From positions 96,680-160,679 of the IMG/VR virus record IMGVR_UViG_3300027759_000050: a DNA stretch of 64,000 nucleotides; one strand, given 5' to 3'. Below are positions 1-64,000 of this stretch, one piece after another; within the stretch, counting starts at the first letter, position 1, and every line of letters begins with the position of its first letter. This DNA comes from a virus. The notes beneath the pieces are model-generated. The model had not been told where the DNA came from and did not search any database. It saw nothing but the letters and a program-made list of their open reading frames with translations. Both the position numbers and the translations under genes were made by a program.

Positions 1-218
1 GCCTTGTAGAATGGAAAGAACTCCTTACGCCAATACTTGCGGTTGTCACAACAGAGTACAACTTCACCATATTCGTTACGGAAAGTCTTTAGGTGCATCC
101 TAAGAATATTTAGGACCAAGTGGCGAATTAAGTCTTCTTCCAACTTAACTCCTTTTTGGTTTGATAGTTGAGCCATTAAGCCTGCTAAAAGAACCTGGTT
201 CAGGTCGACAAGAATCAT
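1..218 (-). CDS. rnh: T4-like RNase H / 5'-3' exonuclease, N-terminal part (runs off the window)
   Basis: Hand translation from ATG at 218: MILVDLNQVLLAGLMAQ...EYGEVVLCCDNRKYWRKEFFPFYK; the D...YWR..FP.YK pattern is typical of T4 RNase H. Missing from the ORF track. Confidence 0.9.
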   Translation of the reverse strand, partial: MILVDLNQVLLAGLMAQLSNQKGVKLEEDLIRHLVLNILRMHLKTFRNEYGEVVLCCDNRKYWRKEFFPFYK

Positions 219-250
219 TATAAATCCATAAGTTATAAAACTACACTATA

Positions 251-592
251 TCACGTTTCTTGAAATTTGTCAAATATTCCATCCATAAGTCTACCAGATG
301 TTGTTGTTTTTTTGCAAATGACTCCATAAAAATCCAACGGAATTAACATGGACATATATTCCAACGGTGCGGCCAGAATTGCATCAAATCTCTCTAAATC
401 ATCAATGTCTCCGTCTTCAGTTTCTCTGAACAATATAACATCATAACAATCACCTAAAACACTGCCAGGTACTTTTTCACCAGCTTCTTTCAATTCATTA
501 ACTTCAATGTGAAGTGAATCTTCTTCTTCACCTGGCAGAAACATAAATGTGTGAAAATTTGCCTTATCAAATTTCTTTAAGTAGTCTAGCAT
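251..592 (-). CDS. hypothetical acidic protein
   Basis: 113-aa ORF in the operon; no recognisable motif. Confidence 0.6.
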   Translation of the reverse strand: MLDYLKKFDKANFHTFMFLPGEEEDSLHIEVNELKEAGEKVPGSVLGDCYDVILFRETEDGDIDDLERFDAILAAPLEYMSMLIPLDFYGVICKKTTTSGRLMDGIFDKFQET

Positions 593-998
593 TATAATCC
601 TTAATGTGTGATTTTCTTACTCTAACCATAATCCAGCTATTGTAATATTCTTCACTCTCCATAACTTTGTGTGCAAATTGTTCTTTTGCTTCAACATAAC
701 TACATTCACCTTTTGATTTACATAGATGTAGTATTTCTCTTTTGAATTTATCTTTTCCATAGAGTACAACATCTTTTTGTAATTCTTCACTACTTCCATA
801 ATAAGTTGGCCAGTCACTAGCCACTTTATATTTTTTCTTTTTGCCTTTTACTTGTCTTGTTTTGGAGAAATAGAAAAGTTTCTTACCAATGTATTTTCTA
901 TTTGTTTCTAGGTTTGTTATCATGTATACAAACCCGTAACTATCTCCAATCAAATCTTCTGCAAAGTCTGAGTCTTTATATAACCAGTTTATTCCCAT
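567..998 (-). CDS. GIY-YIG family endonuclease
   Basis: GFVYMITNLETNRKYIGKK...YYGSS...EAKEQF...YYN motifs. Confidence 0.85.
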   Translation of the reverse strand: MGINWLYKDSDFAEDLIGDSYGFVYMITNLETNRKYIGKKLFYFSKTRQVKGKKKKYKVASDWPTYYGSSEELQKDVVLYGKDKFKREILHLCKSKGECSYVEAKEQFAHKVMESEEYYNSWIMVRVRKSHIKDYNARLLKEI

Positions 999-1177
999 TT
1001 TAAGTCATCTTCATCAATGTCATCATCCTCTATATATTCTTCGGATAATTCTTCGATGGGTTCGCCACAAAATGGACAAAACTCTGGCATTTCTTGTGAG
1101 GTTAGTTCCTCATAAAACTCAACTTCGTATGTTGATTCACAGTTTAGACATTCTCCTGATACTATCTTGTTTTTCAT
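989..1177 (-). CDS. small zinc-ribbon protein with acidic tail
   Basis: CLNC...CPFCG; SD GGAGA upstream. Confidence 0.75.
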   Translation of the reverse strand: MKNKIVSGECLNCESTYEVEFYEELTSQEMPEFCPFCGEPIEELSEEYIEDDDIDEDDLKWE

Positions 1178-1198
1178 TTTTATCTCCCATTTTTGTTA

Positions 1199-2185
1199 TT
1201 AGTTTGCCCATACATCACCCCAATCTCCAGACAAAGCACCTTTTGCATAATCGGTTGCTCTGTTCTCAAAAAAGTTTGTATGCGTTGGAGCATTAATCAT
1301 TTCTTCAACCCATGGTAATGGGTTTTTCTTAACTTTAAAGATACCTTTCAAACTCAACGAAATCAATCTACGGTCAGCAATGTAACGAATGTACTTCTTA
1401 ACATCTTCCGCAGATAGACCTTCCATAGCACCCATATTGAAAGCTAAATCAATAAACTTATCTTCAAGTTCAACCATCTTTTCTGCGATAGTATAGATAC
1501 GAGATTTCAGTTCATCATTCCAAATTTCTGGATTCTCACCTATGTATGTTCTAAACAATTTAATCATGTTCTCAGCATGTTGTGTTTCATCAACGATGGA
1601 CCAAGTAACAATCTGACCCATACCTTTCATTTTGCCGTGGCGTGGGAAATTCAATAACATAATGAATGAAGAAAACAACTGCATGCCTTCGGTGAATGCA
1701 GAGAATACAGCAATGTGTGTTGCTGTATTTTGTTTAGTTGTATTCTGTTTAGATATGTCGATTACATAATCATGTTTCTCACGCATTTCAGCATACTCAG
1801 AGAATTCATTGTATGTTGTTTCTGGTAGACCAAGAGTTTCAATCAAGTGTGAGTAAGCAGCAACGTGTAGAGCTTCACGAGCAGCAAAACCCAACAACAT
1901 CATACGCATTTCTGGTTGTGGGAAATATGGCAAGTAGTTGTTTACATAACCACCAGCAACGTCAATATCTCCTTGTGTGAAGAATCTAAAGATGTGTGTC
2001 AAGAATTGTTTTTCTTCGGTCGATAGTTTGTTTTTCCAATCTTTAACATCTTCCGACATTGGAACTTCTGTATGCAACCAATGTGATTGTTCATGTTTCA
2101 ACCATGCATCATAAGCCCATGCGTAGTTGAATGGTTTAAAGTATGTTCGTTCTTGTGTAACGTCTTGTTTTGTTTTTTTAATCAT
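1199..2185 (-). CDS. nrdB: ribonucleotide reductase class Ia beta subunit
   Basis: EALHVAAY, FTEGMQLFSSF, DETQH di-iron ligands; C-terminal NFFE.RATDY. Confidence 0.97.
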   Translation of the reverse strand: MIKKTKQDVTQERTYFKPFNYAWAYDAWLKHEQSHWLHTEVPMSEDVKDWKNKLSTEEKQFLTHIFRFFTQGDIDVAGGYVNNYLPYFPQPEMRMMLLGFAAREALHVAAYSHLIETLGLPETTYNEFSEYAEMREKHDYVIDISKQNTTKQNTATHIAVFSAFTEGMQLFSSFIMLLNFPRHGKMKGMGQIVTWSIVDETQHAENMIKLFRTYIGENPEIWNDELKSRIYTIAEKMVELEDKFIDLAFNMGAMEGLSAEDVKKYIRYIADRRLISLSLKGIFKVKKNPLPWVEEMINAPTHTNFFENRATDYAKGALSGDWGDVWAN

Positions 2186-2197
2186 TTCTTTCTTTCT

Positions 2198-2908
2198 TTA
2201 ATTCCAGTATTTTGAGTGATTTATGTTGTCCCAGTATTTTTTATTATTTCTATTCCAAAAATTCTTGATTAGGTATAAAGCCATACCAAAGTAACCCATT
2301 TTTTGAAATCTTCTACTATCTTGGCCAACATAATGATTGACTAATTTAAACTTCTTTGTATCATACATCTTTGACAGGAAAAAGTCTTCACTTGTTCCAT
2401 ACTTCTCAGCAAAGCCACCATATTCTTCAAATTTATCTCGGCGTGTAAGCATGAATGCACCAACAGCAAAAGGAACTTTGTAACTCATTATACGGTTTAC
2501 AAAATTGAATGTCATAAATCCAATCTGTGCTGTTTTGTTCTTATCATAACACTTTATATAGAGTCCAACAAGGTCGAGGTTGTTTGATTCCAATTCATCA
2601 ACTGCATCACGAATAACCATGTCACTAAAAAATCTCACATCGGCGTCAATAAACAAAATGTAAGGAGTAGTGACTAGTTTTGCACCATTATTCTTGGCAA
2701 TTGAAACTGGTCCACCTTCAATAACTTCAACATTTAAATTACCTTTATAAAAATCGATAGTATCTCTTGTGGCGTCCGTAGAACAATCAGCAATAATAAT
2801 TCTTGTATTACCTATGTTCTGTCTCTTTAGGTTGAGTAACAGATGAAAAATATATCTTTCTTCATTCTTGCAAGGAATAACAATAGTAATTTTATCACTC
2901 AGCATCAT
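2198..2908 (-). CDS. glycosyltransferase family 2
   Basis: IVIPCKNE, FIDAD (DxD), SEDFFLS. Confidence 0.9.
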   Translation of the reverse strand: MMLSDKITIVIPCKNEERYIFHLLLNLKRQNIGNTRIIIADCSTDATRDTIDFYKGNLNVEVIEGGPVSIAKNNGAKLVTTPYILFIDADVRFFSDMVIRDAVDELESNNLDLVGLYIKCYDKNKTAQIGFMTFNFVNRIMSYKVPFAVGAFMLTRRDKFEEYGGFAEKYGTSEDFFLSKMYDTKKFKLVNHYVGQDSRRFQKMGYFGMALYLIKNFWNRNNKKYWDNINHSKYWN

Positions 2909-3659
2909 TATCTGATCCTTTTGTCCAAGTGATTATTTCCCATTTACCGTCATGGTGTTCTACCAATGCAGTACAACTTTCAACCCAATCACCATCATTC
3001 ATATAAACAACACCATTAATATCCTTAATTTCCGCCTTGTGTATATGGCCACAAATTATACCATCATATCCACGTTTTTTGCAATAGTTAGATAGATTAT
3101 ACTCAAACTTGAACATAAAGTCAACAGCTTTTTTCACACGCTGTTTCAGATACTGACTTAAACTCCAATATCCAAAACCAAACTTATGTCTGAACCAATT
3201 AAATTTGGAATTTAAACTCAAAATTAAATCGTATGCTCTATCACCTAAGAATGCTAACCAAGGAGCCAATCTTGTGATACCATCAAACAAATCTCCATGA
3301 ACAACAAGGTAATGTTTACCGTCAGCACCAATATGTTCTATTTGATTATGTATTTCAACTAGACCAAAACTGAATCCATAGGGAATCATAGGTCTTAGGA
3401 ATTCATCGTGATTACCTGCCACATACACTACTCTAGTCCCGCGCTTGGCATGGCCAAGAATTCTACGAACAACATTAGTGTGGCTTTGTTTCCACCTCCA
3501 TTTGTTCTGTTGTATTCTCCATGCATCAATAATGTCACCCACAAGATAAAGAGTGTCGCAACTATTATGTTTTAAAAAGTTATTCAATCTATCTGCTTGA
3601 CAATCTTTGGTTCCTAAGTGAACATCAGAAATGAATATACTTCTATATGTCTTTTGCAT
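2895..3659 (-). CDS. metallophosphoesterase, UDP-2,3-diacylglucosamine diphosphatase (LpxH)-like
   Basis: ISDVHLG, GDIID, GNHD, HGD, GHIH, NDGDW motifs. Confidence 0.85.
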   Translation of the reverse strand: MQKTYRSIFISDVHLGTKDCQADRLNNFLKHNSCDTLYLVGDIIDAWRIQQNKWRWKQSHTNVVRRILGHAKRGTRVVYVAGNHDEFLRPMIPYGFSFGLVEIHNQIEHIGADGKHYLVVHGDLFDGITRLAPWLAFLGDRAYDLILSLNSKFNWFRHKFGFGYWSLSQYLKQRVKKAVDFMFKFEYNLSNYCKKRGYDGIICGHIHKAEIKDINGVVYMNDGDWVESCTALVEHHDGKWEIITWTKGSDNDAE

Positions 3660-3668
3660 TTTTTAAAT

Positions 3669-3914
3669 TTATGTTGTTAACCAAATTTCCAAATCGTTCT
3701 TAGTTTTCAAACCGGTCATTCTCTTAACTTCAATATTTTCATTCATCATTACAAGAGTCGGCACAGACCTAATACCAAACTCAACTGCAATATCAGAATA
3801 TTTGTCAATGTCGATTATCTCAATTAAAGTATCTCCTTTGACTTCTTCTAAAATAGCAGCCATTGATTTACATGGCCTGCACCACTCTGCTGTGAATCTT
3901 AAAATTCTTTTCAT
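3669..3914 (-). CDS. thioredoxin
   Basis: WCRPC active site and IRSVPTL cis-Pro motif. Confidence 0.92.
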   Translation of the reverse strand: MKRILRFTAEWCRPCKSMAAILEEVKGDTLIEIIDIDKYSDIAVEFGIRSVPTLVMMNENIEVKRMTGLKTKNDLEIWLTT

Positions 3915-3915
3915 T

Positions 3916-4560
3916 TTATTTCTCCGTTAATTTATTAACAAATTCCAATAATAACTTATGGTGTCTGCCCTCATGCCAATATTGTTTTAATTTCTTGTTA
4001 TCATACCACCATTCCAAAGAATCTAAACAGGCACCCATAACACCAATTTTACCTTGTCTAATACACATTGGTTCTTTATTATAATATGTGCTTACTATTT
4101 CTGAATGACTAAGGTCTCCTACAAACGTACAGCCGTCACGGAAGAATATTTGTTCTTCTTCACCTTCCCACATACAATGTGCAGCAATGTTAAAACTTCT
4201 CATGATGTCGGCGGTAGGCCTTTTGATATATTGTACAGGTTCTGCACCTTTTAAGATGTCAAAATAGTTTGGACCAGCCCAATAAGCACCAACACATATA
4301 CCAAGATATGCGCCACCATTTTCAACAAATTTAGCTACTGCGTTTGCTCTTTTCCTAGGAAACATATGAAAATAATCATCTGCATCACCAACACCTCCAG
4401 GAAATGCCAACATATCAACACACTCAAATGTTTCTTCTGTACATTGTTCTTTTTTAAAGATTTTAATATTAAAATGTGGTGACAGTGCTTCAATCACACC
4501 ATCAACACAAGATAGTGATTCTTTATTTCGGTCATCTTGGAATAGAGCTATAGTTTTCAT
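3916..4560 (-). CDS. BPL-N / class I glutamine amidotransferase-like protein
   Basis: FPGG...GGAYLGICVGAY nucleophile elbow; start moved to MKTIALFQ (ATGA overlap with upstream ORF). Confidence 0.75.
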   Translation of the reverse strand: MKTIALFQDDRNKESLSCVDGVIEALSPHFNIKIFKKEQCTEETFECVDMLAFPGGVGDADDYFHMFPRKRANAVAKFVENGGAYLGICVGAYWAGPNYFDILKGAEPVQYIKRPTADIMRSFNIAAHCMWEGEEEQIFFRDGCTFVGDLSHSEIVSTYYNKEPMCIRQGKIGVMGACLDSLEWWYDNKKLKQYWHEGRHHKLLLEFVNKLTEK

Positions 4561-4802
4561 TTTATTAATCTCCGTCTTAAAATCATACCAACGAAAGTAC
4601 CACAAAATGCACCTGCACCGGCGGGAATTAATAACCAATGGTCAACTGTATAATTTATAACTGCAACACAAGCAATAACGAAAACTATAGAAGCCCATAT
4701 ACTGGCATTAATTACTTTTTCTTCTTGTACCGATTTCAAATAGTAAGTATAAAATATGTCGGTAAAAAATACAGCAAAAAATGTCAGTATATACTCAAAC
4801 AT
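4557..4802 (-). CDS. small membrane protein
   Basis: Three hydrophobic segments. Confidence 0.7.
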   Translation of the reverse strand: MFEYILTFFAVFFTDIFYTYYLKSVQEEKVINASIWASIVFVIACVAVINYTVDHWLLIPAGAGAFCGTFVGMILRRRLIK

Positions 4803-4804
4803 AA

Positions 4805-6589
4805 TTAACCTTCACAAGCTATACAATCGTTACCTTGTGCAATTTGTGTCATATCTATTTCTTTAATGACTTGTCTTTCAATTCTCTTTGAAACTTTATC
4901 AGCTTTGCCAATCTTCTCTGAACGGCAGTAGTACAATGTCTTCAATCCTTTTTTCCATGCCATAAAATGGATAGCATGAAGATATTTGATGTTAACGTCT
5001 GGCCTGAAGAATAGATTCAGTGACTGTGCTTGGTCAATGTATACCTGTCTATCGGCAGCCAAATCAATTACCCAACGCTGGTCAATTTCCATAGATGTTT
5101 TGAATACCGCTTTTTGATTTTCATCTAAGATATTCAAATGTTGGACAGAACCATCATTAGCAATAATAGAAGACCACACTTCATTATATTCTTCTTCTGT
5201 TTGTGTCAATCCTTTAATGATTATATCAAGCCATCTGTTCTTATTTAAAAATGATCCAGATAAAGTGTCCTGACGGTAAGCGTTAGCACGGTAAGGCTCT
5301 ATACTAGGACTAGTATTTCGCATAATGATAGATGAAGAAGCATTTGGAGCAATAGCCATAAGATGACTGAAACGCTTGCCAGTACCAAGAGCATCTGGAG
5401 CTTCACCACGTTCTTTACCCAAAGTGAGATTAGCTTCATCTAATTTCTCTCTTATTGACTTAAAGATTCTATTGTTTGCGACCTTGGCCATAACTCCTTC
5501 AAAAGCGATTCCGTTTCGTTGGAGGTAGGCATGAAAGCCCAAGGCGCCAACGCCAATAGAGCGTTCACGAGCGGCAGAATACCTAGCACGTTGAATTGTA
5601 TCAGGAGCATTATCAATAAAATACTGCAAAACATTATCCAGCATTTCTGCAACATCTCTGAGAAATAATGGTTCATCTTTCCATTCATCGTAGTTCTCCA
5701 GATTTAACGAGGAAAGGCAACAAACAGCTGTTCTTTCTTTATCTGTCGGTAAAATGATTTCTGAACAAAGATTAGATTGGTGTACTTTTAGTCCTTTGTC
5801 CTTCAACCATTGCGGAAGCATTCTATTACTTGTATCAATGAAGTGGATGTAAGGTTCACCTGTGTGCATACGCAATTCAAGAATCTGTTGCCAAAGGTGT
5901 TTAGCTGAAACAGTTTCACGAATTACACCACTATATGGATCAACTAGATTCCAAGAATCATCCGCTGTTGGATCCAACATACAGTTTTCAATCAACTGCA
6001 TAAAGTCATCTGTGATATTTATTCCGTGATGGAGATTCAAGCAACGAACATTTGGGTCACCTGTGGGCTTACGCATTTCTAGAAAAGCTGTAATATCTGG
6101 ATGAGAAATATCAAGATAAGCGGCATAACTACCACGGCGAGTCCTACCTTGTCTATAAGCGAGAGATGATGCATCATAGATTTTAAGGTGGGGCATAACT
6201 CCAGTAGATTTATCATCCGCTGAGCGAATGCCAAAGCCGATGCCGACACCGCCGCCGAACATTGAGAGCCAATTTGTTTCAGATAGGTTGTCAACTAGAC
6301 CCTCCGCTGTATCATCGATAAAATTAAGGAAACACGATATTGGAAGTCCTTTTTTAGAACGACCATAAGATAAAATAGGAGTTGAATAAGATAACCAGTG
6401 TTTTGAGGAATAGTCGTACAATCGTTGAGTGTGAGCTGGGTCAGTTCCGAAGGCTGCGGAAACGAAGGCAAATCTTTCTTGTGGTGAAGTTTCATCATCT
6501 TTCATGTAAGACTCTTTAAGTCTTTTTATTCCTAATTCATCAAAGAGTTTATCTCTTTCTAAATCTATATTTATACCCATGTATTCCAT
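4805..6589 (-). CDS. nrdA: ribonucleotide reductase class Ia alpha subunit (short form, no ATP cone seen)
   Basis: PISCFL, SNLCSEI, APNASSS, LKTLYY, C-terminal CIACEG. Confidence 0.97.
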   Translation of the reverse strand: MEYMGINIDLERDKLFDELGIKRLKESYMKDDETSPQERFAFVSAAFGTDPAHTQRLYDYSSKHWLSYSTPILSYGRSKKGLPISCFLNFIDDTAEGLVDNLSETNWLSMFGGGVGIGFGIRSADDKSTGVMPHLKIYDASSLAYRQGRTRRGSYAAYLDISHPDITAFLEMRKPTGDPNVRCLNLHHGINITDDFMQLIENCMLDPTADDSWNLVDPYSGVIRETVSAKHLWQQILELRMHTGEPYIHFIDTSNRMLPQWLKDKGLKVHQSNLCSEIILPTDKERTAVCCLSSLNLENYDEWKDEPLFLRDVAEMLDNVLQYFIDNAPDTIQRARYSAARERSIGVGALGFHAYLQRNGIAFEGVMAKVANNRIFKSIREKLDEANLTLGKERGEAPDALGTGKRFSHLMAIAPNASSSIIMRNTSPSIEPYRANAYRQDTLSGSFLNKNRWLDIIIKGLTQTEEEYNEVWSSIIANDGSVQHLNILDENQKAVFKTSMEIDQRWVIDLAADRQVYIDQAQSLNLFFRPDVNIKYLHAIHFMAWKKGLKTLYYCRSEKIGKADKVSKRIERQVIKEIDMTQIAQGNDCIACEG

Positions 6590-6601
6590 CTTTATTCCTT
6601 A

Positions 6602-6964
6602 TTATTTTTTCAAAATACTTTTAATATCAGGCGGAGTCCAACCTTCAGGTTTTAGAACTTTTCCATCTGCTCTTTTTAATACTTTTCCAGTTTCATCGTC
6701 AATTTTGGCCAAATTACTTCTTGCAACTTCATTCCAAACATCTTGTTGTGGAATTTGCAAAGTGTGTTCTAATCCCTCAATTACCCATTTTAAATCTGCA
6801 CAACCATCTGCAATATCCACCATATTTCCGCGAAAAAAGGCATTCATTAATTCATCAAACTCTTCCCGAATTAAGGCCATATAAAGGTTTGATTGTTTTC
6901 CAAATCCTGTTTCTTTTTGGTCACAAGCGTCCATAAATCGTTTAACATCATCAGAACTATTCAT
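6602..6964 (-). CDS. MazG-like / all-alpha NTP pyrophosphohydrolase
   Basis: LIREEFDEL...ADGCADL...VARSNLAK...DGKVLKPEGW. Confidence 0.85.
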   Translation of the reverse strand: MNSSDDVKRFMDACDQKETGFGKQSNLYMALIREEFDELMNAFFRGNMVDIADGCADLKWVIEGLEHTLQIPQQDVWNEVARSNLAKIDDETGKVLKRADGKVLKPEGWTPPDIKSILKK

Positions 6965-7616
6965 TTGTATACTCCATAATCATTGGGAAAATTGGTTCAA
7001 TTGCGGCCGCACATGCAAGAGCTATTTCTTGGTGTTCTTTCTGTGTTCCGTTTGCGCTTCGGAGTTGTATATAGTGGACCCATGACCTAAGGGTTCCGTT
7101 CATATACATGCGTGATTTTGTCATGCCTTCCGGTAAAATTGCACGAGCCTGTTCCTTTGCAATACCGTTGTCGAGGGCCCATTTGTATGTTTTTTGCACT
7201 TGTTCTAAAAGTTTATTTTGTTGAATTTGCCACATATCATCCAGTGTGAAGTCTGTACTAGGCAAACTATTTTGCCGATTTTTGGTATCTTGCAATCTTG
7301 CTTCACGCAATTCAAAACCAAGTTGTGATGCATCAGCATATCGTTGTGAAAACTCTTGGAATGAAAAAGAACGGTGACGCAAAATCTGCCTTGCAATGTC
7401 ACGGGTTGTTTCAATCTCCAAACACACCGAAACCACCTCCAACGGTGACCAGTGTTGATTGTTAATCAAGTATCTAACCAATTTCTCAGCAGTCTCTGAG
7501 TTGTTCTGGTTCGCTGGATTAGACACACGGGCCGCGTAGGCAACCTGGTCCATTAAACTTTTACCATCTACTCCCTGAGAGTATGAAATCAAATTTACAT
7601 TCATATTTTTTTCCAA
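6957..7616 (-). CDS. thyX: flavin-dependent thymidylate synthase
   Basis: HWSPLE and RQILRHRSFSFQEFSQRY ThyX motif. Confidence 0.97.
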   Translation of the reverse strand: MEKNMNVNLISYSQGVDGKSLMDQVAYAARVSNPANQNNSETAEKLVRYLINNQHWSPLEVVSVCLEIETTRDIARQILRHRSFSFQEFSQRYADASQLGFELREARLQDTKNRQNSLPSTDFTLDDMWQIQQNKLLEQVQKTYKWALDNGIAKEQARAILPEGMTKSRMYMNGTLRSWVHYIQLRSANGTQKEHQEIALACAAAIEPIFPMIMEYTNE

Positions 7617-8602
7617 TTCACAAATTCCATTTTAGCCCTAAGATTCACAAAGGTGTGTTTCTCCATTATATCATGTAATTCTTCAATGTCAAATCCAGTT
7701 AATACCATATCATTAATGTCTTTGTCTGTTATGATTCCTGGCCAGACAACGACATTGAAATGGTTATCGACTGCATGTTCCATCAATTTTACGATTTCTT
7801 TATTCCTAGGTTCATTGTCGAAAACTAGTACAATTTTTGATTTGTCCAAATACTCTGCGGCCGATTCCAGTGACGAACTGGCGACAGCTACAGAATTTTT
7901 AATAAACATTGAATCGATTGGTCCTTCAAAGACATATATTGGTTTGTCTTCGTTTACACGGTTGATACCAAACATGCGTGGAACATCGTCCATGAGTTTG
8001 ATTGTGATGTAACGAATCTTTGACTGTCCAAGTGCTCGGCCTTGAAATCCAGTCAGGTTCCCTTCTTTATCATAGAAAGGGATGATTAGGCGTTTGTCGC
8101 CTTCCATAATATCTTTTTCAACTTCAAACGAATCCACAAAAGCCTTGAAGTCATCCGAATAATATAACTGCGAATACATATTTCTTGGTATCATTCTACC
8201 CATAACATATTTCTTAGCATAGTGTTCATCTGGCAACGATTCAATTGTCGGCAAGTCCAATTTCTTGGAAAATACAGGTTTGACCTTCAGTTCTGAAAAC
8301 TCAGGTTCAGGCGAATTGGTATTTGCAGAGTTTTTATACCGTTCCATCTGGTATTCCTCAAGTAGATTAGGATCAACTTGTTTTAGGAAATTATAGAACG
8401 ATGTGGATACACCACAATTGTGACACATATAGAAGTAGTCATTCTTCTTGCGATAGACATAACCACGGCATTTGCTTTTGTTTTTCTGTGAGTCTCCACA
8501 GAGAGGACACCGAAAATTATAGAGGTCATCTTTCTTCTTGGAGAACTTCTGTAATTTGGGTGATAGTTGTAATAGAAAATTTCTGTCAATGAAGACGCTC
8601 AT
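7601..8602 (-). CDS. gp61: DNA primase
   Basis: NFRCPLCGDS...CHNCG zinc finger; EGPIDS and DNEPRN TOPRIM motifs. Confidence 0.96.
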   Translation of the reverse strand: MSVFIDRNFLLQLSPKLQKFSKKKDDLYNFRCPLCGDSQKNKSKCRGYVYRKKNDYFYMCHNCGVSTSFYNFLKQVDPNLLEEYQMERYKNSANTNSPEPEFSELKVKPVFSKKLDLPTIESLPDEHYAKKYVMGRMIPRNMYSQLYYSDDFKAFVDSFEVEKDIMEGDKRLIIPFYDKEGNLTGFQGRALGQSKIRYITIKLMDDVPRMFGINRVNEDKPIYVFEGPIDSMFIKNSVAVASSSLESAAEYLDKSKIVLVFDNEPRNKEIVKLMEHAVDNHFNVVVWPGIITDKDINDMVLTGFDIEELHDIMEKHTFVNLRAKMEFVNWKKI

Positions 8603-8621
8603 AATAAACCAGGAAGTTAAG

Positions 8622-9047
8622 TTACTTTAAATTTCCTAGTAGTATATCAGGTCCTACATGAGAAAGCAACCATGTAACGACAATTATGCCACCAACAATC
8701 ATCCACTTCCAATCTAGAAGTTGTTGGAGCTTTTCTTTTTCCTTGGCATTGTGAGCTTGCATTTCTGCTCGAAGGCCTTTAATTTCATCTAATAAAGTTT
8801 TTTCGGTATGTTGAACTTTATCTAAAACTGTATCAATACGTCCATGTATCTCTTTAATGTCCATATCGGTCTCCACGCGCCTTTTATCAATATCATCATA
8901 GACCTTAGCTATGTGGCGGTCATGTTGATCCACCAATTTTTCTATTACTTGGTCCATTTTGTTACAGAGTGTACAAATAGTTGTGACTTGCGTCTTTAAA
9001 ATGCCCACATCTACTTGGACATTCCTTAAATCGTCTGGTGTTGCCAT
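8622..9047 (-). CDS. coiled-coil protein with C-terminal TM helix (lysis-cassette associated)
   Basis: Heptad pattern followed by WKWMIVGGIIVVTWLL. Confidence 0.65.
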   Translation of the reverse strand: MATPDDLRNVQVDVGILKTQVTTICTLCNKMDQVIEKLVDQHDRHIAKVYDDIDKRRVETDMDIKEIHGRIDTVLDKVQHTEKTLLDEIKGLRAEMQAHNAKEKEKLQQLLDWKWMIVGGIIVVTWLLSHVGPDILLGNLK

Positions 9048-9247
9048 TATTTTTTCTTTTTCTCTGGAACTTTAGTGCCATCCAATTTCTTATGAACTTT
9101 GATTTTTTTGCAAACACTTTTGATTTTTCCTTGAGCATTTTTTACTGTTCTGCAAACTTCTTTGGTTGCAGCCATTGTTGGTGTTACTGTTATAAGCAAG
9201 AAACATGCAAGGAAAAATAAACTGACATAGTGTTTAATATTTTTCAT
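9047..9247 (-). CDS. small secreted basic protein
   Basis: Signal peptide ending AxA-like, two Cys, Lys-rich. Confidence 0.6.
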   Translation of the reverse strand: MKNIKHYVSLFFLACFLLITVTPTMAATKEVCRTVKNAQGKIKSVCKKIKVHKKLDGTKVPEKKKK

Positions 9248-9253
9248 AGGACC

Positions 9254-9640
9254 TCAAAGCATTGGTTGACTGGATTCAGGAACTGGACTTTTACGACCAA
9301 CAACTGCTGTTGGTGTTTGATTATTTATAATTGGTTGATTGTTAGGTGTTGGTGGTACAGGCGGAGCAACATAATTTGTTCCGCTTATTTTTTCCTGTGT
9401 TCTACCAAAAGCTGCAACACCTAATACAGCACCCATAGCGAGATGAAACAAACCTGCGCCTTGAAGTGTTAATGGTTGCCATTGACTTGTAACTTGGCCA
9501 TGACTAAATGCTTGTAATAGACTCCAGAGAATTGGAAATATTACAAAGTCACAGGTACACACCAACATGTACATCCATCCCATGGCTGGACGCCATTTAG
9601 CGTTCATCCAATCTTCTTTTTTATGAGTGTGTCGAGTCAT
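9254..9640 (-). CDS. holin, 3TM (GTA-type) family
   Basis: WRPAMGW...GAVLGVAAFGRTQEK signature; close to the endolysin. Confidence 0.75.
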   Translation of the reverse strand: MTRHTHKKEDWMNAKWRPAMGWMYMLVCTCDFVIFPILWSLLQAFSHGQVTSQWQPLTLQGAGLFHLAMGAVLGVAAFGRTQEKISGTNYVAPPVPPTPNNQPIINNQTPTAVVGRKSPVPESSQPML

Positions 9641-10378
9641 TTAAACCTTCGTGTCTTGTGGTTTTTTTACAGGTGCCTTTTTAGCAACTATTCTTTTAAC
9701 AGGTTTTTTATCAAGTACTTCTTTGTGTTTGATAACCATTACTAGTAAAATTAAACTTAAATTTATAACAATAATCATTGTCCATGCTGCTGTCATATAG
9801 AACAGATATTCCGATTGCAATCTGTTCACTACCATTACATAGAATTCATTTGTAGTGTCAACAATTTCTTTCTTGTATTTTTTGTAATCATCTCCAAACA
9901 TCAACATCTGTGCTTCTGTGTAGTGATGCATCATTATGTCAAAATTTGGTTCGGGTTTACCTTTGTCAATCCATGCAAACGCTTCAACCTCAAGTTTAGC
10001 AAGATTATTGCTTAATTGTTCCGCTTTCAATAACTTATCCAATTCAGTCTGTGAGAACGGTACTTCATTTACTCTGACTTTGAATGATTTTGTGATTCCG
10101 TTGTCATCTGCTAGTTCTCCTTTGCGAATTTTGAGGACATTGTTAAACTCTGTTCTCCATTGTTCGTTCTTGGTTGTTACGAAAAATCTAGCATAATTAG
10201 TTAAATCGTCTGATGATTTAGCCATAACATGACTAAGTGAAGCTGCATGGTTAAGAGTAGTCAGTTGCGTTTCAGCACTTTTGAAACAACTAAGAACAAC
10301 CAAACTGCTTATGAATATAACCCCCGCAATAACATATGGAGTTCTTTTAAATTCTAAAATTTCATCTAATATTTTCAT
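9641..10378 (-). CDS. two-TM membrane protein with chemoreceptor/sensor-kinase-like periplasmic helical domain and no signalling domain
   Basis: TM - SSDDLTNYARFFVTT...ILKIR-like...AEQLSNNLAKLE - TM - short Lys-rich tail. Confidence 0.6.
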   Translation of the reverse strand: MKILDEILEFKRTPYVIAGVIFISSLVVLSCFKSAETQLTTLNHAASLSHVMAKSSDDLTNYARFFVTTKNEQWRTEFNNVLKIRKGELADDNGITKSFKVRVNEVPFSQTELDKLLKAEQLSNNLAKLEVEAFAWIDKGKPEPNFDIMMHHYTEAQMLMFGDDYKKYKKEIVDTTNEFYVMVVNRLQSEYLFYMTAAWTMIIVINLSLILLVMVIKHKEVLDKKPVKRIVAKKAPVKKPQDTKV

Positions 10379-10548
10379 GTTAATGTCTTCATTATTAAAG
10401 ATAGTATCTGTTTGACTTCTGCTTGATAATTGGTAAGAATAACCATACCCACACCTAGCAACGCGGTTGGGAAACTTTTTGTAGCCGGCGATGGTGCCGG
10501 TGCTGGTTCAACTACTTTTCGTCTAGTAGTAACCTTTTTTGAAACCAT
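10375..10548 (-). CDS. small membrane protein (57 aa, not in ORF track)
   Basis: MVSKKVTTRRKVVEPAPAPSPATKSFPTALLGVGMVILTNY...; fills the gap exactly with an ATGA overlap to the next gene. Confidence 0.65.
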   Translation of the reverse strand: MVSKKVTTRRKVVEPAPAPSPATKSFPTALLGVGMVILTNYQAEVKQILSLIMKTLT

Positions 10549-10552
10549 TTTA

Positions 10553-11158
10553 TTAACCTAATACATGCAGAGCATGTTCATAGTGTTTAATTCTATCTTC
10601 TAGACCAATAGTTCCTCCATTGATTCTTTTTGTCAGTGTAACAATGTCACCTTTATCTGCCCATTGGTTTAAGTTATTGCTTTCCCAGAACCAGCATGCT
10701 GATTGTACTGCACCTTCAAATGTACCAAGATACTCTGGCAATTCTTCAATATTCATTTCAAGACTATCAGCAAAATTCTGATAGTTATCTTTACCTGTCA
10801 ACTGAATTAGTCCACGGCCACAGTAACGATAACCATCACCAGATTCTTCAGGACCATTACCCATTCTATTTGCGTATACACGATTTGCAATAGCTTCTTG
10901 TTTACCTGCAAATTGTTGAGCTGATGATTCTGTGAAATATTTTGGAAATACTTTGCAAAGTGTTGCAGCTCTATAATTTAGATTCTCTTTTAACGCAGTG
11001 AAACCACCAGACTCATGTGAGCATTGAGCAATAAATGCTGCGATCCGATGTGGTGTATTAATCTCATAGTCAGGCAATAGTTGCTCTAATGCTTCATGCC
11101 ATTGTTGAACATATTGATTGTTTGGAAGAAGTTGTTGTAGTTGTTCTAGTGTAATCAT
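10553..11158 (-). CDS. endolysin, glycoside hydrolase family 19
   Basis: AAFIAQCSHESGGF, ENLNY, YRYCGRGLIQLTG, RINGGTIGL. Confidence 0.93.
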   Translation of the reverse strand: MITLEQLQQLLPNNQYVQQWHEALEQLLPDYEINTPHRIAAFIAQCSHESGGFTALKENLNYRAATLCKVFPKYFTESSAQQFAGKQEAIANRVYANRMGNGPEESGDGYRYCGRGLIQLTGKDNYQNFADSLEMNIEELPEYLGTFEGAVQSACWFWESNNLNQWADKGDIVTLTKRINGGTIGLEDRIKHYEHALHVLG

Positions 11159-11439
11159 TGTAACTCCTCAAATATTTTCTTTTGTTTATTAAACCATTCA
11201 ATCAATCCACTATTATTAGCAGAACAATCTTTGTATTGTTTGTAGTTTTCTGTTATTGTTTTTGAAATGTCACTTAGTTTTGATTCATCTGGTATTTTCT
11301 TCAACGGAGGACATTGTACATTCAGTTCTTCCGGAATAGAAGGAAAATTAACTGTTACAGGAACAGTTGTTGAGCATCCTGTAATAAGAATCAGTATTGT
11401 GATAAAAATATAAATGGTGAATAATCTAACTAAGTTCAT
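11155..11439 (-). CDS. o-spanin (outer-membrane lipoprotein)
   Basis: Lipobox LITG-C, Pro-rich segment, between i-spanin and endolysin. Confidence 0.8.
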   Translation of the reverse strand: MNLVRLFTIYIFITILILITGCSTTVPVTVNFPSIPEELNVQCPPLKKIPDESKLSDISKTITENYKQYKDCSANNSGLIEWFNKQKKIFEELQ

Positions 11440-11861
11440 TCTGCGGCCTTATTCAAAGATTCAATGAATTCTTTAGGCATTTCACAAGGTCCACCTGGCA
11501 GAAATTTGGTATCATATTTGACAACTTCTTTGTCAATGTACTTTATAATTTCTGCACCTTTTTGTTTGATGAATTGTTTTTGATAAACAACTTTCTCAAC
11601 AACTTTGACTGTCTCTATTGCAGATTTATTTTCAGCTACAACAACTTTAGCTTCCAATTCGGCGACACGTTCTTTCCATTTTTTGTTTTCAGAAATGCCA
11701 CCAAACATATACACAGAAAACAATAAAACAACCACACAAACAACTTGTATGAGTGTCTTATGCATTGGTGCAAAAATGGATAAGATTAATCCAAATAGAC
11801 TCAGAAAGAATGGAACATAAAAAACCCAATCAGGTAAGAAATCCAATAACCACATAAACAT
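11436..11861 (-). CDS. i-spanin
   Basis: N-terminal TM helices, coiled coil, C-terminal Cys; adjacent to lipoprotein gene. Confidence 0.75.
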   Translation of the reverse strand: MFMWLLDFLPDWVFYVPFFLSLFGLILSIFAPMHKTLIQVVCVVVLLFSVYMFGGISENKKWKERVAELEAKVVVAENKSAIETVKVVEKVVYQKQFIKQKGAEIIKYIDKEVVKYDTKFLPGGPCEMPKEFIESLNKAAE

Positions 11862-11863
11862 GA

Positions 11864-12241
11864 TTACATCCTTGGTGGAGCTCTATGACCCATTGGTTGA
11901 AGGACCACTTTTCTTTTCTTTTTCAGATAAACACCAGGTTCACCACCTTTGCCACCTGAACCTGCAATAGCACCAGTACCTACAACATTGGTAGGACCCG
12001 GAACAGCTATACCGTCTTCTTTCATATAGCTTTCTTTGATGTTTGCAATGTAATTATAATCATCCATTGTTAGAGTTCCTTTATTGCGTATATCAATAAG
12101 TCTCTCTACGACACGGTGTAGGTCCATGTCTGATTTAATATCTTCTCTTGCTAATTCTAAAACACGAATCATCAAAGGAATATCTAATGCGATTGTGTCT
12201 TTCTTGTCAGCTTCAGTTACAAATTGTTTGAATGATTTCAT
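11864..12241 (-). CDS. putative internal head protein
   Basis: Starts MKSFKQFVTE, resembling the T4 internal-protein capsid targeting sequence. Confidence 0.6.
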   Translation of the reverse strand: MKSFKQFVTEADKKDTIALDIPLMIRVLELAREDIKSDMDLHRVVERLIDIRNKGTLTMDDYNYIANIKESYMKEDGIAVPGPTNVVGTGAIAGSGGKGGEPGVYLKKKRKVVLQPMGHRAPPRM

Positions 12242-12756
12242 TAGCAATTCCATTTTCTTAATGCTAATGCTTTGCGTGAAGGTTCACCATTAGGTTTTTT
12301 CATTGCACCTTTCATACCACCCATTCTAGCACAAAATGATTTACGGCGGTTGGCTGCTTTAGAACCTGGTTTCAATTTTGATGGCTTTGTAGTCACTGCC
12401 ATACTTAACTTTGAACCTGGATTTTCACGGCGGTATGATGCAATACCTTTGCGGTTTAAACCACCTTTTGGATCTTTTCCTTCTTTACGGCGCCATGCCG
12501 CAGATTCATATAGTTCTTCATCCGATACATCTGCAAGTTCTTCCCAAATGATTTCAGGATCAATATGGTGTACTTCTGAGATTTCCATGACCAGTTCTTC
12601 AATAATATCAAACATTGCTTCCACTTCTTCTGGAACACAATTAGGAACTGTTCGACCACCCTTTTCTTTAGTGCCGACTGGATGATAACCAGTCCAACAA
12701 GGGTTTGTGTTTTTTAAGGTCTTTTTTTCTTCCAGGAATTGTTTGAATGATTTCAT
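12241..12756 (-). CDS. putative virion protein (DUF6321-like C-terminal domain)
   Basis: MKSFKQFLEE start; CWTGY...VPNCV module; AAWRRKEGK.PKGGLN...RRKSFCARM...RKWNC. Confidence 0.65.
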   Translation of the reverse strand: MKSFKQFLEEKKTLKNTNPCWTGYHPVGTKEKGGRTVPNCVPEEVEAMFDIIEELVMEISEVHHIDPEIIWEELADVSDEELYESAAWRRKEGKDPKGGLNRKGIASYRRENPGSKLSMAVTTKPSKLKPGSKAANRRKSFCARMGGMKGAMKKPNGEPSRKALALRKWNC

Positions 12757-13142
12757 ATATTTCTTAGTATGTCTGCTATTTTCATGTCTACTGATATTAA
12801 ATCTGTATCTATGTCTTTACCTCTTATACCCTTTACTACCTTTGGCAATATATTTAAGAATAATAAAAATGTCTTTAAGGAATCATAATCCTTTTCATCG
12901 ATTCTAAAAAATAATATTCTGGAGGTTGCTTCAGGTCCAAATACATTATTTAAGAGAATGATATGATTAAGAATTAGTCTTTCTTTTATGTTTTTGGTTG
13001 CCTTGTATCTACGAAATAACCTTTTTAGGTATTTTGTTCTTTTTAAGTCTCCCTCAAACTCAGACATTAAACAACTAGGTGATGTATAACATTTTACTGC
13101 ATACATCACAAAGTTGTCTTCGTTTAGTTCATCAAAATTCAT
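12753..13142 (-). CDS. conserved T4-like hypothetical protein
   Basis: FDELNEDNF...ERLILNHIILLNNVFG, recalled from T4-like phages. Confidence 0.65.
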   Translation of the reverse strand: MNFDELNEDNFVMYAVKCYTSPSCLMSEFEGDLKRTKYLKRLFRRYKATKNIKERLILNHIILLNNVFGPEATSRILFFRIDEKDYDSLKTFLLFLNILPKVVKGIRGKDIDTDLISVDMKIADILRNI

Positions 13143-13157
13143 TATAAAGAGAATACA

Positions 13158-13784
13158 TTAGGTATTAGCGAATGCTCTACCCCATGAAGTGTTACCACCA
13201 GCAGTGTTTACGGATGACGCATCAGTCAAACAAACTAGAGTTTCACGCAAATAACGGACTGATCCATCAGCGTTTGTTTTCTTTCTAACGTGAACCCATC
13301 CTGTGTTAACTGATCCAAGAATTTTGTTATTGGCAGCAGTAATTCTAGTATCTGTTGCAAGAACTGTGTCGGCATAGTAAGTAGCAGAAACTTCACCTGT
13401 TGGTCGTACAATAGGTGAATCAAAACCAATAATTGAACCAGCTGCAATATTGCCTGTTGTTCCCGTTGACATAGTTACTAGATTTCCAGCTGAAACAGCT
13501 GTTGTAGTAACATTCGAAAAGAACATACCAGGTGAACCGTTTGATGATAGGTTAGCAACAGCTGAACCACCACTCAAAAGATTTACATATAAACCACCTG
13601 TAACACCGACATTTGCTACGTTTGCAGCATAAGTAAATTTAATGGTTGTAGCGCCGGCGACGGTTAAATTAGCTGTAACTAGTTGTGTGACAGTTCTAAC
13701 TTGGCGTTCATATGGCCATTCAGGATGTCCAAATCCACCTGGTGTTTGTGGGGTGTCGTTATTATTCCATGTTTCGTAAGCCAT
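13158..13784 (-). CDS. putative virion structural protein
   Basis: Thr/Gly/Ala/Asn-rich; C-terminal GWV...R..ETLV pattern. Confidence 0.6.
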   Translation of the reverse strand: MAYETWNNNDTPQTPGGFGHPEWPYERQVRTVTQLVTANLTVAGATTIKFTYAANVANVGVTGGLYVNLLSGGSAVANLSSNGSPGMFFSNVTTTAVSAGNLVTMSTGTTGNIAAGSIIGFDSPIVRPTGEVSATYYADTVLATDTRITAANNKILGSVNTGWVHVRKKTNADGSVRYLRETLVCLTDASSVNTAGGNTSWGRAFANT

Positions 13785-13818
13785 TTTTTCTCCTTGGGTA
13801 GAAAGGTATTCTATCTAT

Positions 13819-15024
13819 TTATTGTTCTTGTGGTTTCTGCTTGATTTTGTCCATACTCTTGTAGTCTGGCATCTTACTGCGATTCTTCATCATAGGATCA
13901 AGTTCAACGGTATCTCTTGGTTCACCAGTCAATGTTTTACCACCTTTTAGTATTAACCTTGCATTTGGTTTATCGTCACCTATGTTATTTACACCGTCTA
14001 TTTTTTGTACAGTTGGTTTTTTACCATAAGGCTTTGCGGCCTTATCGTCTTTCTCCCAATCATATAAATCTTCCTGTACTTGGCGGGAAGCTGAATGGAA
14101 TTCTTTTACAATTCTCTTAATAGACTTCTTTGGAGGTGCAAGTGTTTCACCACCATTTGCACCATCAGCTGGAGATTGTGTTGCAGCTTGTGGATCAACG
14201 GAATCTTCATTTGTTCTACTTCTTTTTTGACTTGCATAATAAGCAGCAAGAGCCATTTGCATACGTTGTGCTTTAGATTTTCCATCAAACTTTGGATTGT
14301 CTGAATGGACAAAATCATGGATCCAATTGTAAGCAGTTGAATTTTTAGATAAAGCTTCATCTAAACTGATTTCTTCTTCCAATTCATCAGTAGACTTTAA
14401 GTAATCCAATGATGTTGTGATATAGTCTTCAGCTTTTGTGATTTTTGCTTGTACCCATTCTGGAAGATTCTCATCATCTTCAAGCATATCTTTTAGAGCT
14501 TCAGCATTTCTACAAATTGTTTGAAGTTGTGTTTTGGCCATTGCACCTTCATAATCATATTCACCAGAATCTTTGGCTTCAGACACACGTTTATCATCGT
14601 TTGCAAATTGTTTCTTGGTTGCCTTGACAATACCGGAGAAACGCTTGTTAGCTTTCTGAATGTTTTCTCTACCACCAGCTTTATCCAATTCTGATGCTTG
14701 ACTTCCTGCAGCAGTCTTGTAGCGACCTAGTAATTCATTTGAAACTTCATCGATTTGGTCATCTTCATAGATGCCATGGTCTCTTTTCCATTTTTCATAA
14801 TCACCAGTCTTAGATTGAGACACTCTTTTATTCTTAGTAATGTAATTCACATTCCAACCCTTCGACTTGTAAAATTGTTTTAGTAAATCTGAACGCTTTG
14901 ATGTAATATTTTCAGCAACATTAGCCTTTGCTGACCAAGGATCATTTGGGTCAGTAAAACTACTTTTAGGTGAAATGGATGTAGGTTTTATTACATCCTT
15001 GATTACATTTTTTTTACTTTTCAT
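13819..15024 (-). CDS. putative internal head protein (modular)
   Basis: Charged; many L/I-x-E candidate gp21 cleavage sites; EYDYEGAMAK...LPEWVQAKIT module. Confidence 0.6.
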   Translation of the reverse strand: MKSKKNVIKDVIKPTSISPKSSFTDPNDPWSAKANVAENITSKRSDLLKQFYKSKGWNVNYITKNKRVSQSKTGDYEKWKRDHGIYEDDQIDEVSNELLGRYKTAAGSQASELDKAGGRENIQKANKRFSGIVKATKKQFANDDKRVSEAKDSGEYDYEGAMAKTQLQTICRNAEALKDMLEDDENLPEWVQAKITKAEDYITTSLDYLKSTDELEEEISLDEALSKNSTAYNWIHDFVHSDNPKFDGKSKAQRMQMALAAYYASQKRSRTNEDSVDPQAATQSPADGANGGETLAPPKKSIKRIVKEFHSASRQVQEDLYDWEKDDKAAKPYGKKPTVQKIDGVNNIGDDKPNARLILKGGKTLTGEPRDTVELDPMMKNRSKMPDYKSMDKIKQKPQEQ

Positions 15025-15027
15025 TTT

Positions 15028-15861
15028 TTATTCCGAAGTTCCTGTTTTTCCCAACATTTCTTTGATTCTCTTGAATGTAGGTTTAACAGCTTTATTGATT
15101 TCTCTGTGTGTTGCAGAATCGGTAACAAAAGGTACAGCAGTATCTGTGCCTTTACCTTCAGCTTTCAATGTTGCTTTTTTACCAGAGAAATGAGCATTTG
15201 CATTTTTCACTTCTGGATCATTGGAGAGTGTAGGTCCTTTAAGTGTATCAACTCTTACAGCTTTCTTTCCTTTGTTTTCTCCAACGACACTTTGCATTGC
15301 ACCAATGTCTTCTTTGGTTAAACGGTCAATTGCTTTTTCAACACCATCTCTGCGTTTCCAAGACGTTTGTTTATATTTACTGGATAGTTGAGTGTTGGAA
15401 TCTTTCATACCTGGACTTCTTGCTCTGTCAGCCCTGTTTTCAAAATCTGCGCCAATTTTACGCATAATTGTAGCATCACGGGATGCTTTCTTAGCATACG
15501 AACCAAGAGTGGACTTTGACAATTCATCAAGTTCTTCAACTTCTTCTTTTTTCATTCTTAGTAATTTGAAATCGTGGGAATCTAATTTACCATTGCGATT
15601 CTTGTCCAACTTGTGTTGGTCGCCTTTTAATTCTTCCGACACATCTTCTTCTTTAACGTCCTTAGGAATAGCCATTTTAGCTAAATGTTTAACTCTAGAA
15701 GCATCACCATGGCCAGGTTTTGTATCTGGTTTTTTGTATGGACCATCAAATGGAGGAGTTTCTTTTTTCTTTCCAGGTTCAAGGAGCAATTTTTTGTCTT
15801 CAGCTAAAACAGATTCAACTGCGTCTATCATTGATTGTGAAACACTATTCTTAGTAAACAT
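15028..15861 (-). CDS. putative internal head protein with EF-hand-like loop
   Basis: LDKNRNGKLDSHDF; LDELSKSTLGSY module. Confidence 0.6.
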   Translation of the reverse strand: MFTKNSVSQSMIDAVESVLAEDKKLLLEPGKKKETPPFDGPYKKPDTKPGHGDASRVKHLAKMAIPKDVKEEDVSEELKGDQHKLDKNRNGKLDSHDFKLLRMKKEEVEELDELSKSTLGSYAKKASRDATIMRKIGADFENRADRARSPGMKDSNTQLSSKYKQTSWKRRDGVEKAIDRLTKEDIGAMQSVVGENKGKKAVRVDTLKGPTLSNDPEVKNANAHFSGKKATLKAEGKGTDTAVPFVTDSATHREINKAVKPTFKRIKEMLGKTGTSE

Positions 15862-17624
15862 TATTTTGCTCCTGATTTTTTGTTTTGTATTTTAGGTGTA
15901 ATACCTGATTTTATGTATTTATCTGTAGGCTTAACTAGAGGTTCTTTGTTCATTGCACCACCCATAACACCTGCAACTCCCATTTCATTGCCTGTTTCAC
16001 CGGAGTATACGGATTCTTTGAAACCTTTGAGTTTTTTCTTTTCACCTAGTGGATTTGGATTGACATTTTTAGGTCTAGAATCTAAACCAGCACCGGCAAC
16101 ATTTATGTTATCGAATTCTTCCGCTTCACTGTAGGTCTGATTACCCAATCCTGCACCACCAATGCTTGCTGCATCACCGCCGCCGCCACTTCTTGCATTC
16201 GTTGTTTGGCCAATACCAGTTCCGTCAGAAACTCTATTATTTGTTAATGCAGTCTTTTTCTTGCCAGTTTCTTTGTCTTTATTGAAATTGGCTTCCGCAT
16301 AGGTTCTAAATGCGTATGTACTATTTGATTTTACATCACCGTCCCGAACATCATCTTGTTTACCCATCTTATATTGAGCTTGCATAAAAGGACTGTTATT
16401 ATCTTTTAGAATTTTAACTTTTTTAATCTTAGAACTTTCATACAAACCCCTGAAACGATTTCCATTCTGTAGAGATTCGATGATGGAACTAGATGACAGG
16501 AACTCTTTTGTTAGTTTGTAAGTTTCTGTAATATCTTCTTCTTTAGATTCTAAGTCACCGGAATTGTCAAATCTTACAAAATCAGTAAACATTTCTGAAA
16601 GTTGTTCAGCATTATTTTGTGCTTTTTCCCACTTTTGTTGGCGAATAGATTCCATCATCATCTTGGACAACAATGTGTTTCTTTCTTGACTGACTGAATT
16701 GGTTGTATCTACAAAGACCATCATTGTCTTGTAACCCAAATCTTCCAATTCTTCCTTGATTTGACCAATCTTCTCCAAATCATCTGCCGGTCCATTGATA
16801 ATCAATGGTGCGCGGGTGCGTATGGATTCGAATTTTGGACTCATGGATCTCATTGCAAGTTTGTGTTTATCGTTTAGAATATCAACAACTTGTTGGAAAT
16901 TATGTTCAACAATTTTTTGTGAAGCAATACATTCACGAACGATAATGTCTTTACCAGAACCAGGGCCACCAGTTACAAAGATTGCTTTGTGGCGGCCATA
17001 ACTGTAATCTTCATGTAATCCCATTCCTTTGCGGACATCATGCATCAATTCTTTTGCATGGTGTTCAGGTACATGAGAGGGAACACCTTTACGGAATTCT
17101 CCGAAGTTACTATTCTTGGCATGTTCACGCATCTTGGTGCCAGACATTCCTTCTGTACCCTCTGCGTCAGGATCTCTTTGTCCCGCAGAATGAACAGTTA
17201 TCTTCTTGAAATGATACAGAGCTCCAGGATGATTTCCATTGTATTGGTGTAACTTGTCGTGCATTTCTTTCACGCGGTCAGAACCAACAACCATGTGCAA
17301 GTGTGTCACACCTTTTTTATTTAATTCAGCTGCGTGTTGTAGAAAAGTTGGTTTCTCTTTAGAAGAAGCTTCAAAATGTGTACCAGGCGAATATCTTTTC
17401 AGGTGTTTAATCTTCTGTTGAGAAGAAAGTGGGTTCTTTTTTGAATCCTGTGAATGTGAAACAACCACAGCGGAATGATCCGCATGTTGTTTTTTTGCAA
17501 CTTCTTTTACTTTGTCTATAAGCTTTAGATGACCAGTAGTCGGAGGATTCATCCGACCAAAGGACATTACATGGTGAACATCACCAGATGCTTTTTCTTG
17601 TATAACTTCTAAAAAGGATTTCAT
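15861..17624 (-). CDS. cytidylyltransferase-like (HxGH) domain fused to P-loop kinase domain
   Basis: FGRMNPPTTGH, VVGSDR, MSGTKMR; second domain AIFVTGGPGSGKD (Walker A). Confidence 0.85.
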   Translation of the reverse strand: MKSFLEVIQEKASGDVHHVMSFGRMNPPTTGHLKLIDKVKEVAKKQHADHSAVVVSHSQDSKKNPLSSQQKIKHLKRYSPGTHFEASSKEKPTFLQHAAELNKKGVTHLHMVVGSDRVKEMHDKLHQYNGNHPGALYHFKKITVHSAGQRDPDAEGTEGMSGTKMREHAKNSNFGEFRKGVPSHVPEHHAKELMHDVRKGMGLHEDYSYGRHKAIFVTGGPGSGKDIIVRECIASQKIVEHNFQQVVDILNDKHKLAMRSMSPKFESIRTRAPLIINGPADDLEKIGQIKEELEDLGYKTMMVFVDTTNSVSQERNTLLSKMMMESIRQQKWEKAQNNAEQLSEMFTDFVRFDNSGDLESKEEDITETYKLTKEFLSSSSIIESLQNGNRFRGLYESSKIKKVKILKDNNSPFMQAQYKMGKQDDVRDGDVKSNSTYAFRTYAEANFNKDKETGKKKTALTNNRVSDGTGIGQTTNARSGGGGDAASIGGAGLGNQTYSEAEEFDNINVAGAGLDSRPKNVNPNPLGEKKKLKGFKESVYSGETGNEMGVAGVMGGAMNKEPLVKPTDKYIKSGITPKIQNKKSGAK

Positions 17625-18662
17625 TTAGTTTGTGTGGCCCAAAGTTTTTTTGAATTTTTCCATATGTTCATCGTGGTCTAAATTAACGTGACTGTGATTT
17701 AGACCTTTTTTACCATCTGGATGGAAAGCTACTGTACGAGCTGATTTATTACCTTTTTGTTTTTCTCTAATTCTCCAGACACCTTTGCCTGAAATTTTAG
17801 GCAGGCCATGACCTGTTTCATCATGTTCACCAACTCTATAAGTACCGTGGCCACCAACTTGCAATACGTGTACATGATGGTCTTTTAGATAACCTTCTGC
17901 TGGATGTAGATTTGGATGTTTAATTTCAATAGTTTTAGCACGACCAGATTCTGTTGAAACTGCCTTATCAGGATGTGGTTCATGTTTGTTCATGTGGTCA
18001 AGAATACCTGATTTTTCAATATGTTTTGCATATTCAGGTCTTTTCTTTTTGGCTGCATCACCAACATGCCAACCTTTTTCTTTTGTATGGTGAATTGTCA
18101 ATTGACCCATTGCAGCGGTAACACCGTTCTTTGTTTCACCGTTAAGTAATCCGCCTGTAACTGAACCTGCGTGGAATTTACCTTTTTTCTTATTTTCGAC
18201 AGCAAAATCTGTACCGCCAGTAGAACCTGCACCGGACATATGATGTGGCATAACTCCATGATGTTTTAATCTTGCAACAAATTTATTCTCATAGTCATGC
18301 CCTTTGTTTTCTGGAGCTTCACCTGGCTTATGCAACTTTGAAGCAAGCATTGTGTGGTGATTACCAACTTCATCTTCAACATGAACATGAGTTTGATGTT
18401 TACCCGTAACAAGATTATAATGTTTTTCAACACCATGAATTTTTACCGAAGAACCTTTAGGTAAATCATCATGTTCAGAAGCTAATGTGTGAGTAGGAGT
18501 TTTTGAACCAACATGTGGTAGTATGTACTTTTTTACATGAGCTTCAGCATCTGCACCTGACGCAGAAATTTTACCTCGACCCTCAGAAAGGATTGGTATA
18601 CCATCTTCATCGACTTCTATGCCAGCTCTTTCCCAATAAATTTGTTTTTGTCTATCTATCAT
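17625..18662 (-). CDS. His-rich putative internal head protein, possible PD-(D/E)xK fold
   Basis: GHDYE...TDFAV...GETK spacing. Confidence 0.55.
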   Translation of the reverse strand: MIDRQKQIYWERAGIEVDEDGIPILSEGRGKISASGADAEAHVKKYILPHVGSKTPTHTLASEHDDLPKGSSVKIHGVEKHYNLVTGKHQTHVHVEDEVGNHHTMLASKLHKPGEAPENKGHDYENKFVARLKHHGVMPHHMSGAGSTGGTDFAVENKKKGKFHAGSVTGGLLNGETKNGVTAAMGQLTIHHTKEKGWHVGDAAKKKRPEYAKHIEKSGILDHMNKHEPHPDKAVSTESGRAKTIEIKHPNLHPAEGYLKDHHVHVLQVGGHGTYRVGEHDETGHGLPKISGKGVWRIREKQKGNKSARTVAFHPDGKKGLNHSHVNLDHDEHMEKFKKTLGHTN

Positions 18663-18664
18663 TT

Positions 18665-19666
18665 TTATGCCCTTTCGTCCGATTTTACATTTCCGGATCT
18701 TCCTTCACCCTTAGGTAGTGCAATTCTAGGACGAGGTCCTTCATAGTTTTGTTGATCCACATGTGAAACTTTTGCTTCTTTACCCGCAGTTGATGATTTT
18801 ACTAAATGAGAAGCTGCTTGAGCTGAACCTTTTCCAAATTTACCTTCACCTGTAGTAGCTTCTTTTCTAACAAAATGGTTCAATTCAGGATGTCTATCGT
18901 GAGCTGAATTCATAGCTTTTTGAGCTTCATCACGATGATGTTCCATTTCTGACCTAGAAGAAGTTTTCATAGAATTTAAATGTTTAGCCACCGAACCCAT
19001 ATCTTTCATAATACCGGAATGGATTTCATCTTTCTTTTTTTGCGGTAAATTTTTATATTTTGGATGGTTGTTTAACATTTCTCTCGCAGCATGGTCATGT
19101 ACTGCATTATTTTCTTCTGGTCCACCTGACATTAATTGTGAACCGCCGCCCTTTTTCATTGAAAGTCTAATTCCTGAATGATTATTATCATTAGGATTAT
19201 GGATTGAAACATCAGCTTTAGATGTTGCACCTTTAGTCGCTCCATGCTTTTTCCATGTATCCGTAACAGTTCCTCTATCACCACCCATAACTTTTGCTTT
19301 ATGTTTTTCTTTTATTGCTTTTTTGAAATCTGGATGATTGGCTAGTGCATGAATTGTATGTACTGCTGTTTCATGTTCTGAATGATAACTATGTTCTGCT
19401 TCTTTTGTTTTTTTGCCGCCGGTGAAACCTTTATCCTCAGCATTGTTGAAATGTAAAGGATGAGTTTTATCGTTTTTTGATTTTTCTAATTCTTTCATCA
19501 TAGAAGGCTTATCATGAGCAATTCCTTTGCCAACCATGTGATTCCATATATTGGCATGAGCGTGTTCATCATTATAACTCACACCACTTTGTGCTTCATC
19601 TAATGGACCAATTTGTTCCATTAGACCAGCTCTATCCAACCAAATTTTTCTCTGTAGAGAAATCAT
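18665..19666 (-). CDS. His-rich putative internal head protein, possible PD-(D/E)xK fold
   Basis: TSKADV...RLSMKKGGGSQLMSG. Confidence 0.55.
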   Translation of the reverse strand: MISLQRKIWLDRAGLMEQIGPLDEAQSGVSYNDEHAHANIWNHMVGKGIAHDKPSMMKELEKSKNDKTHPLHFNNAEDKGFTGGKKTKEAEHSYHSEHETAVHTIHALANHPDFKKAIKEKHKAKVMGGDRGTVTDTWKKHGATKGATSKADVSIHNPNDNNHSGIRLSMKKGGGSQLMSGGPEENNAVHDHAAREMLNNHPKYKNLPQKKKDEIHSGIMKDMGSVAKHLNSMKTSSRSEMEHHRDEAQKAMNSAHDRHPELNHFVRKEATTGEGKFGKGSAQAASHLVKSSTAGKEAKVSHVDQQNYEGPRPRIALPKGEGRSGNVKSDERA

Positions 19667-20418
19667 TTTCTCACCTTTAGTCTGTTTTGTTTTGCGAACT
19701 CTGCTCTATTTACTAGCTTTGTTGGTTCAGATTTTCCAGATTCTGGAGTATGATGAACCACAAATCCTTCGGGTTTAGATTTAACACCGCTGATGTGGTG
19801 TTCATAATGGCCTTCGTGGCCCTCTAGATGTTTAACTAGAGTATTCTTAGCTTGTGCTAAATGGTGGTGCATCGTCAAAAGATTCTGATAATGCTCTTTA
19901 TTTTTCTCAATATGGTCGATATGTTCTTGTCCTGCAGCAGTTTTTGCATTCTTTGACGCATCTGTTTTGACTTTATCTGCCATCTTGGCGTGTTGAGACT
20001 TGATGTGATTCTTCAATCCTGTGACATTTGGAACTTCGCCTGTGTCAACGGTTTTGTTGATATAGGTCGTTAAATGAGTATTTTCACCTCTGTGCTTGGA
20101 GGTTGCAGGATACATTTTTGCACCATGTGTGTCATGGATTTCTTTTGCCGCAGCCATGTGCTTGTGAAATTCATCCTGAGCGTGTACTGGGTAATCAACT
20201 TTTGCTGTGTCATGTCCTGCGCCGTGGTGGTGAACATCTTTGTGCTGTTTAAAGTTGTGTAGGTCAACATCATGGTGTGCGGACATATTACTAATGTCGG
20301 AACCATGATATTTTGTGTGGACTACTACGCCGACTTTAGATGCACCAATCTTTTTAGCCTCATCACCGTGTGCGGTGTATGTGATTGTATTTGGAGTAAA
20401 TGATACTTTTTTAGTCAT
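19663..20418 (-). CDS. DUF6267-like ligase-type nucleotidyltransferase, C-terminal half
   Basis: FTPNTITY, GVVVHTKY, EGFVV (motif IV-like), TKLVNR (motif V-like). Confidence 0.65.
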   Translation of the reverse strand: MTKKVSFTPNTITYTAHGDEAKKIGASKVGVVVHTKYHGSDISNMSAHHDVDLHNFKQHKDVHHHGAGHDTAKVDYPVHAQDEFHKHMAAAKEIHDTHGAKMYPATSKHRGENTHLTTYINKTVDTGEVPNVTGLKNHIKSQHAKMADKVKTDASKNAKTAAGQEHIDHIEKNKEHYQNLLTMHHHLAQAKNTLVKHLEGHEGHYEHHISGVKSKPEGFVVHHTPESGKSEPTKLVNRAEFAKQNRLKVRK

Positions 20419-20857
20419 GGTGGTGTAAATCCTCTGAGGAATGCATCATATCGCCTTGGTAAACACCATGTTTTGGTGTGACTTTTGGCAAATGTTTCAA
20501 AGCAGCTTTAAGTTTTGATGCAAGTCCTGGTGCGTGGCCATGGTTCTTGTCAACATCAGCTTCTGTGTGATTGATTTTTGGTGTCTTATTGAACGCGGAT
20601 TTACTTGCGACAAAGAATTTACCTGTTTTTGGGTGGTGTCCAAAGATAATTGCAGGTGAACCATCGTATTTCATGGTCAAATTACTGCTGTTTGCTTTGG
20701 CTTTCATGTGTTCGTGAGCTTGCATCAAAGCACCATGTGCATGTTCAAAACCTTCGGCACCGTGCATTAATGGACGGTCTTCCGCGTGATGAATATGTTT
20801 TAAAGCCGAACCTTCTGGTTCTGCCTCTTCTTTTAAGAAGGAAATAAAAGTTTTCAT
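20411..20857 (-). CDS. DUF6267-like ligase-type nucleotidyltransferase, N-terminal half
   Basis: MKTFISFLKEE start; TMKYDGSP (KxDG motif I), FFVASKS, VYQGD. Confidence 0.65.
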   Translation of the reverse strand: MKTFISFLKEEAEPEGSALKHIHHAEDRPLMHGAEGFEHAHGALMQAHEHMKAKANSSNLTMKYDGSPAIIFGHHPKTGKFFVASKSAFNKTPKINHTEADVDKNHGHAPGLASKLKAALKHLPKVTPKHGVYQGDMMHSSEDLHHHD

Positions 20858-20899
20858 TGATTGCCCTTAGAATTGTAACACACTCTGGTTACCATCAGT

Positions 20900-20907
20900 T
20901 ATTTATA
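20900..20907 (-). promoter_or_regulatory. T4-type late promoter TATAAATA
   Basis: Exact consensus in the intergenic gap at the head of the virion/lysis block; gp55 is encoded in the window. Confidence 0.85.
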
Positions 20908-20959
20908 CAACTTTTTAATTCAAACTCCTAAATCCACAAAGATTGAGGAGAATACATAG

Positions 20960-21631
20960 TCAATCAAATTGAATATAACCGGTTGCCGAAATTTGACATT
21001 TAAACCCCATAACGTCCCATTCAACAAGTTTTTCTTTATCTACCAATTCTAAAATGCAATGTTCCAAGTCTCGGGTTGTGGATAAACAATGTTTTACCAA
21101 TTTACCCATCAATTCTTTTGCTTCTGGAGTAATACTGTGGCAGAATGAAAAAATTCTAGTGTCCAGTACCCGCAAATCATCGGATATCCAAGATGGACCT
21201 CGTTTTTTGAAAACATATTTACCAAATAAGTTTGGATCATCATAATTTTCGATGTGAAAATCATCCGTTAACTCACCCCTACCGGTTAGTTTAAAGATTC
21301 TCTGAATATTTGGTATATTCATTTTTTCAACAGCATCAATCGTCACAAATAAACTATATGCTTCAGCCGGACTCTTTAGGCCCATTTGGCCAAGTTTAGC
21401 CACATCAGGTATGTTTGAGTTGATTAACAAGTAATCGACTTTTTTTGATAAGTCATCCAACATGTATTGTGGAACAGGATTTGGAGAAGATTCAGCCAAT
21501 ACAATTATGGAATTTTTATCTTTTAATCTAATCGATTCCAAATCTTTTAGTGTTTGTTCATATCTGTTTTCTATTGATATAATGCTTGTAAAAGAGTTGA
21601 TTGCCGAAGTTAAAATAAATACATTACTCAT
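20960..21631 (-). CDS. hypothetical protein of the sugar-modification cluster (GT-like)
   Basis: Start MSNVFILTSAI; IFKLTGR motif; cluster context. Confidence 0.55.
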   Translation of the reverse strand: MSNVFILTSAINSFTSIISIENRYEQTLKDLESIRLKDKNSIIVLAESSPNPVPQYMLDDLSKKVDYLLINSNIPDVAKLGQMGLKSPAEAYSLFVTIDAVEKMNIPNIQRIFKLTGRGELTDDFHIENYDDPNLFGKYVFKKRGPSWISDDLRVLDTRIFSFCHSITPEAKELMGKLVKHCLSTTRDLEHCILELVDKEKLVEWDVMGFKCQISATGYIQFD

Positions 21632-22191
21632 TATTTGTACCAATACCAAACATCACATTCAGTTTCCAAAATTTCTTTACCAACAAGAGCTGCAAATTCT
21701 AAAACGGCTTTGTTGACGCCTGGGATAACTCTAAAGTCGTGACCGGAGAATACACCACCAGGTTTAACTTTTGAATAATAGTTATGACAATCAATTAGTA
21801 CCTGTTCATAGGTGTGTAGACCATCGATGAAAAGTAAGTCTACAGAATTATCATCGAATCTATCAACAACATTGTCGGAATAGTCTCTAATCATTTCAAA
21901 TCGGTTACTATAACCAGAAAGACGATGCATTGTTTCTTCAAAAAATTCTTGGCGGTCGTTTAAAGAAACGCCATTCCAATCAACATAGTTAGCATATGGA
22001 TCAATAGAAACAATTTTCAATTCAGGGTTACATTGTAGTAACCATTCAGTTGTGTGTCCTTCAGAACAACCAATTTCAACAACAAAAGGGTTCTTCATAG
22101 GTTTAACTAACTCACCTAGCCCGTGGCCAGAACTTTTCCTAAAGTTGTAAACATTTTGTGTCATAGTGTTAAATGTGATTGTATCACTCAT
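21631..22191 (-). CDS. class I SAM-dependent methyltransferase (Methyltransf_24-like)
   Basis: VEIGCSEG, LFIDGLHTY, KPGGVFSGHDF. Confidence 0.88.
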   Translation of the reverse strand: MSDTITFNTMTQNVYNFRKSSGHGLGELVKPMKNPFVVEIGCSEGHTTEWLLQCNPELKIVSIDPYANYVDWNGVSLNDRQEFFEETMHRLSGYSNRFEMIRDYSDNVVDRFDDNSVDLLFIDGLHTYEQVLIDCHNYYSKVKPGGVFSGHDFRVIPGVNKAVLEFAALVGKEILETECDVWYWYK

Positions 22192-22221
22192 AGTATTTCT
22201 CCGTTGTATTAATTTAATAGA

Positions 22222-22902
22222 TTATTTCACACCATTTATATGTATCTGTGAAGGATAAACAAATTCCTTATCTGATGTTTTTTGTAGAATACAATGTACA
22301 TAACAAGGCCTCAAAGACATACTATTCATTTCAAAATAATTTTGGAGTGGTGCTTCTTCAAAACTTTCTTTTATATACAATCCTATTATGTTATACTCGT
22401 TATATTTGGCCAAACTTTCAAAGAAAACAGGATTATAACAAAAGAATCCGTGATTGTAATCTATACACGGCAAAACATTTAACAAAGCTCCACCTGGTTT
22501 CGTTAAATCATGCATCAGTTTAAAAGACGTTGCTTGGCCTATCAAGTGTTCAGTTGTTCCATGGTTTGTACATAGGTCATATTTATTTTTATGTTCTTCT
22601 GGGCAACTCTGAACATTTAAGTCCCAGAAGTATGATTTTGGATCTAATGGATCCAAATCTATACAATCATATGTGTGACCCATCATTTCGTGAGCTGAAC
22701 GATTGCTTATGTGATAATAAAATCCATCAGAAAGATTTTCATCCAAATCTAGATGTTTTAAATATTCTTTAACATAACCTTTATCGTCGAAATGGATTGT
22801 TTGAGCTCCCAATTCCATCACTTTAATGTTTTTTCTGAAATCAATAACACCTTCATCTTTTAATTTTTTATAGTGTTTAAATGTTTCTCTAGTTGCACCC
22901 AT
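22222..22902 (-). CDS. class I SAM-dependent methyltransferase
   Basis: MELGAQ, DLCTNHGTTEH, KPGG, HGFFCYNP. Confidence 0.75.
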   Translation of the reverse strand: MGATRETFKHYKKLKDEGVIDFRKNIKVMELGAQTIHFDDKGYVKEYLKHLDLDENLSDGFYYHISNRSAHEMMGHTYDCIDLDPLDPKSYFWDLNVQSCPEEHKNKYDLCTNHGTTEHLIGQATSFKLMHDLTKPGGALLNVLPCIDYNHGFFCYNPVFFESLAKYNEYNIIGLYIKESFEEAPLQNYFEMNSMSLRPCYVHCILQKTSDKEFVYPSQIHINGVK

Positions 22903-22903
22903 A

Positions 22904-23713
22904 TCATTTCTCCAATGTGTTAAAGTTTTTAAAAATTACAAAAGCATCAAGACCAAATTGATGGTCTGGAATTCTATGTTGTTGGAATAAATTAGGATAT
23001 TGAGTTGCACACATCAACATCATTGATTGGTCATCATCTGTCAATCCTTCACTATACAGTTGTTCAAAAGCTTCAAACATTTTAGTTCTCATAAATGGCC
23101 AAAGTTTTTTATCTGCCACCATTTTTGCACCTAAGATATGCACATCATTGGTTACTACAACTTGTTTAAAGGATACATTAGGTTTCAAATCTTTATAAGA
23201 AAACAAATGAATCTTTTCTGGATCGAAATCATAACACCACTCAAGACTTTTTGGTAGTGTTTGTTCACTCCTACAATAACCAAAGTCTAACCAAGCAACA
23301 GTATCATTTGTTACCAAACCTTTATCTATTGCCAGATTTACAAAAGTGGATTTCAACAAATTAACCAAAACATATTTCTCACTCCAATATTCTGGATTTT
23401 TAATTTGACTTGGTTCAATCATCCGTTTATAAGCTTCATTATTATGGATAGAAACTATCTTTTTTGAAACATCTGAAAATTCAGTAAATGGATCGTATTC
23501 AATAACTTTAATCCTGTCACTTACTTTTTTAAGTTTTTCAGCAATGTCAGGTGAAGTTATTACAATGATTTCATTCTTTAACTTAGTTAGATGTGTGAAT
23601 CTTTCAATATATGTGTCTGTTGTTCTATGTAAATAGTGTGGATGACCTTTATCCATAGACCAATCACCACGACCAATATCAAAGAATGCTGTTACAATAC
23701 TAATGTTTTTCAT
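22904..23713 (-). CDS. HtrL/YibB (WlaTC) family glycosyltransferase
   Basis: IVTAFFDIGRGDW, NPEYW, AWLDFGYCR, DDDQ. Confidence 0.82.
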   Translation of the reverse strand: MKNISIVTAFFDIGRGDWSMDKGHPHYLHRTTDTYIERFTHLTKLKNEIIVITSPDIAEKLKKVSDRIKVIEYDPFTEFSDVSKKIVSIHNNEAYKRMIEPSQIKNPEYWSEKYVLVNLLKSTFVNLAIDKGLVTNDTVAWLDFGYCRSEQTLPKSLEWCYDFDPEKIHLFSYKDLKPNVSFKQVVVTNDVHILGAKMVADKKLWPFMRTKMFEAFEQLYSEGLTDDDQSMMLMCATQYPNLFQQHRIPDHQFGLDAFVIFKNFNTLEK

Positions 23714-23736
23714 TTTATTCCATTTCAAATAATCTA

Positions 23737-24750
23737 TCAATAAGAATTGATTGTATGTGTTATTACTTTTTTCAGGCCTTCTGTGAAATCAATTTTTTTG
23801 GTCCAACCTAAAGATTTCAAATAATCACCGGAAATCAAATACTTAAAATCGTGTCCTGGTCTATCAATGCTAGGGTCAACCATTTCATATGAAGTATCTT
23901 TACCCATGAATGCGGATACTAGTTTAACAATCTCCAAATTATCGTATTCATCATCACTTGAGATGTTGAATTTGAAACAATTTCCACCCCTATGATTCTC
24001 TGGTTGTTTTGGATTTTTCAAGTTAATCAAAAATAACAAAGCATCCGCAACATCAACTGCATGTAAATAACATCTGCTTCCAATTAGACCTGTTTTACTA
24101 TCAAAGTGAACAATAACTTTTTCATTCTTATAAATTTTCTTTATAATCATTGGAATGTATTTTTCATCACTTTGTCTTTCTCCATAAACATTCATTGTGT
24201 GTGTTATGTAAATTGGAAGTTTATAAGTATTTTCATAGGCTACACACAATTCTTCTCCTGCTGCTTTTGAAGCTGAATATGGATTGCAAGCATTGAATCT
24301 ATCCCATTCAGAAAACTTAACATTATCAATTGCTGGACCAAAAACTTCATCTGTGGAAAAATAAATCATTCTTTCTAAGTTTTTTAGTTTTCTAGCATAC
24401 TCAAGTACATTAGCAGTACCAATAATGTTATCATTGATAAATTCCATTGGGTACTTAATAGAACGAGTAACGTGAGATGCGGCCGCCATATGCAAAATGA
24501 TGTTAACATCACCTAGCTTATTGATTATGTAATCATTGAATTCAGCTTTCAAATCATGGTGTACAATACTGACTCTTTTCTTAGTTGCAGTATCAACATC
24601 TTTGAGTATTGAACTCAATCTGTTTAAATCACCAGAAAAATCCAATCTGTCTAAACAGACAATATCATAATCTGTATTTTGTAAAAAATAATAGACTACA
24701 TGATGAGCAATAAAACCGGCAGAACCAGTTATCATAATTTTTTTAGCCAT
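23737..24750 (-). CDS. dTDP-glucose 4,6-dehydratase-like NAD-dependent epimerase/dehydratase
   Basis: GSAGFIA, AAASHV, STDEVFG, YSASK, DRPGHD. Confidence 0.9.
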   Translation of the reverse strand: MAKKIMITGSAGFIAHHVVYYFLQNTDYDIVCLDRLDFSGDLNRLSSILKDVDTATKKRVSIVHHDLKAEFNDYIINKLGDVNIILHMAAASHVTRSIKYPMEFINDNIIGTANVLEYARKLKNLERMIYFSTDEVFGPAIDNVKFSEWDRFNACNPYSASKAAGEELCVAYENTYKLPIYITHTMNVYGERQSDEKYIPMIIKKIYKNEKVIVHFDSKTGLIGSRCYLHAVDVADALLFLINLKNPKQPENHRGGNCFKFNISSDDEYDNLEIVKLVSAFMGKDTSYEMVDPSIDRPGHDFKYLISGDYLKSLGWTKKIDFTEGLKKVITHTINSY

Positions 24751-24758
24751 TAATCACC

Positions 24759-25613
24759 TCAGTTTGTTTTGTAAATAAAGAAATTTTGTGGATCTTCTTG
24801 TTTATATTTTTTAGAAATATAATCTTTCCATTCAGGAACCCTATCATACTGATGCACGATAGCAAAAGGTTTTCCTGTTGATGTATAAACAATATTATCC
24901 TTGTAGTAAGGTTCTGCTTCCAACAATTTAGGTCTAAACGAATCTATCTTTAGTGGGTCTGCTACAACACCAGCTTGACAAGCCCATCCATCTTTCTGTT
25001 TAGCAAACAAAACTATGTCTTTATAGGGATGAGTGTGCATTAGTAAGTTGAATGTTCCTTGGTCAAGAGCACCAGGAATTCTTAAAGCTAATAGGTAATT
25101 GTGTAAGAACAAGTCTCGCAAATATTCAATTTTACCTCCAAGAACTCCAACATTAAACACTTCAAAATCTTTAAATTTTTCGTAAATATAAGGTCCAAAA
25201 GTGTCAATTAAATTTTGATTGTTCCAAGGTTCATCTTTGTATTTGATGCATTCAGCACCTGCAACAATTTTTTTGTCACCTAAGTTTTCAGTTAGCCATT
25301 TAAACGGGTCTGTTTGAAAATAAACATCTTTCAAATCAGTCATTATTACATTGTCATACTTGTCGCTGTGTTCCAACAAAAAGTCATAAACAACAATCCA
25401 ACGAGCAATGTGTGGTGGTAAGTTTGTTGTAGGTGGCATTCTTTTTATAATGAATCCCTTTTCTTCCAGTTTGTTTAATGTATCTGGATCGGTTTGACCA
25501 GCAATCATACATCTTTCAGCTGTTATACCTGCATCGTCAATTGATTCAACCCAAGGTTTGAGTTGATTATAATTGTAACCTGAGAATGCACCAATGATTA
25601 AATTTTTTTTCAT
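24759..25613 (-). CDS. putative GT-A glycosyltransferase
   Basis: MTDLKDVYFQTDPF, NVGVLGG, DQGTFN, IVHQYDR. Confidence 0.7.
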   Translation of the reverse strand: MKKNLIIGAFSGYNYNQLKPWVESIDDAGITAERCMIAGQTDPDTLNKLEEKGFIIKRMPPTTNLPPHIARWIVVYDFLLEHSDKYDNVIMTDLKDVYFQTDPFKWLTENLGDKKIVAGAECIKYKDEPWNNQNLIDTFGPYIYEKFKDFEVFNVGVLGGKIEYLRDLFLHNYLLALRIPGALDQGTFNLLMHTHPYKDIVLFAKQKDGWACQAGVVADPLKIDSFRPKLLEAEPYYKDNIVYTSTGKPFAIVHQYDRVPEWKDYISKKYKQEDPQNFFIYKTN

Positions 25614-25648
25614 TTCAATACTCCAATAGTCTTAGACAAATTCATAAA

Positions 25649-26368
25649 TTATTTCCTCCAAGGTAAATCACCATTATATTTTTGTTTCATCATTTCATTA
25701 CCTTTTATGAAAAACTCAGCTTGAACGGAGTCTGACCGGCTAGCAACTCTATAATTTATTGTGTATTTGAAATTTGTATCAAACTGTTTCATATTCTGCA
25801 TCATAAAAGGTGATAGTATCCTGTCAATTTCCGGTTGGTCATCGGGGTGTCTAGCTCTACGATACCAATAAGGTGAAAAACCTAATGCGGCTCGTTTTGG
25901 AATCATAAAACAGTTAACATCGACAAAATTATCATTAATAACTGAAATCCATTTACCCAATGATTCACAATCATCATTACATATGTATTCACCCTCCTGA
26001 TTAACAATTTTTCGAAATGAGTAAGCCCAGTCATTTCCTTTTCTTATAACATCAACAAGAGTTTCTATGTGATTTTCTTCATACCAATTGTCTTCATCTA
26101 GGAAACAAAAGAAATCACCTTTAGCTAGATATGTCATAGCTCCATAAATTCGGTGACCATTATATTGTTCTTTTCCTGTAGCATACGGCAACTTGATTAA
26201 ATCAATATTGGGATACTCTTGCATTATTGGATTGGCTTTTGCATGGTCACCATCAATCACCACAAGATGTTGTATGTTTTTATATGTTTGATTCTTAACA
26301 CCATCAAGTGCTTGACGGACGCAAGATGCTCCGGTTGTTGGAGTTATCACTGTTATCATAGGATTCAT
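25649..26368 (-). CDS. glycosyltransferase family 2
   Basis: TVITPT, QTYKNIQHLVVIDG, FLDEDN. Confidence 0.85.
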   Translation of the reverse strand: MNPMITVITPTTGASCVRQALDGVKNQTYKNIQHLVVIDGDHAKANPIMQEYPNIDLIKLPYATGKEQYNGHRIYGAMTYLAKGDFFCFLDEDNWYEENHIETLVDVIRKGNDWAYSFRKIVNQEGEYICNDDCESLGKWISVINDNFVDVNCFMIPKRAALGFSPYWYRRARHPDDQPEIDRILSPFMMQNMKQFDTNFKYTINYRVASRSDSVQAEFFIKGNEMMKQKYNGDLPWRK

Positions 26369-26371
26369 AAT

Positions 26372-27478
26372 TTACCTCATAATGTCAATATTTTTACCTG
26401 AAGTCCAGACCTCAAGTTCCGTTCTGAGTCTAAGTTCATCTGTCAGTGTCAGATAACGATTTGTTGCTTTCTTTTTCCACCATTTAATAATATTTTCAAG
26501 GCTAAACTTATCATAGTTTTCATCTTTAATCAAAATATCAGTTTCACCATTGACAACATCGATAAAATTCTCAAAGCCATAGTTAGATATGTAGTATCTC
26601 TTTTGTTCAGTTAAATTCTTTGCATTCTCAATTACCTCATTGAATCTTTTGAGTTCTTCTGTTCCTTTTAGTCCAGCTTTTGTTAAAGCAATGATTCTCA
26701 TGCTTGTTTTTAGTTTCTTGCTTGATATGTCATCTTCAACAATTTTACCAACTTTAGATTCTACAAAATTACGCAAATTCTCATAAGGTTTTCCGTGCAT
26801 CATTGGCAGAAAATCACTTTCAGTTTCACCTTTATGTCTTATATATGGCTTCATACCATCATACTGTGAAGATGACTTGGAAGAACCATAAAGACTTGTG
26901 GTTTCAAACATACACAAGTTCATATCATACTTTTTGTTAATGATTTCACGGACTTCATGGGAACAACAGATAGCTGCAAGTAACTTTCCTCCCAAGTAAT
27001 TGAAACCAAAAGGTTGTGCAGGTACAATAACAAACCCCATCATTGTGGTGTTATTGAATGCTTTTGCAGTCTCCGGCTTTTGTGTGAATACTTGTCCAAG
27101 CATTTCATTTCTAGGTTTGCAGTTGATAACTGGAGAACCAATGCGAATGAATCCAAGGAACTTGTTTGTCTTTTTCTCTTTGACACCTAAACGAATTTGG
27201 CGACCAACAGGTGAAATGTTAATGTGTGATGAAGTGATATTCAGTAAAGTTTCCCATGTCTTGGTGTTACATTCAATAACATCAATTTCCATGTCATTTG
27301 GATGCATAGAAAAATCAGAGAACAAATCATCTTCAACCGGGAATAATGGGTTTGTTGTCATTTCAGACAACGAGGCCAATTTTTGGTCTCGCATATATTC
27401 ATCAATGCGTTCAAAGTTACTAAAGTAATCTTCAAATACTTTGGCACAATGAATAGCATCTTCCTTAGACAACATCAT
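26372..27478 (-). CDS. DUF4338 / DruA-like protein
   Basis: IVPAQPFGFNYLGGKLLA...ETTSLYGSSKSSSQYDG. Confidence 0.75.
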   Translation of the reverse strand: MMLSKEDAIHCAKVFEDYFSNFERIDEYMRDQKLASLSEMTTNPLFPVEDDLFSDFSMHPNDMEIDVIECNTKTWETLLNITSSHINISPVGRQIRLGVKEKKTNKFLGFIRIGSPVINCKPRNEMLGQVFTQKPETAKAFNNTTMMGFVIVPAQPFGFNYLGGKLLAAICCSHEVREIINKKYDMNLCMFETTSLYGSSKSSSQYDGMKPYIRHKGETESDFLPMMHGKPYENLRNFVESKVGKIVEDDISSKKLKTSMRIIALTKAGLKGTEELKRFNEVIENAKNLTEQKRYYISNYGFENFIDVVNGETDILIKDENYDKFSLENIIKWWKKKATNRYLTLTDELRLRTELEVWTSGKNIDIMR

Positions 27479-28869
27479 ATTTTAAATCCATCAAACGATT
27501 TCTTAGCTTTCAATTCTCGTTCACCAAAAGTGTTAATTGGTTTGTCTTGACCTGCATCAGCCAGTCCATCTTGACCGGATTGTTCTACATCATACAAACG
27601 CATTTTACTTCTGTCAACACCAAGGGTGAACCTCTTGTAATATGTAGGATCGTTGTAACGGTTCTTTAATTGTTTGACCATAATCTGGCCAAGTTCTTCC
27701 AGTTCTTCGGAAGAAATCAAGGCAAACATCAAGTCGGCTGTTGCAGGCAGACCAAAAGATTCACTGGTGTCTTCAAGACCAGGATCGGAACTACTGAAAC
27801 CACTTCTTGTAGTTTGTGTAGCCGAAACAACAGGAACTTTGAATTCAACAGCTAAACCCCTAAGTTCTTCTGCAATAGATTTCACATAAGTGTAAGAGTT
27901 GATGTTTGAACCAGGTTTAATCCTGGAAGAACAACAGATGTTCAGATAATCAATGAAGATAATATCTGGTCTAAATGACTTCTTCAAATATAGTTCATTT
28001 AGCAATGTTCTGAAATGAGTTGCAGATGCTGATGCGGTTGGATACTCTTTGATGATTAGTTTACCAGTTGTTTTAGATTTAACTTTTGCAACTTTCTTAT
28101 CATACATTTCTTTAGACAAATCTGTCAAATCATCCAATGATACATTCAATAAATTAGCATCAATACGTTCTGCTATCTTTTCTTCGGCCATCTCCATTGT
28201 GATATACAATACGTTACGGCCTTGAGACATAGCACCAGCGGCAACATGACACATAAACAAAGACTTACCGACACCAGTACCAGCCAAAGCAATATTAAGG
28301 GTTTTTGCTGGAAGACCACCTTTTGTGATTTTGTTGAAATAGTCGAGGTCGAATGGAATTCTTTCTTCCTTTCGGTGATAGAATTCATATCGTTCATCGG
28401 AATTCTCAAGATAATCGTGTCCAACAGATGTATCAAAGCTTACTCCAAGTGCGTCCGATAGTATCTTGGGAATCTGACCTTTGTCATGCGTTTTGTCTTT
28501 TCCATCGAGTATAGAAATCGACCCCAATACTGCGTTGTATATGGCTTTTTCTTGGCAGAATTTTTCTGTCTTGTCAACAAGCCATTGAATCTGCGATTGT
28601 TCTGACTTAGTTTGCTCAATTTCTTTGAGATATTCTTCGCACTTCTCCACTTCTGCATCTGTGATATTGCGTAGGTCTTTGACGGCCAAACCAAGAGCTT
28701 CAACCGACGGTGGTACATTGTAAGTGCTTGTGAACGATGTAATCTCATTATAAATTGCTTTCTCTGTTCTGTCTGAAAAGTATTCTTCTTTTAAGAATGG
28801 AAGAACTTTCCTAAGATAGTCTTCCGAGTAAATCAGGTGTTTCAGAATCGTTGTCTCTAGTTTCATCAA
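27475..28869 (-). CDS. gp41: replicative DNA helicase
   Basis: AGTGVGKS, IFIDYLNI, SATQTTR, ESFGLPATAD, QLKNRY. Confidence 0.97.
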   Translation of the reverse strand: MMKLETTILKHLIYSEDYLRKVLPFLKEEYFSDRTEKAIYNEITSFTSTYNVPPSVEALGLAVKDLRNITDAEVEKCEEYLKEIEQTKSEQSQIQWLVDKTEKFCQEKAIYNAVLGSISILDGKDKTHDKGQIPKILSDALGVSFDTSVGHDYLENSDERYEFYHRKEERIPFDLDYFNKITKGGLPAKTLNIALAGTGVGKSLFMCHVAAGAMSQGRNVLYITMEMAEEKIAERIDANLLNVSLDDLTDLSKEMYDKKVAKVKSKTTGKLIIKEYPTASASATHFRTLLNELYLKKSFRPDIIFIDYLNICCSSRIKPGSNINSYTYVKSIAEELRGLAVEFKVPVVSATQTTRSGFSSSDPGLEDTSESFGLPATADLMFALISSEELEELGQIMVKQLKNRYNDPTYYKRFTLGVDRSKMRLYDVEQSGQDGLADAGQDKPINTFGERELKAKKSFDGFKI

Positions 28870-29146
28870 TTATTTCCTCATCTATATTGGCAGACATAAG
28901 TTCTACCAACAAATCGCCTGCATATTGTTTGAAATCCGAGTCTTTCTCCAAAAGTTTCGGCTTCATCACAGGACATTCTAACACATAATAAGCAAAAAGT
29001 AAATGGGGCCCTTCGGCATACTCTCTAAAAGATACCTTACCATATTTGAATAAGGTATCCTTATAGTCGCCAGTTAGAATTTTGATATGTGCCGTTTCTT
29101 TATCATCCTTAGGATAAATGAAACAGTAGTCTATTCCTTCAATCAT
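28811..29146 (-). CDS. hypothetical protein at the gp40 position
   Basis: Lies between uvsX and gp41, where T4 has gp40; positional evidence only. Confidence 0.55.
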   Translation of the reverse strand: MIEGIDYCFIYPKDDKETAHIKILTGDYKDTLFKYGKVSFREYAEGPHLLFAYYVLECPVMKPKLLEKDSDFKQYAGDLLVELMSANIDEEIIDETRDNDSETPDLLGRLS

Positions 29147-30177
29147 TCCGATTCTTGCATAATGTCACCTGACGTAACACTATACTTCTCCTCAACGAAT
29201 TTCATAAATGTTGGATCTTCCAAAATAGAGGTCCAGAAATCTTTGGTATCAGTGTCTTTGATTCGGTATTTTTTATCTTCAATTTCACCAGTTTTAGGAT
29301 CAACTTTAGAATACCAACCATTTGTAGGTTTCACTACATGTTTTGATTCAAGGGCAATGTCAAGTAAGCCAGACCACTTGCTAATACCGCCATCAAAAGA
29401 TACAGAAACAGGAATTTTAGATTTTTCTTTAACATAACGTGATTTTTCTACATTGATAATGAAATTGTAACCGACAATCTCGGTGCCTTCTTTTTCTTGT
29501 TGGCGACCAAGAATGAAAATATTATCGGCAGAATAATAAGAACCTGTACCACCACCTACAATATCTTTAGGAAACATTCCAATTTCTTTGTAAGTATGAT
29601 TTACTACAACCATTGGAATATCTTTCAATGACAGGTGTGGAGTCACCATACGAAACAAGGATTTAACTTGTTTAGCACGGCTCATATCTGCTACTGATTT
29701 TCCATCCAATGCATCCTCAACTTCTTTCTTTGAAGCAAGATTACCAATAGAATCGATAACGATGATAAGGTGTTCACCACGTTCCAATTCTGTCAGTTGT
29801 TTCATAATATCAAACTTTAACTGTTCAATGTCGGTAAGAGGAGTATGCAACACCCTATCGGTATCAATACCGAATGAATCAAAGTAAGATTGAGGAGTGC
29901 CAAACTCAGAATCATAAAATAGTAAAGCTGCGTCATCATATTTGTCCATGTAAGATTTTGCCATCAATAAACTGAATGCTGTCTTAAAGTGTTTTGATGG
30001 ACCTGCCCACATTGTAAGACCTGGTGTTAAACCGCCGTCGAGTTTTCCCGATAGTGCAACATTGACAATAGGCACTCCAGTTGGAATCATATCTTTGTTT
30101 AGAAAGAATTTTGATTTTGATAGAATTGCAGAATCTTTGATGCTGCTGTTCTTTTTGATTTTATCTAATATACTCAT
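29143..30177 (-). CDS. uvsX: RecA-like recombinase
   Basis: GPSKHFKT, YDSEFG, IDSIGNLAS. Confidence 0.96.
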   Translation of the reverse strand: MSILDKIKKNSSIKDSAILSKSKFFLNKDMIPTGVPIVNVALSGKLDGGLTPGLTMWAGPSKHFKTAFSLLMAKSYMDKYDDAALLFYDSEFGTPQSYFDSFGIDTDRVLHTPLTDIEQLKFDIMKQLTELERGEHLIIVIDSIGNLASKKEVEDALDGKSVADMSRAKQVKSLFRMVTPHLSLKDIPMVVVNHTYKEIGMFPKDIVGGGTGSYYSADNIFILGRQQEKEGTEIVGYNFIINVEKSRYVKEKSKIPVSVSFDGGISKWSGLLDIALESKHVVKPTNGWYSKVDPKTGEIEDKKYRIKDTDTKDFWTSILEDPTFMKFVEEKYSVTSGDIMQESE

Positions 30178-30185
30178 ATTGTTCC

Positions 30186-32729
30186 TTAATTAAAAAAGTC
30201 ATCTAGTGTCGTTTGTTTCTCTGTTGACCAACCCATGCAATCCAGAATAATCTTAATTGGTTCCAAGAAAGTCTTTTCGAATTGTGTATTGTAATCGATA
30301 TATTTTGAAATGTCAAATTCTTTTGGCAATCTTGTTGGATAGGAGATAACCGTATCTTTGAATGGATTTGGCATAATCAAATATGAAAACTTAATCTTCT
30401 CACCTTCTTGAATCAAAGGATACTTCTTGGTCAACTTCATTTCTCTGAGATAATGATTGTAAAGAATTGCGCCCTTGACATGAATTGGTGTACCAGATTT
30501 GTATAAACTATTACTATCGGAGTATTTACTTAGGCCATTTAATCCGCGAGGGAATGAAATGTCTTCAGGTGGAAGTCCAGTAAAGTATTTTTTAAAGTCT
30601 GCAATAAACTTATGCATGTCCAACTCTGTGCCAGAAATCATAATTTGAATAGACTCTCGCATCTTTGACCGAACGGCCGCAGGCGTGGAAGACTTAATCA
30701 TTTCAAGACCCATAACTTTCAAGTCAGGTTCATTGTAACGAACACCTTCATTATCATATACATTCATAATGTAACGCTTCTTGGCAGTCCAGATACCTTT
30801 GTCTGCAAGAGCTTCACGTTTCATCTGCATCTTCTGTGCATAACCATGGACATATTCGGCCAATTCATTGAATGACTTATCAATATGTGGTTCAATCTTA
30901 TCTTTACAAACTTTGTCCATAAAATCAATAACTTTGGTCTTAGGCATAGAAACTACACCATCAACACCATATACTTTATTGACCAATGGCCCAAGTTTCA
31001 AGTAAATCGAATCTGTGTCGGATGCAATGACATAATCTTTATCTTCCGTTGACAGAATCTTGTTCATGTATTGATTAATTTTGTTTTCAATCCATCGAAT
31101 CGATAACTGACCAGCGGTAGTAACACCCAAAGCCATCCGTAAGTCATAGAATCTAAAATACTGAGAACCAAGGGCACCATAAGCAGAGTTAAGTGAAACT
31201 TTCTTCGCCAATTGTAGATTATTGAATCGTGCAATTCGTTTTTCGATTTCATACTTTTTGGAAACATCTTTTTCATTTTCATAATCCTGCTTGGCATTCA
31301 ACATCATCTTCTTGAATTTTTTGCGGTCTTGATACATTTCATCCATCATCTTCGGCAAGAAACCTTGAATGTCTGTACGAAAGAATTGGCCGTTTGGTGT
31401 GATAGTTACACCAGACAATTTAGATAAGTCTATTTTACGATGCAACATCTTTTCAACATCAACCCCTTGAGAGAGAACCTGACGCATATCGTCTGTGTAA
31501 TCTTCTGGTTCAATCAAAGTTTCTGGTGAAATATTGTATTGCATCATCAAGTGTGGATACAGAGAATTCAAGTCAAACGATGCAACCCAATCGTGAGCAC
31601 CAACTTGGACTTCTTTTACATATGCACCTGCAAACATTCCATCTTTTTCATGTGTCTCTTTTGGAGGAACAATGATATTGTCCTGTAACAGTCGATTATA
31701 TGTAAGTGCATCCCACATGCGGGTCTGTGCAAATATATCTTCGTAGTTACATTTGGTATCGTATGCAAGAGTTAGTCCCAACTCCAGCAGTTTCAACTTT
31801 TCTTCAAGACGGATAATCAGTTCAACGTCTTTAATGTTGTACTCAATAAACTTCTGATAATTCAACCGATACAATTCGTGTAGGTTATCATACTCGTCAT
31901 AAGATAGTTTATTTTCACCAATCTCAGCTGAAGCAATTGCATCCAAACGATAAGACTCCTGTGATTTACCATCAGGAGCATACCATTTGTATAGTTCAAT
32001 ATAATCAAGTGATGAAACACCTGTAATATCATATGCAGTCATAGGACGGCCATTGATAACAGTCTTGCGTTCACCGATGTATTTCCATGGTGACAGTAGT
32101 TTGGTTTCTTCTTCGCCGACGATTTTGCGGAAACGATTAATCAGATATGGAATATCGAAAAACTTTGTATTCCAACCAGTCAAAACATCAGGACAGTTAT
32201 TTGTCCAATGTTTTAAGAATCTTTTGCACAAAGTCCATTCATCTTTACATTTAACGTATACTTCATCACCTTGTACAACATAATCACCGCAGCCGAACAC
32301 CAATGTAAGTCCATTGATATATTTCAAACAGATTGCTGTGATAGGCTCATTCGCAAGATAAGGATCAGGGAAACCGTTTTCAGAACCGACTTCAATATCG
32401 ACCACACCAATAACGACCTTATCTTGTTCCCAATCGACCATACCTGGATGTTGTTCACCGATGAAGGCGTACTCATAACGATTGTTTCCATAGATTTTTG
32501 GCGCACCGGCAACATCTTTAAAGCCCTTGATGTACTCACGAGCTTCATTGATGTTATCAAAACGCTTGCGGTCTAAGGTTTTACCATCAAGTGTTTTATA
32601 CTTGCCAGTTTTACTGCGAATATAGAGTGATGGTGAATAATCAACTCTTTGTTTGACCCTTTTTCCATCAATAACGCCTCGGTAAAGAATACTGTTACCG
32701 ACACATTGTACGTTTGTATAAAATCTCAT
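30186..32729 (-). CDS. gp43: family B DNA polymerase
   Basis: Exonuclease DIE, FDIPY, YNIKD; polymerase SFDLNSLYP, KVSLNSAYG, SDTDS, KKRY. Confidence 0.98.
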   Translation of the reverse strand: MRFYTNVQCVGNSILYRGVIDGKRVKQRVDYSPSLYIRSKTGKYKTLDGKTLDRKRFDNINEAREYIKGFKDVAGAPKIYGNNRYEYAFIGEQHPGMVDWEQDKVVIGVVDIEVGSENGFPDPYLANEPITAICLKYINGLTLVFGCGDYVVQGDEVYVKCKDEWTLCKRFLKHWTNNCPDVLTGWNTKFFDIPYLINRFRKIVGEEETKLLSPWKYIGERKTVINGRPMTAYDITGVSSLDYIELYKWYAPDGKSQESYRLDAIASAEIGENKLSYDEYDNLHELYRLNYQKFIEYNIKDVELIIRLEEKLKLLELGLTLAYDTKCNYEDIFAQTRMWDALTYNRLLQDNIIVPPKETHEKDGMFAGAYVKEVQVGAHDWVASFDLNSLYPHLMMQYNISPETLIEPEDYTDDMRQVLSQGVDVEKMLHRKIDLSKLSGVTITPNGQFFRTDIQGFLPKMMDEMYQDRKKFKKMMLNAKQDYENEKDVSKKYEIEKRIARFNNLQLAKKVSLNSAYGALGSQYFRFYDLRMALGVTTAGQLSIRWIENKINQYMNKILSTEDKDYVIASDTDSIYLKLGPLVNKVYGVDGVVSMPKTKVIDFMDKVCKDKIEPHIDKSFNELAEYVHGYAQKMQMKREALADKGIWTAKKRYIMNVYDNEGVRYNEPDLKVMGLEMIKSSTPAAVRSKMRESIQIMISGTELDMHKFIADFKKYFTGLPPEDISFPRGLNGLSKYSDSNSLYKSGTPIHVKGAILYNHYLREMKLTKKYPLIQEGEKIKFSYLIMPNPFKDTVISYPTRLPKEFDISKYIDYNTQFEKTFLEPIKIILDCMGWSTEKQTTLDDFFN

Positions 32730-33037
32730 TAAACGATTAGTTGTTTTGTTGGTGGAAGAACGATACCTGAACCAAAGATTTGGTTATAGTTGGTGATAAA
32801 ATCTTCAGCTGGAGTGTAGTGATATACTACATGTTTCTTAGGTATAGAAATGATACTACCTTTTACTTGTGGTGCATGAATAGGGAATGGTGCGAATCCG
32901 ACATTAGGTTGTCCATTTTGGCCACGAACAACTGCAATACCAACTGGATTCTCTATAATCCATTCTGTTTCTGTAGATGATTGAACTTCTCCAAGAACTT
33001 CTTCGCCTGTGATTAGTTTTAAAACAATTATGTCCAT
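32729..33037 (-). CDS. small Sm-like beta-barrel hypothetical protein
   Basis: VLKLITGEEVLG...YNQIFGSGIVLP. Confidence 0.65.
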   Translation of the reverse strand: MDIIVLKLITGEEVLGEVQSSTETEWIIENPVGIAVVRGQNGQPNVGFAPFPIHAPQVKGSIISIPKKHVVYHYTPAEDFITNYNQIFGSGIVLPPTKQLIV

Positions 33038-33048
33038 TGTATGTCCTT

Positions 33049-33056
33049 TATAAATA
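33049..33056 (+). promoter_or_regulatory. T4-type late promoter TATAAATA for the two plus-strand genes
   Basis: Exact consensus upstream of the only credible plus-strand CDSs. Confidence 0.75.
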
Positions 33057-33075
33057 ATGGCTGATTTGATTAGTC

Positions 33076-33104
33076 AGTATACTATTTTTTGTCAGCTTTG
33101 TCAA
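33076..33104 (-). promoter_or_regulatory. sigma70-type promoter for the gp43 operon
   Basis: TTGACA-17 nt-TATACT. Confidence 0.85.
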
Positions 33105-33122
33105 CATTTTATTGGTATACTT

Positions 33123-33365
33123 ATGGCTACATTTTGGTCTATTGCATTAGTTTCTGCTGGGATTATTACACCAAACATTCAATACGTTGGGCATTTCCAA
33201 AATGAAACTCTTTGCCAAAAAGCCGTTGAAGTTTTAAAAGTCCAACAATTTCCACAGCAGTTGAAAACAATATGTGTTGAATTTCCTGTACCGCCGGAAC
33301 TTCCGCCACCAGCACCACCTAAACCACCATCACAATCGCTTAGTTCCAAGGATGCAAAGAAATGA
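33123..33365 (+). CDS. small Pro-rich exported/membrane protein
   Basis: Start moved to MATFWSIAL; F...C...C pattern; ATGA overlap with next gene. Confidence 0.6.
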   Translation: MATFWSIALVSAGIITPNIQYVGHFQNETLCQKAVEVLKVQQFPQQLKTICVEFPVPPELPPPAPPKPPSQSLSSKDAKK

Positions 33366-33853
33366 TTGATCCGTTTACCGCCTTTGCGATAGCACAAGCA
33401 ACAGTGGCTGGAATAAAAAAAGCAGTTGCATTGGGAAAAGATATAAACGGCCTAATAAATGAATTTAGCAAATTCTATAATGCTGCCGACGAGGTACATA
33501 CTGCCAGTGTTAAATTAAAAGTCCAAAGCATCAGGATGAGTGATGCTCAAATTAGTTCTCAGGCTTTACAGGTGGCTATGCAATCAAGAGCATTACGCCA
33601 ACATGAAAAAGAACTCAAGGATATTCTGTTTTGGTCTGGTAATGCAGATGTTTATTATGAAATGCAAGCCGAACGCTTGCGTATGATTGAAGAACGCAGA
33701 GCTGAAGACCGTCGAATTGAAGAACAAAAACAAAAAGACCGTGAAGCTAAAGTGAGAGCTGTTATGGCCACTTTATGGATTATGGGTTCTCTTTGTATTA
33801 TTATACCATTGTGTACAATACTATTTCAACTGATAACAGTTAAACACTTATAA
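33362..33853 (+). CDS. coiled-coil protein with C-terminal TM helix
   Basis: MIDPFTAFAIA start, coiled coil, hydrophobic C-terminus. Confidence 0.7.
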   Translation: MIDPFTAFAIAQATVAGIKKAVALGKDINGLINEFSKFYNAADEVHTASVKLKVQSIRMSDAQISSQALQVAMQSRALRQHEKELKDILFWSGNADVYYEMQAERLRMIEERRAEDRRIEEQKQKDREAKVRAVMATLWIMGSLCIIIPLCTILFQLITVKHL

Positions 33854-33927
33854 TGGAGCGGGATAAGAGAATCGAACTCTTGACCGAAGATTGGAAATCT
33901 GCTGTTTTACCATTAAACTAATCCCGC
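33854..33927 (-). tRNA. tRNA-Gly(TCC)
   Basis: Cloverleaf, GTTCGA T-loop, U73, encoded CCA. Confidence 0.93.
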
Positions 33928-33932
33928 ATATT

Positions 33933-34009
33933 TGGTTGCAGAGGCAGGATTTGAACCTGCGGTTCTTGGCTTATGAGACCAAGCGGATAGACCACTTCCA
34001 TACTCTGCG
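33933..34009 (-). tRNA. tRNA-Met(CAT), initiator-like
   Basis: Loop CTCATAA; C1:A72 mismatch. Confidence 0.88.
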
Positions 34010-34029
34010 ATATTATATATATGCTCTTT

Positions 34030-34117
34030 TGGTGCGGGAAGAGGGACTCGAACCCTCAATCCTTTTTATCGGCGCCGGGTTTTAAGCCCGGTGTGTATAC
34101 CATTCCACCATTCCCGC
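34030..34117 (-). tRNA. tRNA-Leu(TAA)
   Basis: CCGGG-CTTAAAA-CCCGG, long variable arm. Confidence 0.93.
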
Positions 34118-34180
34118 AATCATTTTGAAATACACAAACATATACTTCAAAATGAGGACTCTTTCGAATCCCCACTGCCA

Positions 34181-35611
34181 TTACAATACTTTGTAACGGT
34201 CATCCATAATGGTTTTAAGCATTATGGATTCTGGCGTAAATTCATCGGTTGAACCAGACAGCAATGGTTTTACGATTGCTGGTGAGAAACCAGAAATTAA
34301 CGCAGTTCCAGACTCATCAAACTTCACAGGTGCATTACCATATGAAGCATTCAAGTTCCAGAATACAACTTTTGGCAGATTGTATCCAGCAACTTTGTAA
34401 GAGCGTTCAATTCCTTGAAGTGCTCCGTCATCATACTGTACACAAGCGTCAAATTGCATATCTGACAGAATCATTACCATCGCTGGCATTTCTTCTTGTG
34501 GAACATTACCTTTGACAGCAACATCCAAGATTTTCTTGAATGCAGCCACCAAATCTGTGTTCATTTCCCAATTAGAATTAACCATTTGGTTAATCTTTTG
34601 GTTAATGTTGCCTTTCAAATTCAACAGTTCTGGCTTGCCAGAGAAAGTCAAAAATGTGTCTTTGAATTTACCTGTGTTTTTATCAGCTAGGTATAGACCT
34701 AGTGACACAGCTACTTCCAAGCAAGTCAACTGAGACTTCGAACCACGGCCACCCGCTGGGCAGGTCATAGAACCAGAAACATCCACCAAAGGCAGAATGT
34801 TTGCATCACCAACATAGTTAGGCAAAGCCTCCCATTGTTTTTGAATCAAGTCCAGTTCGGTCTTGTCAAACGAACCACCATAACATCCAATGCGACCTTT
34901 CAGTACATCATAAGGATACACAGCGCCTGCATTTACTTTGACTTCAGGATTGTCTCCTTTAACCAAAGCTTCAACATACGCTTTGTATGTTTCGGTGTTG
35001 CGGTTGAACGCTTTCTTGTAACGGCTAGCCGCAACAGAAGGAACATGCGAGAAATTAATCCCGTCCCAGTTTTTGGAACACATGTCTTGTTCAACAACCT
35101 TGGTCATTTCGACCAGGGATTTACGGTAGAATTTAGGTGACATTCCGAAGAATTCACGAATTTCAGCCGCAATCTTTCCTTGGCGAGGAGTCCACTTTGC
35201 AGCAAGACCATTTTTTTCACGCAATGCATCACCCAACATAGTGTATGCTACTTTTTTCAAAGCAGGTGTTTGAAAGACAAACAAGTCATCCCAACGGCCA
35301 AGTTCAGGAACTTTAGCTAACATAGCTTTAGCAGCTTCAGGATCATTCTTTTCTAGGTGAACAAGAATGTCACGGAACAATTGACGTTCGCCGGCACCGC
35401 CACGGACATCACGAGCCCATGCAGCTACACGAAGTGCCAATGCCTTATCTTCCACGAATGCGGCGGTGAAGGCTGGAATCACGTTTTTACCGCGTGATGC
35501 ACCAATGTTATAGAACAGGTCAACTACTGCATTAGCAGTTGATTTACGAGCCTTCATACCGTTTGTGGTACGGGCTTCTTGATTAATTACGGCATCTACA
35601 AATGTTGTCAT
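34181..35611 (-). CDS. DUF2828-family protein (helical N-domain plus vWA), Ro60/TROVE-like architecture
   Basis: ARDVRGGAGER, GRWDDL, LAAKW; vWA MIDAS DVSGSM, ILSDMQFD, VFWNL, ISGFS; SD GAAAGGA. Confidence 0.85.
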   Translation of the reverse strand: MTTFVDAVINQEARTTNGMKARKSTANAVVDLFYNIGASRGKNVIPAFTAAFVEDKALALRVAAWARDVRGGAGERQLFRDILVHLEKNDPEAAKAMLAKVPELGRWDDLFVFQTPALKKVAYTMLGDALREKNGLAAKWTPRQGKIAAEIREFFGMSPKFYRKSLVEMTKVVEQDMCSKNWDGINFSHVPSVAASRYKKAFNRNTETYKAYVEALVKGDNPEVKVNAGAVYPYDVLKGRIGCYGGSFDKTELDLIQKQWEALPNYVGDANILPLVDVSGSMTCPAGGRGSKSQLTCLEVAVSLGLYLADKNTGKFKDTFLTFSGKPELLNLKGNINQKINQMVNSNWEMNTDLVAAFKKILDVAVKGNVPQEEMPAMVMILSDMQFDACVQYDDGALQGIERSYKVAGYNLPKVVFWNLNASYGNAPVKFDESGTALISGFSPAIVKPLLSGSTDEFTPESIMLKTIMDDRYKVL

Positions 35612-35632
35612 AATATTTTCCTTTCAAAACAA

Positions 35633-35686
35633 CAGGTTGAACTTTTTTTCGTGATAATGAAAATGAAGTTTGCTGAACTCAACCTA
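35633..35686 (-). ncRNA. Y-RNA-like element 1 (54 nt)
   Basis: Terminal stem AGGTTGA/TCAACCT followed by conserved GTTCAGCAA. Confidence 0.65.
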
Positions 35687-35694
35687 AAAAATAA

Positions 35695-35784
35695 CAGAGT
35701 AGTTTGATTGCCCCACGGCACATCACCAATAGTTGGTAATGCTGGAATCGAACCAGTTAGTTTTGGTTTGCTGAACCTACTCTA
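35695..35784 (-). ncRNA. Y-RNA-like element 2 with YrlA-type permuted tRNA module (90 nt)
   Basis: Stem AGAGTAG/CTACTCT, GTTCAGCAA, T-arm CTGG-TTCGATT-CCAG, hairpin CATTACCAA/TTGGTGATG, D-like arm TGCC-GTGG-GGCA. Confidence 0.75.
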
Positions 35785-35792
35785 AAATACAA

Positions 35793-35920
35793 CAGGATAG
35801 TTTTCTACTTTTTCTTTCAAGTGAGAATTCGAAACTCACATCGGTCTAAGAGATAAGGGTTTGTTGCCTTATCGTTCCCCGGACCATCCTTTAAATAAAG
35901 GTGTTGCTGTACCTATCCTA
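35793..35920 (-). ncRNA. Y-RNA-like element 3 (128 nt)
   Basis: Stem AGGATAG/CTATCCT, GTACAGCAA, three internal hairpins including T-arm-like GTGAG-TTTCGAATT-CTCAC. Confidence 0.68.
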
Positions 35921-35939
35921 AAAATCTAACAATGAACGT

Positions 35940-35968
35940 ATTCTATCAAAATAAGTGTAATTTGTCAA
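35940..35968 (-). promoter_or_regulatory. sigma70-type promoter for the ncRNA array and DUF2828 gene
   Basis: TTGACA-17 nt-TAGAAT, about 20 nt upstream of element 3. Confidence 0.85.
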
Positions 35969-35992
35969 GCCCTTTTAAAAAATATACCGTTT

Positions 35993-36067
35993 TGGTCTCT
36001 CCAGCAGGAATCGAACCTGCATCTTATTCTTAGGAGGAACGTGTTCTATCCATTGAACTACAGAGAG
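35993..36067 (-). tRNA. tRNA-Arg(CCT)
   Basis: Loop CTCCTAA, cloverleaf, CCA. Confidence 0.88.
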
Positions 36068-36068
36068 A

Positions 36069-36146
36069 TGGTACCCCCGCTCGGAGTTGAACCGAGAGGA
36101 TTCTTCCTTTTGAGAGAAGTGACTTTGCCAATTTGTCCACGGGGGC
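36069..36146 (-). tRNA. tRNA-Leu(CAA), short variable region
   Basis: CTTCT-CTCAAAA-GGAAG. Confidence 0.88.
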
Positions 36147-36153
36147 ATAAATT

Positions 36154-36245
36154 TGGTACCAGTGGTGAGATTCGAACTCACTCAAGAACGCTAATCTGGC
36201 GCTAAAAGGTGTATAAGGCCTCTCTGACTACCCAGTCTCACTGGC
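36154..36245 (-). tRNA. atypical tRNA with TAT anticodon (Ile by code), long variable arm
   Basis: Loop CTTATAC, D-arm GACT-GGGT-AGTC, long V-arm, canonical T-arm, ACCA. Confidence 0.75.
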
Positions 36246-36249
36246 ATGT

Positions 36250-36325
36250 TGGTGCAACCTAGAGGAATCGAACCTCTTTCAATGGTTCTTCAGACCACCG
36301 CTATGACCACATCAGCTAAAGTTGC
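36250..36325 (-). tRNA. tRNA-Phe(GAA)
   Basis: GTGGT-CTGAAGA-ACCAT. Confidence 0.92.
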
Positions 36326-36331
36326 AAAATT

Positions 36332-36405
36332 TGGTGCTCTTAACAAGAATTGAACTTGTGTTTCATCCTTACCAAGGACGTGTAATGCCATTATACTATA
36401 AGAGC
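36332..36405 (-). tRNA. tRNA-Thr(GGT)
   Basis: CGTCC-TTGGTAA-GGATG. Confidence 0.92.
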
Positions 36406-36454
36406 AAGTTGTTGACAATTTATCTCATTGTACGCCGTCAACAAAGGCGATATT

Positions 36455-36529
36455 TGGTACCTTGTGACGGGATTGAACCGCCGACCTTCTCCGTGTAAAA
36501 GAGTTACTCTACCGCTGAGTTAACAAGGC
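36455..36529 (-). tRNA. tRNA-Val(TAC)
   Basis: Loop TTTACAC, cloverleaf, CCA. Confidence 0.92.
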
Positions 36530-36539
36530 AAATTTACTT

Positions 36540-36616
36540 TGGGTTGACTAATGGGAGACGAGCCCATTCTATCACTTTCACAGAGTGAGGTGCTAAACCG
36601 TTACACTATAGTCAAC
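36540..36616 (-). tRNA. tRNA-His(GTG)
   Basis: TCACT-CTGTGAA-AGTGA; G-1:C73; non-canonical T-loop CTCGTCT. Confidence 0.87.
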
Positions 36617-36638
36617 CCAAAGTAAACTTTGGAGAATT

Positions 36639-36713
36639 TGGAGCGGGTAGAGAGAATCGAACTCTCAACTTAACTTTGGCAAAGTTATGTGTTGCCACTA
36701 GCACCATACCCGC
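36639..36713 (-). tRNA. tRNA-Gly(GCC)
   Basis: TAACT-TTGCCAA-AGTTA, U73. Confidence 0.93.
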
Positions 36714-36719
36714 ATTTTC

Positions 36720-37208
36720 TTACGCTTCGGCCAATTCTTGTTCAGCCAAAATACGTTTCAACCTATCTGCACAGAAACTTGCTGCAGGTGCATCAGGTTT
36801 AACCATTGGTGTCACATTACATGTACCTTTGATATAACCAATCGCTTGCTGCACAACACAAGAACTTCCGTGTTCAACCGATTTGTTCAAGTCCAAATGA
36901 ACTTCAACGTGACGGTCTTCAAGTACATCAGACATTGCTTGGAACAATTCTGAAACTTTATAAACTTCTGTCATCAGTCGCATAGCAGGTTTGCTTTTCT
37001 TGTGGTCGTAATCCAATTCACGATTAACATAACCAAAGATTTTACAACCGTGGCGGCCGTCAATATGAACAACAACAGCTAATGCGTAATCTGCATACCA
37101 TACGCCATCAACACGCAATCTTTCTGAATCTGCACCAAGATAGATTTTAGTATCTGGTCCTTGATTCACAATGAATTGCTTCACTTTTTCAATATCAAAA
37201 TCTTTCAT
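36720..37208 (-). CDS. RNase H-like YkuK (DUF458) family protein
   Basis: IYLGADS, RLMTEV, EVHLDLN, VKPDAPAASFCAD. Confidence 0.82.
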   Translation of the reverse strand: MKDFDIEKVKQFIVNQGPDTKIYLGADSERLRVDGVWYADYALAVVVHIDGRHGCKIFGYVNRELDYDHKKSKPAMRLMTEVYKVSELFQAMSDVLEDRHVEVHLDLNKSVEHGSSCVVQQAIGYIKGTCNVTPMVKPDAPAASFCADRLKRILAEQELAEA

Positions 37209-37222
37209 ATTACACCACCTTT

Positions 37223-37420
<198 letters not shown>

Positions 37421-37438
37421 ATTTAATACTCCTAAAAT

Positions 37439-37513
37439 TGGCCGGTCCTGAGAGAATCGAACTCCCACTCCTAAGTTCGTAGCCTAGTGTAATATCCATT
37501 TTACTAAGGACCG
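37439..37513 (-). tRNA. tRNA-Arg(ACG)
   Basis: CTAGG-CTACGAA-CTTAG. Confidence 0.92.
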
Positions 37514-37517
37514 AAAT

Positions 37518-37592
37518 TGGTGGTCATAAGTGGTACCGAGCCACTCTCGTCGGCTTATGAGACCGCTACGCATCCGTCTACGTCATATGACC
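37518..37592 (-). tRNA. tRNA with CAT anticodon (elongator Met likely)
   Basis: Loop CTCATAA; deviant T-loop CTCGGTA. Confidence 0.82.
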
Positions 37593-37601
37593 TAAAAACA
37601 A

Positions 37602-37657
37602 CAGAGTAGTTTTTGCTTTTTTTCCATAAAAGTTTTTTGATTGCTGAACCTACTCTA
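37602..37657 (-). ncRNA. Y-RNA-like element 4 (56 nt), detached copy between tRNAs
   Basis: Stem AGAGTAG/CTACTCT plus GTTCAGCAA, A-rich interior. Confidence 0.65.
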
Positions 37658-37661
37658 AAAC

Positions 37662-37737
37662 TGGCTCCTCAGACTGGGTACGATCCAGTGACCAACGGAT
37701 TAACAGTCCGCTACTCTACCAACTGAGCTACTGAGGA
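37662..37737 (-). tRNA. tRNA-Asn(GTT)
   Basis: GCGGA-CTGTTAA-TCCGT; T-loop ATCGTAC. Confidence 0.92.
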
Positions 37738-37744
37738 ATAAAAC

Positions 37745-37818
37745 TGGTCTCGGTAGGAAGAATCGAACTTCCGCTTCATGCTCCCAAAGCACGGGTGATA
37801 CCATTTCACTATACCGAG
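37745..37818 (-). tRNA. tRNA-Pro(TGG)
   Basis: CGTGC-TTTGGGA-GCATG. Confidence 0.92.
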
Positions 37819-37823
37819 AAAAC

Positions 37824-37888
37824 TGGAGCAGACACTACGATTTCCGCGTAGATAAAAGGTGGACCCTTATATTGTTAAAAACGTCTGC
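37824..37888 (-). ncRNA. D-armless tRNA-like RNA with Gly identity elements (65 nt)
   Basis: Acceptor GCAGACG/TGTCTGC plus T-CCA; T-arm CTACG-CGGAAAT-CGTAG; hairpin with TCC in loop; no D-arm. Confidence 0.65.
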
Positions 37889-37896
37889 ATAAAACT

Positions 37897-37970
37897 TGGT
37901 GCCCCACGACAGAATCGAACTGCCATCACAGGATTACAAAACCAGTGTACTACCATTGTACTAGTAGGGC
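37897..37970 (-). tRNA. tRNA-Thr(TGT)
   Basis: Loop TTTGTAA; anticodon stem has two T-T mismatches. Confidence 0.88.
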
Positions 37971-37976
37971 TAAAAT

Positions 37977-38050
37977 TGGTGGAGGATAAGAGAATCGAAC
38001 TCTTGTAAACAGCTTGCAAAGCTGCCGTAATACCATTATACTAATCCCCC
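37977..38050 (-). tRNA. tRNA-Ala(TGC)
   Basis: Loop TTTGCAA; G3:U70. Confidence 0.94.
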
Positions 38051-38054
38051 GAAT

Positions 38055-38240
38055 TAAGACAAGCTACTGGGTTCCACGCCAGCCCTTGATTGAGCAGTTA
38101 CTCTGTCCATTCCTTTTATTCTAACGTCTGTGTGCAGAGGAATACTGCCTATCAGATTCAGAGGGTTCTCCTCACTAACGGTCTTCTGCCACCGGATCTC
38201 TATCGCTAATCAAACGCTACTTTAACGAAAGTAGTAACGA
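38055..38240 (-). ncRNA. unassigned structured ncRNA (about 185 nt) inside the tRNA array
   Basis: GC-richer non-coding stretch with several helices and a possible ATTCCT/AGGAAT pseudoknot. Confidence 0.6.
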
Positions 38241-38243
38241 GAT

Positions 38244-38329
38244 TGGTGGAAGCGGTTGGATTTGAACCAACGTGCTTTTTAGGGAACAGATTTACAGTCT
38301 GTCGGTTTCAGCCACTCACCCACACTTCC
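38244..38329 (-). tRNA. tRNA-Tyr(GTA)
   Basis: ACAGA-CTGTAAA-TCTGT, long V-arm. Confidence 0.93.
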
Positions 38330-38335
38330 ATATCT

Positions 38336-38409
38336 TGGTTCTTTCGAAAAGAATTGAACTTTTGTCTATCGGTTATCAGCCGATTGCTCTACCATTGAGC
38401 TACGAAAGA
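38336..38409 (-). tRNA. tRNA-Ile(GAT)
   Basis: ATCGG-CTGATAA-CCGAT. Confidence 0.92.
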
Positions 38410-38415
38410 ATATAT

Positions 38416-38490
38416 TGGCGGTCTAGAGGGGTAACGATCCCCTTCTACATCAGTGACAGTGATGTGTGCGTCCATGAACACTTCTAAACC
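38416..38490 (-). tRNA. tRNA-Asp(GTC)
   Basis: CATCA-CTGTCAC-TGATG, G73; T-loop ATCGTTA. Confidence 0.9.
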
Positions 38491-38579
38491 ATTTAGAAAC
38501 ACATTTTTAAACCTCACTTCAGTGTTTGGACACTATCTCCCACTCCAAAGGGGCGTTTGGTAAATGTGTTTTTAAATGG
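38489..38579 (-). repeat. CCA-anchored long-stem spacer element C
   Basis: CCATTTAAAAACACATTT...AAATGTGTTTCTAAATGG. Confidence 0.7.
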
Positions 38580-38653
38580 TGCCCTCTCTCAGATTCGAAC
38601 TGAGACTTTACGGCTTCTAAGACCGCTCTCTCTACCAATTGGAGTAAGGGGGC
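38577..38653 (-). tRNA. tRNA-Leu(TAG), short variable region
   Basis: GCGGT-CTTAGAA-GCCGT. Confidence 0.9.
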
Positions 38654-38655
38654 AA

Positions 38656-39105
38656 TTATCTTCTTCTATGTTTATTATTTTTACCAGAATTGGTGTCCGT
38701 TTGTGCATGACAATTTGGACAAACAATCCTCAAATTAGACAATTCATTATTATAGTGATTACCGTCAACGTGGTCAAGTTCTATGGGAACTTCTTTACCC
38801 ATCCATTGTTCAGTTTTGCAAATTTCACACTTGTGTGTTTTCAAACCATCTTCTATTAATTTGAGTTTTAAAAGATGGCTTCTACAATAATGAGTTTTTG
38901 CATAATCTATAGCATTCAATCTTTTACTGTCAGTTTTTTTACCTTTTAAACCCATATTACCTTTATATGTAACACCAAACCTTTTCAGGTAACTTTCTAA
39001 AGTTTCTGGCTTACATTTTAACTCTTTACAAATAAAAGATTTAGACTGATTCTCATCAATCCAATTTAAAATTTCTTGTTTTCTATCTATAATATCTTGT
39101 CTCAT
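38656..39105 (-). CDS. HNH endonuclease (putative homing endonuclease) in the tRNA array
   Basis: CEIC...IELDHVDGNHYNNELSNLRIVCPNCH; N-terminal HTH-like segment; start probably MRQD after AAGGA. Confidence 0.9.
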   Translation of the reverse strand: MRQDIIDRKQEILNWIDENQSKSFICKELKCKPETLESYLKRFGVTYKGNMGLKGKKTDSKRLNAIDYAKTHYCRSHLLKLKLIEDGLKTHKCEICKTEQWMGKEVPIELDHVDGNHYNNELSNLRIVCPNCHAQTDTNSGKNNKHRRR

Positions 39106-39134
39106 ATTCATCCTTAGAATTGGTACACCTGATA

Positions 39135-39142
39135 TATTTATA
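39135..39142 (-). promoter_or_regulatory. T4-type late promoter TATAAATA for the HNH gene
   Basis: Exact consensus 30 nt upstream of the start. Confidence 0.75.
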
Positions 39143-39163
39143 GAAAACACGCATTACACTTTT

Positions 39164-39238
39164 TGGTAGGGGCACAGAGAATCGAACTCTGATTAATAGG
39201 TTAAAAGCCTACTACTTTCGCCGTTAAGTTATACCCCC
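39164..39238 (-). tRNA. tRNA-Lys(TTT)
   Basis: GTAGG-CTTTTAA-CCTAT. Confidence 0.92.
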
Positions 39239-39244
39239 ATATTA

Positions 39245-39323
39245 CCATAGAAAAACACACTCAACATTACACCCTTGATTCGCTACTGCTACTAGGGGCG
39301 TGTTCTAATGCGTTTATCTATGG
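39245..39323 (-). repeat. CCA-anchored long-stem spacer element B
   Basis: CCATAGATAAACGCATT...AGTGTGTTTTTCTATGG. Confidence 0.7.
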
Positions 39324-39395
39324 TACTCCCGAACGGTTTCGATCCGTCTTTTCCGCCTTGAAAGGGCAGCGTCCTAGCCAGTAGACGACGGGAGC
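39321..39395 (-). tRNA. tRNA-Glu(TTC)
   Basis: CTGCC-CTTTCAA-GGCGG; T-loop ATCGAAA. Confidence 0.92.
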
Positions 39396-39452
39396 ACAAA
39401 TTACACTTACTTTTTAATGAACCTTGTTGAGAAGTTCGATGACTTTCTCAAC
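39396..39452 (-). promoter_or_regulatory. tRNA-operon leader: hairpin plus boxA-like sequence
   Basis: GTTGAGAA...TTCTCAAC hairpin, then GGTTCATTAAAAAGTAAGTGTAATTTGT. Confidence 0.55.
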
Positions 39453-39462
39453 TCATGCATGG

Positions 39463-39490
39463 AGTATAACACAACCACACACTTTGTCAA
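39463..39490 (-). promoter_or_regulatory. sigma70-type promoter for the tRNA array
   Basis: TTGACA-16 nt-TATACT. Confidence 0.85.
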
Positions 39491-39528
39491 CCTCTATCAG
39501 TACATTGTTGTAAAAATACAACATCAAC

Positions 39529-39606
39529 TGGAGTACAGAGTGGGATTTGAACCCACGGTTTTACAGTTTTGCAGACTGTTGCCTTGGACCGCTCGGCCAT
39601 CTGTAC
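39529..39606 (-). tRNA. tRNA-Cys(GCA)
   Basis: ACAGT-CTGCAAA-ACTGT, U73. Confidence 0.93.
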
Positions 39607-39619
39607 AAATTCTTTTATA

Positions 39620-39711
39620 TGGCAGTGAGTGTGGGATTTGAACCCACGGCCCGTATTACTACGAACAACACCTTAGCAGGGTGCCGATTTAAACCACTCA
39701 TCCAACTCACT
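39620..39711 (-). tRNA. tRNA-Ser(GCT)
   Basis: GCACC-CTGCTAA-GGTGT, long V-arm, G73. Confidence 0.93.
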
Positions 39712-39713
39712 AT

Positions 39714-39801
39714 TGGCGGAAGCGGTGAGATTCGAACTCACGGACCCTTGCGAATCGCTAGTTTTCAAGACTAGAGCCATAGACCACTCGACCACACTTC
39801 C
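39714..39801 (-). tRNA. tRNA-Ser(TGA)
   Basis: CTAGT-CTTGAAA-ACTAG, long V-arm, G73. Confidence 0.93.
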
Positions 39802-39809
39802 AAAAAATA

Positions 39810-39906
39810 CCATATAAAAACATTCTTATTCTCCATACCTTCTTGGGGATCAATCCAAGGTCTTACTTCACAGAACCTGCGTCCAGTTTAGAATGTTTTT
39901 ATATGG
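39810..39906 (-). repeat. CCA-anchored long-stem spacer element A
   Basis: Perfect 17-bp inverted repeat CCATATAAAAACATTCT/AGAATGTTTTTATATGG. Confidence 0.75.
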
Positions 39907-39977
39907 CAGGGGCACTAGGAATCAAACCTAGACTAAGAGATTCAAAGTCTCCTGTGCTATCACTACACAATGCCCCA
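39904..39977 (-). tRNA. tRNA-Gln(TTG)
   Basis: GGAGA-CTTTGAA-TCTCT, G73. Confidence 0.9.
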
Positions 39978-40022
39978 ACAAATTACACTTACTTTTTAAA
40001 GAACATGATTGATTTCTCAACC
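39978..40022 (-). promoter_or_regulatory. tRNA-operon leader: hairpin plus boxA-like sequence
   Basis: GGTTGAGAAATCAATC hairpin, then TGTTCTTTAAAAAGTAAGTGTAATTTGT. Confidence 0.6.
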
Positions 40023-40031
40023 GAATAACCT

Positions 40032-40060
40032 AGTGTAACAGAAGTCGATGCATCTGTCAA
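40032..40060 (-). promoter_or_regulatory. sigma70-type promoter at the head of the tRNA array
   Basis: TTGACA-17 nt-TACACT. Confidence 0.8.
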
Positions 40061-40083
40061 CACGTTTGTTGTATTGGAACAAC

Positions 40084-40113
40084 AAAAAACCCCACTTTTT
40101 TAGGGTGGGGTTT
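40084..40113 (-). terminator. intrinsic terminator (attenuator candidate)
   Basis: AAACCCCAC-loop-GTGGGGTTT followed by a T run. Confidence 0.85.
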
Positions 40114-40142
40114 GTGAATTCTGATTTAGTTTTCTTACTCTA

Positions 40143-40250
40143 TTATCGTCCTCCACAACCCCCAACATGCGCCCATGGTTGATTATCGCTACCAATAAAC
40201 GGTGTGCGATACTCACAGGCTGACAATAAGGACTTGAGGAACTGAGACAC
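40143..40250 (-). CDS. 35-aa leader peptide containing all 20 amino acids (not in ORF track)
   Basis: GGAG-5 nt-GTG; MSQFLKSLLSACEYRTPFIGSDNQPWAHVGGCGGR; tandem TAA TAG stops. Confidence 0.75.
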   Translation of the reverse strand: MSQFLKSLLSACEYRTPFIGSDNQPWAHVGGCGGR

Positions 40251-40293
40251 TATAACTCCGAAAAAAATTTAACTATAACTCTATATATACAAC

Positions 40294-40818
40294 TTATTTA
40301 GTGGTTTCTAAAGTTTTCCACTTTATTTCTTCATATTTTGCAGGATCTTCTGGATTCCTAAATTCTTCAAAGACTTCCCACAACTTTTCTTCAACTGAAA
40401 ATTTTGTAACGAGACTGGTCTCCAGTCCGTATGCTTCTATTTCCCATGGATGAAACCAGTAATCTAAATTATCTGAATCAATTTCTTTCTTATGCCAAAC
40501 ACTCAAAGAAGCATTCGTATGTTGATATGCAAATTGTTTCACATGGACCATTTCATGAGCCATTGTTCTAAACAAAGCTGGCGCGCCGATTCCTGGTTTT
40601 ATGTTGATTAGAAATTCTCTAGGTTTCCTACTTGTTTCATAATCAGCAACTTCACAACTTCCATGACTATCTAATGTTTTATCAAACTTAACCAGAACAT
40701 AAATGTGTGGAGATAATTGAGGTGAGAACAAATTTTTAGCGAAGAAGTGGGCGGCCTTTTTTAGATAAGGTTTGAATTTTTCATCAGGACAACCAACAAT
40801 CTTCAAATACATAGGCAC
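40294..40818 (-). CDS. zinc metallopeptidase-like protein (HExxH)
   Basis: TMAHEMVHVKQ...YWFHPWEIEAY. Confidence 0.8.
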   Translation of the reverse strand: MPMYLKIVGCPDEKFKPYLKKAAHFFAKNLFSPQLSPHIYVLVKFDKTLDSHGSCEVADYETSRKPREFLINIKPGIGAPALFRTMAHEMVHVKQFAYQHTNASLSVWHKKEIDSDNLDYWFHPWEIEAYGLETSLVTKFSVEEKLWEVFEEFRNPEDPAKYEEIKWKTLETTK

Positions 40819-40833
40819 CCCATTTTTTCATAA

Positions 40834-41271
40834 TTATTTATTATTATCAGACCAAACACTAACTCCACATTTCATCAAAAAGGCAACACCAGATTCATCA
40901 CGGTAAGGTTCTCCAAAGTAAACTTTCTTGATACCTGCTGTGTATATCTGTTTAGCACAATGAATGCAAGGAGCGTGCGTTAGGAACATTGTGGCACCAT
41001 CTCCAGATTCTGAAGACTTAGCCAATTTGGCAATCGCATTCGCTTCCGCATGGATAACTTCATCTTTGGTTTTTAATCTTTCATCACCATTTTCATCATA
41101 GAATATGGTTTCACATTCATTTGTCCAACCTGCTGGCATTCCATTATATCCAATAGAAATGATCCGGTCATCTTTCACAACAATGGCACCTACTTGTAGG
41201 CGTTTTGCGGACGATAGTTGTGCAAACCTTCTTGCTACATCCATGTACGCATCAATAAATTTCTGTCTCAT
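40834..41271 (-). CDS. cd: dCMP deaminase
   Basis: ISIGYNG, HAEANAI, PCIHC; start MRQKFID. Confidence 0.93.
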   Translation of the reverse strand: MRQKFIDAYMDVARRFAQLSSAKRLQVGAIVVKDDRIISIGYNGMPAGWTNECETIFYDENGDERLKTKDEVIHAEANAIAKLAKSSESGDGATMFLTHAPCIHCAKQIYTAGIKKVYFGEPYRDESGVAFLMKCGVSVWSDNNK

Positions 41272-41273
41272 AA

Positions 41274-41594
41274 TTAATATACTTCCGGGTATTCTCCTGA
41301 ACCTAAAACACAAGCAAACTTTGCATCATATTCTATTACTGTCCATGATTTTGTTTTCACATTTTCTAGAAAAGCTATCTGTGTAGGTTTCCCATCTATT
41401 GCCAAATCGTTTGGTGCAACCCGAAGTATTTTCTCTCCGTATATTTTTTCTAGTCCCATTAAAAGTGCTTTTGTTTCTGCACACTTTATTGGTTTCTTTG
41501 CATCTATAAATTTGATATTATCCAAACCAGCATCTTGGCCATGACTAATGGCAACAGTCACACATAATAAAAGTCCCGTTACCATCTTCTTCAT
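41274..41594 (-). CDS. secreted hypothetical protein
   Basis: Signal peptide, Cys pair, WTVIEY...CVLGSG; SD AAGGAGA. Confidence 0.65.
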   Translation of the reverse strand: MKKMVTGLLLCVTVAISHGQDAGLDNIKFIDAKKPIKCAETKALLMGLEKIYGEKILRVAPNDLAIDGKPTQIAFLENVKTKSWTVIEYDAKFACVLGSGEYPEVY

Positions 41595-41612
41595 GTTATC
41601 TCCTTGAAAGGT

Positions 41613-41687
41613 TGGTGCGCCAAGTAGGAATTGAACCTACACTCAGTCGATTATGAGTCGAACGCTTTACCATTAAGCTATTGGCGC
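41613..41687 (-). tRNA. tRNA with CAT anticodon (Ile2/lysidine type likely)
   Basis: Loop CTCATAA; C4-G69 and C5-G68 pairs (TilS determinants). Confidence 0.85.
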
Positions 41688-41691
41688 GTAT

Positions 41692-41766
41692 TGGTCCGGC
41701 GTGAGGGAATCGAACCCCCATTGGAAGGGTAGAAGCCTACTGTATTATCCATTATACTAACGCCAG
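41692..41766 (-). tRNA. tRNA-Arg(TCT)
   Basis: Loop CTTCTAC, cloverleaf, CCA. Confidence 0.9.
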
Positions 41767-41778
41767 GAGATTTATTTA

Positions 41779-42084
41779 TTACACTTCGTTGCGGTCGTTT
41801 TTATCGTAATCAATTTTGTTTACAAAGTCAAGTTTTTGTACAACAGTCCATTCTTTCAAATAATCATTATCTATATCAAACAATTTCACATATTCTTCTT
41901 GCGAGATTTCACGGGTGCTTGTGATTACCTCATCCACATGGTGTTGTGAAAATTCTTTCAACTCGGTATTTCCAAGTCCAAACACAACTTCATCAGCTGC
42001 ATGTTCAGATTCATTAGCTTCCACAACATAACGCATACGAAACATAGAAATAGTTTCGACAATATAAAGTTTCTTATCAGCCAT
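41779..42084 (-). CDS. hypothetical protein
   Basis: 101-aa ORF overlapping the upstream stop. Confidence 0.65.
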   Translation of the reverse strand: MADKKLYIVETISMFRMRYVVEANESEHAADEVVFGLGNTELKEFSQHHVDEVITSTREISQEEYVKLFDIDNDYLKEWTVVQKLDFVNKIDYDKNDRNEV

Positions 42085-42280
42085 TTTTCACTTTCTCCAA
42101 GGAATCTTTACGAATCCGATATAATTGATGGTTTCTTTTATCCGAAGGTTCGAATTTGGTTACAGGTAAAAAATCAACACCGTCAATCTGTTCAACACCC
42201 CAGGTCGAGTATGTCCAATAGAACTCTGTCGGGTTCAATTTATTACGCAATTTGATTGGTTTTTGTTCAAGGTTTTTCAT
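42077..42280 (-). CDS. hypothetical early protein, probably leaderless
   Basis: ATG about 10 nt after the -10 box, no SD. Confidence 0.6.
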   Translation of the reverse strand: MKNLEQKPIKLRNKLNPTEFYWTYSTWGVEQIDGVDFLPVTKFEPSDKRNHQLYRIRKDSLEKVKNG

Positions 42281-42289
42281 AATGAACGC

Positions 42290-42318
42290 AGTATAACACA
42301 AAGAGGGGGCTTTGTCAA
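42290..42318 (-). promoter_or_regulatory. sigma70-type promoter overlapping a terminator
   Basis: TTGACA-17 nt-TATACT. Confidence 0.85.
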
Positions 42319-42325
42319 GCCCCCT
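42300..42325 (-). terminator. intrinsic terminator after the hsp20 operon
   Basis: AGGGGGCTT-GACA-AAGCCCCCT followed by CTTT. Confidence 0.7.
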
Positions 42326-42333
42326 GTCCTAGA

Positions 42334-42504
42334 TTACCAATTTTTTCTGGAATTTCTCTTGTCAAATTGTCTTTCCAACTTTTCCACATCGTGGATACTT
42401 GTTGGATTATTGGCAAGAATGTATTGCTCTAGAGCATTTCCATAATTTTGTAAGTGGTTTAATTCTTGGAGTTTTTCTTGGATAAATTTGAAAAGAGATT
42501 TCAC
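42334..42504 (-). CDS. small protein, DUF3563-like (56 aa, not in ORF track)
   Basis: GTG overlaps the hsp20 stop, SD AAGGAG; ...LEQYILANNPTSIHDVEKLERQFD. Confidence 0.6.
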   Translation of the reverse strand: MKSLFKFIQEKLQELNHLQNYGNALEQYILANNPTSIHDVEKLERQFDKRNSRKNW

Positions 42505-42950
42505 TCTGTTTTCTCCTTGATGCCAATTTTTTTAATGGCATCTTGAGCTTTGACAATGTTTTCCAACCAAATCTTAAGCATACCGTTTACCAGTTCTGCA
42601 TCTTTTATTTCAACTTTGTCATTCAAAGTAAAAGCACGTTCAAATCCACGGTTTGCAATACCTTTGTATAGGAATTGTTCACCTTCTTCATCTTTGGTTG
42701 AACCTTTGACTAGAAGCTTGTTTCCGTCCATAGTAATCTCAAGGTCAGTTTTAGCAAAACCAGCAACTGCCATTTCAATGACGTACTTGTTTTCTTTTAC
42801 TTGCTTGATGTTATATGGCGGATAACCAACAGCCTTCTGTGTTTGTTCGGCAGTTTTACGCAACATATCCATTGTTTCGTCAAAGCCGATTGTGAAAGGT
42901 TGAAGTTTACCAAAAAGGTCATTACCAAATACATCTTTAATATATGTCAT
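42501..42950 (-). CDS. hsp20: small heat shock protein (Hsp20/IbpA family)
   Basis: YPPYNI, EMAVAGF, KGIANRGFERAF, NGMLKI; true start MTYIKD after AAGGAG. Confidence 0.95.
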   Translation of the reverse strand: MTYIKDVFGNDLFGKLQPFTIGFDETMDMLRKTAEQTQKAVGYPPYNIKQVKENKYVIEMAVAGFAKTDLEITMDGNKLLVKGSTKDEEGEQFLYKGIANRGFERAFTLNDKVEIKDAELVNGMLKIWLENIVKAQDAIKKIGIKEKTE

Positions 42951-42960
42951 AATATTCTCC

Positions 42961-43164
42961 TTACTTCTTAGATTTAAAAACATTACCAGCAACTGCACCA
43001 GATACATCCCACAGAGTCTTACAGACTTGTTTGGTATACGCGGATTGTGCTGAAATGAATTCTTGCATAGGTTTGCTGACACTTTCGTTTTTAATGAATG
43101 TGTTGACCCAAGAAGATTTACCGGATTGAATGGCGTCAATAGCCATATTTGCATATGATAGCAT
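42961..43164 (-). CDS. small helical protein, phasin-like
   Basis: IDAIQSGK...FISAQSAYTKQ amphipathic pattern; SD AAAGGAG. Confidence 0.6.
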   Translation of the reverse strand: MLSYANMAIDAIQSGKSSWVNTFIKNESVSKPMQEFISAQSAYTKQVCKTLWDVSGAVAGNVFKSKK

Positions 43165-43169
43165 TTTTT

Positions 43170-43422
43170 GCTCCTTTAATAAGCGAGTTAATAATTTGTT
43201 ACCCCGAAGGCGTAACGATAATCCTGCTTACTTAATACAGGGCCAACTAACGGGTGACAGTGCAATTGCCCGGACGCCTTTTACCGTAGCATCAAACAGC
43301 CCTAAGGTGGGATCGTGAGAACCGAGTCGTACATGAATGCAGAGGACTTGGCCATGTTATTCGGCACCGTTGGATAATTTTACTAGCCTTCAACGGTATG
43401 CTAGTTCCCATCCCTGAGATTC
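43170..43422 (-). ncRNA. long structured leader or ncRNA upstream of the hsp20 operon
   Basis: About 250 nt GC-richer intergenic region with multiple helices and an H-type pseudoknot. Confidence 0.65.
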
Positions 43423-43425
43423 CTA

Positions 43426-43433
43426 TATTTATA
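43426..43433 (-). promoter_or_regulatory. T4-type late promoter TATAAATA overlapping the regA stop
   Basis: Exact consensus immediately before the structured RNA. Confidence 0.75.
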
Positions 43434-43833
43434 TCTTTTTCTTTGTTCCAATGTTATATTTTGGCGTTAATTGCCACTCATTCTTCTCTTTGTGTGACAG
43501 TATCTTAATCTGTGAAATGAAAATTGGTTCAGGTTGTTGTACTTGCGCTTCATTAACAACTTTGACTAAACCCCAATCTTCTAATAGGATTGCAATAGCG
43601 TTTCTACGGGACAAGTCATTTTCAGATAAATCTGTCGGTTTCCCGTCAAGTGCAAACAACTCTTTAAAATGTACAATGTAGTATTTGCCTTGTTTATGTA
43701 AGATATGGCAAGATTGGAATAAAGTTTTGTCCTTCTTTGAAGCAACACCAATTCTGGTCAATGTCTCTCTTACTTTTAAGAAATCGTCTGGTTGTGTTAA
43801 AATTACTTCAACTAAGTCCTGTATTCCTATCAT
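43429..43833 (-). CDS. regA: translational repressor RegA
   Basis: DDFLKVRETLTRIGVAS...QSCHILHKQGKYYIVHFKELF. Confidence 0.97.
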   Translation of the reverse strand: MIGIQDLVEVILTQPDDFLKVRETLTRIGVASKKDKTLFQSCHILHKQGKYYIVHFKELFALDGKPTDLSENDLSRRNAIAILLEDWGLVKVVNEAQVQQPEPIFISQIKILSHKEKNEWQLTPKYNIGTKKKI

Positions 43834-44215
43834 TATTAATTCCGCCTTTATTTGTTTTTGCTCTTATTTCAGCGATTTGGTCTTCATTAAGAATGCGGAG
43901 AGCTTCTTTGGCCTTTTCATTTGAATAACCAAAATGTATCTTCACGCATTCCAAATCTTTCAAAACCTCTGTTTTTTGCCACGGTTGAAATTTCCGTTTC
44001 ATGGATCTAATAGTATTTAGAAGATAATGATATTGGAGGTCTTTATCAATTCCCGGATTGATGTTCATTTCATTGACATACAGTACACAGTCCATGTGAT
44101 AGGACAGAGAGCGGTTAATAAGGAAAGGTTTGTAATCATCATACCCTTCAGTTCCAAAAACATCTTTCTTGGTTTGAAGGATAGAAGGAATAATCTCTTT
44201 AAATAAGTCAGGCAT
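43808..44215 (-). CDS. gp62: clamp loader small subunit
   Basis: YKPFLINRSLS...GYSNEKAKEAL; synteny. Confidence 0.92.
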   Translation of the reverse strand: MPDLFKEIIPSILQTKKDVFGTEGYDDYKPFLINRSLSYHMDCVLYVNEMNINPGIDKDLQYHYLLNTIRSMKRKFQPWQKTEVLKDLECVKIHFGYSNEKAKEALRILNEDQIAEIRAKTNKGGINNDRNTGLS

Positions 44216-45150
44216 TATTTAAACTCACAGTCAACCATGATTTCAGTCAGGCAAGCAATCATATTAATCTCATGGTCTGCAACAAATGCAGACTGATACT
44301 GATACTTAGCCAAATGTAGAACTAATTGTGGAACAGAGTTTGGTTTCAACAAGTCATAGAGACCATCATAGATTTTACGATAGATTTTTGTTGGATCATT
44401 ATCCAAGTTTTGTGTAACCCATTTACGAGCTGATGCAAAGTCTTTATCTCTCAGAGCCTTAATCAAGTCTTTAAGTTGAACATCCGCGACTGCACCAAGA
44501 GCACCTTTGTCAATGACACCGGAGATAGAAAATCTTTGAAGTTCATTCAAGACCCTACGATTATCTGGAAAGTGTTTAGTGATGATTGCAGCAACAACTT
44601 CCTTGTCATACTGTACATTTTCAAGTGTAAGGATGTTTTCAATACGTTTGAAAAACTTGGAAGCCATAGAGGCTTTAGAACCATTCAATTTAAAATCAAT
44701 ACAGGTGCATCGAGAATGAATCGGTTCCATAATCCGATTTTTAAAGTTACAAGTAAAGATGAACGAACAGTTGGATGCAAATTCATCAATCACTCCACGA
44801 AACGCAGGTTGAGTTGAATTTGGATTTAGGTAGTCCGCTTCATCTACGATAACAACTTTGCGTCCACCCATCAAGGACATTGACGAGGCATAGTTCTTAA
44901 TCTTGTTTCTTAGGACATCGATGCCTGAATCATCAGAACCGTTAATCATGATGTAATCACAACCAACTTCCTGACACAAGGCTTTTGCAACAGTAGTTTT
45001 ACCAACACCAGCAGTGCCAGATAACAAGAGATTAGGTATCTCTTTACGATTCACGAATTCCTGAAATGTTGCTTTCAGTGAATCCGGAAGAATACAATCT
45101 TCAATAGTTTTTGGGCGATACTTCTCAACCCACAACATGTGTTCAGCCAT
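44215..45150 (-). CDS. gp44: clamp loader large subunit
   Basis: WVEKYRP, GVGKTT, DEAD, SRC. Confidence 0.97.
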   Translation of the reverse strand: MAEHMLWVEKYRPKTIEDCILPDSLKATFQEFVNRKEIPNLLLSGTAGVGKTTVAKALCQEVGCDYIMINGSDDSGIDVLRNKIKNYASSMSLMGGRKVVIVDEADYLNPNSTQPAFRGVIDEFASNCSFIFTCNFKNRIMEPIHSRCTCIDFKLNGSKASMASKFFKRIENILTLENVQYDKEVVAAIITKHFPDNRRVLNELQRFSISGVIDKGALGAVADVQLKDLIKALRDKDFASARKWVTQNLDNDPTKIYRKIYDGLYDLLKPNSVPQLVLHLAKYQYQSAFVADHEINMIACLTEIMVDCEFK

Positions 45151-45183
45151 TCAAAAACTCCATAATATAAAAAATTCATTGTA

Positions 45184-45519
45184 TCACACTTTACGCCAAA
45201 TGTCACCCTCCTTGACGTAAAGTTTACCATCCGGTCCTGGTTTCAAACTGACAGTAACTTCTTTTTCCGTTCCAGCCTTATAGTTTGAACCTGTATAAAG
45301 AGCATAACGTGTGTATGGATTATTATCAATTTCTCCATATTTGGCATTTAAAGAAAGAAGACTACCCTCATTAAGTTTTTTTACAATTTCATCCGAAGCA
45401 ACCTTATCATCTTTATAGACAATACGTTCACTAACTTGTTTATAACCTTCTACACCAATAGACAAAAGGCCTAAAAGGCCTAATGATTTTGCAAAACTTC
45501 TACGACCTGTTGATGTCAT
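45184..45519 (-). CDS. hypothetical protein with twin-arginine-like signal
   Basis: TGRRSFAKSLGLLGLL. Confidence 0.6.
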   Translation of the reverse strand: MTSTGRRSFAKSLGLLGLLSIGVEGYKQVSERIVYKDDKVASDEIVKKLNEGSLLSLNAKYGEIDNNPYTRYALYTGSNYKAGTEKEVTVSLKPGPDGKLYVKEGDIWRKV

Positions 45520-45791
45520 TTAGCGTCCTTGATACCTTCAATTAGAGCCTCAACTTCTTTGAATTCTGCAAAGTCTGTTGATAGTGACTGTTTGAATTCG
45601 TATACGGCAATTTTACGAATAATCTTTTTTGGAAGATTAAGTTCATCATGTGCCAAATCAATCATGTCTGCAATAGATTCATTGTTGGATTTTGTTCTAT
45701 TCATGCATGTAACAATCTCCTCGACATAACCTTTGAGGCTCTTTAATTGTTTTTCATCAAATGTGCCAAATAGTGTATTTACTGTGGTCAT
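45516..45791 (-). CDS. T4 DsbA-like dsDNA-binding protein
   Basis: 91-aa helical protein; ELNLPKKIIRKIA...KQ pattern. Confidence 0.65.
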   Translation of the reverse strand: MTTVNTLFGTFDEKQLKSLKGYVEEIVTCMNRTKSNNESIADMIDLAHDELNLPKKIIRKIAVYEFKQSLSTDFAEFKEVEALIEGIKDAK

Positions 45792-45979
45792 TTTAACTCC
45801 GCTTGTAGTTTACCAACAACTTCCAACAAAGGTTCTCTTGTTGCAACATTACCATTCAACAGGTTAATCATTGTCAATTGAATACCTTCAGGATTTTTAC
45901 CTTCAAATACAACAGAAATTTGTTTTGGATTTACAAAAATTGTGCCTTCTGTTTCGGCATCTAGAAATGGAATTAACAT
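45788..45979 (-). CDS. small beta-rich hypothetical protein
   Basis: IFVNPKQI...REPLLEVV. Confidence 0.6.
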   Translation of the reverse strand: MLIPFLDAETEGTIFVNPKQISVVFEGKNPEGIQLTMINLLNGNVATREPLLEVVGKLQAELK

Positions 45980-46650
45980 TACATTACACTTTCATTTTTT
46001 TCAAAAGCGACCCAATATTGAATGTCATCTTTTGTGTTTTTAAAATGTGCGAATCCTTTGAAGGAGATTTGCACTTCATACTCACCTGGTACCATCTTGA
46101 TGTTCTCTGTTTTGAAAACAATCTTATATGATTTACCATTGCCAGCACCAACATTGATTGAGTTGGTGTGTTGTGCATCATCTTTAGCATCATATGCAAC
46201 CAATTCAACAGATTCACCGTCAGATTGCACAGAGATATTTGGAGAAGATAACACAGAAGATGCCTTCATAATGTCAGCATAGTCTTCAGAGGTGAAAGTG
46301 AAAGAACAATCAACTTCATCCAATTTGATTTCTTTATTTGGAGGAGTGACAATCATTTCCTTTGCAGCTTTACGGAACTTAGTCTTACGGCGACCTCCGT
46401 TAAAAATAACATTTGCAGAATCGAATTCCAGTTCTGTTGCATCTTTAAACAAAGAATACACAGACAAGAATTGGTTCAAATCATACACACAGAAATCTTC
46501 AGGAAAATCATCCTTGAGGATCGCCTGTGCAAGTACAGATTTACCTGCGGAAATTGTGGTAAGTTTATTACCTTTTTTAAATTCAATACCCTGATTGATT
46601 GATGAGAAATTCTTCAATACACTTAGGGTTTCATTTGATAGTTTCATCAT
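45979..46650 (-). CDS. gp45: sliding clamp
   Basis: MKLSNETLSVLKNFSSIN...YDLNQFL...YWVAFE. Confidence 0.96.
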   Translation of the reverse strand: MMKLSNETLSVLKNFSSINQGIEFKKGNKLTTISAGKSVLAQAILKDDFPEDFCVYDLNQFLSVYSLFKDATELEFDSANVIFNGGRRKTKFRKAAKEMIVTPPNKEIKLDEVDCSFTFTSEDYADIMKASSVLSSPNISVQSDGESVELVAYDAKDDAQHTNSINVGAGNGKSYKIVFKTENIKMVPGEYEVQISFKGFAHFKNTKDDIQYWVAFEKNESVM

Positions 46651-46972
46651 TTTTCTCCATTACAAAATTTTCATTAGAATACATTATATCATGTTCATAC
46701 AGAAACATCAAGCAGCACATAGCGTGTGCCAAGTGATGTATGCCAGATTCAGGATCATTAATTTCACCTTTTTTCCAGGCCCATACATGTCTTTGTAATG
46801 CATCATAGTACCTGCGTTTTGAATCGGGTACTTTTTTCCAATTATCACGTTCATATTTCTGAGCACCAAAAGTTAAAACTCTAACAGTTTCTTCTAGTGC
46901 TAAAGGTGGAAGTAAACCATATTCTAACTTGTTAGCATCAAATTTACGACCAGCCTCCAACATTTTAGGCAT
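46631..46972 (-). CDS. dATP/dGTP diphosphohydrolase domain protein (DUF5664)
   Basis: GAQKYERDNW...DPESGIHHLAHA; start MPKML. Confidence 0.85.
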   Translation of the reverse strand: MPKMLEAGRKFDANKLEYGLLPPLALEETVRVLTFGAQKYERDNWKKVPDSKRRYYDALQRHVWAWKKGEINDPESGIHHLAHAMCCLMFLYEHDIMYSNENFVMEKNDETIK

Positions 46973-47769
46973 TACATTTCTCCAACATAATTGGCAACAG
47001 CCGGCATATCTCCATGGAAATGATAAGTACCAATGTGTTGAGTACGCATCCAAGGACACAGCCAAATTGAACCACCCATGTTTCTCCACCATTGACAGAA
47101 CATATAATCTTCTGATAGATAACGCTCAGAACCTTTATCAATTACTGTATCAAAATATGCATGGATATATCTTGAACCATCAAAGTTTGCCTGACCTACA
47201 TGGTCGGGTTTGTATTTAAGTTCAGGATATTGTGTAGCAAATTTAGGAAATACTTCACGTTTAATCATCATAAAACCTGTACCAATTTCCAACACTTCTA
47301 GTGGTTCATGTACAGAGAATTGCTGAGTTCCTTTAACAGGATTGAAAACGAAATCACCTGCAACTTTTTCTAGTTCTTGTGCTTCAAGTGTTGGGTTTCG
47401 TTCAAGAGCTTTCTTAACTGCTCTCCATTTGATGGCTTTCTTTGGATAAGGACCACCAATAACATCTTTATTCAATGCTAACATTGCGATAACATCTTGT
47501 GGATTGAAATTAATATCCGAATCGATGAACAACATATGTGTACATTCGGAACGATTCAAGAATTCATCCACCAAATAATTCCTTGCCCGTGTAATCAAAG
47601 ATTCATTGAACAAGAAAGAGAACTTTACCTGGACTCCATATTGCATACAGAGACCTTGCAAGTCCAAACACGCTTTCATATACAGACCATGGTTCATACC
47701 ACCGTACATAGGTGTTGCTACAAAGAGACTGTATTTTCTAAGTTCTTCTGTTTTAATATTTATTTCCAT
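46972..47769 (-). CDS. GT-A fold glycosyltransferase-like protein
   Basis: VATPMYGG, ESLITRARN, LFIDSD, GTGFM, LSEDY. Confidence 0.75.
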   Translation of the reverse strand: MEINIKTEELRKYSLFVATPMYGGMNHGLYMKACLDLQGLCMQYGVQVKFSFLFNESLITRARNYLVDEFLNRSECTHMLFIDSDINFNPQDVIAMLALNKDVIGGPYPKKAIKWRAVKKALERNPTLEAQELEKVAGDFVFNPVKGTQQFSVHEPLEVLEIGTGFMMIKREVFPKFATQYPELKYKPDHVGQANFDGSRYIHAYFDTVIDKGSERYLSEDYMFCQWWRNMGGSIWLCPWMRTQHIGTYHFHGDMPAVANYVGEM

Positions 47770-47790
47770 GTAAACTCCATTAAAATAGGG

Positions 47791-47817
47791 AAAACCACTC
47801 CCGCAGAGAAGTGGTTT
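47791..47817 (-). terminator. hairpin / intrinsic terminator
   Basis: AAACCACTTC...GGAGTGGTTTT. Confidence 0.55.
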
Positions 47818-47829
47818 ATGATTTGCTTA

Positions 47830-48099
47830 TTAAGCAGTTAGTGAGTAACCTGCGCTCATTGCAGCTTTAACCATTGCTTTGGTTGGGGAACCAAGGCGGT
47901 AAAAACTAATTTTTTCGCCGCTTTCTGTGTAACGGGTGTTAGTGTAGATAACATGGCCTTCTTTACGAAGTTCTTCAACCCGTGCAGAAACATTCTTGAT
48001 GCCGAAACGGCGTTGTGCAGATTTAACCGTGAAGGTGTTGTAACCCTCGGTTTGTTTAAGTGCGTTCAAGATTTTTTGTTTTGCGGAAACTTTTTCCAT
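47830..48099 (-). CDS. winged-helix DNA-binding protein
   Basis: FGIKNVSARVEELRKEGHVIY; start MEKVS after GGAG. Confidence 0.75.
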   Translation of the reverse strand: MEKVSAKQKILNALKQTEGYNTFTVKSAQRRFGIKNVSARVEELRKEGHVIYTNTRYTESGEKISFYRLGSPTKAMVKAAMSAGYSLTA

Positions 48100-48148
48100 A
48101 ATATAACTCCAATAATTTAAAAAAACCTCACATTGCGTGAGTGTCACC

Positions 48149-48177
48149 ATCATACATTTATATATGACATTTGTCAA
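48149..48177 (-). promoter_or_regulatory. sigma70-type promoter
   Basis: TTGACA-17 nt-TATGAT with TG extension. Confidence 0.8.
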
Positions 48178-48199
48178 GCATATTTGTGGTATACTTGTT

Positions 48200-49465
48200 T
48201 TACCTGCCAACTTGTGGCAAATACTTTGCCTTGGTTTCTTCCCAAGACAAATAGATTAGGTCATCATAGAAAAGATTTTCATACGATACCTTATTTTGTT
48301 TCTGTAATTGCCGAATACGGCCTTTTGCATACTTTGTTTTCCAAATATTAGACAAAGTTTCTTCACTTGTATCAAAAGATTTTACCAGTTCTGCATCACC
48401 TATTTCTTTGCGTAGAAATTCGTTGGTGTTATTATACAACGGAGAAAAATAAATTCCACGTTGGTGTTCGGTACGAATCAGTTCTTTAGGAATACCAAGC
48501 TTAGAATATGCATAATTCAATGAACGATTCTTGTGGTCACGCTTCAATGGAAGTCCTTGTGGGTTTTTTGCTTCCCACCACTCAAAGTATTTTCTTGGTT
48601 CATTTTCTTTAATCCAATCAAACACCATATTGCGGGTAGAACGAGAAGGTTCAAATGCAACTGATCCAGAAGAAAATCCCATTTTCTGCCAATGTTCCAA
48701 ACCATCATATTGAGAAAGCCCGTTGGCTTTTGTTTTTCCATATAGTGACGTTGTAGTAACCCCAACAAGAGTGTCTCCATATCTTTCTTTCCAATCTTTC
48801 TGTACTGTATCGGCCAAACACAATAGTGCCAGCAATTTACCACCCATGTAACTGTAACCAAGGGGTTGCAATGGGACAATAGTAGAACCAATTGCTGTAT
48901 GGTTAATCATACTCTGTTGTGTCTTAACATCCCTAGACCATCCAATCGCAGTATCTCTAGGTGTAAGGTCGAGAAAGTCGGAAGATATGCAAATGACGCC
49001 AAGATACTTGTCTGTCACGCCATCTTTGACTGTGTAGAATAGATTACGACCAATGTTTGAGTTGTTCTTCATTGTAGAAGAAAATGTACGGACTGCATTC
49101 CATGTTTCCGCAAGTTCACCATTGGAAAGTTCTAATACAGGTTGTAATTTTTCATAGTCATCAGGACCAGTTGGCATCCAAAAGTTCTTTTTAACTTTAT
49201 CAATTATTTTAGATTGCTCTTTATCAATCAATTGTTGTTCTTCGCCATCAAATAATGTAAAGGTTGTTTCTGTTGGATAACGCTCTTTCACTTCAACCCA
49301 TTTTTGATACAGTGTATACTCTTTTACATCCATTTTAGATGCATAAGTTAAATCTTCAATCAGAATTTTTTTCAGATTGTCAACATCAATGTGTTCATGT
49401 TTTGGATTTTTCTCCAACCAATCATCCCATTGTTTTTCTACAGGATCAATTTGCGGTTTTGCCAT
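48200..49465 (-). CDS. DUF4338 / DruA-like protein (second paralogue)
   Basis: IVPLQPLGYSYMGGKLLA...TTTSLYGK...SQYDG. Confidence 0.78.
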   Translation of the reverse strand: MAKPQIDPVEKQWDDWLEKNPKHEHIDVDNLKKILIEDLTYASKMDVKEYTLYQKWVEVKERYPTETTFTLFDGEEQQLIDKEQSKIIDKVKKNFWMPTGPDDYEKLQPVLELSNGELAETWNAVRTFSSTMKNNSNIGRNLFYTVKDGVTDKYLGVICISSDFLDLTPRDTAIGWSRDVKTQQSMINHTAIGSTIVPLQPLGYSYMGGKLLALLCLADTVQKDWKERYGDTLVGVTTTSLYGKTKANGLSQYDGLEHWQKMGFSSGSVAFEPSRSTRNMVFDWIKENEPRKYFEWWEAKNPQGLPLKRDHKNRSLNYAYSKLGIPKELIRTEHQRGIYFSPLYNNTNEFLRKEIGDAELVKSFDTSEETLSNIWKTKYAKGRIRQLQKQNKVSYENLFYDDLIYLSWEETKAKYLPQVGR

Positions 49466-50084
49466 CGTTCAGTTTCTCAATTTTTTTCATCATGTTCATA
49501 TAGTTAGCTTGAGCTTTAGAAATTTCTCTAATTGTTTTCTGGCGTTTTTCTTGTCCAGATTTAAGTGCCAAAGGTTTTGCACGGTCAGTATATACTATTC
49601 CGTCCATGTGGTCAAGCTCATGGAGAAAACATCTTGCAGATATACCATTAAGTTTTGTGGTATGTTTTGCACCCACAAAGTCTTGGTATTCTACCACAAT
49701 CTCTTGAGGTCTGGTAATTCTAAGACCTAAAAGTGGAAAAGATAAACATCCCTCAATCATGTGTGATTCACCTTCGGAAGAAATAACCTTAGGATTAAAA
49801 AATGCCACATAATCATCATTTGCACCCATAACAAAAACACGATAATTAAAACCACATTGGTTTGCAGATAATCCCAATCCTTTATTCTTCTTACAAGTTT
49901 CTACCAACGTAGATGCAAACTCATTAGCATTCACGGGAGGATTTTGAAAGTCAAACTCTGGCATTTTTTGCCTAAGAATTTTTGAACTTTCATCAACCAA
50001 ATCAAAAATTTTAGGTTCTTGTTTTGTTGCTGTTGTACTTTTTTTTACAACTTCTTCTGTACTGTATTTAAATACTTCACTCAT
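49446..50084 (-). CDS. def: peptide deformylase
   Basis: GLGLSANQ, EGCLS, HELDH; start MSEVF. Confidence 0.95.
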   Translation of the reverse strand: MSEVFKYSTEEVVKKSTTATKQEPKIFDLVDESSKILRQKMPEFDFQNPPVNANEFASTLVETCKKNKGLGLSANQCGFNYRVFVMGANDDYVAFFNPKVISSEGESHMIEGCLSFPLLGLRITRPQEIVVEYQDFVGAKHTTKLNGISARCFLHELDHMDGIVYTDRAKPLALKSGQEKRQKTIREISKAQANYMNMMKKIEKLNDGKTAN

Positions 50085-51219
50085 TTTCATTCTCCTCGTC
50101 ATCAAAATCTGCAATGTTAAAAACTGAATTTAAATTTCTATTTGTAAGATAGTTGTTGTTTATATTTTGGTCCGTTTTACCAAAAATGATAAGTTTATTC
50201 ATATCTTCACAAATTTCTTCAATGTTAGATGGAATACAACCATATAGATAAATCTTATTTGTATTTGGTGTAATTCTTTCAAAAAATGCATTTGACATTT
50301 CATCCAAATGTGTATGGAATTTATCTTTGAAAGAGAGAATGCAAGAGATGTATGATTTCTGCAAATCTTGTCCTGTCAACTTACTCACATAAGGAACAAC
50401 ACGAATCTCTTTGTTTGGATTCTGTTTAGACAATTTTGCAGCATGAGATATTGCTTTCAATGGAGAATTTGAAACATAAGGCATGTATATTACAGTTGGT
50501 GTTTCAATGTAGTTATTTCCTTCTAACCAAGATTGTGCCTCTTTTGAACTTGCAAAAACCACTGGTAAAAGTTTATTATTTTTAAACGAATCGGCACGTT
50601 GATATATCCTATCAGCTAACTCAAATCTTTTTGTTTGAGAGAATTTTCCATTGCCTAGGCATTTGTTGATCCATTTTCTAATGTCTTGGATATTTAATTC
50701 CAAATTACCATTAGTGATTGCTCTAAATGCTCCTTGAAGTAGGTCATCTTCCAATATTAATCCAGCTGTTGGTGTATCTTCACCCGCATTCAGTCGGTAA
50801 GACAGTTTTTCTTCTTCATGCTCATCAATTTTGATAACAGCGCAAATTCTATTTTTAAATTTCTTTTCTTTTAAGATTTTATCTTTGGTTCGGCCATCGA
50901 CTATTAAAAATTTTCCACCAGCGGTTCGTTTAACGAAAATAGGTTTACAATACAATTTCCATCCAGAATCTAAAATATCCGATTTTAAACTAAGATACAT
51001 TGGATTTAAGCCACCAACACGAAATGATTGTGAAGAACCATATCCCTCTCTTTGAATTAAATTATCATCTACTAGAAAGAAACCTTCAAATTGTAATGAT
51101 TCAAATTCTTCATTGCTATAGAATTGGGGAAATGTATTTTTAGAAATGTGTTCTTTTACGAATTTTAAATTTTCTTCCGAAAAAGATCCATATTCTTTAA
51201 TTGTGATGATTGATTCCAT
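50077..51219 (-). CDS. hypothetical protein with ParB/Srx-like N-terminal motif
   Basis: KPIFV...FLIVDGRTK. Confidence 0.55.
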   Translation of the reverse strand: MESIITIKEYGSFSEENLKFVKEHISKNTFPQFYSNEEFESLQFEGFFLVDDNLIQREGYGSSQSFRVGGLNPMYLSLKSDILDSGWKLYCKPIFVKRTAGGKFLIVDGRTKDKILKEKKFKNRICAVIKIDEHEEEKLSYRLNAGEDTPTAGLILEDDLLQGAFRAITNGNLELNIQDIRKWINKCLGNGKFSQTKRFELADRIYQRADSFKNNKLLPVVFASSKEAQSWLEGNNYIETPTVIYMPYVSNSPLKAISHAAKLSKQNPNKEIRVVPYVSKLTGQDLQKSYISCILSFKDKFHTHLDEMSNAFFERITPNTNKIYLYGCIPSNIEEICEDMNKLIIFGKTDQNINNNYLTNRNLNSVFNIADFDDEENENE

Positions 51220-51293
51220 TATAAACTCCTGTTAAAGATTTGAGTATTTTTTAGTTACTCTGTTCATTTTACTGAACATTAAAAAGGTAAATT

Positions 51294-53009
51294 TTACTTT
51301 ACCACCTGTGAAAAATTATTTTTCTTTTCAAATTTTACGATAGACCTAAACTTGTCAAAGAGTTGGTCGCCTTTGTGGGAGATAACAAATATGTTTGTAT
51401 CTTGTCCCATTTCATGTATCAGTTTCAAAAATTCATCTGTACCTACTGTATCTAGGCTAGAATCAAACACCTCATCCAGTATCAATAGATTTGTGTTTGT
51501 TGAATTCTTTAGTTTTGCAATTTGTCTCCATGTGAACAGTAGAGCCAAATCAATACGCATCTTTTCACCTTCAGAGAAGTTGGAATAACTAAACTCATCA
51601 CGGTGCCTAGATTTGATTGTTTCTTCAAAGTTCTCATTCAGGTTAAAGTTAACAAAAAAGTCCATTGCTTTTAGGTACTTGTTGACAAACTTGTTTATGA
51701 TTGGCAAATACTGTTTGATAATCTTAGTCTTGATACCATTATCCTTCAACAAAGAAGCTGCATACTCATGGTAGTGTTTATCTACAGACAGATTTTCTTG
51801 TTCTTTTTCTAATTTGGCCAAATCCAATTTAAGCTCTTTTAACTTTTCATTTTCATCTGTTAAGTTGTCCTTGCGGTCACCCAACTCTTTAATTTCTCTG
51901 TTCAGTTTAATAATGTATTTGTTCACCGCGGAGATTGTGGAGTTGTGTTTAACCACCTCATTGTTGTGTTCTGTTATGTGTTTGTTGATAGCAATTATTT
52001 CATTTGTTCTGGTAGTAAGTTTTGCCATTTCTTCTGTAATGGATTTCAATGCACCTTCTATTTCCGTTTTCTTATTCTGCTTTTCTTGTACCTGAGAATT
52101 TTTCCATTCTGTGGTAATTACTTGTTTACATGTAGGACAGTCATCATTGTGTTCATAGAATTGAACATCTTTTTCCACCTTTAAATATGTGGATGACATT
52201 TTAGCTTCAACCTGTACAAACTTTTTGTATCGTTTTTCAACATCCAATTTGTCAGTGATTTTGGTGGATAATTTTTCAATATGTTTACTAATCAGTGAAA
52301 TATCTTTTGTCAACTTTGAGTTAATTAACTCATTGTCTACAATTTCCTGTTTCTTTTTGGCAATTTCTTCATCATTGTTTTTCTTATGTTCTTCGATGTT
52401 GTGTTCCTGCAACAGTATTTTTTCATTCACCAGTTCAAGTGCATACTTTGTTTTTGTTGTGGATTCTTTGATTGTCGCCATTCTTTCTTTGATTAGACCA
52501 TTCATTGAAGTGAAAATTTGAATATCCAACAATTCTTCTATGATAGTACGCCGGTCAGCTGGTGACAATTGCATGAATGGTACAAAAGATGCCGATCCGA
52601 GTATAACAATTTGAGTAAAAGATTTGAAATTAAACTTCAAAATCGATTTTTCTAAGAAATCTTGATAATCTTTAGCCCTGGCATCTTGATTTACCAGAAT
52701 AGAATTGCAGTAAATTTCGAATGTATTTGGTTTAATACCACGAATAATCTTGTATTGTTTTTTACCAATAGTGAATTCAACTTCAACTACTGCATCAGAG
52801 TTGTTAATTGAATTTACAAGATTTGGTTTGTTAATCTTACGAAAAGGTTTACCAAAAAGACCAAAGCACAATGCATCAAGAATTGTACTTTTGCCTGCAC
52901 CGTTGTTGCCAATAATCAAGGTGTTTGTTGATTTATTGAGTTTGATTTCAGTAAACGTATTGCCCGTGGACAATAGGTTCTTCCATCTAATCGTCTGGAA
53001 AATAATCAT
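51294..53009 (-). CDS. gp46: recombination endonuclease subunit (Rad50/SbcC-like)
   Basis: GNNGAGKS, CPTC hook, FSEGE, LDEVFD. Confidence 0.97.
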   Translation of the reverse strand: MIIFQTIRWKNLLSTGNTFTEIKLNKSTNTLIIGNNGAGKSTILDALCFGLFGKPFRKINKPNLVNSINNSDAVVEVEFTIGKKQYKIIRGIKPNTFEIYCNSILVNQDARAKDYQDFLEKSILKFNFKSFTQIVILGSASFVPFMQLSPADRRTIIEELLDIQIFTSMNGLIKERMATIKESTTKTKYALELVNEKILLQEHNIEEHKKNNDEEIAKKKQEIVDNELINSKLTKDISLISKHIEKLSTKITDKLDVEKRYKKFVQVEAKMSSTYLKVEKDVQFYEHNDDCPTCKQVITTEWKNSQVQEKQNKKTEIEGALKSITEEMAKLTTRTNEIIAINKHITEHNNEVVKHNSTISAVNKYIIKLNREIKELGDRKDNLTDENEKLKELKLDLAKLEKEQENLSVDKHYHEYAASLLKDNGIKTKIIKQYLPIINKFVNKYLKAMDFFVNFNLNENFEETIKSRHRDEFSYSNFSEGEKMRIDLALLFTWRQIAKLKNSTNTNLLILDEVFDSSLDTVGTDEFLKLIHEMGQDTNIFVISHKGDQLFDKFRSIVKFEKKNNFSQVVK

Positions 53010-54076
53010 GCTTGTTCTAAGTTCAATGCCTCAACATAAAGTTCTTTTAACATAGTCTTTAGTTTTGTGTTATCGATGCCAGAGTTTTCCAATGCATCAA
53101 CGTATTTGTTAATGATGGTTATAGTATCCTCTGCTTCATCTATCTTATCATCTTCTACACCTTCTGTCAAGTCTAAAGCGTCTTCAATGATGGTAATATC
53201 GAGTGGATTTACCATGTAGAGTTTGTTCATAAACTGGTCGAACAGATATGGATTGGTCTTATTGACAGCAACCACTTTGACATAAGAACCGGCAAACTTA
53301 CTCAAGTCTTTTGCCATAACTTCTTGGATTGTTTCTGCTTTGTCATCATAGACAATTCTATGAAACATCACATTTGGATTTTTTATGAAAGTAAGTTCTT
53401 TGCTGCCAAAGTCAAAGATGTGAAAGCCCCTGTCATCACCATAATCTTGCCAAGTAAGCTCATACGGGTTCCCGAGATAATATATGTCGTTAGCATTAGA
53501 TTTATGATGATAATGCCCACTAAAAGTGTGTGTAAACTTCCTGAATAATTCACGATTCAATCCTTCTTCAGATGGCATGCCACGATGCATGGCAAAACCT
53601 GCAATTTCAAAATGTCCCATGCATATCTCTGCATCGGTTTCTTTAAGTGTGTCCATACTATCTTCATAATTTTCTGCACAAATCCAAGGCATCATACAAA
53701 CTTTATGAGGACCAACATAGATGTTTGATGGATGGTCAATCACATTAATATTGCCATATTCCCTCAATAACAAATCTACCGAGTTAACGTCATTGGTGTT
53801 CTTGAAATATGTATCGTGGTTGCCCGCCAACATATGTACATTAATACCTAGATTGAATAACTTCTCAAAGAACATTTCTTTTGTTCGTTTGAGTGAGTAG
53901 AAGTTTACATATTTGCGTCTATCAAACGTGTCACCAAGAATAAGGACAGTATTAATACCGGCACTTGCGATAGCAGGAAAAAATGTTTCATTATAAAATT
54001 TTTCATAGTAATCCAAAAAGTGAACGGAGTCATTCCTGGCTCCAAAATGTTGATCCGTGATTATCGCTACTTTCAT
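53006..54076 (-). CDS. gp47: recombination endonuclease subunit (Mre11/SbcD-like)
   Basis: TDQHFG, GDTFD, GNHD, SGHYH. Confidence 0.97.
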   Translation of the reverse strand: MKVAIITDQHFGARNDSVHFLDYYEKFYNETFFPAIASAGINTVLILGDTFDRRKYVNFYSLKRTKEMFFEKLFNLGINVHMLAGNHDTYFKNTNDVNSVDLLLREYGNINVIDHPSNIYVGPHKVCMMPWICAENYEDSMDTLKETDAEICMGHFEIAGFAMHRGMPSEEGLNRELFRKFTHTFSGHYHHKSNANDIYYLGNPYELTWQDYGDDRGFHIFDFGSKELTFIKNPNVMFHRIVYDDKAETIQEVMAKDLSKFAGSYVKVVAVNKTNPYLFDQFMNKLYMVNPLDITIIEDALDLTEGVEDDKIDEAEDTITIINKYVDALENSGIDNTKLKTMLKELYVEALNLEQA

Positions 54077-54470
54077 ATTCGCACATTACCCTATCTGTAA
54101 GTCTCGCAATTCTTTTGCGGTATTCAAACCCTAACAAACTTGCCTTGTTGCCCTCTGCGTAAGGAGGATTCTTACCTCTACTTGTATATTGTCCGGCAGT
54201 CAAGTCTATAATCTTGTTTTCTTTGTCCAATGCCCACCAATGCCATACACCTTCATAGTCTAAAGCTTTATAAGTGTGCATTGCTTTATAACCAAATATT
54301 TTATATAAACAACCAGTAGCATTATGGCAATGACCAAATAATGGATTGGTGGAGTTTTTACCCCACCATTTCCTAGGTAACAGGTCATAGGTTAAGTTTT
54401 TAAGGATTAATCCAGAAATTATACCAAGGTTTTTCTCATTATAATCTAAAAGGTCCATGTTGTCAAGCAA
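54030..54470 (-). CDS. hypothetical protein, possible transglutaminase/papain-like triad
   Basis: GHCH...HWW...IDLT spacing. Confidence 0.55.
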   Translation of the reverse strand: MLDNMDLLDYNEKNLGIISGLILKNLTYDLLPRKWWGKNSTNPLFGHCHNATGCLYKIFGYKAMHTYKALDYEGVWHWWALDKENKIIDLTAGQYTSRGKNPPYAEGNKASLLGFEYRKRIARLTDRVMCEYESSDNHGSTFWSQE

Positions 54471-55053
54471 TTTCTTCTTTAGGATTCAAGAATGCCTTTT
54501 CCGCAAGTGTTAATGCCAAATCACCCTCAGGTTCCAAAAATGCCTCGATACCTTTTGGTTTTTTGGCATTCTTTTTATCGGCCTTTTTCTTGGATTGGCC
54601 AAGTTCGTAGACTTCAATAAAATCTGCAATGTTATCGTACAATTCAAACTGCTTAGTGCCTCCTGAATCTAAGTCCTGCATCTCATACTCATCTAGGATA
54701 CCCATCTGAGCTGTAGACTTGTACTTGATATATGTTTGCTTTTTTTCTTTCTGTATGCGTCTTAGGAATGCAAAGTATATAATCTGTGTGAAGTATGCAA
54801 ATGGATTGGAAGACTTAGCTGGATTGAAGTTCTCAAAATACATTAGACAGTTCTCAATACCATCAGAAATCATTTCATCTCTGTAGGAATAACTAATGAA
54901 ATTTGGTTTATGTGATAGACCTTCGGCAATTTTCATCCAGCATTCACCAATATAGTTTGGTATTGGTTCTTTTGGATTTTTAGCTTTGCGTTCTTTGTAT
55001 GCCAAAAGTTCTTGTAGGAAGGTTGCGTTGTTAATGTAATGTTTAGAGCTCAT
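54463..55053 (-). CDS. gp55: late-transcription sigma factor
   Basis: HYINN, EMISDGIENC, NPFAYFTQI..AFLRRI.KEK. Confidence 0.97.
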   Translation of the reverse strand: MSSKHYINNATFLQELLAYKERKAKNPKEPIPNYIGECWMKIAEGLSHKPNFISYSYRDEMISDGIENCLMYFENFNPAKSSNPFAYFTQIIYFAFLRRIQKEKKQTYIKYKSTAQMGILDEYEMQDLDSGGTKQFELYDNIADFIEVYELGQSKKKADKKNAKKPKGIEAFLEPEGDLALTLAEKAFLNPKEEIA

Positions 55054-55124
55054 TCAAGTATACCAAAATATGTGTTGACAAAAGGGCTTGACTAATGTTA
55101 GTCTCCCGGTGTTGACCATTGAAA

Positions 55125-55496
55125 TTAATGTAATACCTTTTCTTCTGGATCAAGGGCAATAAATGCCTTAATCATCAGGTCTTTAATTTTCTCAGGCAAA
55201 GGTTCTTCTTCATTCGCATTCTCAAGGAGTTGTTCCACAGAAGTTTCATAGTATTCGGCAAATTCTTCTTTTGGTGTTGTCATAAAAACAACATCTTTGG
55301 AGTAAATAATAACTTCATTTTTTTCTACAAATTGAAAGGGTAAGTACGGAGCTAAGGTAATGTGAGATGCTTGCCCACGAACTTGAACTTGAAATTCCAT
55401 AGGATTAATTAAAAGAAATACACCATTTCTAATTTCATCAATGATGGATACAATGTCTGTACCGTCTAATAATCTGACTACTTTGATGTTATTCAT
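55125..55496 (-). CDS. Sm-like hypothetical protein
   Basis: VVRLLDGTDIV...INPM; resembles the ORF at 32729. Confidence 0.6.
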   Translation of the reverse strand: MNNIKVVRLLDGTDIVSIIDEIRNGVFLLINPMEFQVQVRGQASHITLAPYLPFQFVEKNEVIIYSKDVVFMTTPKEEFAEYYETSVEQLLENANEEEPLPEKIKDLMIKAFIALDPEEKVLH

Positions 55497-57007
55497 TTTT
55501 TTAGTCCTATCTTGTAGGTTTTAAAAGGGAACTTCTCATCAGTATATATCTTCACTCTTTCAACGAAATGTTTCAATGTAAAATTCATATGTTTTTTATA
55601 ACGTAAATCATCTGCAATATCATAAAGAGTTGCAATTTCTTTTCCTTCATTTTGCCTTAAACCTCGTCCAATTGATTGTAGGTTTCTTACTCTACTTTTA
55701 GAAGGTGAAGCAAAAATAATATTATGCAAGTTCCTAATATTAATACCAGTGCTAAAGGTACCAAAAGAAGCCACAACAATAGCGTCATTTTCCGTCTCCA
55801 TAATTTTCCTAATACTCTCTCTATCGTCCGTTTCCGTTTTACCAGAAATGAAAAAAACCTTTCGTTCACCAATTTTTTCGGTGTTCTTAATCATATCATA
55901 GAGGATTTGTCCATGCTTGGCAACCATTTGATATAATATAAGTGTATTATTACCTAAACTAACCGCAAGATTCTTAATGAACTTATTCCTCTGTTCGTTC
56001 GCAATAAGATATTGTATTTCTTCCTGATAGTCTTTACTTTTCATTTCCAAGCAAATTTCATCTGGATGTTTCAAAATAAGACATTTTATCTCAAATTTTG
56101 ATAGTTCATTCTTGTCAATCAGCTCTTTTGTCGTTATAACGCGCTTGGTTGAACCGAAGAGCCCTTCCAATACTAACTTGTGCGTCTTAGTGCCGTCAAG
56201 CGTTCCAGTGAGTCCTATTCGATATTTTGCGTTGGTACATGCAGTTAAAATGCTTGTAAGTGATTGAGCCTTGAACAAATGCGCTTCATCACCAATAACA
56301 TAGTCGAATTGTTCGAAATATTGTTTAGGCATCTTATATAACGATTGCCATGTGGAAATAGTTACATCTTTGTCTGTATCTTTTTCTTTACCTTGATAAA
56401 TTCTGTGGACATGTTCGTGATTCTTAAAATCATTTTCACCGGAGTAATCGCCAAAGTCTGAATACAACTGTTCAACCAAAGAAGTTGTTGGAACAATAAT
56501 CAGTCCTTTTAATTTCTGATAGTCCATTAACTGTCGAACAATCAGATATATGATTAGTGATTTACCTGATGCCGTAGGAGATAATAATAAAGCTCTGCGA
56601 GTTTGCATTGCATGACAAAATGCATCCACCTGATGTTCTCTTATTTCAATCTTCTTGCCTCTTGACGATAGTTTTAAACTATCTGCAAACTTCTTGGCAT
56701 GATAAACTGAGAATTCATCTTCAATATCCAAATGTGCCGAATCTTGACTGTAACCAATCGTATAGTCTCTAGATTCACAGAATTCTTGGAGATACTTTAT
56801 TAACCCAATGTATAGATGATTAGTTCTTAGGTCTAATAGGCGGATTTTACCATCCCATATTCTGTTACGATACGCTGGAACAAACTGATATCCTGGAACA
56901 AAGAAGGTAAAAAACTCTGAAATTTCTTGTGAGATATGTTTCTCACATTGTATCTTCAAATATACTTCATTGACCTTGGAGATATATACATGATTACTGT
57001 CCTCCAA
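55493..57007 (-). CDS. uvsW: SF2 RNA-DNA/DNA helicase
   Basis: SPTASGKS, DEAH, TGT, QSIGRGLR. Confidence 0.96.
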   Translation of the reverse strand: MEDSNHVYISKVNEVYLKIQCEKHISQEISEFFTFFVPGYQFVPAYRNRIWDGKIRLLDLRTNHLYIGLIKYLQEFCESRDYTIGYSQDSAHLDIEDEFSVYHAKKFADSLKLSSRGKKIEIREHQVDAFCHAMQTRRALLLSPTASGKSLIIYLIVRQLMDYQKLKGLIIVPTTSLVEQLYSDFGDYSGENDFKNHEHVHRIYQGKEKDTDKDVTISTWQSLYKMPKQYFEQFDYVIGDEAHLFKAQSLTSILTACTNAKYRIGLTGTLDGTKTHKLVLEGLFGSTKRVITTKELIDKNELSKFEIKCLILKHPDEICLEMKSKDYQEEIQYLIANEQRNKFIKNLAVSLGNNTLILYQMVAKHGQILYDMIKNTEKIGERKVFFISGKTETDDRESIRKIMETENDAIVVASFGTFSTGINIRNLHNIIFASPSKSRVRNLQSIGRGLRQNEGKEIATLYDIADDLRYKKHMNFTLKHFVERVKIYTDEKFPFKTYKIGLKK

Positions 57008-57428
57008 TGAATCTCTCCCATGCGATATATTCTCTTAGTTGCCATGTGCGTTGTTTTAATTCACCCATTATGGATTCAACAACCGACACCACTTCCTCAT
57101 GATACATTTTTTTCTCAAGTAATTTAATTAAATCGTTATCAGATTCTAAGTAGGTGGGCATATCAGATTTAAGAGTATATCCAAACTGTTCCCAACCATA
57201 TTTTTCAAGTTCATCTTTGTCCATCTTTCCTGAATAGTATTCATACTTAATCTTACGCATACGAGTATAATCAAAATGAATCCGTTTAGATGTAATTTTG
57301 TGTTTGGTGAGTATAGACAAATACTTGTTGTGTAGTTTGGGTATTTTTAGGAGTTCTTTGCCAGGTTCTGTCTGGTCTACTTCTGAGTCGGCTGTCCAGT
57401 ATTCTAAGATTTGTTCAAGATTTTCCAT
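56994..57428 (-). CDS. uvsY: recombination mediator protein
   Basis: IPKLHNKYL...YYSGK...WERF; synteny. Confidence 0.9.
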   Translation of the reverse strand: MENLEQILEYWTADSEVDQTEPGKELLKIPKLHNKYLSILTKHKITSKRIHFDYTRMRKIKYEYYSGKMDKDELEKYGWEQFGYTLKSDMPTYLESDNDLIKLLEKKMYHEEVVSVVESIMGELKQRTWQLREYIAWERFIGGQ

Positions 57429-57444
57429 AATATAAAATAAAAAG

Positions 57445-57972
57445 TTAAGCTGGTGTTATTTCAAAATACTCGTATTGAAAGGTTGCAGTTGCAGTTACAA
57501 TAGTATCTGCACTTAATTGTGTATCAAATTTAATGTCTGAAATTGAAAGTGGAAACATTCTATGATAGTTCACTCTCAACAATGGATTATTTAGGGCAGA
57601 CATAATAGTCAAAGTTGCGTCTGAATAGTAACTGTCACCAGTAGTATATTCATTCTGCAATTGATTTAACCTGGTTCTTTCATTGATACTTTTTGGTGAA
57701 CCGATTGCCAACAACCATTTATACAGTTCATTCCAAGATTGCAATTGTTCATCTACAATAAACGTCACATCAAATTCATTGTATGACAGTTTGTTTCCTG
57801 CAATTGGAACATCACGCAAAGGTGTTGGAAATGTAGCTGAACCCAAAGACACACCAGGTAAATTTGCTTCTTGACAAAAATACTGAACCGTAGGCAATCT
57901 CTCAAATGCCAAGATGAACTTGGATGATTGTAACGGATTCGTATTCTCTGGTGTTCTTGTTAAAGCTGACAT
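57445..57972 (-). CDS. gp3: tail terminator / sheath stabiliser
   Basis: YFCQEANLPG, FIVDE, SDATL, FPLSISDI; synteny. Confidence 0.85.
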   Translation of the reverse strand: MSALTRTPENTNPLQSSKFILAFERLPTVQYFCQEANLPGVSLGSATFPTPLRDVPIAGNKLSYNEFDVTFIVDEQLQSWNELYKWLLAIGSPKSINERTRLNQLQNEYTTGDSYYSDATLTIMSALNNPLLRVNYHRMFPLSISDIKFDTQLSADTIVTATATFQYEYFEITPA

Positions 57973-58157
57973 TACTTAGTTTTTTTGGTGTATTGACGTT
58001 TTTTCTTTTGCGCTGGTTTTGCAGGAGTCTCAACCACAGATTCAACAACTGGTGTTTCAACAACAGGTACATTAGGTGTGGTTACTGCATCCAATGGATG
58101 TTCAAATTTGGATTCTTTTTTTCCGAAGAAAGCTTTAATGAATTTAATCATATTCAT
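57972..58157 (-). CDS. small hypothetical protein
   Basis: SD AAAGGA; PVVE repeats, basic tail. Confidence 0.55.
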   Translation of the reverse strand: MNMIKFIKAFFGKKESKFEHPLDAVTTPNVPVVETPVVESVVETPAKPAQKKKRQYTKKTK

Positions 58158-58193
58158 TTCCTTTATAAATTAACATACACCTATTTAGGCGCC

Positions 58194-58223
58194 AAAAAAA
58201 AGGGAATCTTTCGATTCCCTTTT
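58194..58223 (-). terminator. intrinsic terminator after gp23
   Basis: AAAAGGGAATC-GAAA-GATTCCCTTTTTTTT. Confidence 0.9.
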
Positions 58224-58278
58224 GAACTATCACTCTTTTTGGTGACTTTACTATATTTTTACATATAGTTTTTAACCA

Positions 58279-59616
58279 TCACATTAGGTTTTTAACTGCG
58301 AACAGACGGTAGTACACATTTGCTTGTGAGTTTAGTCTACCGTTACCAGCTGTTAGACCTTCTGCGAATGGGTTTGCAACCATTCCGTAACGAGTCTTGA
58401 ATCCAATTTTTGGTTGGAATGTGAACTGGTCAACTGCACGAACCATTTGTAGAGGAACGTATGGGCAGTAGAATAGACCAGCGTCATAAGGAGAAGAACC
58501 CTTATAACCGATTGTAACCAATTCTTGGTTAGATGTGTATCCACCATAATACGGATCGATGTACACTTTGATACGACCGTGCAACAAACCTGCAAAGGTG
58601 TTACCAGTGTCATCAACTTGTAGGTCGGATTGTAGAGCAGGTGTGTAAGAAAGAACACCAGCCATTGCCATCGCTGAAGCAACGTCTGAAGAAACAATCA
58701 TCACATTACCTTTACCACGACGAGTTTGTTTTGCAATCACGTTTGCATCACGTTCAACTTGGAAAATCAAACCTTTGAAACGCTCAACAGACCAACGGCC
58801 GTTAGAGTCAGTATCAAGGTCGAAATAACCAGCAGTAGTTGTACCGTATTGAGCACCAATTTTCGCTACGTTGTAGATAGTACGGATAACTTCACGGTTG
58901 ATTTCAGCAAGAATCTCAGTAGAAAGAATGTTGCTCAATTCTGTTTCAGCATCCAAACCGTGGATAGCTTTCAAGTCTTGTGCAAGTTCTAGTGAGTATT
59001 CAGCTTTCAACGCACGGGATTGAGCAGTAACAGTAACTTTCTCGATAGAGAATGCCATTTGTTGGAATGCTGCACCTGCTTCTGAACCTAACAATTCTGC
59101 ATTAGCTGTTGGCATACCGATACCAGATGTGGTATTAGCAGAACCGGAAGCATTGATTTGGAAGAATGTGTTTGAGTCAGTCGCTGTTGTACCTGTGAAA
59201 CCATATGGATTCAATGCAGAATTCATACCAGAGAACACAGTATTAGCTTCATTGAAGAATGCTTCTGGGTTACCTGAACCTTGACCAGTGTAACGAGCAC
59301 GCATTGCGAAAATCAAACCTGTAGGACCAGTCATTGGTTGAACACCAGCAACATCATACGCGATTAGGTTAGGCAATGAACGACGAACCAAGCTGATTAA
59401 GATTGGGTCAAAGTTAGAGATACCACCAGCTACGTTTGTAGGACCATTGTCTACTAATGTTTCATTAAGAGCCAAACGGTCTTGACGCATTGCTTGGTGT
59501 TGGTTTTCCAAAACAAGTGCAGTAACTGCTTTCTTGTATGGGTCTGTAATGGATTGCAATTCTGGATGTTCTAGAACTGGTGCCCATTTCTTTTGTAGTT
59601 CTTCTGTCATATACAT
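58279..59616 (-). CDS. gp23: major capsid protein
   Basis: GVQPMTGPTGLIFAMR, ELAQDLKAIHG, YCPYVPL, FKTRYG. Confidence 0.99.
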   Translation of the reverse strand: MYMTEELQKKWAPVLEHPELQSITDPYKKAVTALVLENQHQAMRQDRLALNETLVDNGPTNVAGGISNFDPILISLVRRSLPNLIAYDVAGVQPMTGPTGLIFAMRARYTGQGSGNPEAFFNEANTVFSGMNSALNPYGFTGTTATDSNTFFQINASGSANTTSGIGMPTANAELLGSEAGAAFQQMAFSIEKVTVTAQSRALKAEYSLELAQDLKAIHGLDAETELSNILSTEILAEINREVIRTIYNVAKIGAQYGTTTAGYFDLDTDSNGRWSVERFKGLIFQVERDANVIAKQTRRGKGNVMIVSSDVASAMAMAGVLSYTPALQSDLQVDDTGNTFAGLLHGRIKVYIDPYYGGYTSNQELVTIGYKGSSPYDAGLFYCPYVPLQMVRAVDQFTFQPKIGFKTRYGMVANPFAEGLTAGNGRLNSQANVYYRLFAVKNLM

Positions 59617-59653
59617 GAGGGTTTCTCCTTGTGTGAAATTGATTTTTTATTTA

Positions 59654-60820
59654 TTACTTCAGTGATTTAGAAATGCCAGCGGCATATTGGTCGATTGAAG
59701 GATCAGCAGAACGCGGTGTCTTCTTTTCTTCTTCGATTAAAACTTCATCATCTAAAGCTGAATTATCTGCAACTGTATAGTCTTCTTTGAAATACGATGA
59801 CTTCAAAGTTTCCAATTTGGTTGCGAATTCATCTTCCGTAGTAAATTCCACACCCTCTGCGAGTGATTTTAATTTTTCTACTTGGGTTTGTGTCAAGCCT
59901 TCGCACGATTCATAAACGGCTTCGACTTTCTTTTGCTCGTTTAACTTTTTAGTTAAATCGATACCTTTATTGATTTGTTCATTAAGAGCATCTTCAAGTT
60001 GTGCAACTTTTTCTGCCATTTCTGAAACAACGTCAACTTTATCTTCTGGAATATCAATATAGTGTTCGATGAATAGATTGCGTAGACCACCAATGAAGTC
60101 TTCTGCAATTTCGGAACGTAAGCCATTTTCGATAGCCAATTCATTTTGTTCCATCCACTCATTAACCATATAGTTCAAATATTCATCAACTTTACCTGCT
60201 AGTTCTTCTTTGATTTCTTCAACAGCAGATTCGAATTGTTCTACTAATTGTTTTTCAACTTCTTCAGCAATAACTTCGATGCGAGACATAACTGCTGCTT
60301 CGAAAATTGTAGTTGCTTTTTGTTTGAATTCTTCTGTAAGGTTTTCACCTTCTAGTAATGCATTAACATCATCAGACATATCCAAATTTTCTGCATATGA
60401 TTGGAATGTTGCACCTGGATTTGCTTGCATTGTTTGTTTTGCTTTTGGTGAAGCAACACGGTCACGAATTGCATCACGATTGTTTGCGTCAGCTTGTACT
60501 GGATGCATAACATCTTTACGACCCATTGTTTCTTGTGGTTGGCCTTTTAGCTTAGAACCTTTTTCTGCACCAACCGGAGGTGTTGCACCTGGAGGAGTTG
60601 CTGATGGAGTACCTTTTAGGTAATCTGGCAATTCGTCATCCATTTTGTCAACATCTTGTCCAACAATACCTGCATCGTGTGAGCCATATGCTACAGATGC
60701 TGATAGTTTTCCACCTTTGTCTCCTGGTCCACGCTTTGCTGCAATATTAGCATCGAAAGTTTCTTTAGCACCTTCTAGAATAGCAGTAGCGGCTTCTGAC
60801 AGTTTAAATCTGTTTGTCAT
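59654..60820 (-). CDS. gp22: prohead core scaffold protein
   Basis: EEFKQKATTIFEAAV...YLNY...ENGL; synteny. Confidence 0.93.
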   Translation of the reverse strand: MTNRFKLSEAATAILEGAKETFDANIAAKRGPGDKGGKLSASVAYGSHDAGIVGQDVDKMDDELPDYLKGTPSATPPGATPPVGAEKGSKLKGQPQETMGRKDVMHPVQADANNRDAIRDRVASPKAKQTMQANPGATFQSYAENLDMSDDVNALLEGENLTEEFKQKATTIFEAAVMSRIEVIAEEVEKQLVEQFESAVEEIKEELAGKVDEYLNYMVNEWMEQNELAIENGLRSEIAEDFIGGLRNLFIEHYIDIPEDKVDVVSEMAEKVAQLEDALNEQINKGIDLTKKLNEQKKVEAVYESCEGLTQTQVEKLKSLAEGVEFTTEDEFATKLETLKSSYFKEDYTVADNSALDDEVLIEEEKKTPRSADPSIDQYAAGISKSLK

Positions 60821-60847
60821 TTAAAAATCTCCTTGATTTTGATTATT

Positions 60848-60855
60848 TATTTATA
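60848..60855 (-). promoter_or_regulatory. T4-type late promoter TATAAATA
   Basis: Exact consensus between gp21 and gp22. Confidence 0.85.
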
Positions 60856-60857
60856 GA

Positions 60858-61502
60858 TTAAAGTTTTTTGACGAAGTTTTCAAATATGCGAAGACTTACT
60901 GCCTCGATTTCCGCTGAAGAAGCTTTTCTGATTTCTCTTACTGCTTCTGCGTGGTCTACTTCAGTCCAAACACCATTCACCAACATCCATTCTTTTCCTT
61001 CCATGATACCTTGAACGAAAGCTCCAGGTGCTGAAGGGTCTGCTACAATATCCGCCGCTGTGGCCAGATAAAAATCGGCTTGAACAACATTAACACCGTT
61101 AACATTCTTCAGTGAGCCCATACCTCTTGATGAAACTCCTAATGATGCACCACCTTCAATTAATTGACGGGCGATATTTCCCATAGGAGTTGCCATGATT
61201 TTTGCTTTACCAATCCATTGAGTACCGTCTTCACGCAATCCAACAATCATGTGTGATACACGGTCTAAATTAATTGTAGGTGAATCTGGATGTCCCAATT
61301 CACCAAATGCACGATTTTTGTTGATGTAATCTGTGGTGTAACGATATACTTCTTTTTTCATCGTATTGAATTCGTATAGGCGTCCATTTTTGTTTTTCTT
61401 CTCGGCAACAAGGAATGGTCCTTCTATATACAGTTCTTTTGCACCGTCAGCACCTTCGGTGATATAATTAACGGTTTCGTTGATTTCTTTAATTAATTTC
61501 AT
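60858..61502 (-). CDS. gp21: prohead protease
   Basis: GELGHP, VSH, GVSSRGMGS, DIVADPSAP. Confidence 0.97.
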   Translation of the reverse strand: MKLIKEINETVNYITEGADGAKELYIEGPFLVAEKKNKNGRLYEFNTMKKEVYRYTTDYINKNRAFGELGHPDSPTINLDRVSHMIVGLREDGTQWIGKAKIMATPMGNIARQLIEGGASLGVSSRGMGSLKNVNGVNVVQADFYLATAADIVADPSAPGAFVQGIMEGKEWMLVNGVWTEVDHAEAVREIRKASSAEIEAVSLRIFENFVKKL

Positions 61503-61503
61503 A

Positions 61504-62058
61504 TTAACCTATCCCGTTATTGCCGTTTGGTGTTATACCATAAGGTGTGTAGTTGAATGCTGCAGGATCTCTGAATTGGCCGCGTGAGTAGTATTCATTG
61601 TGCTTGCGTAGTTCCATAATAATTGTATATGAATCATTTGCTAACATTCCGCGAGTTACAATGCCAATATCTCCATTTGCACGAGCTGTTCCTTGTGAGT
61701 TATTTGGAATAGTAATCCAGTTGCCATTACCGTCATATTCACCATTACCATTCAAAAAGAATATGGTTTGTGGTGTAGATGCATGCCAAGTTAATTCAAC
61801 ATCAGCTGTCGTTGAACTTGCACAATCGTACCATAATCGATACAAAGAAAGGCCGTAATATGATAGTGGAGTATTTGCTATATAACCGGCTGCATTGACA
61901 ACAGGAAAACCATTGGTCGCCAAAGCACCAGAAAGTGTGTTTGCTTGAATTCTTACAGTGTTAGATTCTTGACCAGTACCATCAAATTTAGCTGTTATTT
62001 TAATAACAGCGTGTTGAGTATCGTCTTTTAAGACTTGATAGGTATAAACATTTGACAT
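61504..62058 (-). CDS. putative virion protein
   Basis: Beta-rich ORF in the head operon. Confidence 0.6.
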   Translation of the reverse strand: MSNVYTYQVLKDDTQHAVIKITAKFDGTGQESNTVRIQANTLSGALATNGFPVVNAAGYIANTPLSYYGLSLYRLWYDCASSTTADVELTWHASTPQTIFFLNGNGEYDGNGNWITIPNNSQGTARANGDIGIVTRGMLANDSYTIIMELRKHNEYYSRGQFRDPAAFNYTPYGITPNGNNGIG

Positions 62059-62072
62059 ATTTTATTCCAATT

Positions 62073-63044
62073 TTAGTATCTGTCGCCGCTGCTATGTGTG
62101 CGTCCAGTTTTTGTTTCTTTTGTTTTACCGCCAGAAGATGATTTTGCAAACTCGGAAGGACCTTTGCTTTTCATGGTGAAAGCATTTGGTTTTTTTGGTC
62201 TTTCTTCATGCTTCTCTGCGTTTTCACCTTTTTCTTCATTTTCTTCTGGCAGATTTGGTCTAGTGTGAGTGCCTAAAGAACCTTTAATTTTATCTTTTAA
62301 TTGTTGAGTTCTTTTTTCTATTGTTTTTTGTCTTGGTTTGATACCATAACTATGTGCGCCTGTACCACCTCTTGTTGTTGGTGCACCAGGTGCAAATAAA
62401 AATCTATTTGTCAAACTAGCTTCATTTACTTCTTCATTTTCTTCTCTAACATATGATTCACCGTGAAGTGAACCGCCAATTCCATGTTTTTTTCTTAATT
62501 TTTCAGCTTCTTTTTCGTGGTGTTCTGATTCACCTGGACCAGCATATTCTGCATGAGCAACACTGTGGTCTGAATGTGATACCATATCATCAGCAACTTT
62601 ATTTCCATAATGTTTACGAACATGGTTTTCTATAGCTGTTGCAGCATGACTACTATTTTTCATACTTCCTGCACCAATACCATAACCTTGGTCTGCATGA
62701 TAGGATTCGTTACCATGTTTGTGCCATAATCCTGTAAGTGTCATTTTTTCCATTTTGCCTTCATCTAAAGGCTCTACAGATTCTTTTTGATGGTCAGCCA
62801 TAGTGTGTTTGCCATCTTTGTTTTTATCCAAAGATTTCATCATCTTCTTTTCGGCGTTTTCGTGGCCAGCACCTTCTTCTTTTTCTTCTTTAGCTTCTTG
62901 TCTGATTAGATTACCAGCAATTTCTTGTTTCTTTGCTTCAATAGCAGCAGTCACTCTATCATGAATAGAAGCGTAAAGTTCGTTACGAAATTCCACACCG
63001 TTGCTATCCATTGCGTAATCGATTAGGTTTCTTGTTGTGTCCAT
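62073..63044 (-). CDS. prohead core protein (gp67/68 position), extended
   Basis: Acidic helical N-terminus, EF-hand-like LDKNKDGK, His-rich module, several x-x-E sites. Confidence 0.6.
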   Translation of the reverse strand: MDTTRNLIDYAMDSNGVEFRNELYASIHDRVTAAIEAKKQEIAGNLIRQEAKEEKEEGAGHENAEKKMMKSLDKNKDGKHTMADHQKESVEPLDEGKMEKMTLTGLWHKHGNESYHADQGYGIGAGSMKNSSHAATAIENHVRKHYGNKVADDMVSHSDHSVAHAEYAGPGESEHHEKEAEKLRKKHGIGGSLHGESYVREENEEVNEASLTNRFLFAPGAPTTRGGTGAHSYGIKPRQKTIEKRTQQLKDKIKGSLGTHTRPNLPEENEEKGENAEKHEERPKKPNAFTMKSKGPSEFAKSSSGGKTKETKTGRTHSSGDRY

Positions 63045-63056
63045 TTTTATCTCCTA

Positions 63057-64000
63057 TTAACTTAGTGTTCTTTTAACTACTTCTAAAACTGGTTTATATT
63101 CTTCTTTCATTGGATTTTTCTCTTTTGCCTGGTTAACCTTTTTATCTAGGTCCGCCTGGTGAGTATTCTTCTCCATATCTAGTTGTCCTAACATTTGTTG
63201 TTGTGCAACATCTGTAGTAACTCCGACTGGCAATCCAAATCCTGCTTCTTTTTCTTTTTCCATTTCATCTTGCATGACTTTGATTTCATCGTCATCCAAG
63301 CGCAATACGTTTCTTTGAATCCATGCTTGAGAAAAATATCTGCCCGTATATGGATCAACCTCACCCAACAATGACAATCTTTCTTTCATCAACTCAGCTT
63401 CTTTAAGCTCAGTGAAGTTGTTGTCTTTAATGAAGTCGTAGTGAATATGTTCTCTAAATACTTTCCATTCATCATCAGTACAGATACCTTTAAGTACACA
63501 CTGTACTCTTAGGCATTGGTCAAACAGGTCAGAGAATCTAGTTCTCATGCGTCCAACAAACTTAGCAAACTTTAACTCATCACGGGTAATCTCGCCAACA
63601 CGGCCTAAAGAGAACCCAGACTGATTAGGATCTAACCTGGACACAGGAACATTCAAAGACTTATATAGTTTCTTTTCGAAATACTTAACGTCTTCCAACT
63701 CACCTAGGTTTTGTCCACCGGGAAGTGTAGTAATCTCTGTACCTTTACCACCTTCTCTACGAGGTAACCAAAAATCTTCCATCATAGACAAGAATTTACG
63801 GTCATCACGAATTTCACCTGTGTTGGCATCATACACCAACTTGTTCTTATACTTGACCATAATGTCACGCAGGTATTGTTCTGCTTTCAACTTAGGTAGA
63901 TTACCCACATCGATATAGAAAATACGGCGTTCAGGTGCTCTAGAGATACGATAGATAACTGTCGCATCTTCAATCATACGCAACTGATTTAACGGTTTGA
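63057..64000 (-). CDS. gp20: portal vertex protein, C-terminal part (start outside window)
   Basis: RAPERRIFYIDVGNLP, EDFWLPRREGGKGTEI. Confidence 0.98.
   Translation of the reverse strand, partial: KPLNQLRMIEDATVIYRISRAPERRIFYIDVGNLPKLKAEQYLRDIMVKYKNKLVYDANTGEIRDDRKFLSMMEDFWLPRREGGKGTEITTLPGGQNLGELEDVKYFEKKLYKSLNVPVSRLDPNQSGFSLGRVGEITRDELKFAKFVGRMRTRFSDLFDQCLRVQCVLKGICTDDEWKVFREHIHYDFIKDNNFTELKEAELMKERLSLLGEVDPYTGRYFSQAWIQRNVLRLDDDEIKVMQDEMEKEKEAGFGLPVGVTTDVAQQQMLGQLDMEKNTHQADLDKKVNQAKEKNPMKEEYKPVLEVVKRTLS

Follow-up and report, generated by a model that had tools for sequence, protein, structure and literature searches.

A 35-codon leader on the minus strand of a T4-like phage, followed by an intrinsic terminator and an array of 27 tRNA genes, has the organization of a ribosome-mediated attenuator. 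We conclude that it probably senses ribosome stalling, as a sign of general translation failure, and boosts expression of the phage tRNA array; we place the probability of this reading at about 0.7. The conserved leader, its composition, the terminator, a covarying antiterminator and the position of the element are supported by sequence comparison, and switching by ribosome position is predicted by folding models.

The DNA analysed (the window) comprised 64,000 nucleotides, the final 64 kb of a 160,679-base T4-like phage contig, and its features are collected in Table 1. The phage encodes a gp44 clamp loader, identified by Pfam, and a gp55 late sigma factor (tblastn E 2e-20); the closest cultured match of the clamp loader was that of Methylophilales phage Melnitz (61%). 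The boxA-like sites of the locus are near the E. coli consensus, which suggests that the host is probably a proteobacterium. Among the 138 terminator-like sites of this genome, no other had such a leader and switch.

Table 1. Features of the leader, the tRNA array and their promoters, ordered along the minus strand.
Feature	Position	Strand	Basis or remark
Upstream sigma70-type promoter, 11/12, extended -10	42290..42318	-	sequence match; putative use
T4-late-like box ACTAAATA	40295..40302	-	overlaps stop codon of 174-aa gene; putative promoter
Variant late-promoter-like box TATATATA	40282..40289	-	sequence likeness
Shine-Dalgarno GGAG	40256..40259	-	5 nt before GTG; kept in SD-type homologues
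35-codon leader ORF with all 20 amino acids	40143..40250	-	GTG start, TAA stop
Predicted sensing window, codons 2-26 (to Trp26; to His28 with shorter footprint)	40173..40247	-	ribosome model
Local hairpin inside ORF (TATCGC with GCGATA), putative pause hairpin	40184..40211	-	partly fixed by search pattern
Segment 2, antiterminator 5' strand, codons 29-33	40152..40166	-	pairing and covariation
Second stop TAG	40142-40140	-	directly after leader TAA
Segment 3, antiterminator 3' strand and terminator 5' arm	40104..40118	-	pairing and covariation
Intrinsic terminator, 3:4 hairpin (-11.7 kcal/mol) and U-run	40084..40113	-	folding
Sigma70-type promoter below terminator, bypasses switch	40032..40060	-	sequence match
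rrn-type antitermination leader	39979..40021	-	GAAA-loop hairpin 40021-40008, boxA-like 12-mer 40005-39994 (10/12), GT-rich box
tRNA array, 27 genes, all 20 amino acids	33854..39977	-	starts with tRNA-Gln(UUG)
Second sigma70 promoter downstream, inside array	39463..39490	-	sequence match
Further promoters inside array	38777, 36418, 35968	-	sequence match
HNH-like ORF inside array	39150-38656	-	without Pfam match
RNase H-like gene (PF04308) inside array	37208-36720	-	Pfam
DUF2828/DUF7788 gene inside array	35611-34181	-	Pfam

The original prediction had counted 28 tRNA genes for all 20 amino acids downstream of the leader. The amino-acid coverage held; the count was corrected to 27 (26 by ARAGORN and one by Rfam), with two further tRNAs, Arg-UCU and CAU, upstream of the leader at 41766-41613. 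The gene added by Rfam (37592-37521, minus strand; 38.9 bits) is an atypical CAU tRNA missed by ARAGORN, and two more CAU tRNAs are present, at 34009-33933 (C1:A72, initiator-like) and 41687-41613. A long inverted repeat at 39900-39810 (minus strand) runs from the CCA of tRNA-Gln around an interior of about 60 nt, and arms like these stand after other tRNAs. Outside the window, at 64586-64954 of genome C1 (minus strand), ARAGORN identified a tmRNA of the permuted, two-piece kind, whose 10-residue tag ends in LAA. The same program found 13 tRNAs in phage BUCT-ZZ01 (ON615601.1), none listed in this stretch of the record, among them an amber suppressor-like tRNA with a CUA anticodon (L271, 4627).

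The leader itself proved to be as described: an ORF from 40250 to 40143 with GGAG, a GTG start and TAA followed by TAG, and a peptide with all 20 amino acids, Met only as initiator, and 30 initial codons all different (birthday estimate 1.7e-4). Among 2932 start-stop pairs of 25-45 codons genome-wide, this leader alone had a distinct-codon run of 30, the next best reaching 22, and a single other ORF contained all 20 amino acids. In the phage's long ORFs, 0.09% of 35-codon windows held all 20 amino acids and 0.008% at least 32 distinct codons.

Twelve loci with the element were initially fetched via the upstream 174-aa gene. The full set, obtained with DNA patterns in viral and metagenome contigs, consisted of 45 distinct full-length elements encoding 39 distinct peptides; these homologues are mutually related, and most were chosen by a pattern inside the leader ORF that fixes part of the core. 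L012 was retrieved via the neighbouring gene, and three additional homologues (L264, L240 and L262) via the terminator alone. The carriers besides this phage were dozens of uncultured relatives. Cultured phages gave no match to the element, and no such leader was present in the stretches of DLP_6, BUCT-ZZ01 and S13 examined, the S13 stretch not including the beginning of the array; a search over 185,579 prokaryote genomes returned two matches. The tRNA following the leader was Gln(UUG) in 43 of the 45 homologues, the remaining two having no tRNA in the available sequence. The distance from the stop codon to this tRNA was 149-369 nt, and arrays headed by it reached 29 tRNAs.

Start, stop and frame were kept in the 45 homologues. 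Starts were GTG or TTG with a Shine-Dalgarno sequence, or ATG, which in 15 peptides lay about 6 nt past a -10 box and would be leaderless. Within the aligned 3' portion of the ORF, indel lengths were multiples of three, and the length of the spacer after the stop varied freely. The peptides, of 33-44 residues, contained 20 amino acids in 26 cases out of 39 and 19 in a further 11 (19-20 in 37/39), the shares expected from phage protein windows being 0.0009 for 20 and 0.01 for 19-20. The strongly altered peptide of L012 still had all 20. L264, L240 and L262, whose peptides have 19, 16 and 15 amino acids, respectively, retained the ORF as well as the pairing; thus none of the three homologues found by their terminator had kept it while losing the frame or the complementarity. 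The L240 leader lacks Cys though a tRNA-Cys follows, and L262 (about 3000-3260, minus strand) has the same terminator and antiterminator before tRNA-Gln with an unrelated 30-codon leader, which begins 8 nt past a TAAATA box. Amino-acid completeness is a rule of the family, not an absolute one.

The run of 30 distinct codons was the extreme of the family, most homologues having 4-18. The expectation that related phages would carry a short ORF with high codon diversity and a covarying antiterminator/terminator pair was borne out, and the long distinct-codon run was not; the conserved features are amino-acid coverage and high codon diversity rather than the run. Given the peptide, synonymous diversity exceeded that from phage codon usage in 43/43 related ORFs. 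Measured against uniform codon choice it was only a little higher, 30.1 versus 28.9, with p<0.05 in two, and no selection beyond the amino acids was demonstrated. Swapping N- and C-terminal halves among homologues lowered completeness from 0.67 to 0.61 (p 0.18), which left compensatory relocation unsupported.

The complementarity between the end of the ORF and the 5' arm of the terminator was confirmed: the segments 40166-40152 and 40118-40104 pair at 13 of 15 positions, one of them as G-U, and the terminator lies at 40113-40084 as predicted. The window's 2:3 duplex had a z of -3.3 against shuffles, and in all 45 homologues the duplex outscored shuffles at p<=0.05 and the terminator (-8.7 to -16.3 kcal/mol, with a U-run) was present. 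The mean 2:3 energy was -19.5 kcal/mol with each element's own partner and -15.7 (sd 0.35) with permuted ones, the best of 10,000 permutations reaching -17.2. On a plain MAFFT alignment 81% of the cells of the helix were paired, with double changes in 6 of 15 pairs, while slid registers were 30-53% paired. The covariation score was reached by 0 of 500 shuffles, a test that relatedness inflates; the slid-register control and the partner permutation agree with it. Comparison of the homologues thus indicates an antiterminator, 2:3, that is conserved and covarying and excludes the terminator. The attenuator geometry proposed in the original prediction is therefore upheld by a conserved frame and a conserved, covarying antiterminator. 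The 1:2 helix was not conserved (own partner -15.0, permuted -14.6; 8 of 45 beat shuffles at 0.05), and in the clade of this phage it is able to form. A three-way 1:2 covariation spotted by eye in L061, L137 and L193 was discarded after the family-wide test failed.

E. coli has several leader-peptide attenuators, thrL, ilvL, hisL, trpL and pheM (before pheST). The switch was modelled by folding the transcript up to the terminator loop under a ribosome mask, and the same model placed the switch correctly for thrL and hisL and only roughly for ilvL. With the A site at or before the Trp codon, 2:3 was predicted to form in 42-45 of the 45 homologues at most positions, and from three or four codons past Trp it was absent. 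The predicted switch was sharp and lay at the same codon in 45/45, consistent with the proposal that ribosome position sets masking of the antiterminator. With the footprint edge set at +11 instead of +15, the window's modelled switch lay at His28 instead of Trp26. Equilibrium folding of the full-length RNA was rejected as a readout: the terminator won at every ribosome position in the window, and it also won for thrL, hisL and ilvL, which makes the result uninformative. Since the terminator wins at full-length equilibrium, the switch would have to be kinetic.

The position of the modelled switch limits what the leader could sense. No codon is repeated among the 25 from 2 to 26, which specify 17 amino acids, and 19 of the array's 26 ARAGORN tRNAs could decode one of these under simple wobble rules. 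Across the family the sensing window covered 16-19 amino acids, Met being absent from 38 of 39 peptides, His from 32 and Val from 26; extended by three codons, it covered 18-19 in 36/39. Val29 and the Gly-rich tail are encoded by the antiterminator strand itself. In the model Val, internal Met and probably His fall outside the sensing window. The term 'all-codon' used in the original prediction does not fit a window that ends at Trp26-His28; 'near pan-amino-acid' is a fair label for the leader. An association between an ATA codon and tRNA-Ile(UAU) (13/7/1/14, Fisher p 6e-4) was set aside because it follows the clades of the tree and cannot count as independent evidence.

BoxA-like sites were scored against the consensus of E. 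coli rrn. A transcript from the promoter beginning at 42318 could, by its position, traverse tRNA-Arg, tRNA-CAU, a dCMP deaminase gene (Pfam) and the 174-aa gene into the leader; between that promoter and the leader there was no hairpin directly abutting a U-run. A terminator-like hairpin at 42325-42290 (minus strand) overlaps the -35 box and spacer of this near-consensus promoter. TAAATA stands before many long genes of the genome, and a TATATA or TAAATA box precedes the leader in 44 of 45 homologues, reading TATAAATA in L012 and CCTAAATA in L262. A sigma70 promoter of at least 10/12 lay upstream of the leader in 24 of 45; the window's own candidate inputs are limited to the late-like boxes and possible read-through from the 42318 promoter. 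The 160-kb genome has just two copies of TATATATA, one ahead of the leader and the other at about 34021-34014, between tRNA-Leu(UAA) and tRNA-Met(CAU).

Both sigma70 promoters that had been proposed below the terminator were recovered. The interval from terminator to tRNA-Gln contained such a promoter (10-12/12) in 45/45 homologues, followed in every one by a boxA-like site of at least 9/12. A 16-bp spacer, as in rrn P1 promoters, was present in 30 of these 45 promoters. In the window, an rrn-type hairpin with boxA-like and GT-rich boxes recurs at about 39455-39396 (minus strand), after the second array promoter. The array has its own sigma70 promoters, and the attenuator would therefore be a booster, one input, rather than the gate it had been taken for. 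The promoter below the terminator may make read-through a minor input. If the downstream promoters were damped by the stringent response or in late infection, the attenuated input would dominate when tRNA is short.

These promoters would also suit an attenuator tuned to overall translation rate, initiation or infection stage, contributing little tRNA and not responding to tRNA cleavage. Weak GTG or TTG starts in many homologues are consistent with such tuning, as is a codon content that does not track array content independently of clade. With no ribosome present the model defaulted to read-through in 40 of 45, which also fits, although this prediction is unreliable and the method got it wrong for thrL and ilvL. 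A sensor of rate or initiation, however, has no need of 19-20 amino acids in 35 codons, and the leaders of other phages (L218, L247 and L251) are biased toward the amino acids of the tRNAs that follow them. We consider tuning of this kind unlikely.

The 14-residue core that ends at Trp26 lies immediately ahead of the switch point, the place expected of an arrest motif bound in the tunnel; it is nearly invariant, and several of its columns show synonymous changes only. The leader could thus be a nascent-peptide arrest attenuator in the style of TnaC, SpeFL or ErmCL, stalling for one ligand or factor, with its amino-acid richness incidental. The invariance is partly imposed by the search pattern, however, and among the homologues found without it the core was changed in L012, L240 and L264 and absent in L262, the switch being kept. 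Moreover, when the core was held fixed and the flanks were random, all 20 amino acids were present in 1.4-5.7% of peptides against 67% observed, which indicates that the flanks complete the set far above chance. Arrest in response to one ligand or factor is quite improbable.

The products of attenuator leaders can act in trans (PMC7298713), and many homologues have their own promoter and terminator. The terminated RNA was also more stable than shuffles (z -2.65), as might be expected of a trans-acting small RNA, or of a gene for a small protein, with a plain terminator and a 2:3 match that is a by-product. Covariation of 2:3 would be useless to a constitutive terminator, the position before tRNA-Gln is fixed, and Rfam covariance models including T-box gave no match over 40084-40260 at E<=1; we regard a product of this type as very improbable. 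That the ORF arose by chance in a GC-rich intergenic spacer is hardly credible, even with its most striking statistic, the 30-codon run, not conserved, given that start, frame, composition and covarying helix are conserved over 45 homologues.

We therefore return to the stall-sensing attenuator. RNA polymerase would arrive from a late-type promoter or the upstream operon, and a ribosome would initiate at the GTG, as the conserved Shine-Dalgarno sequence, start and frame suggest. With tRNAs plentiful, the folding models predict that a ribosome beyond Trp26-His28 covers segment 2, so that 3:4 pairs and transcription ends. The codons before that point number about 25 and represent 16-19 amino acids, most of them once; a ribosome lagging at any of these codons would allow 2:3 to pair before segment 4 is made. 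The pairing is indicated by covariation, and polymerase would then be expected to read into the array. The attenuator would be a demand-driven second input atop a basal one, probably most useful late or when the sigma70 promoters are down. We infer translation of the leader and use of its promoters, as well as the size of the effect and the trigger, which may be starvation, cleavage of tRNAs or a general slowdown. When ribosomes slow down, the phage's tRNA production probably rises. Whether one goes further, and sees in a single leader a near-universal monitor of charged tRNA by which loss of almost any tRNA raises the whole set, in a closed feedback loop that acts as inducible counter-defence, is nearly an even question, with the balance slightly against.

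It has long been asked why phages encode complete tRNA sets. For a few phages, their tRNAs have been shown to replace those cleaved by host defences, and expression has been treated as constitutive. If true, the stall-sensing attenuator would close a feedback loop on the supply of tRNA and would be evidence that tRNA loss elicits a response from these phages. As a 200-nt part it could be assayed directly in E. coli, and it would offer an off-the-shelf genetic reporter of tRNA-targeting defence systems and of toxins whose specificity is not known.

Classical leaders reiterate between one and three amino acids, and a single promoter drives the biosynthetic or synthetase genes under their control. 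Like those of the thrL/ilvL type, the phage element combines a short leader ORF, an antiterminator strand at the end of the ORF and mutually exclusive 2:3 and 3:4 helices, and in calibration its modelled behaviour was that of thrL and hisL. Unlike them, it uses most amino acids once, without repeated control codons, has no conserved 1:2 helix, and precedes tRNA genes that a downstream promoter serves independently of the switch. A related case is the uORF of mycobacterial whiB7, whose stalling leads to antitermination; depletion of many different amino acids, tRNAs or synthetases switches it on, with a response dictated by the sequence of the uORF (10.1101/2023.06.02.543512). The whiB7 uORF, however, is Ala-enriched, cellular and controls a transcription factor, and is neither a near-complete sampler nor a feedback on tRNA supply.

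Phage tRNAs replace host tRNA destroyed by anticodon nucleases, as in the rescue from retron-Eco7 by the tRNA-Tyr of T5 and SP15, which depends on its expression strength (PMC11555353), and in PARIS (PMC11464382). Supplementation in T5/SP15-type cases is described as driven by strong promoters, whereas the array studied here would add leader control. Neither PMC11555353 nor the jumbo-phage survey PMC7824862 contains the word attenuation or the word leader. In the literature covered, which took in few subscription papers, we found no account of attenuation with phage tRNAs, broad tRNA sensing or phage tRNA regulation. Ribosome-mediated attenuation itself is known; as far as we searched, its combination of a near pan-amino-acid sensor with a tRNA-gene output appears to be unpublished.

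The terminator search also revealed six loci in unrelated phages (L213, L218, L247, L250, L251 and L258) with a short leader and a terminator 10-30 nt before blocks of tRNAs. Their leaders are rich in Asn/Leu/Thr/Val/Ile or in Leu/Val/Cys, matching the tRNAs that follow. In these codon-matched loci the tRNAs stand in blocks, each with a cargo-biased leader and no promoter between terminator and first tRNA, whereas here one near-complete leader precedes one complete array with promoters of its own.
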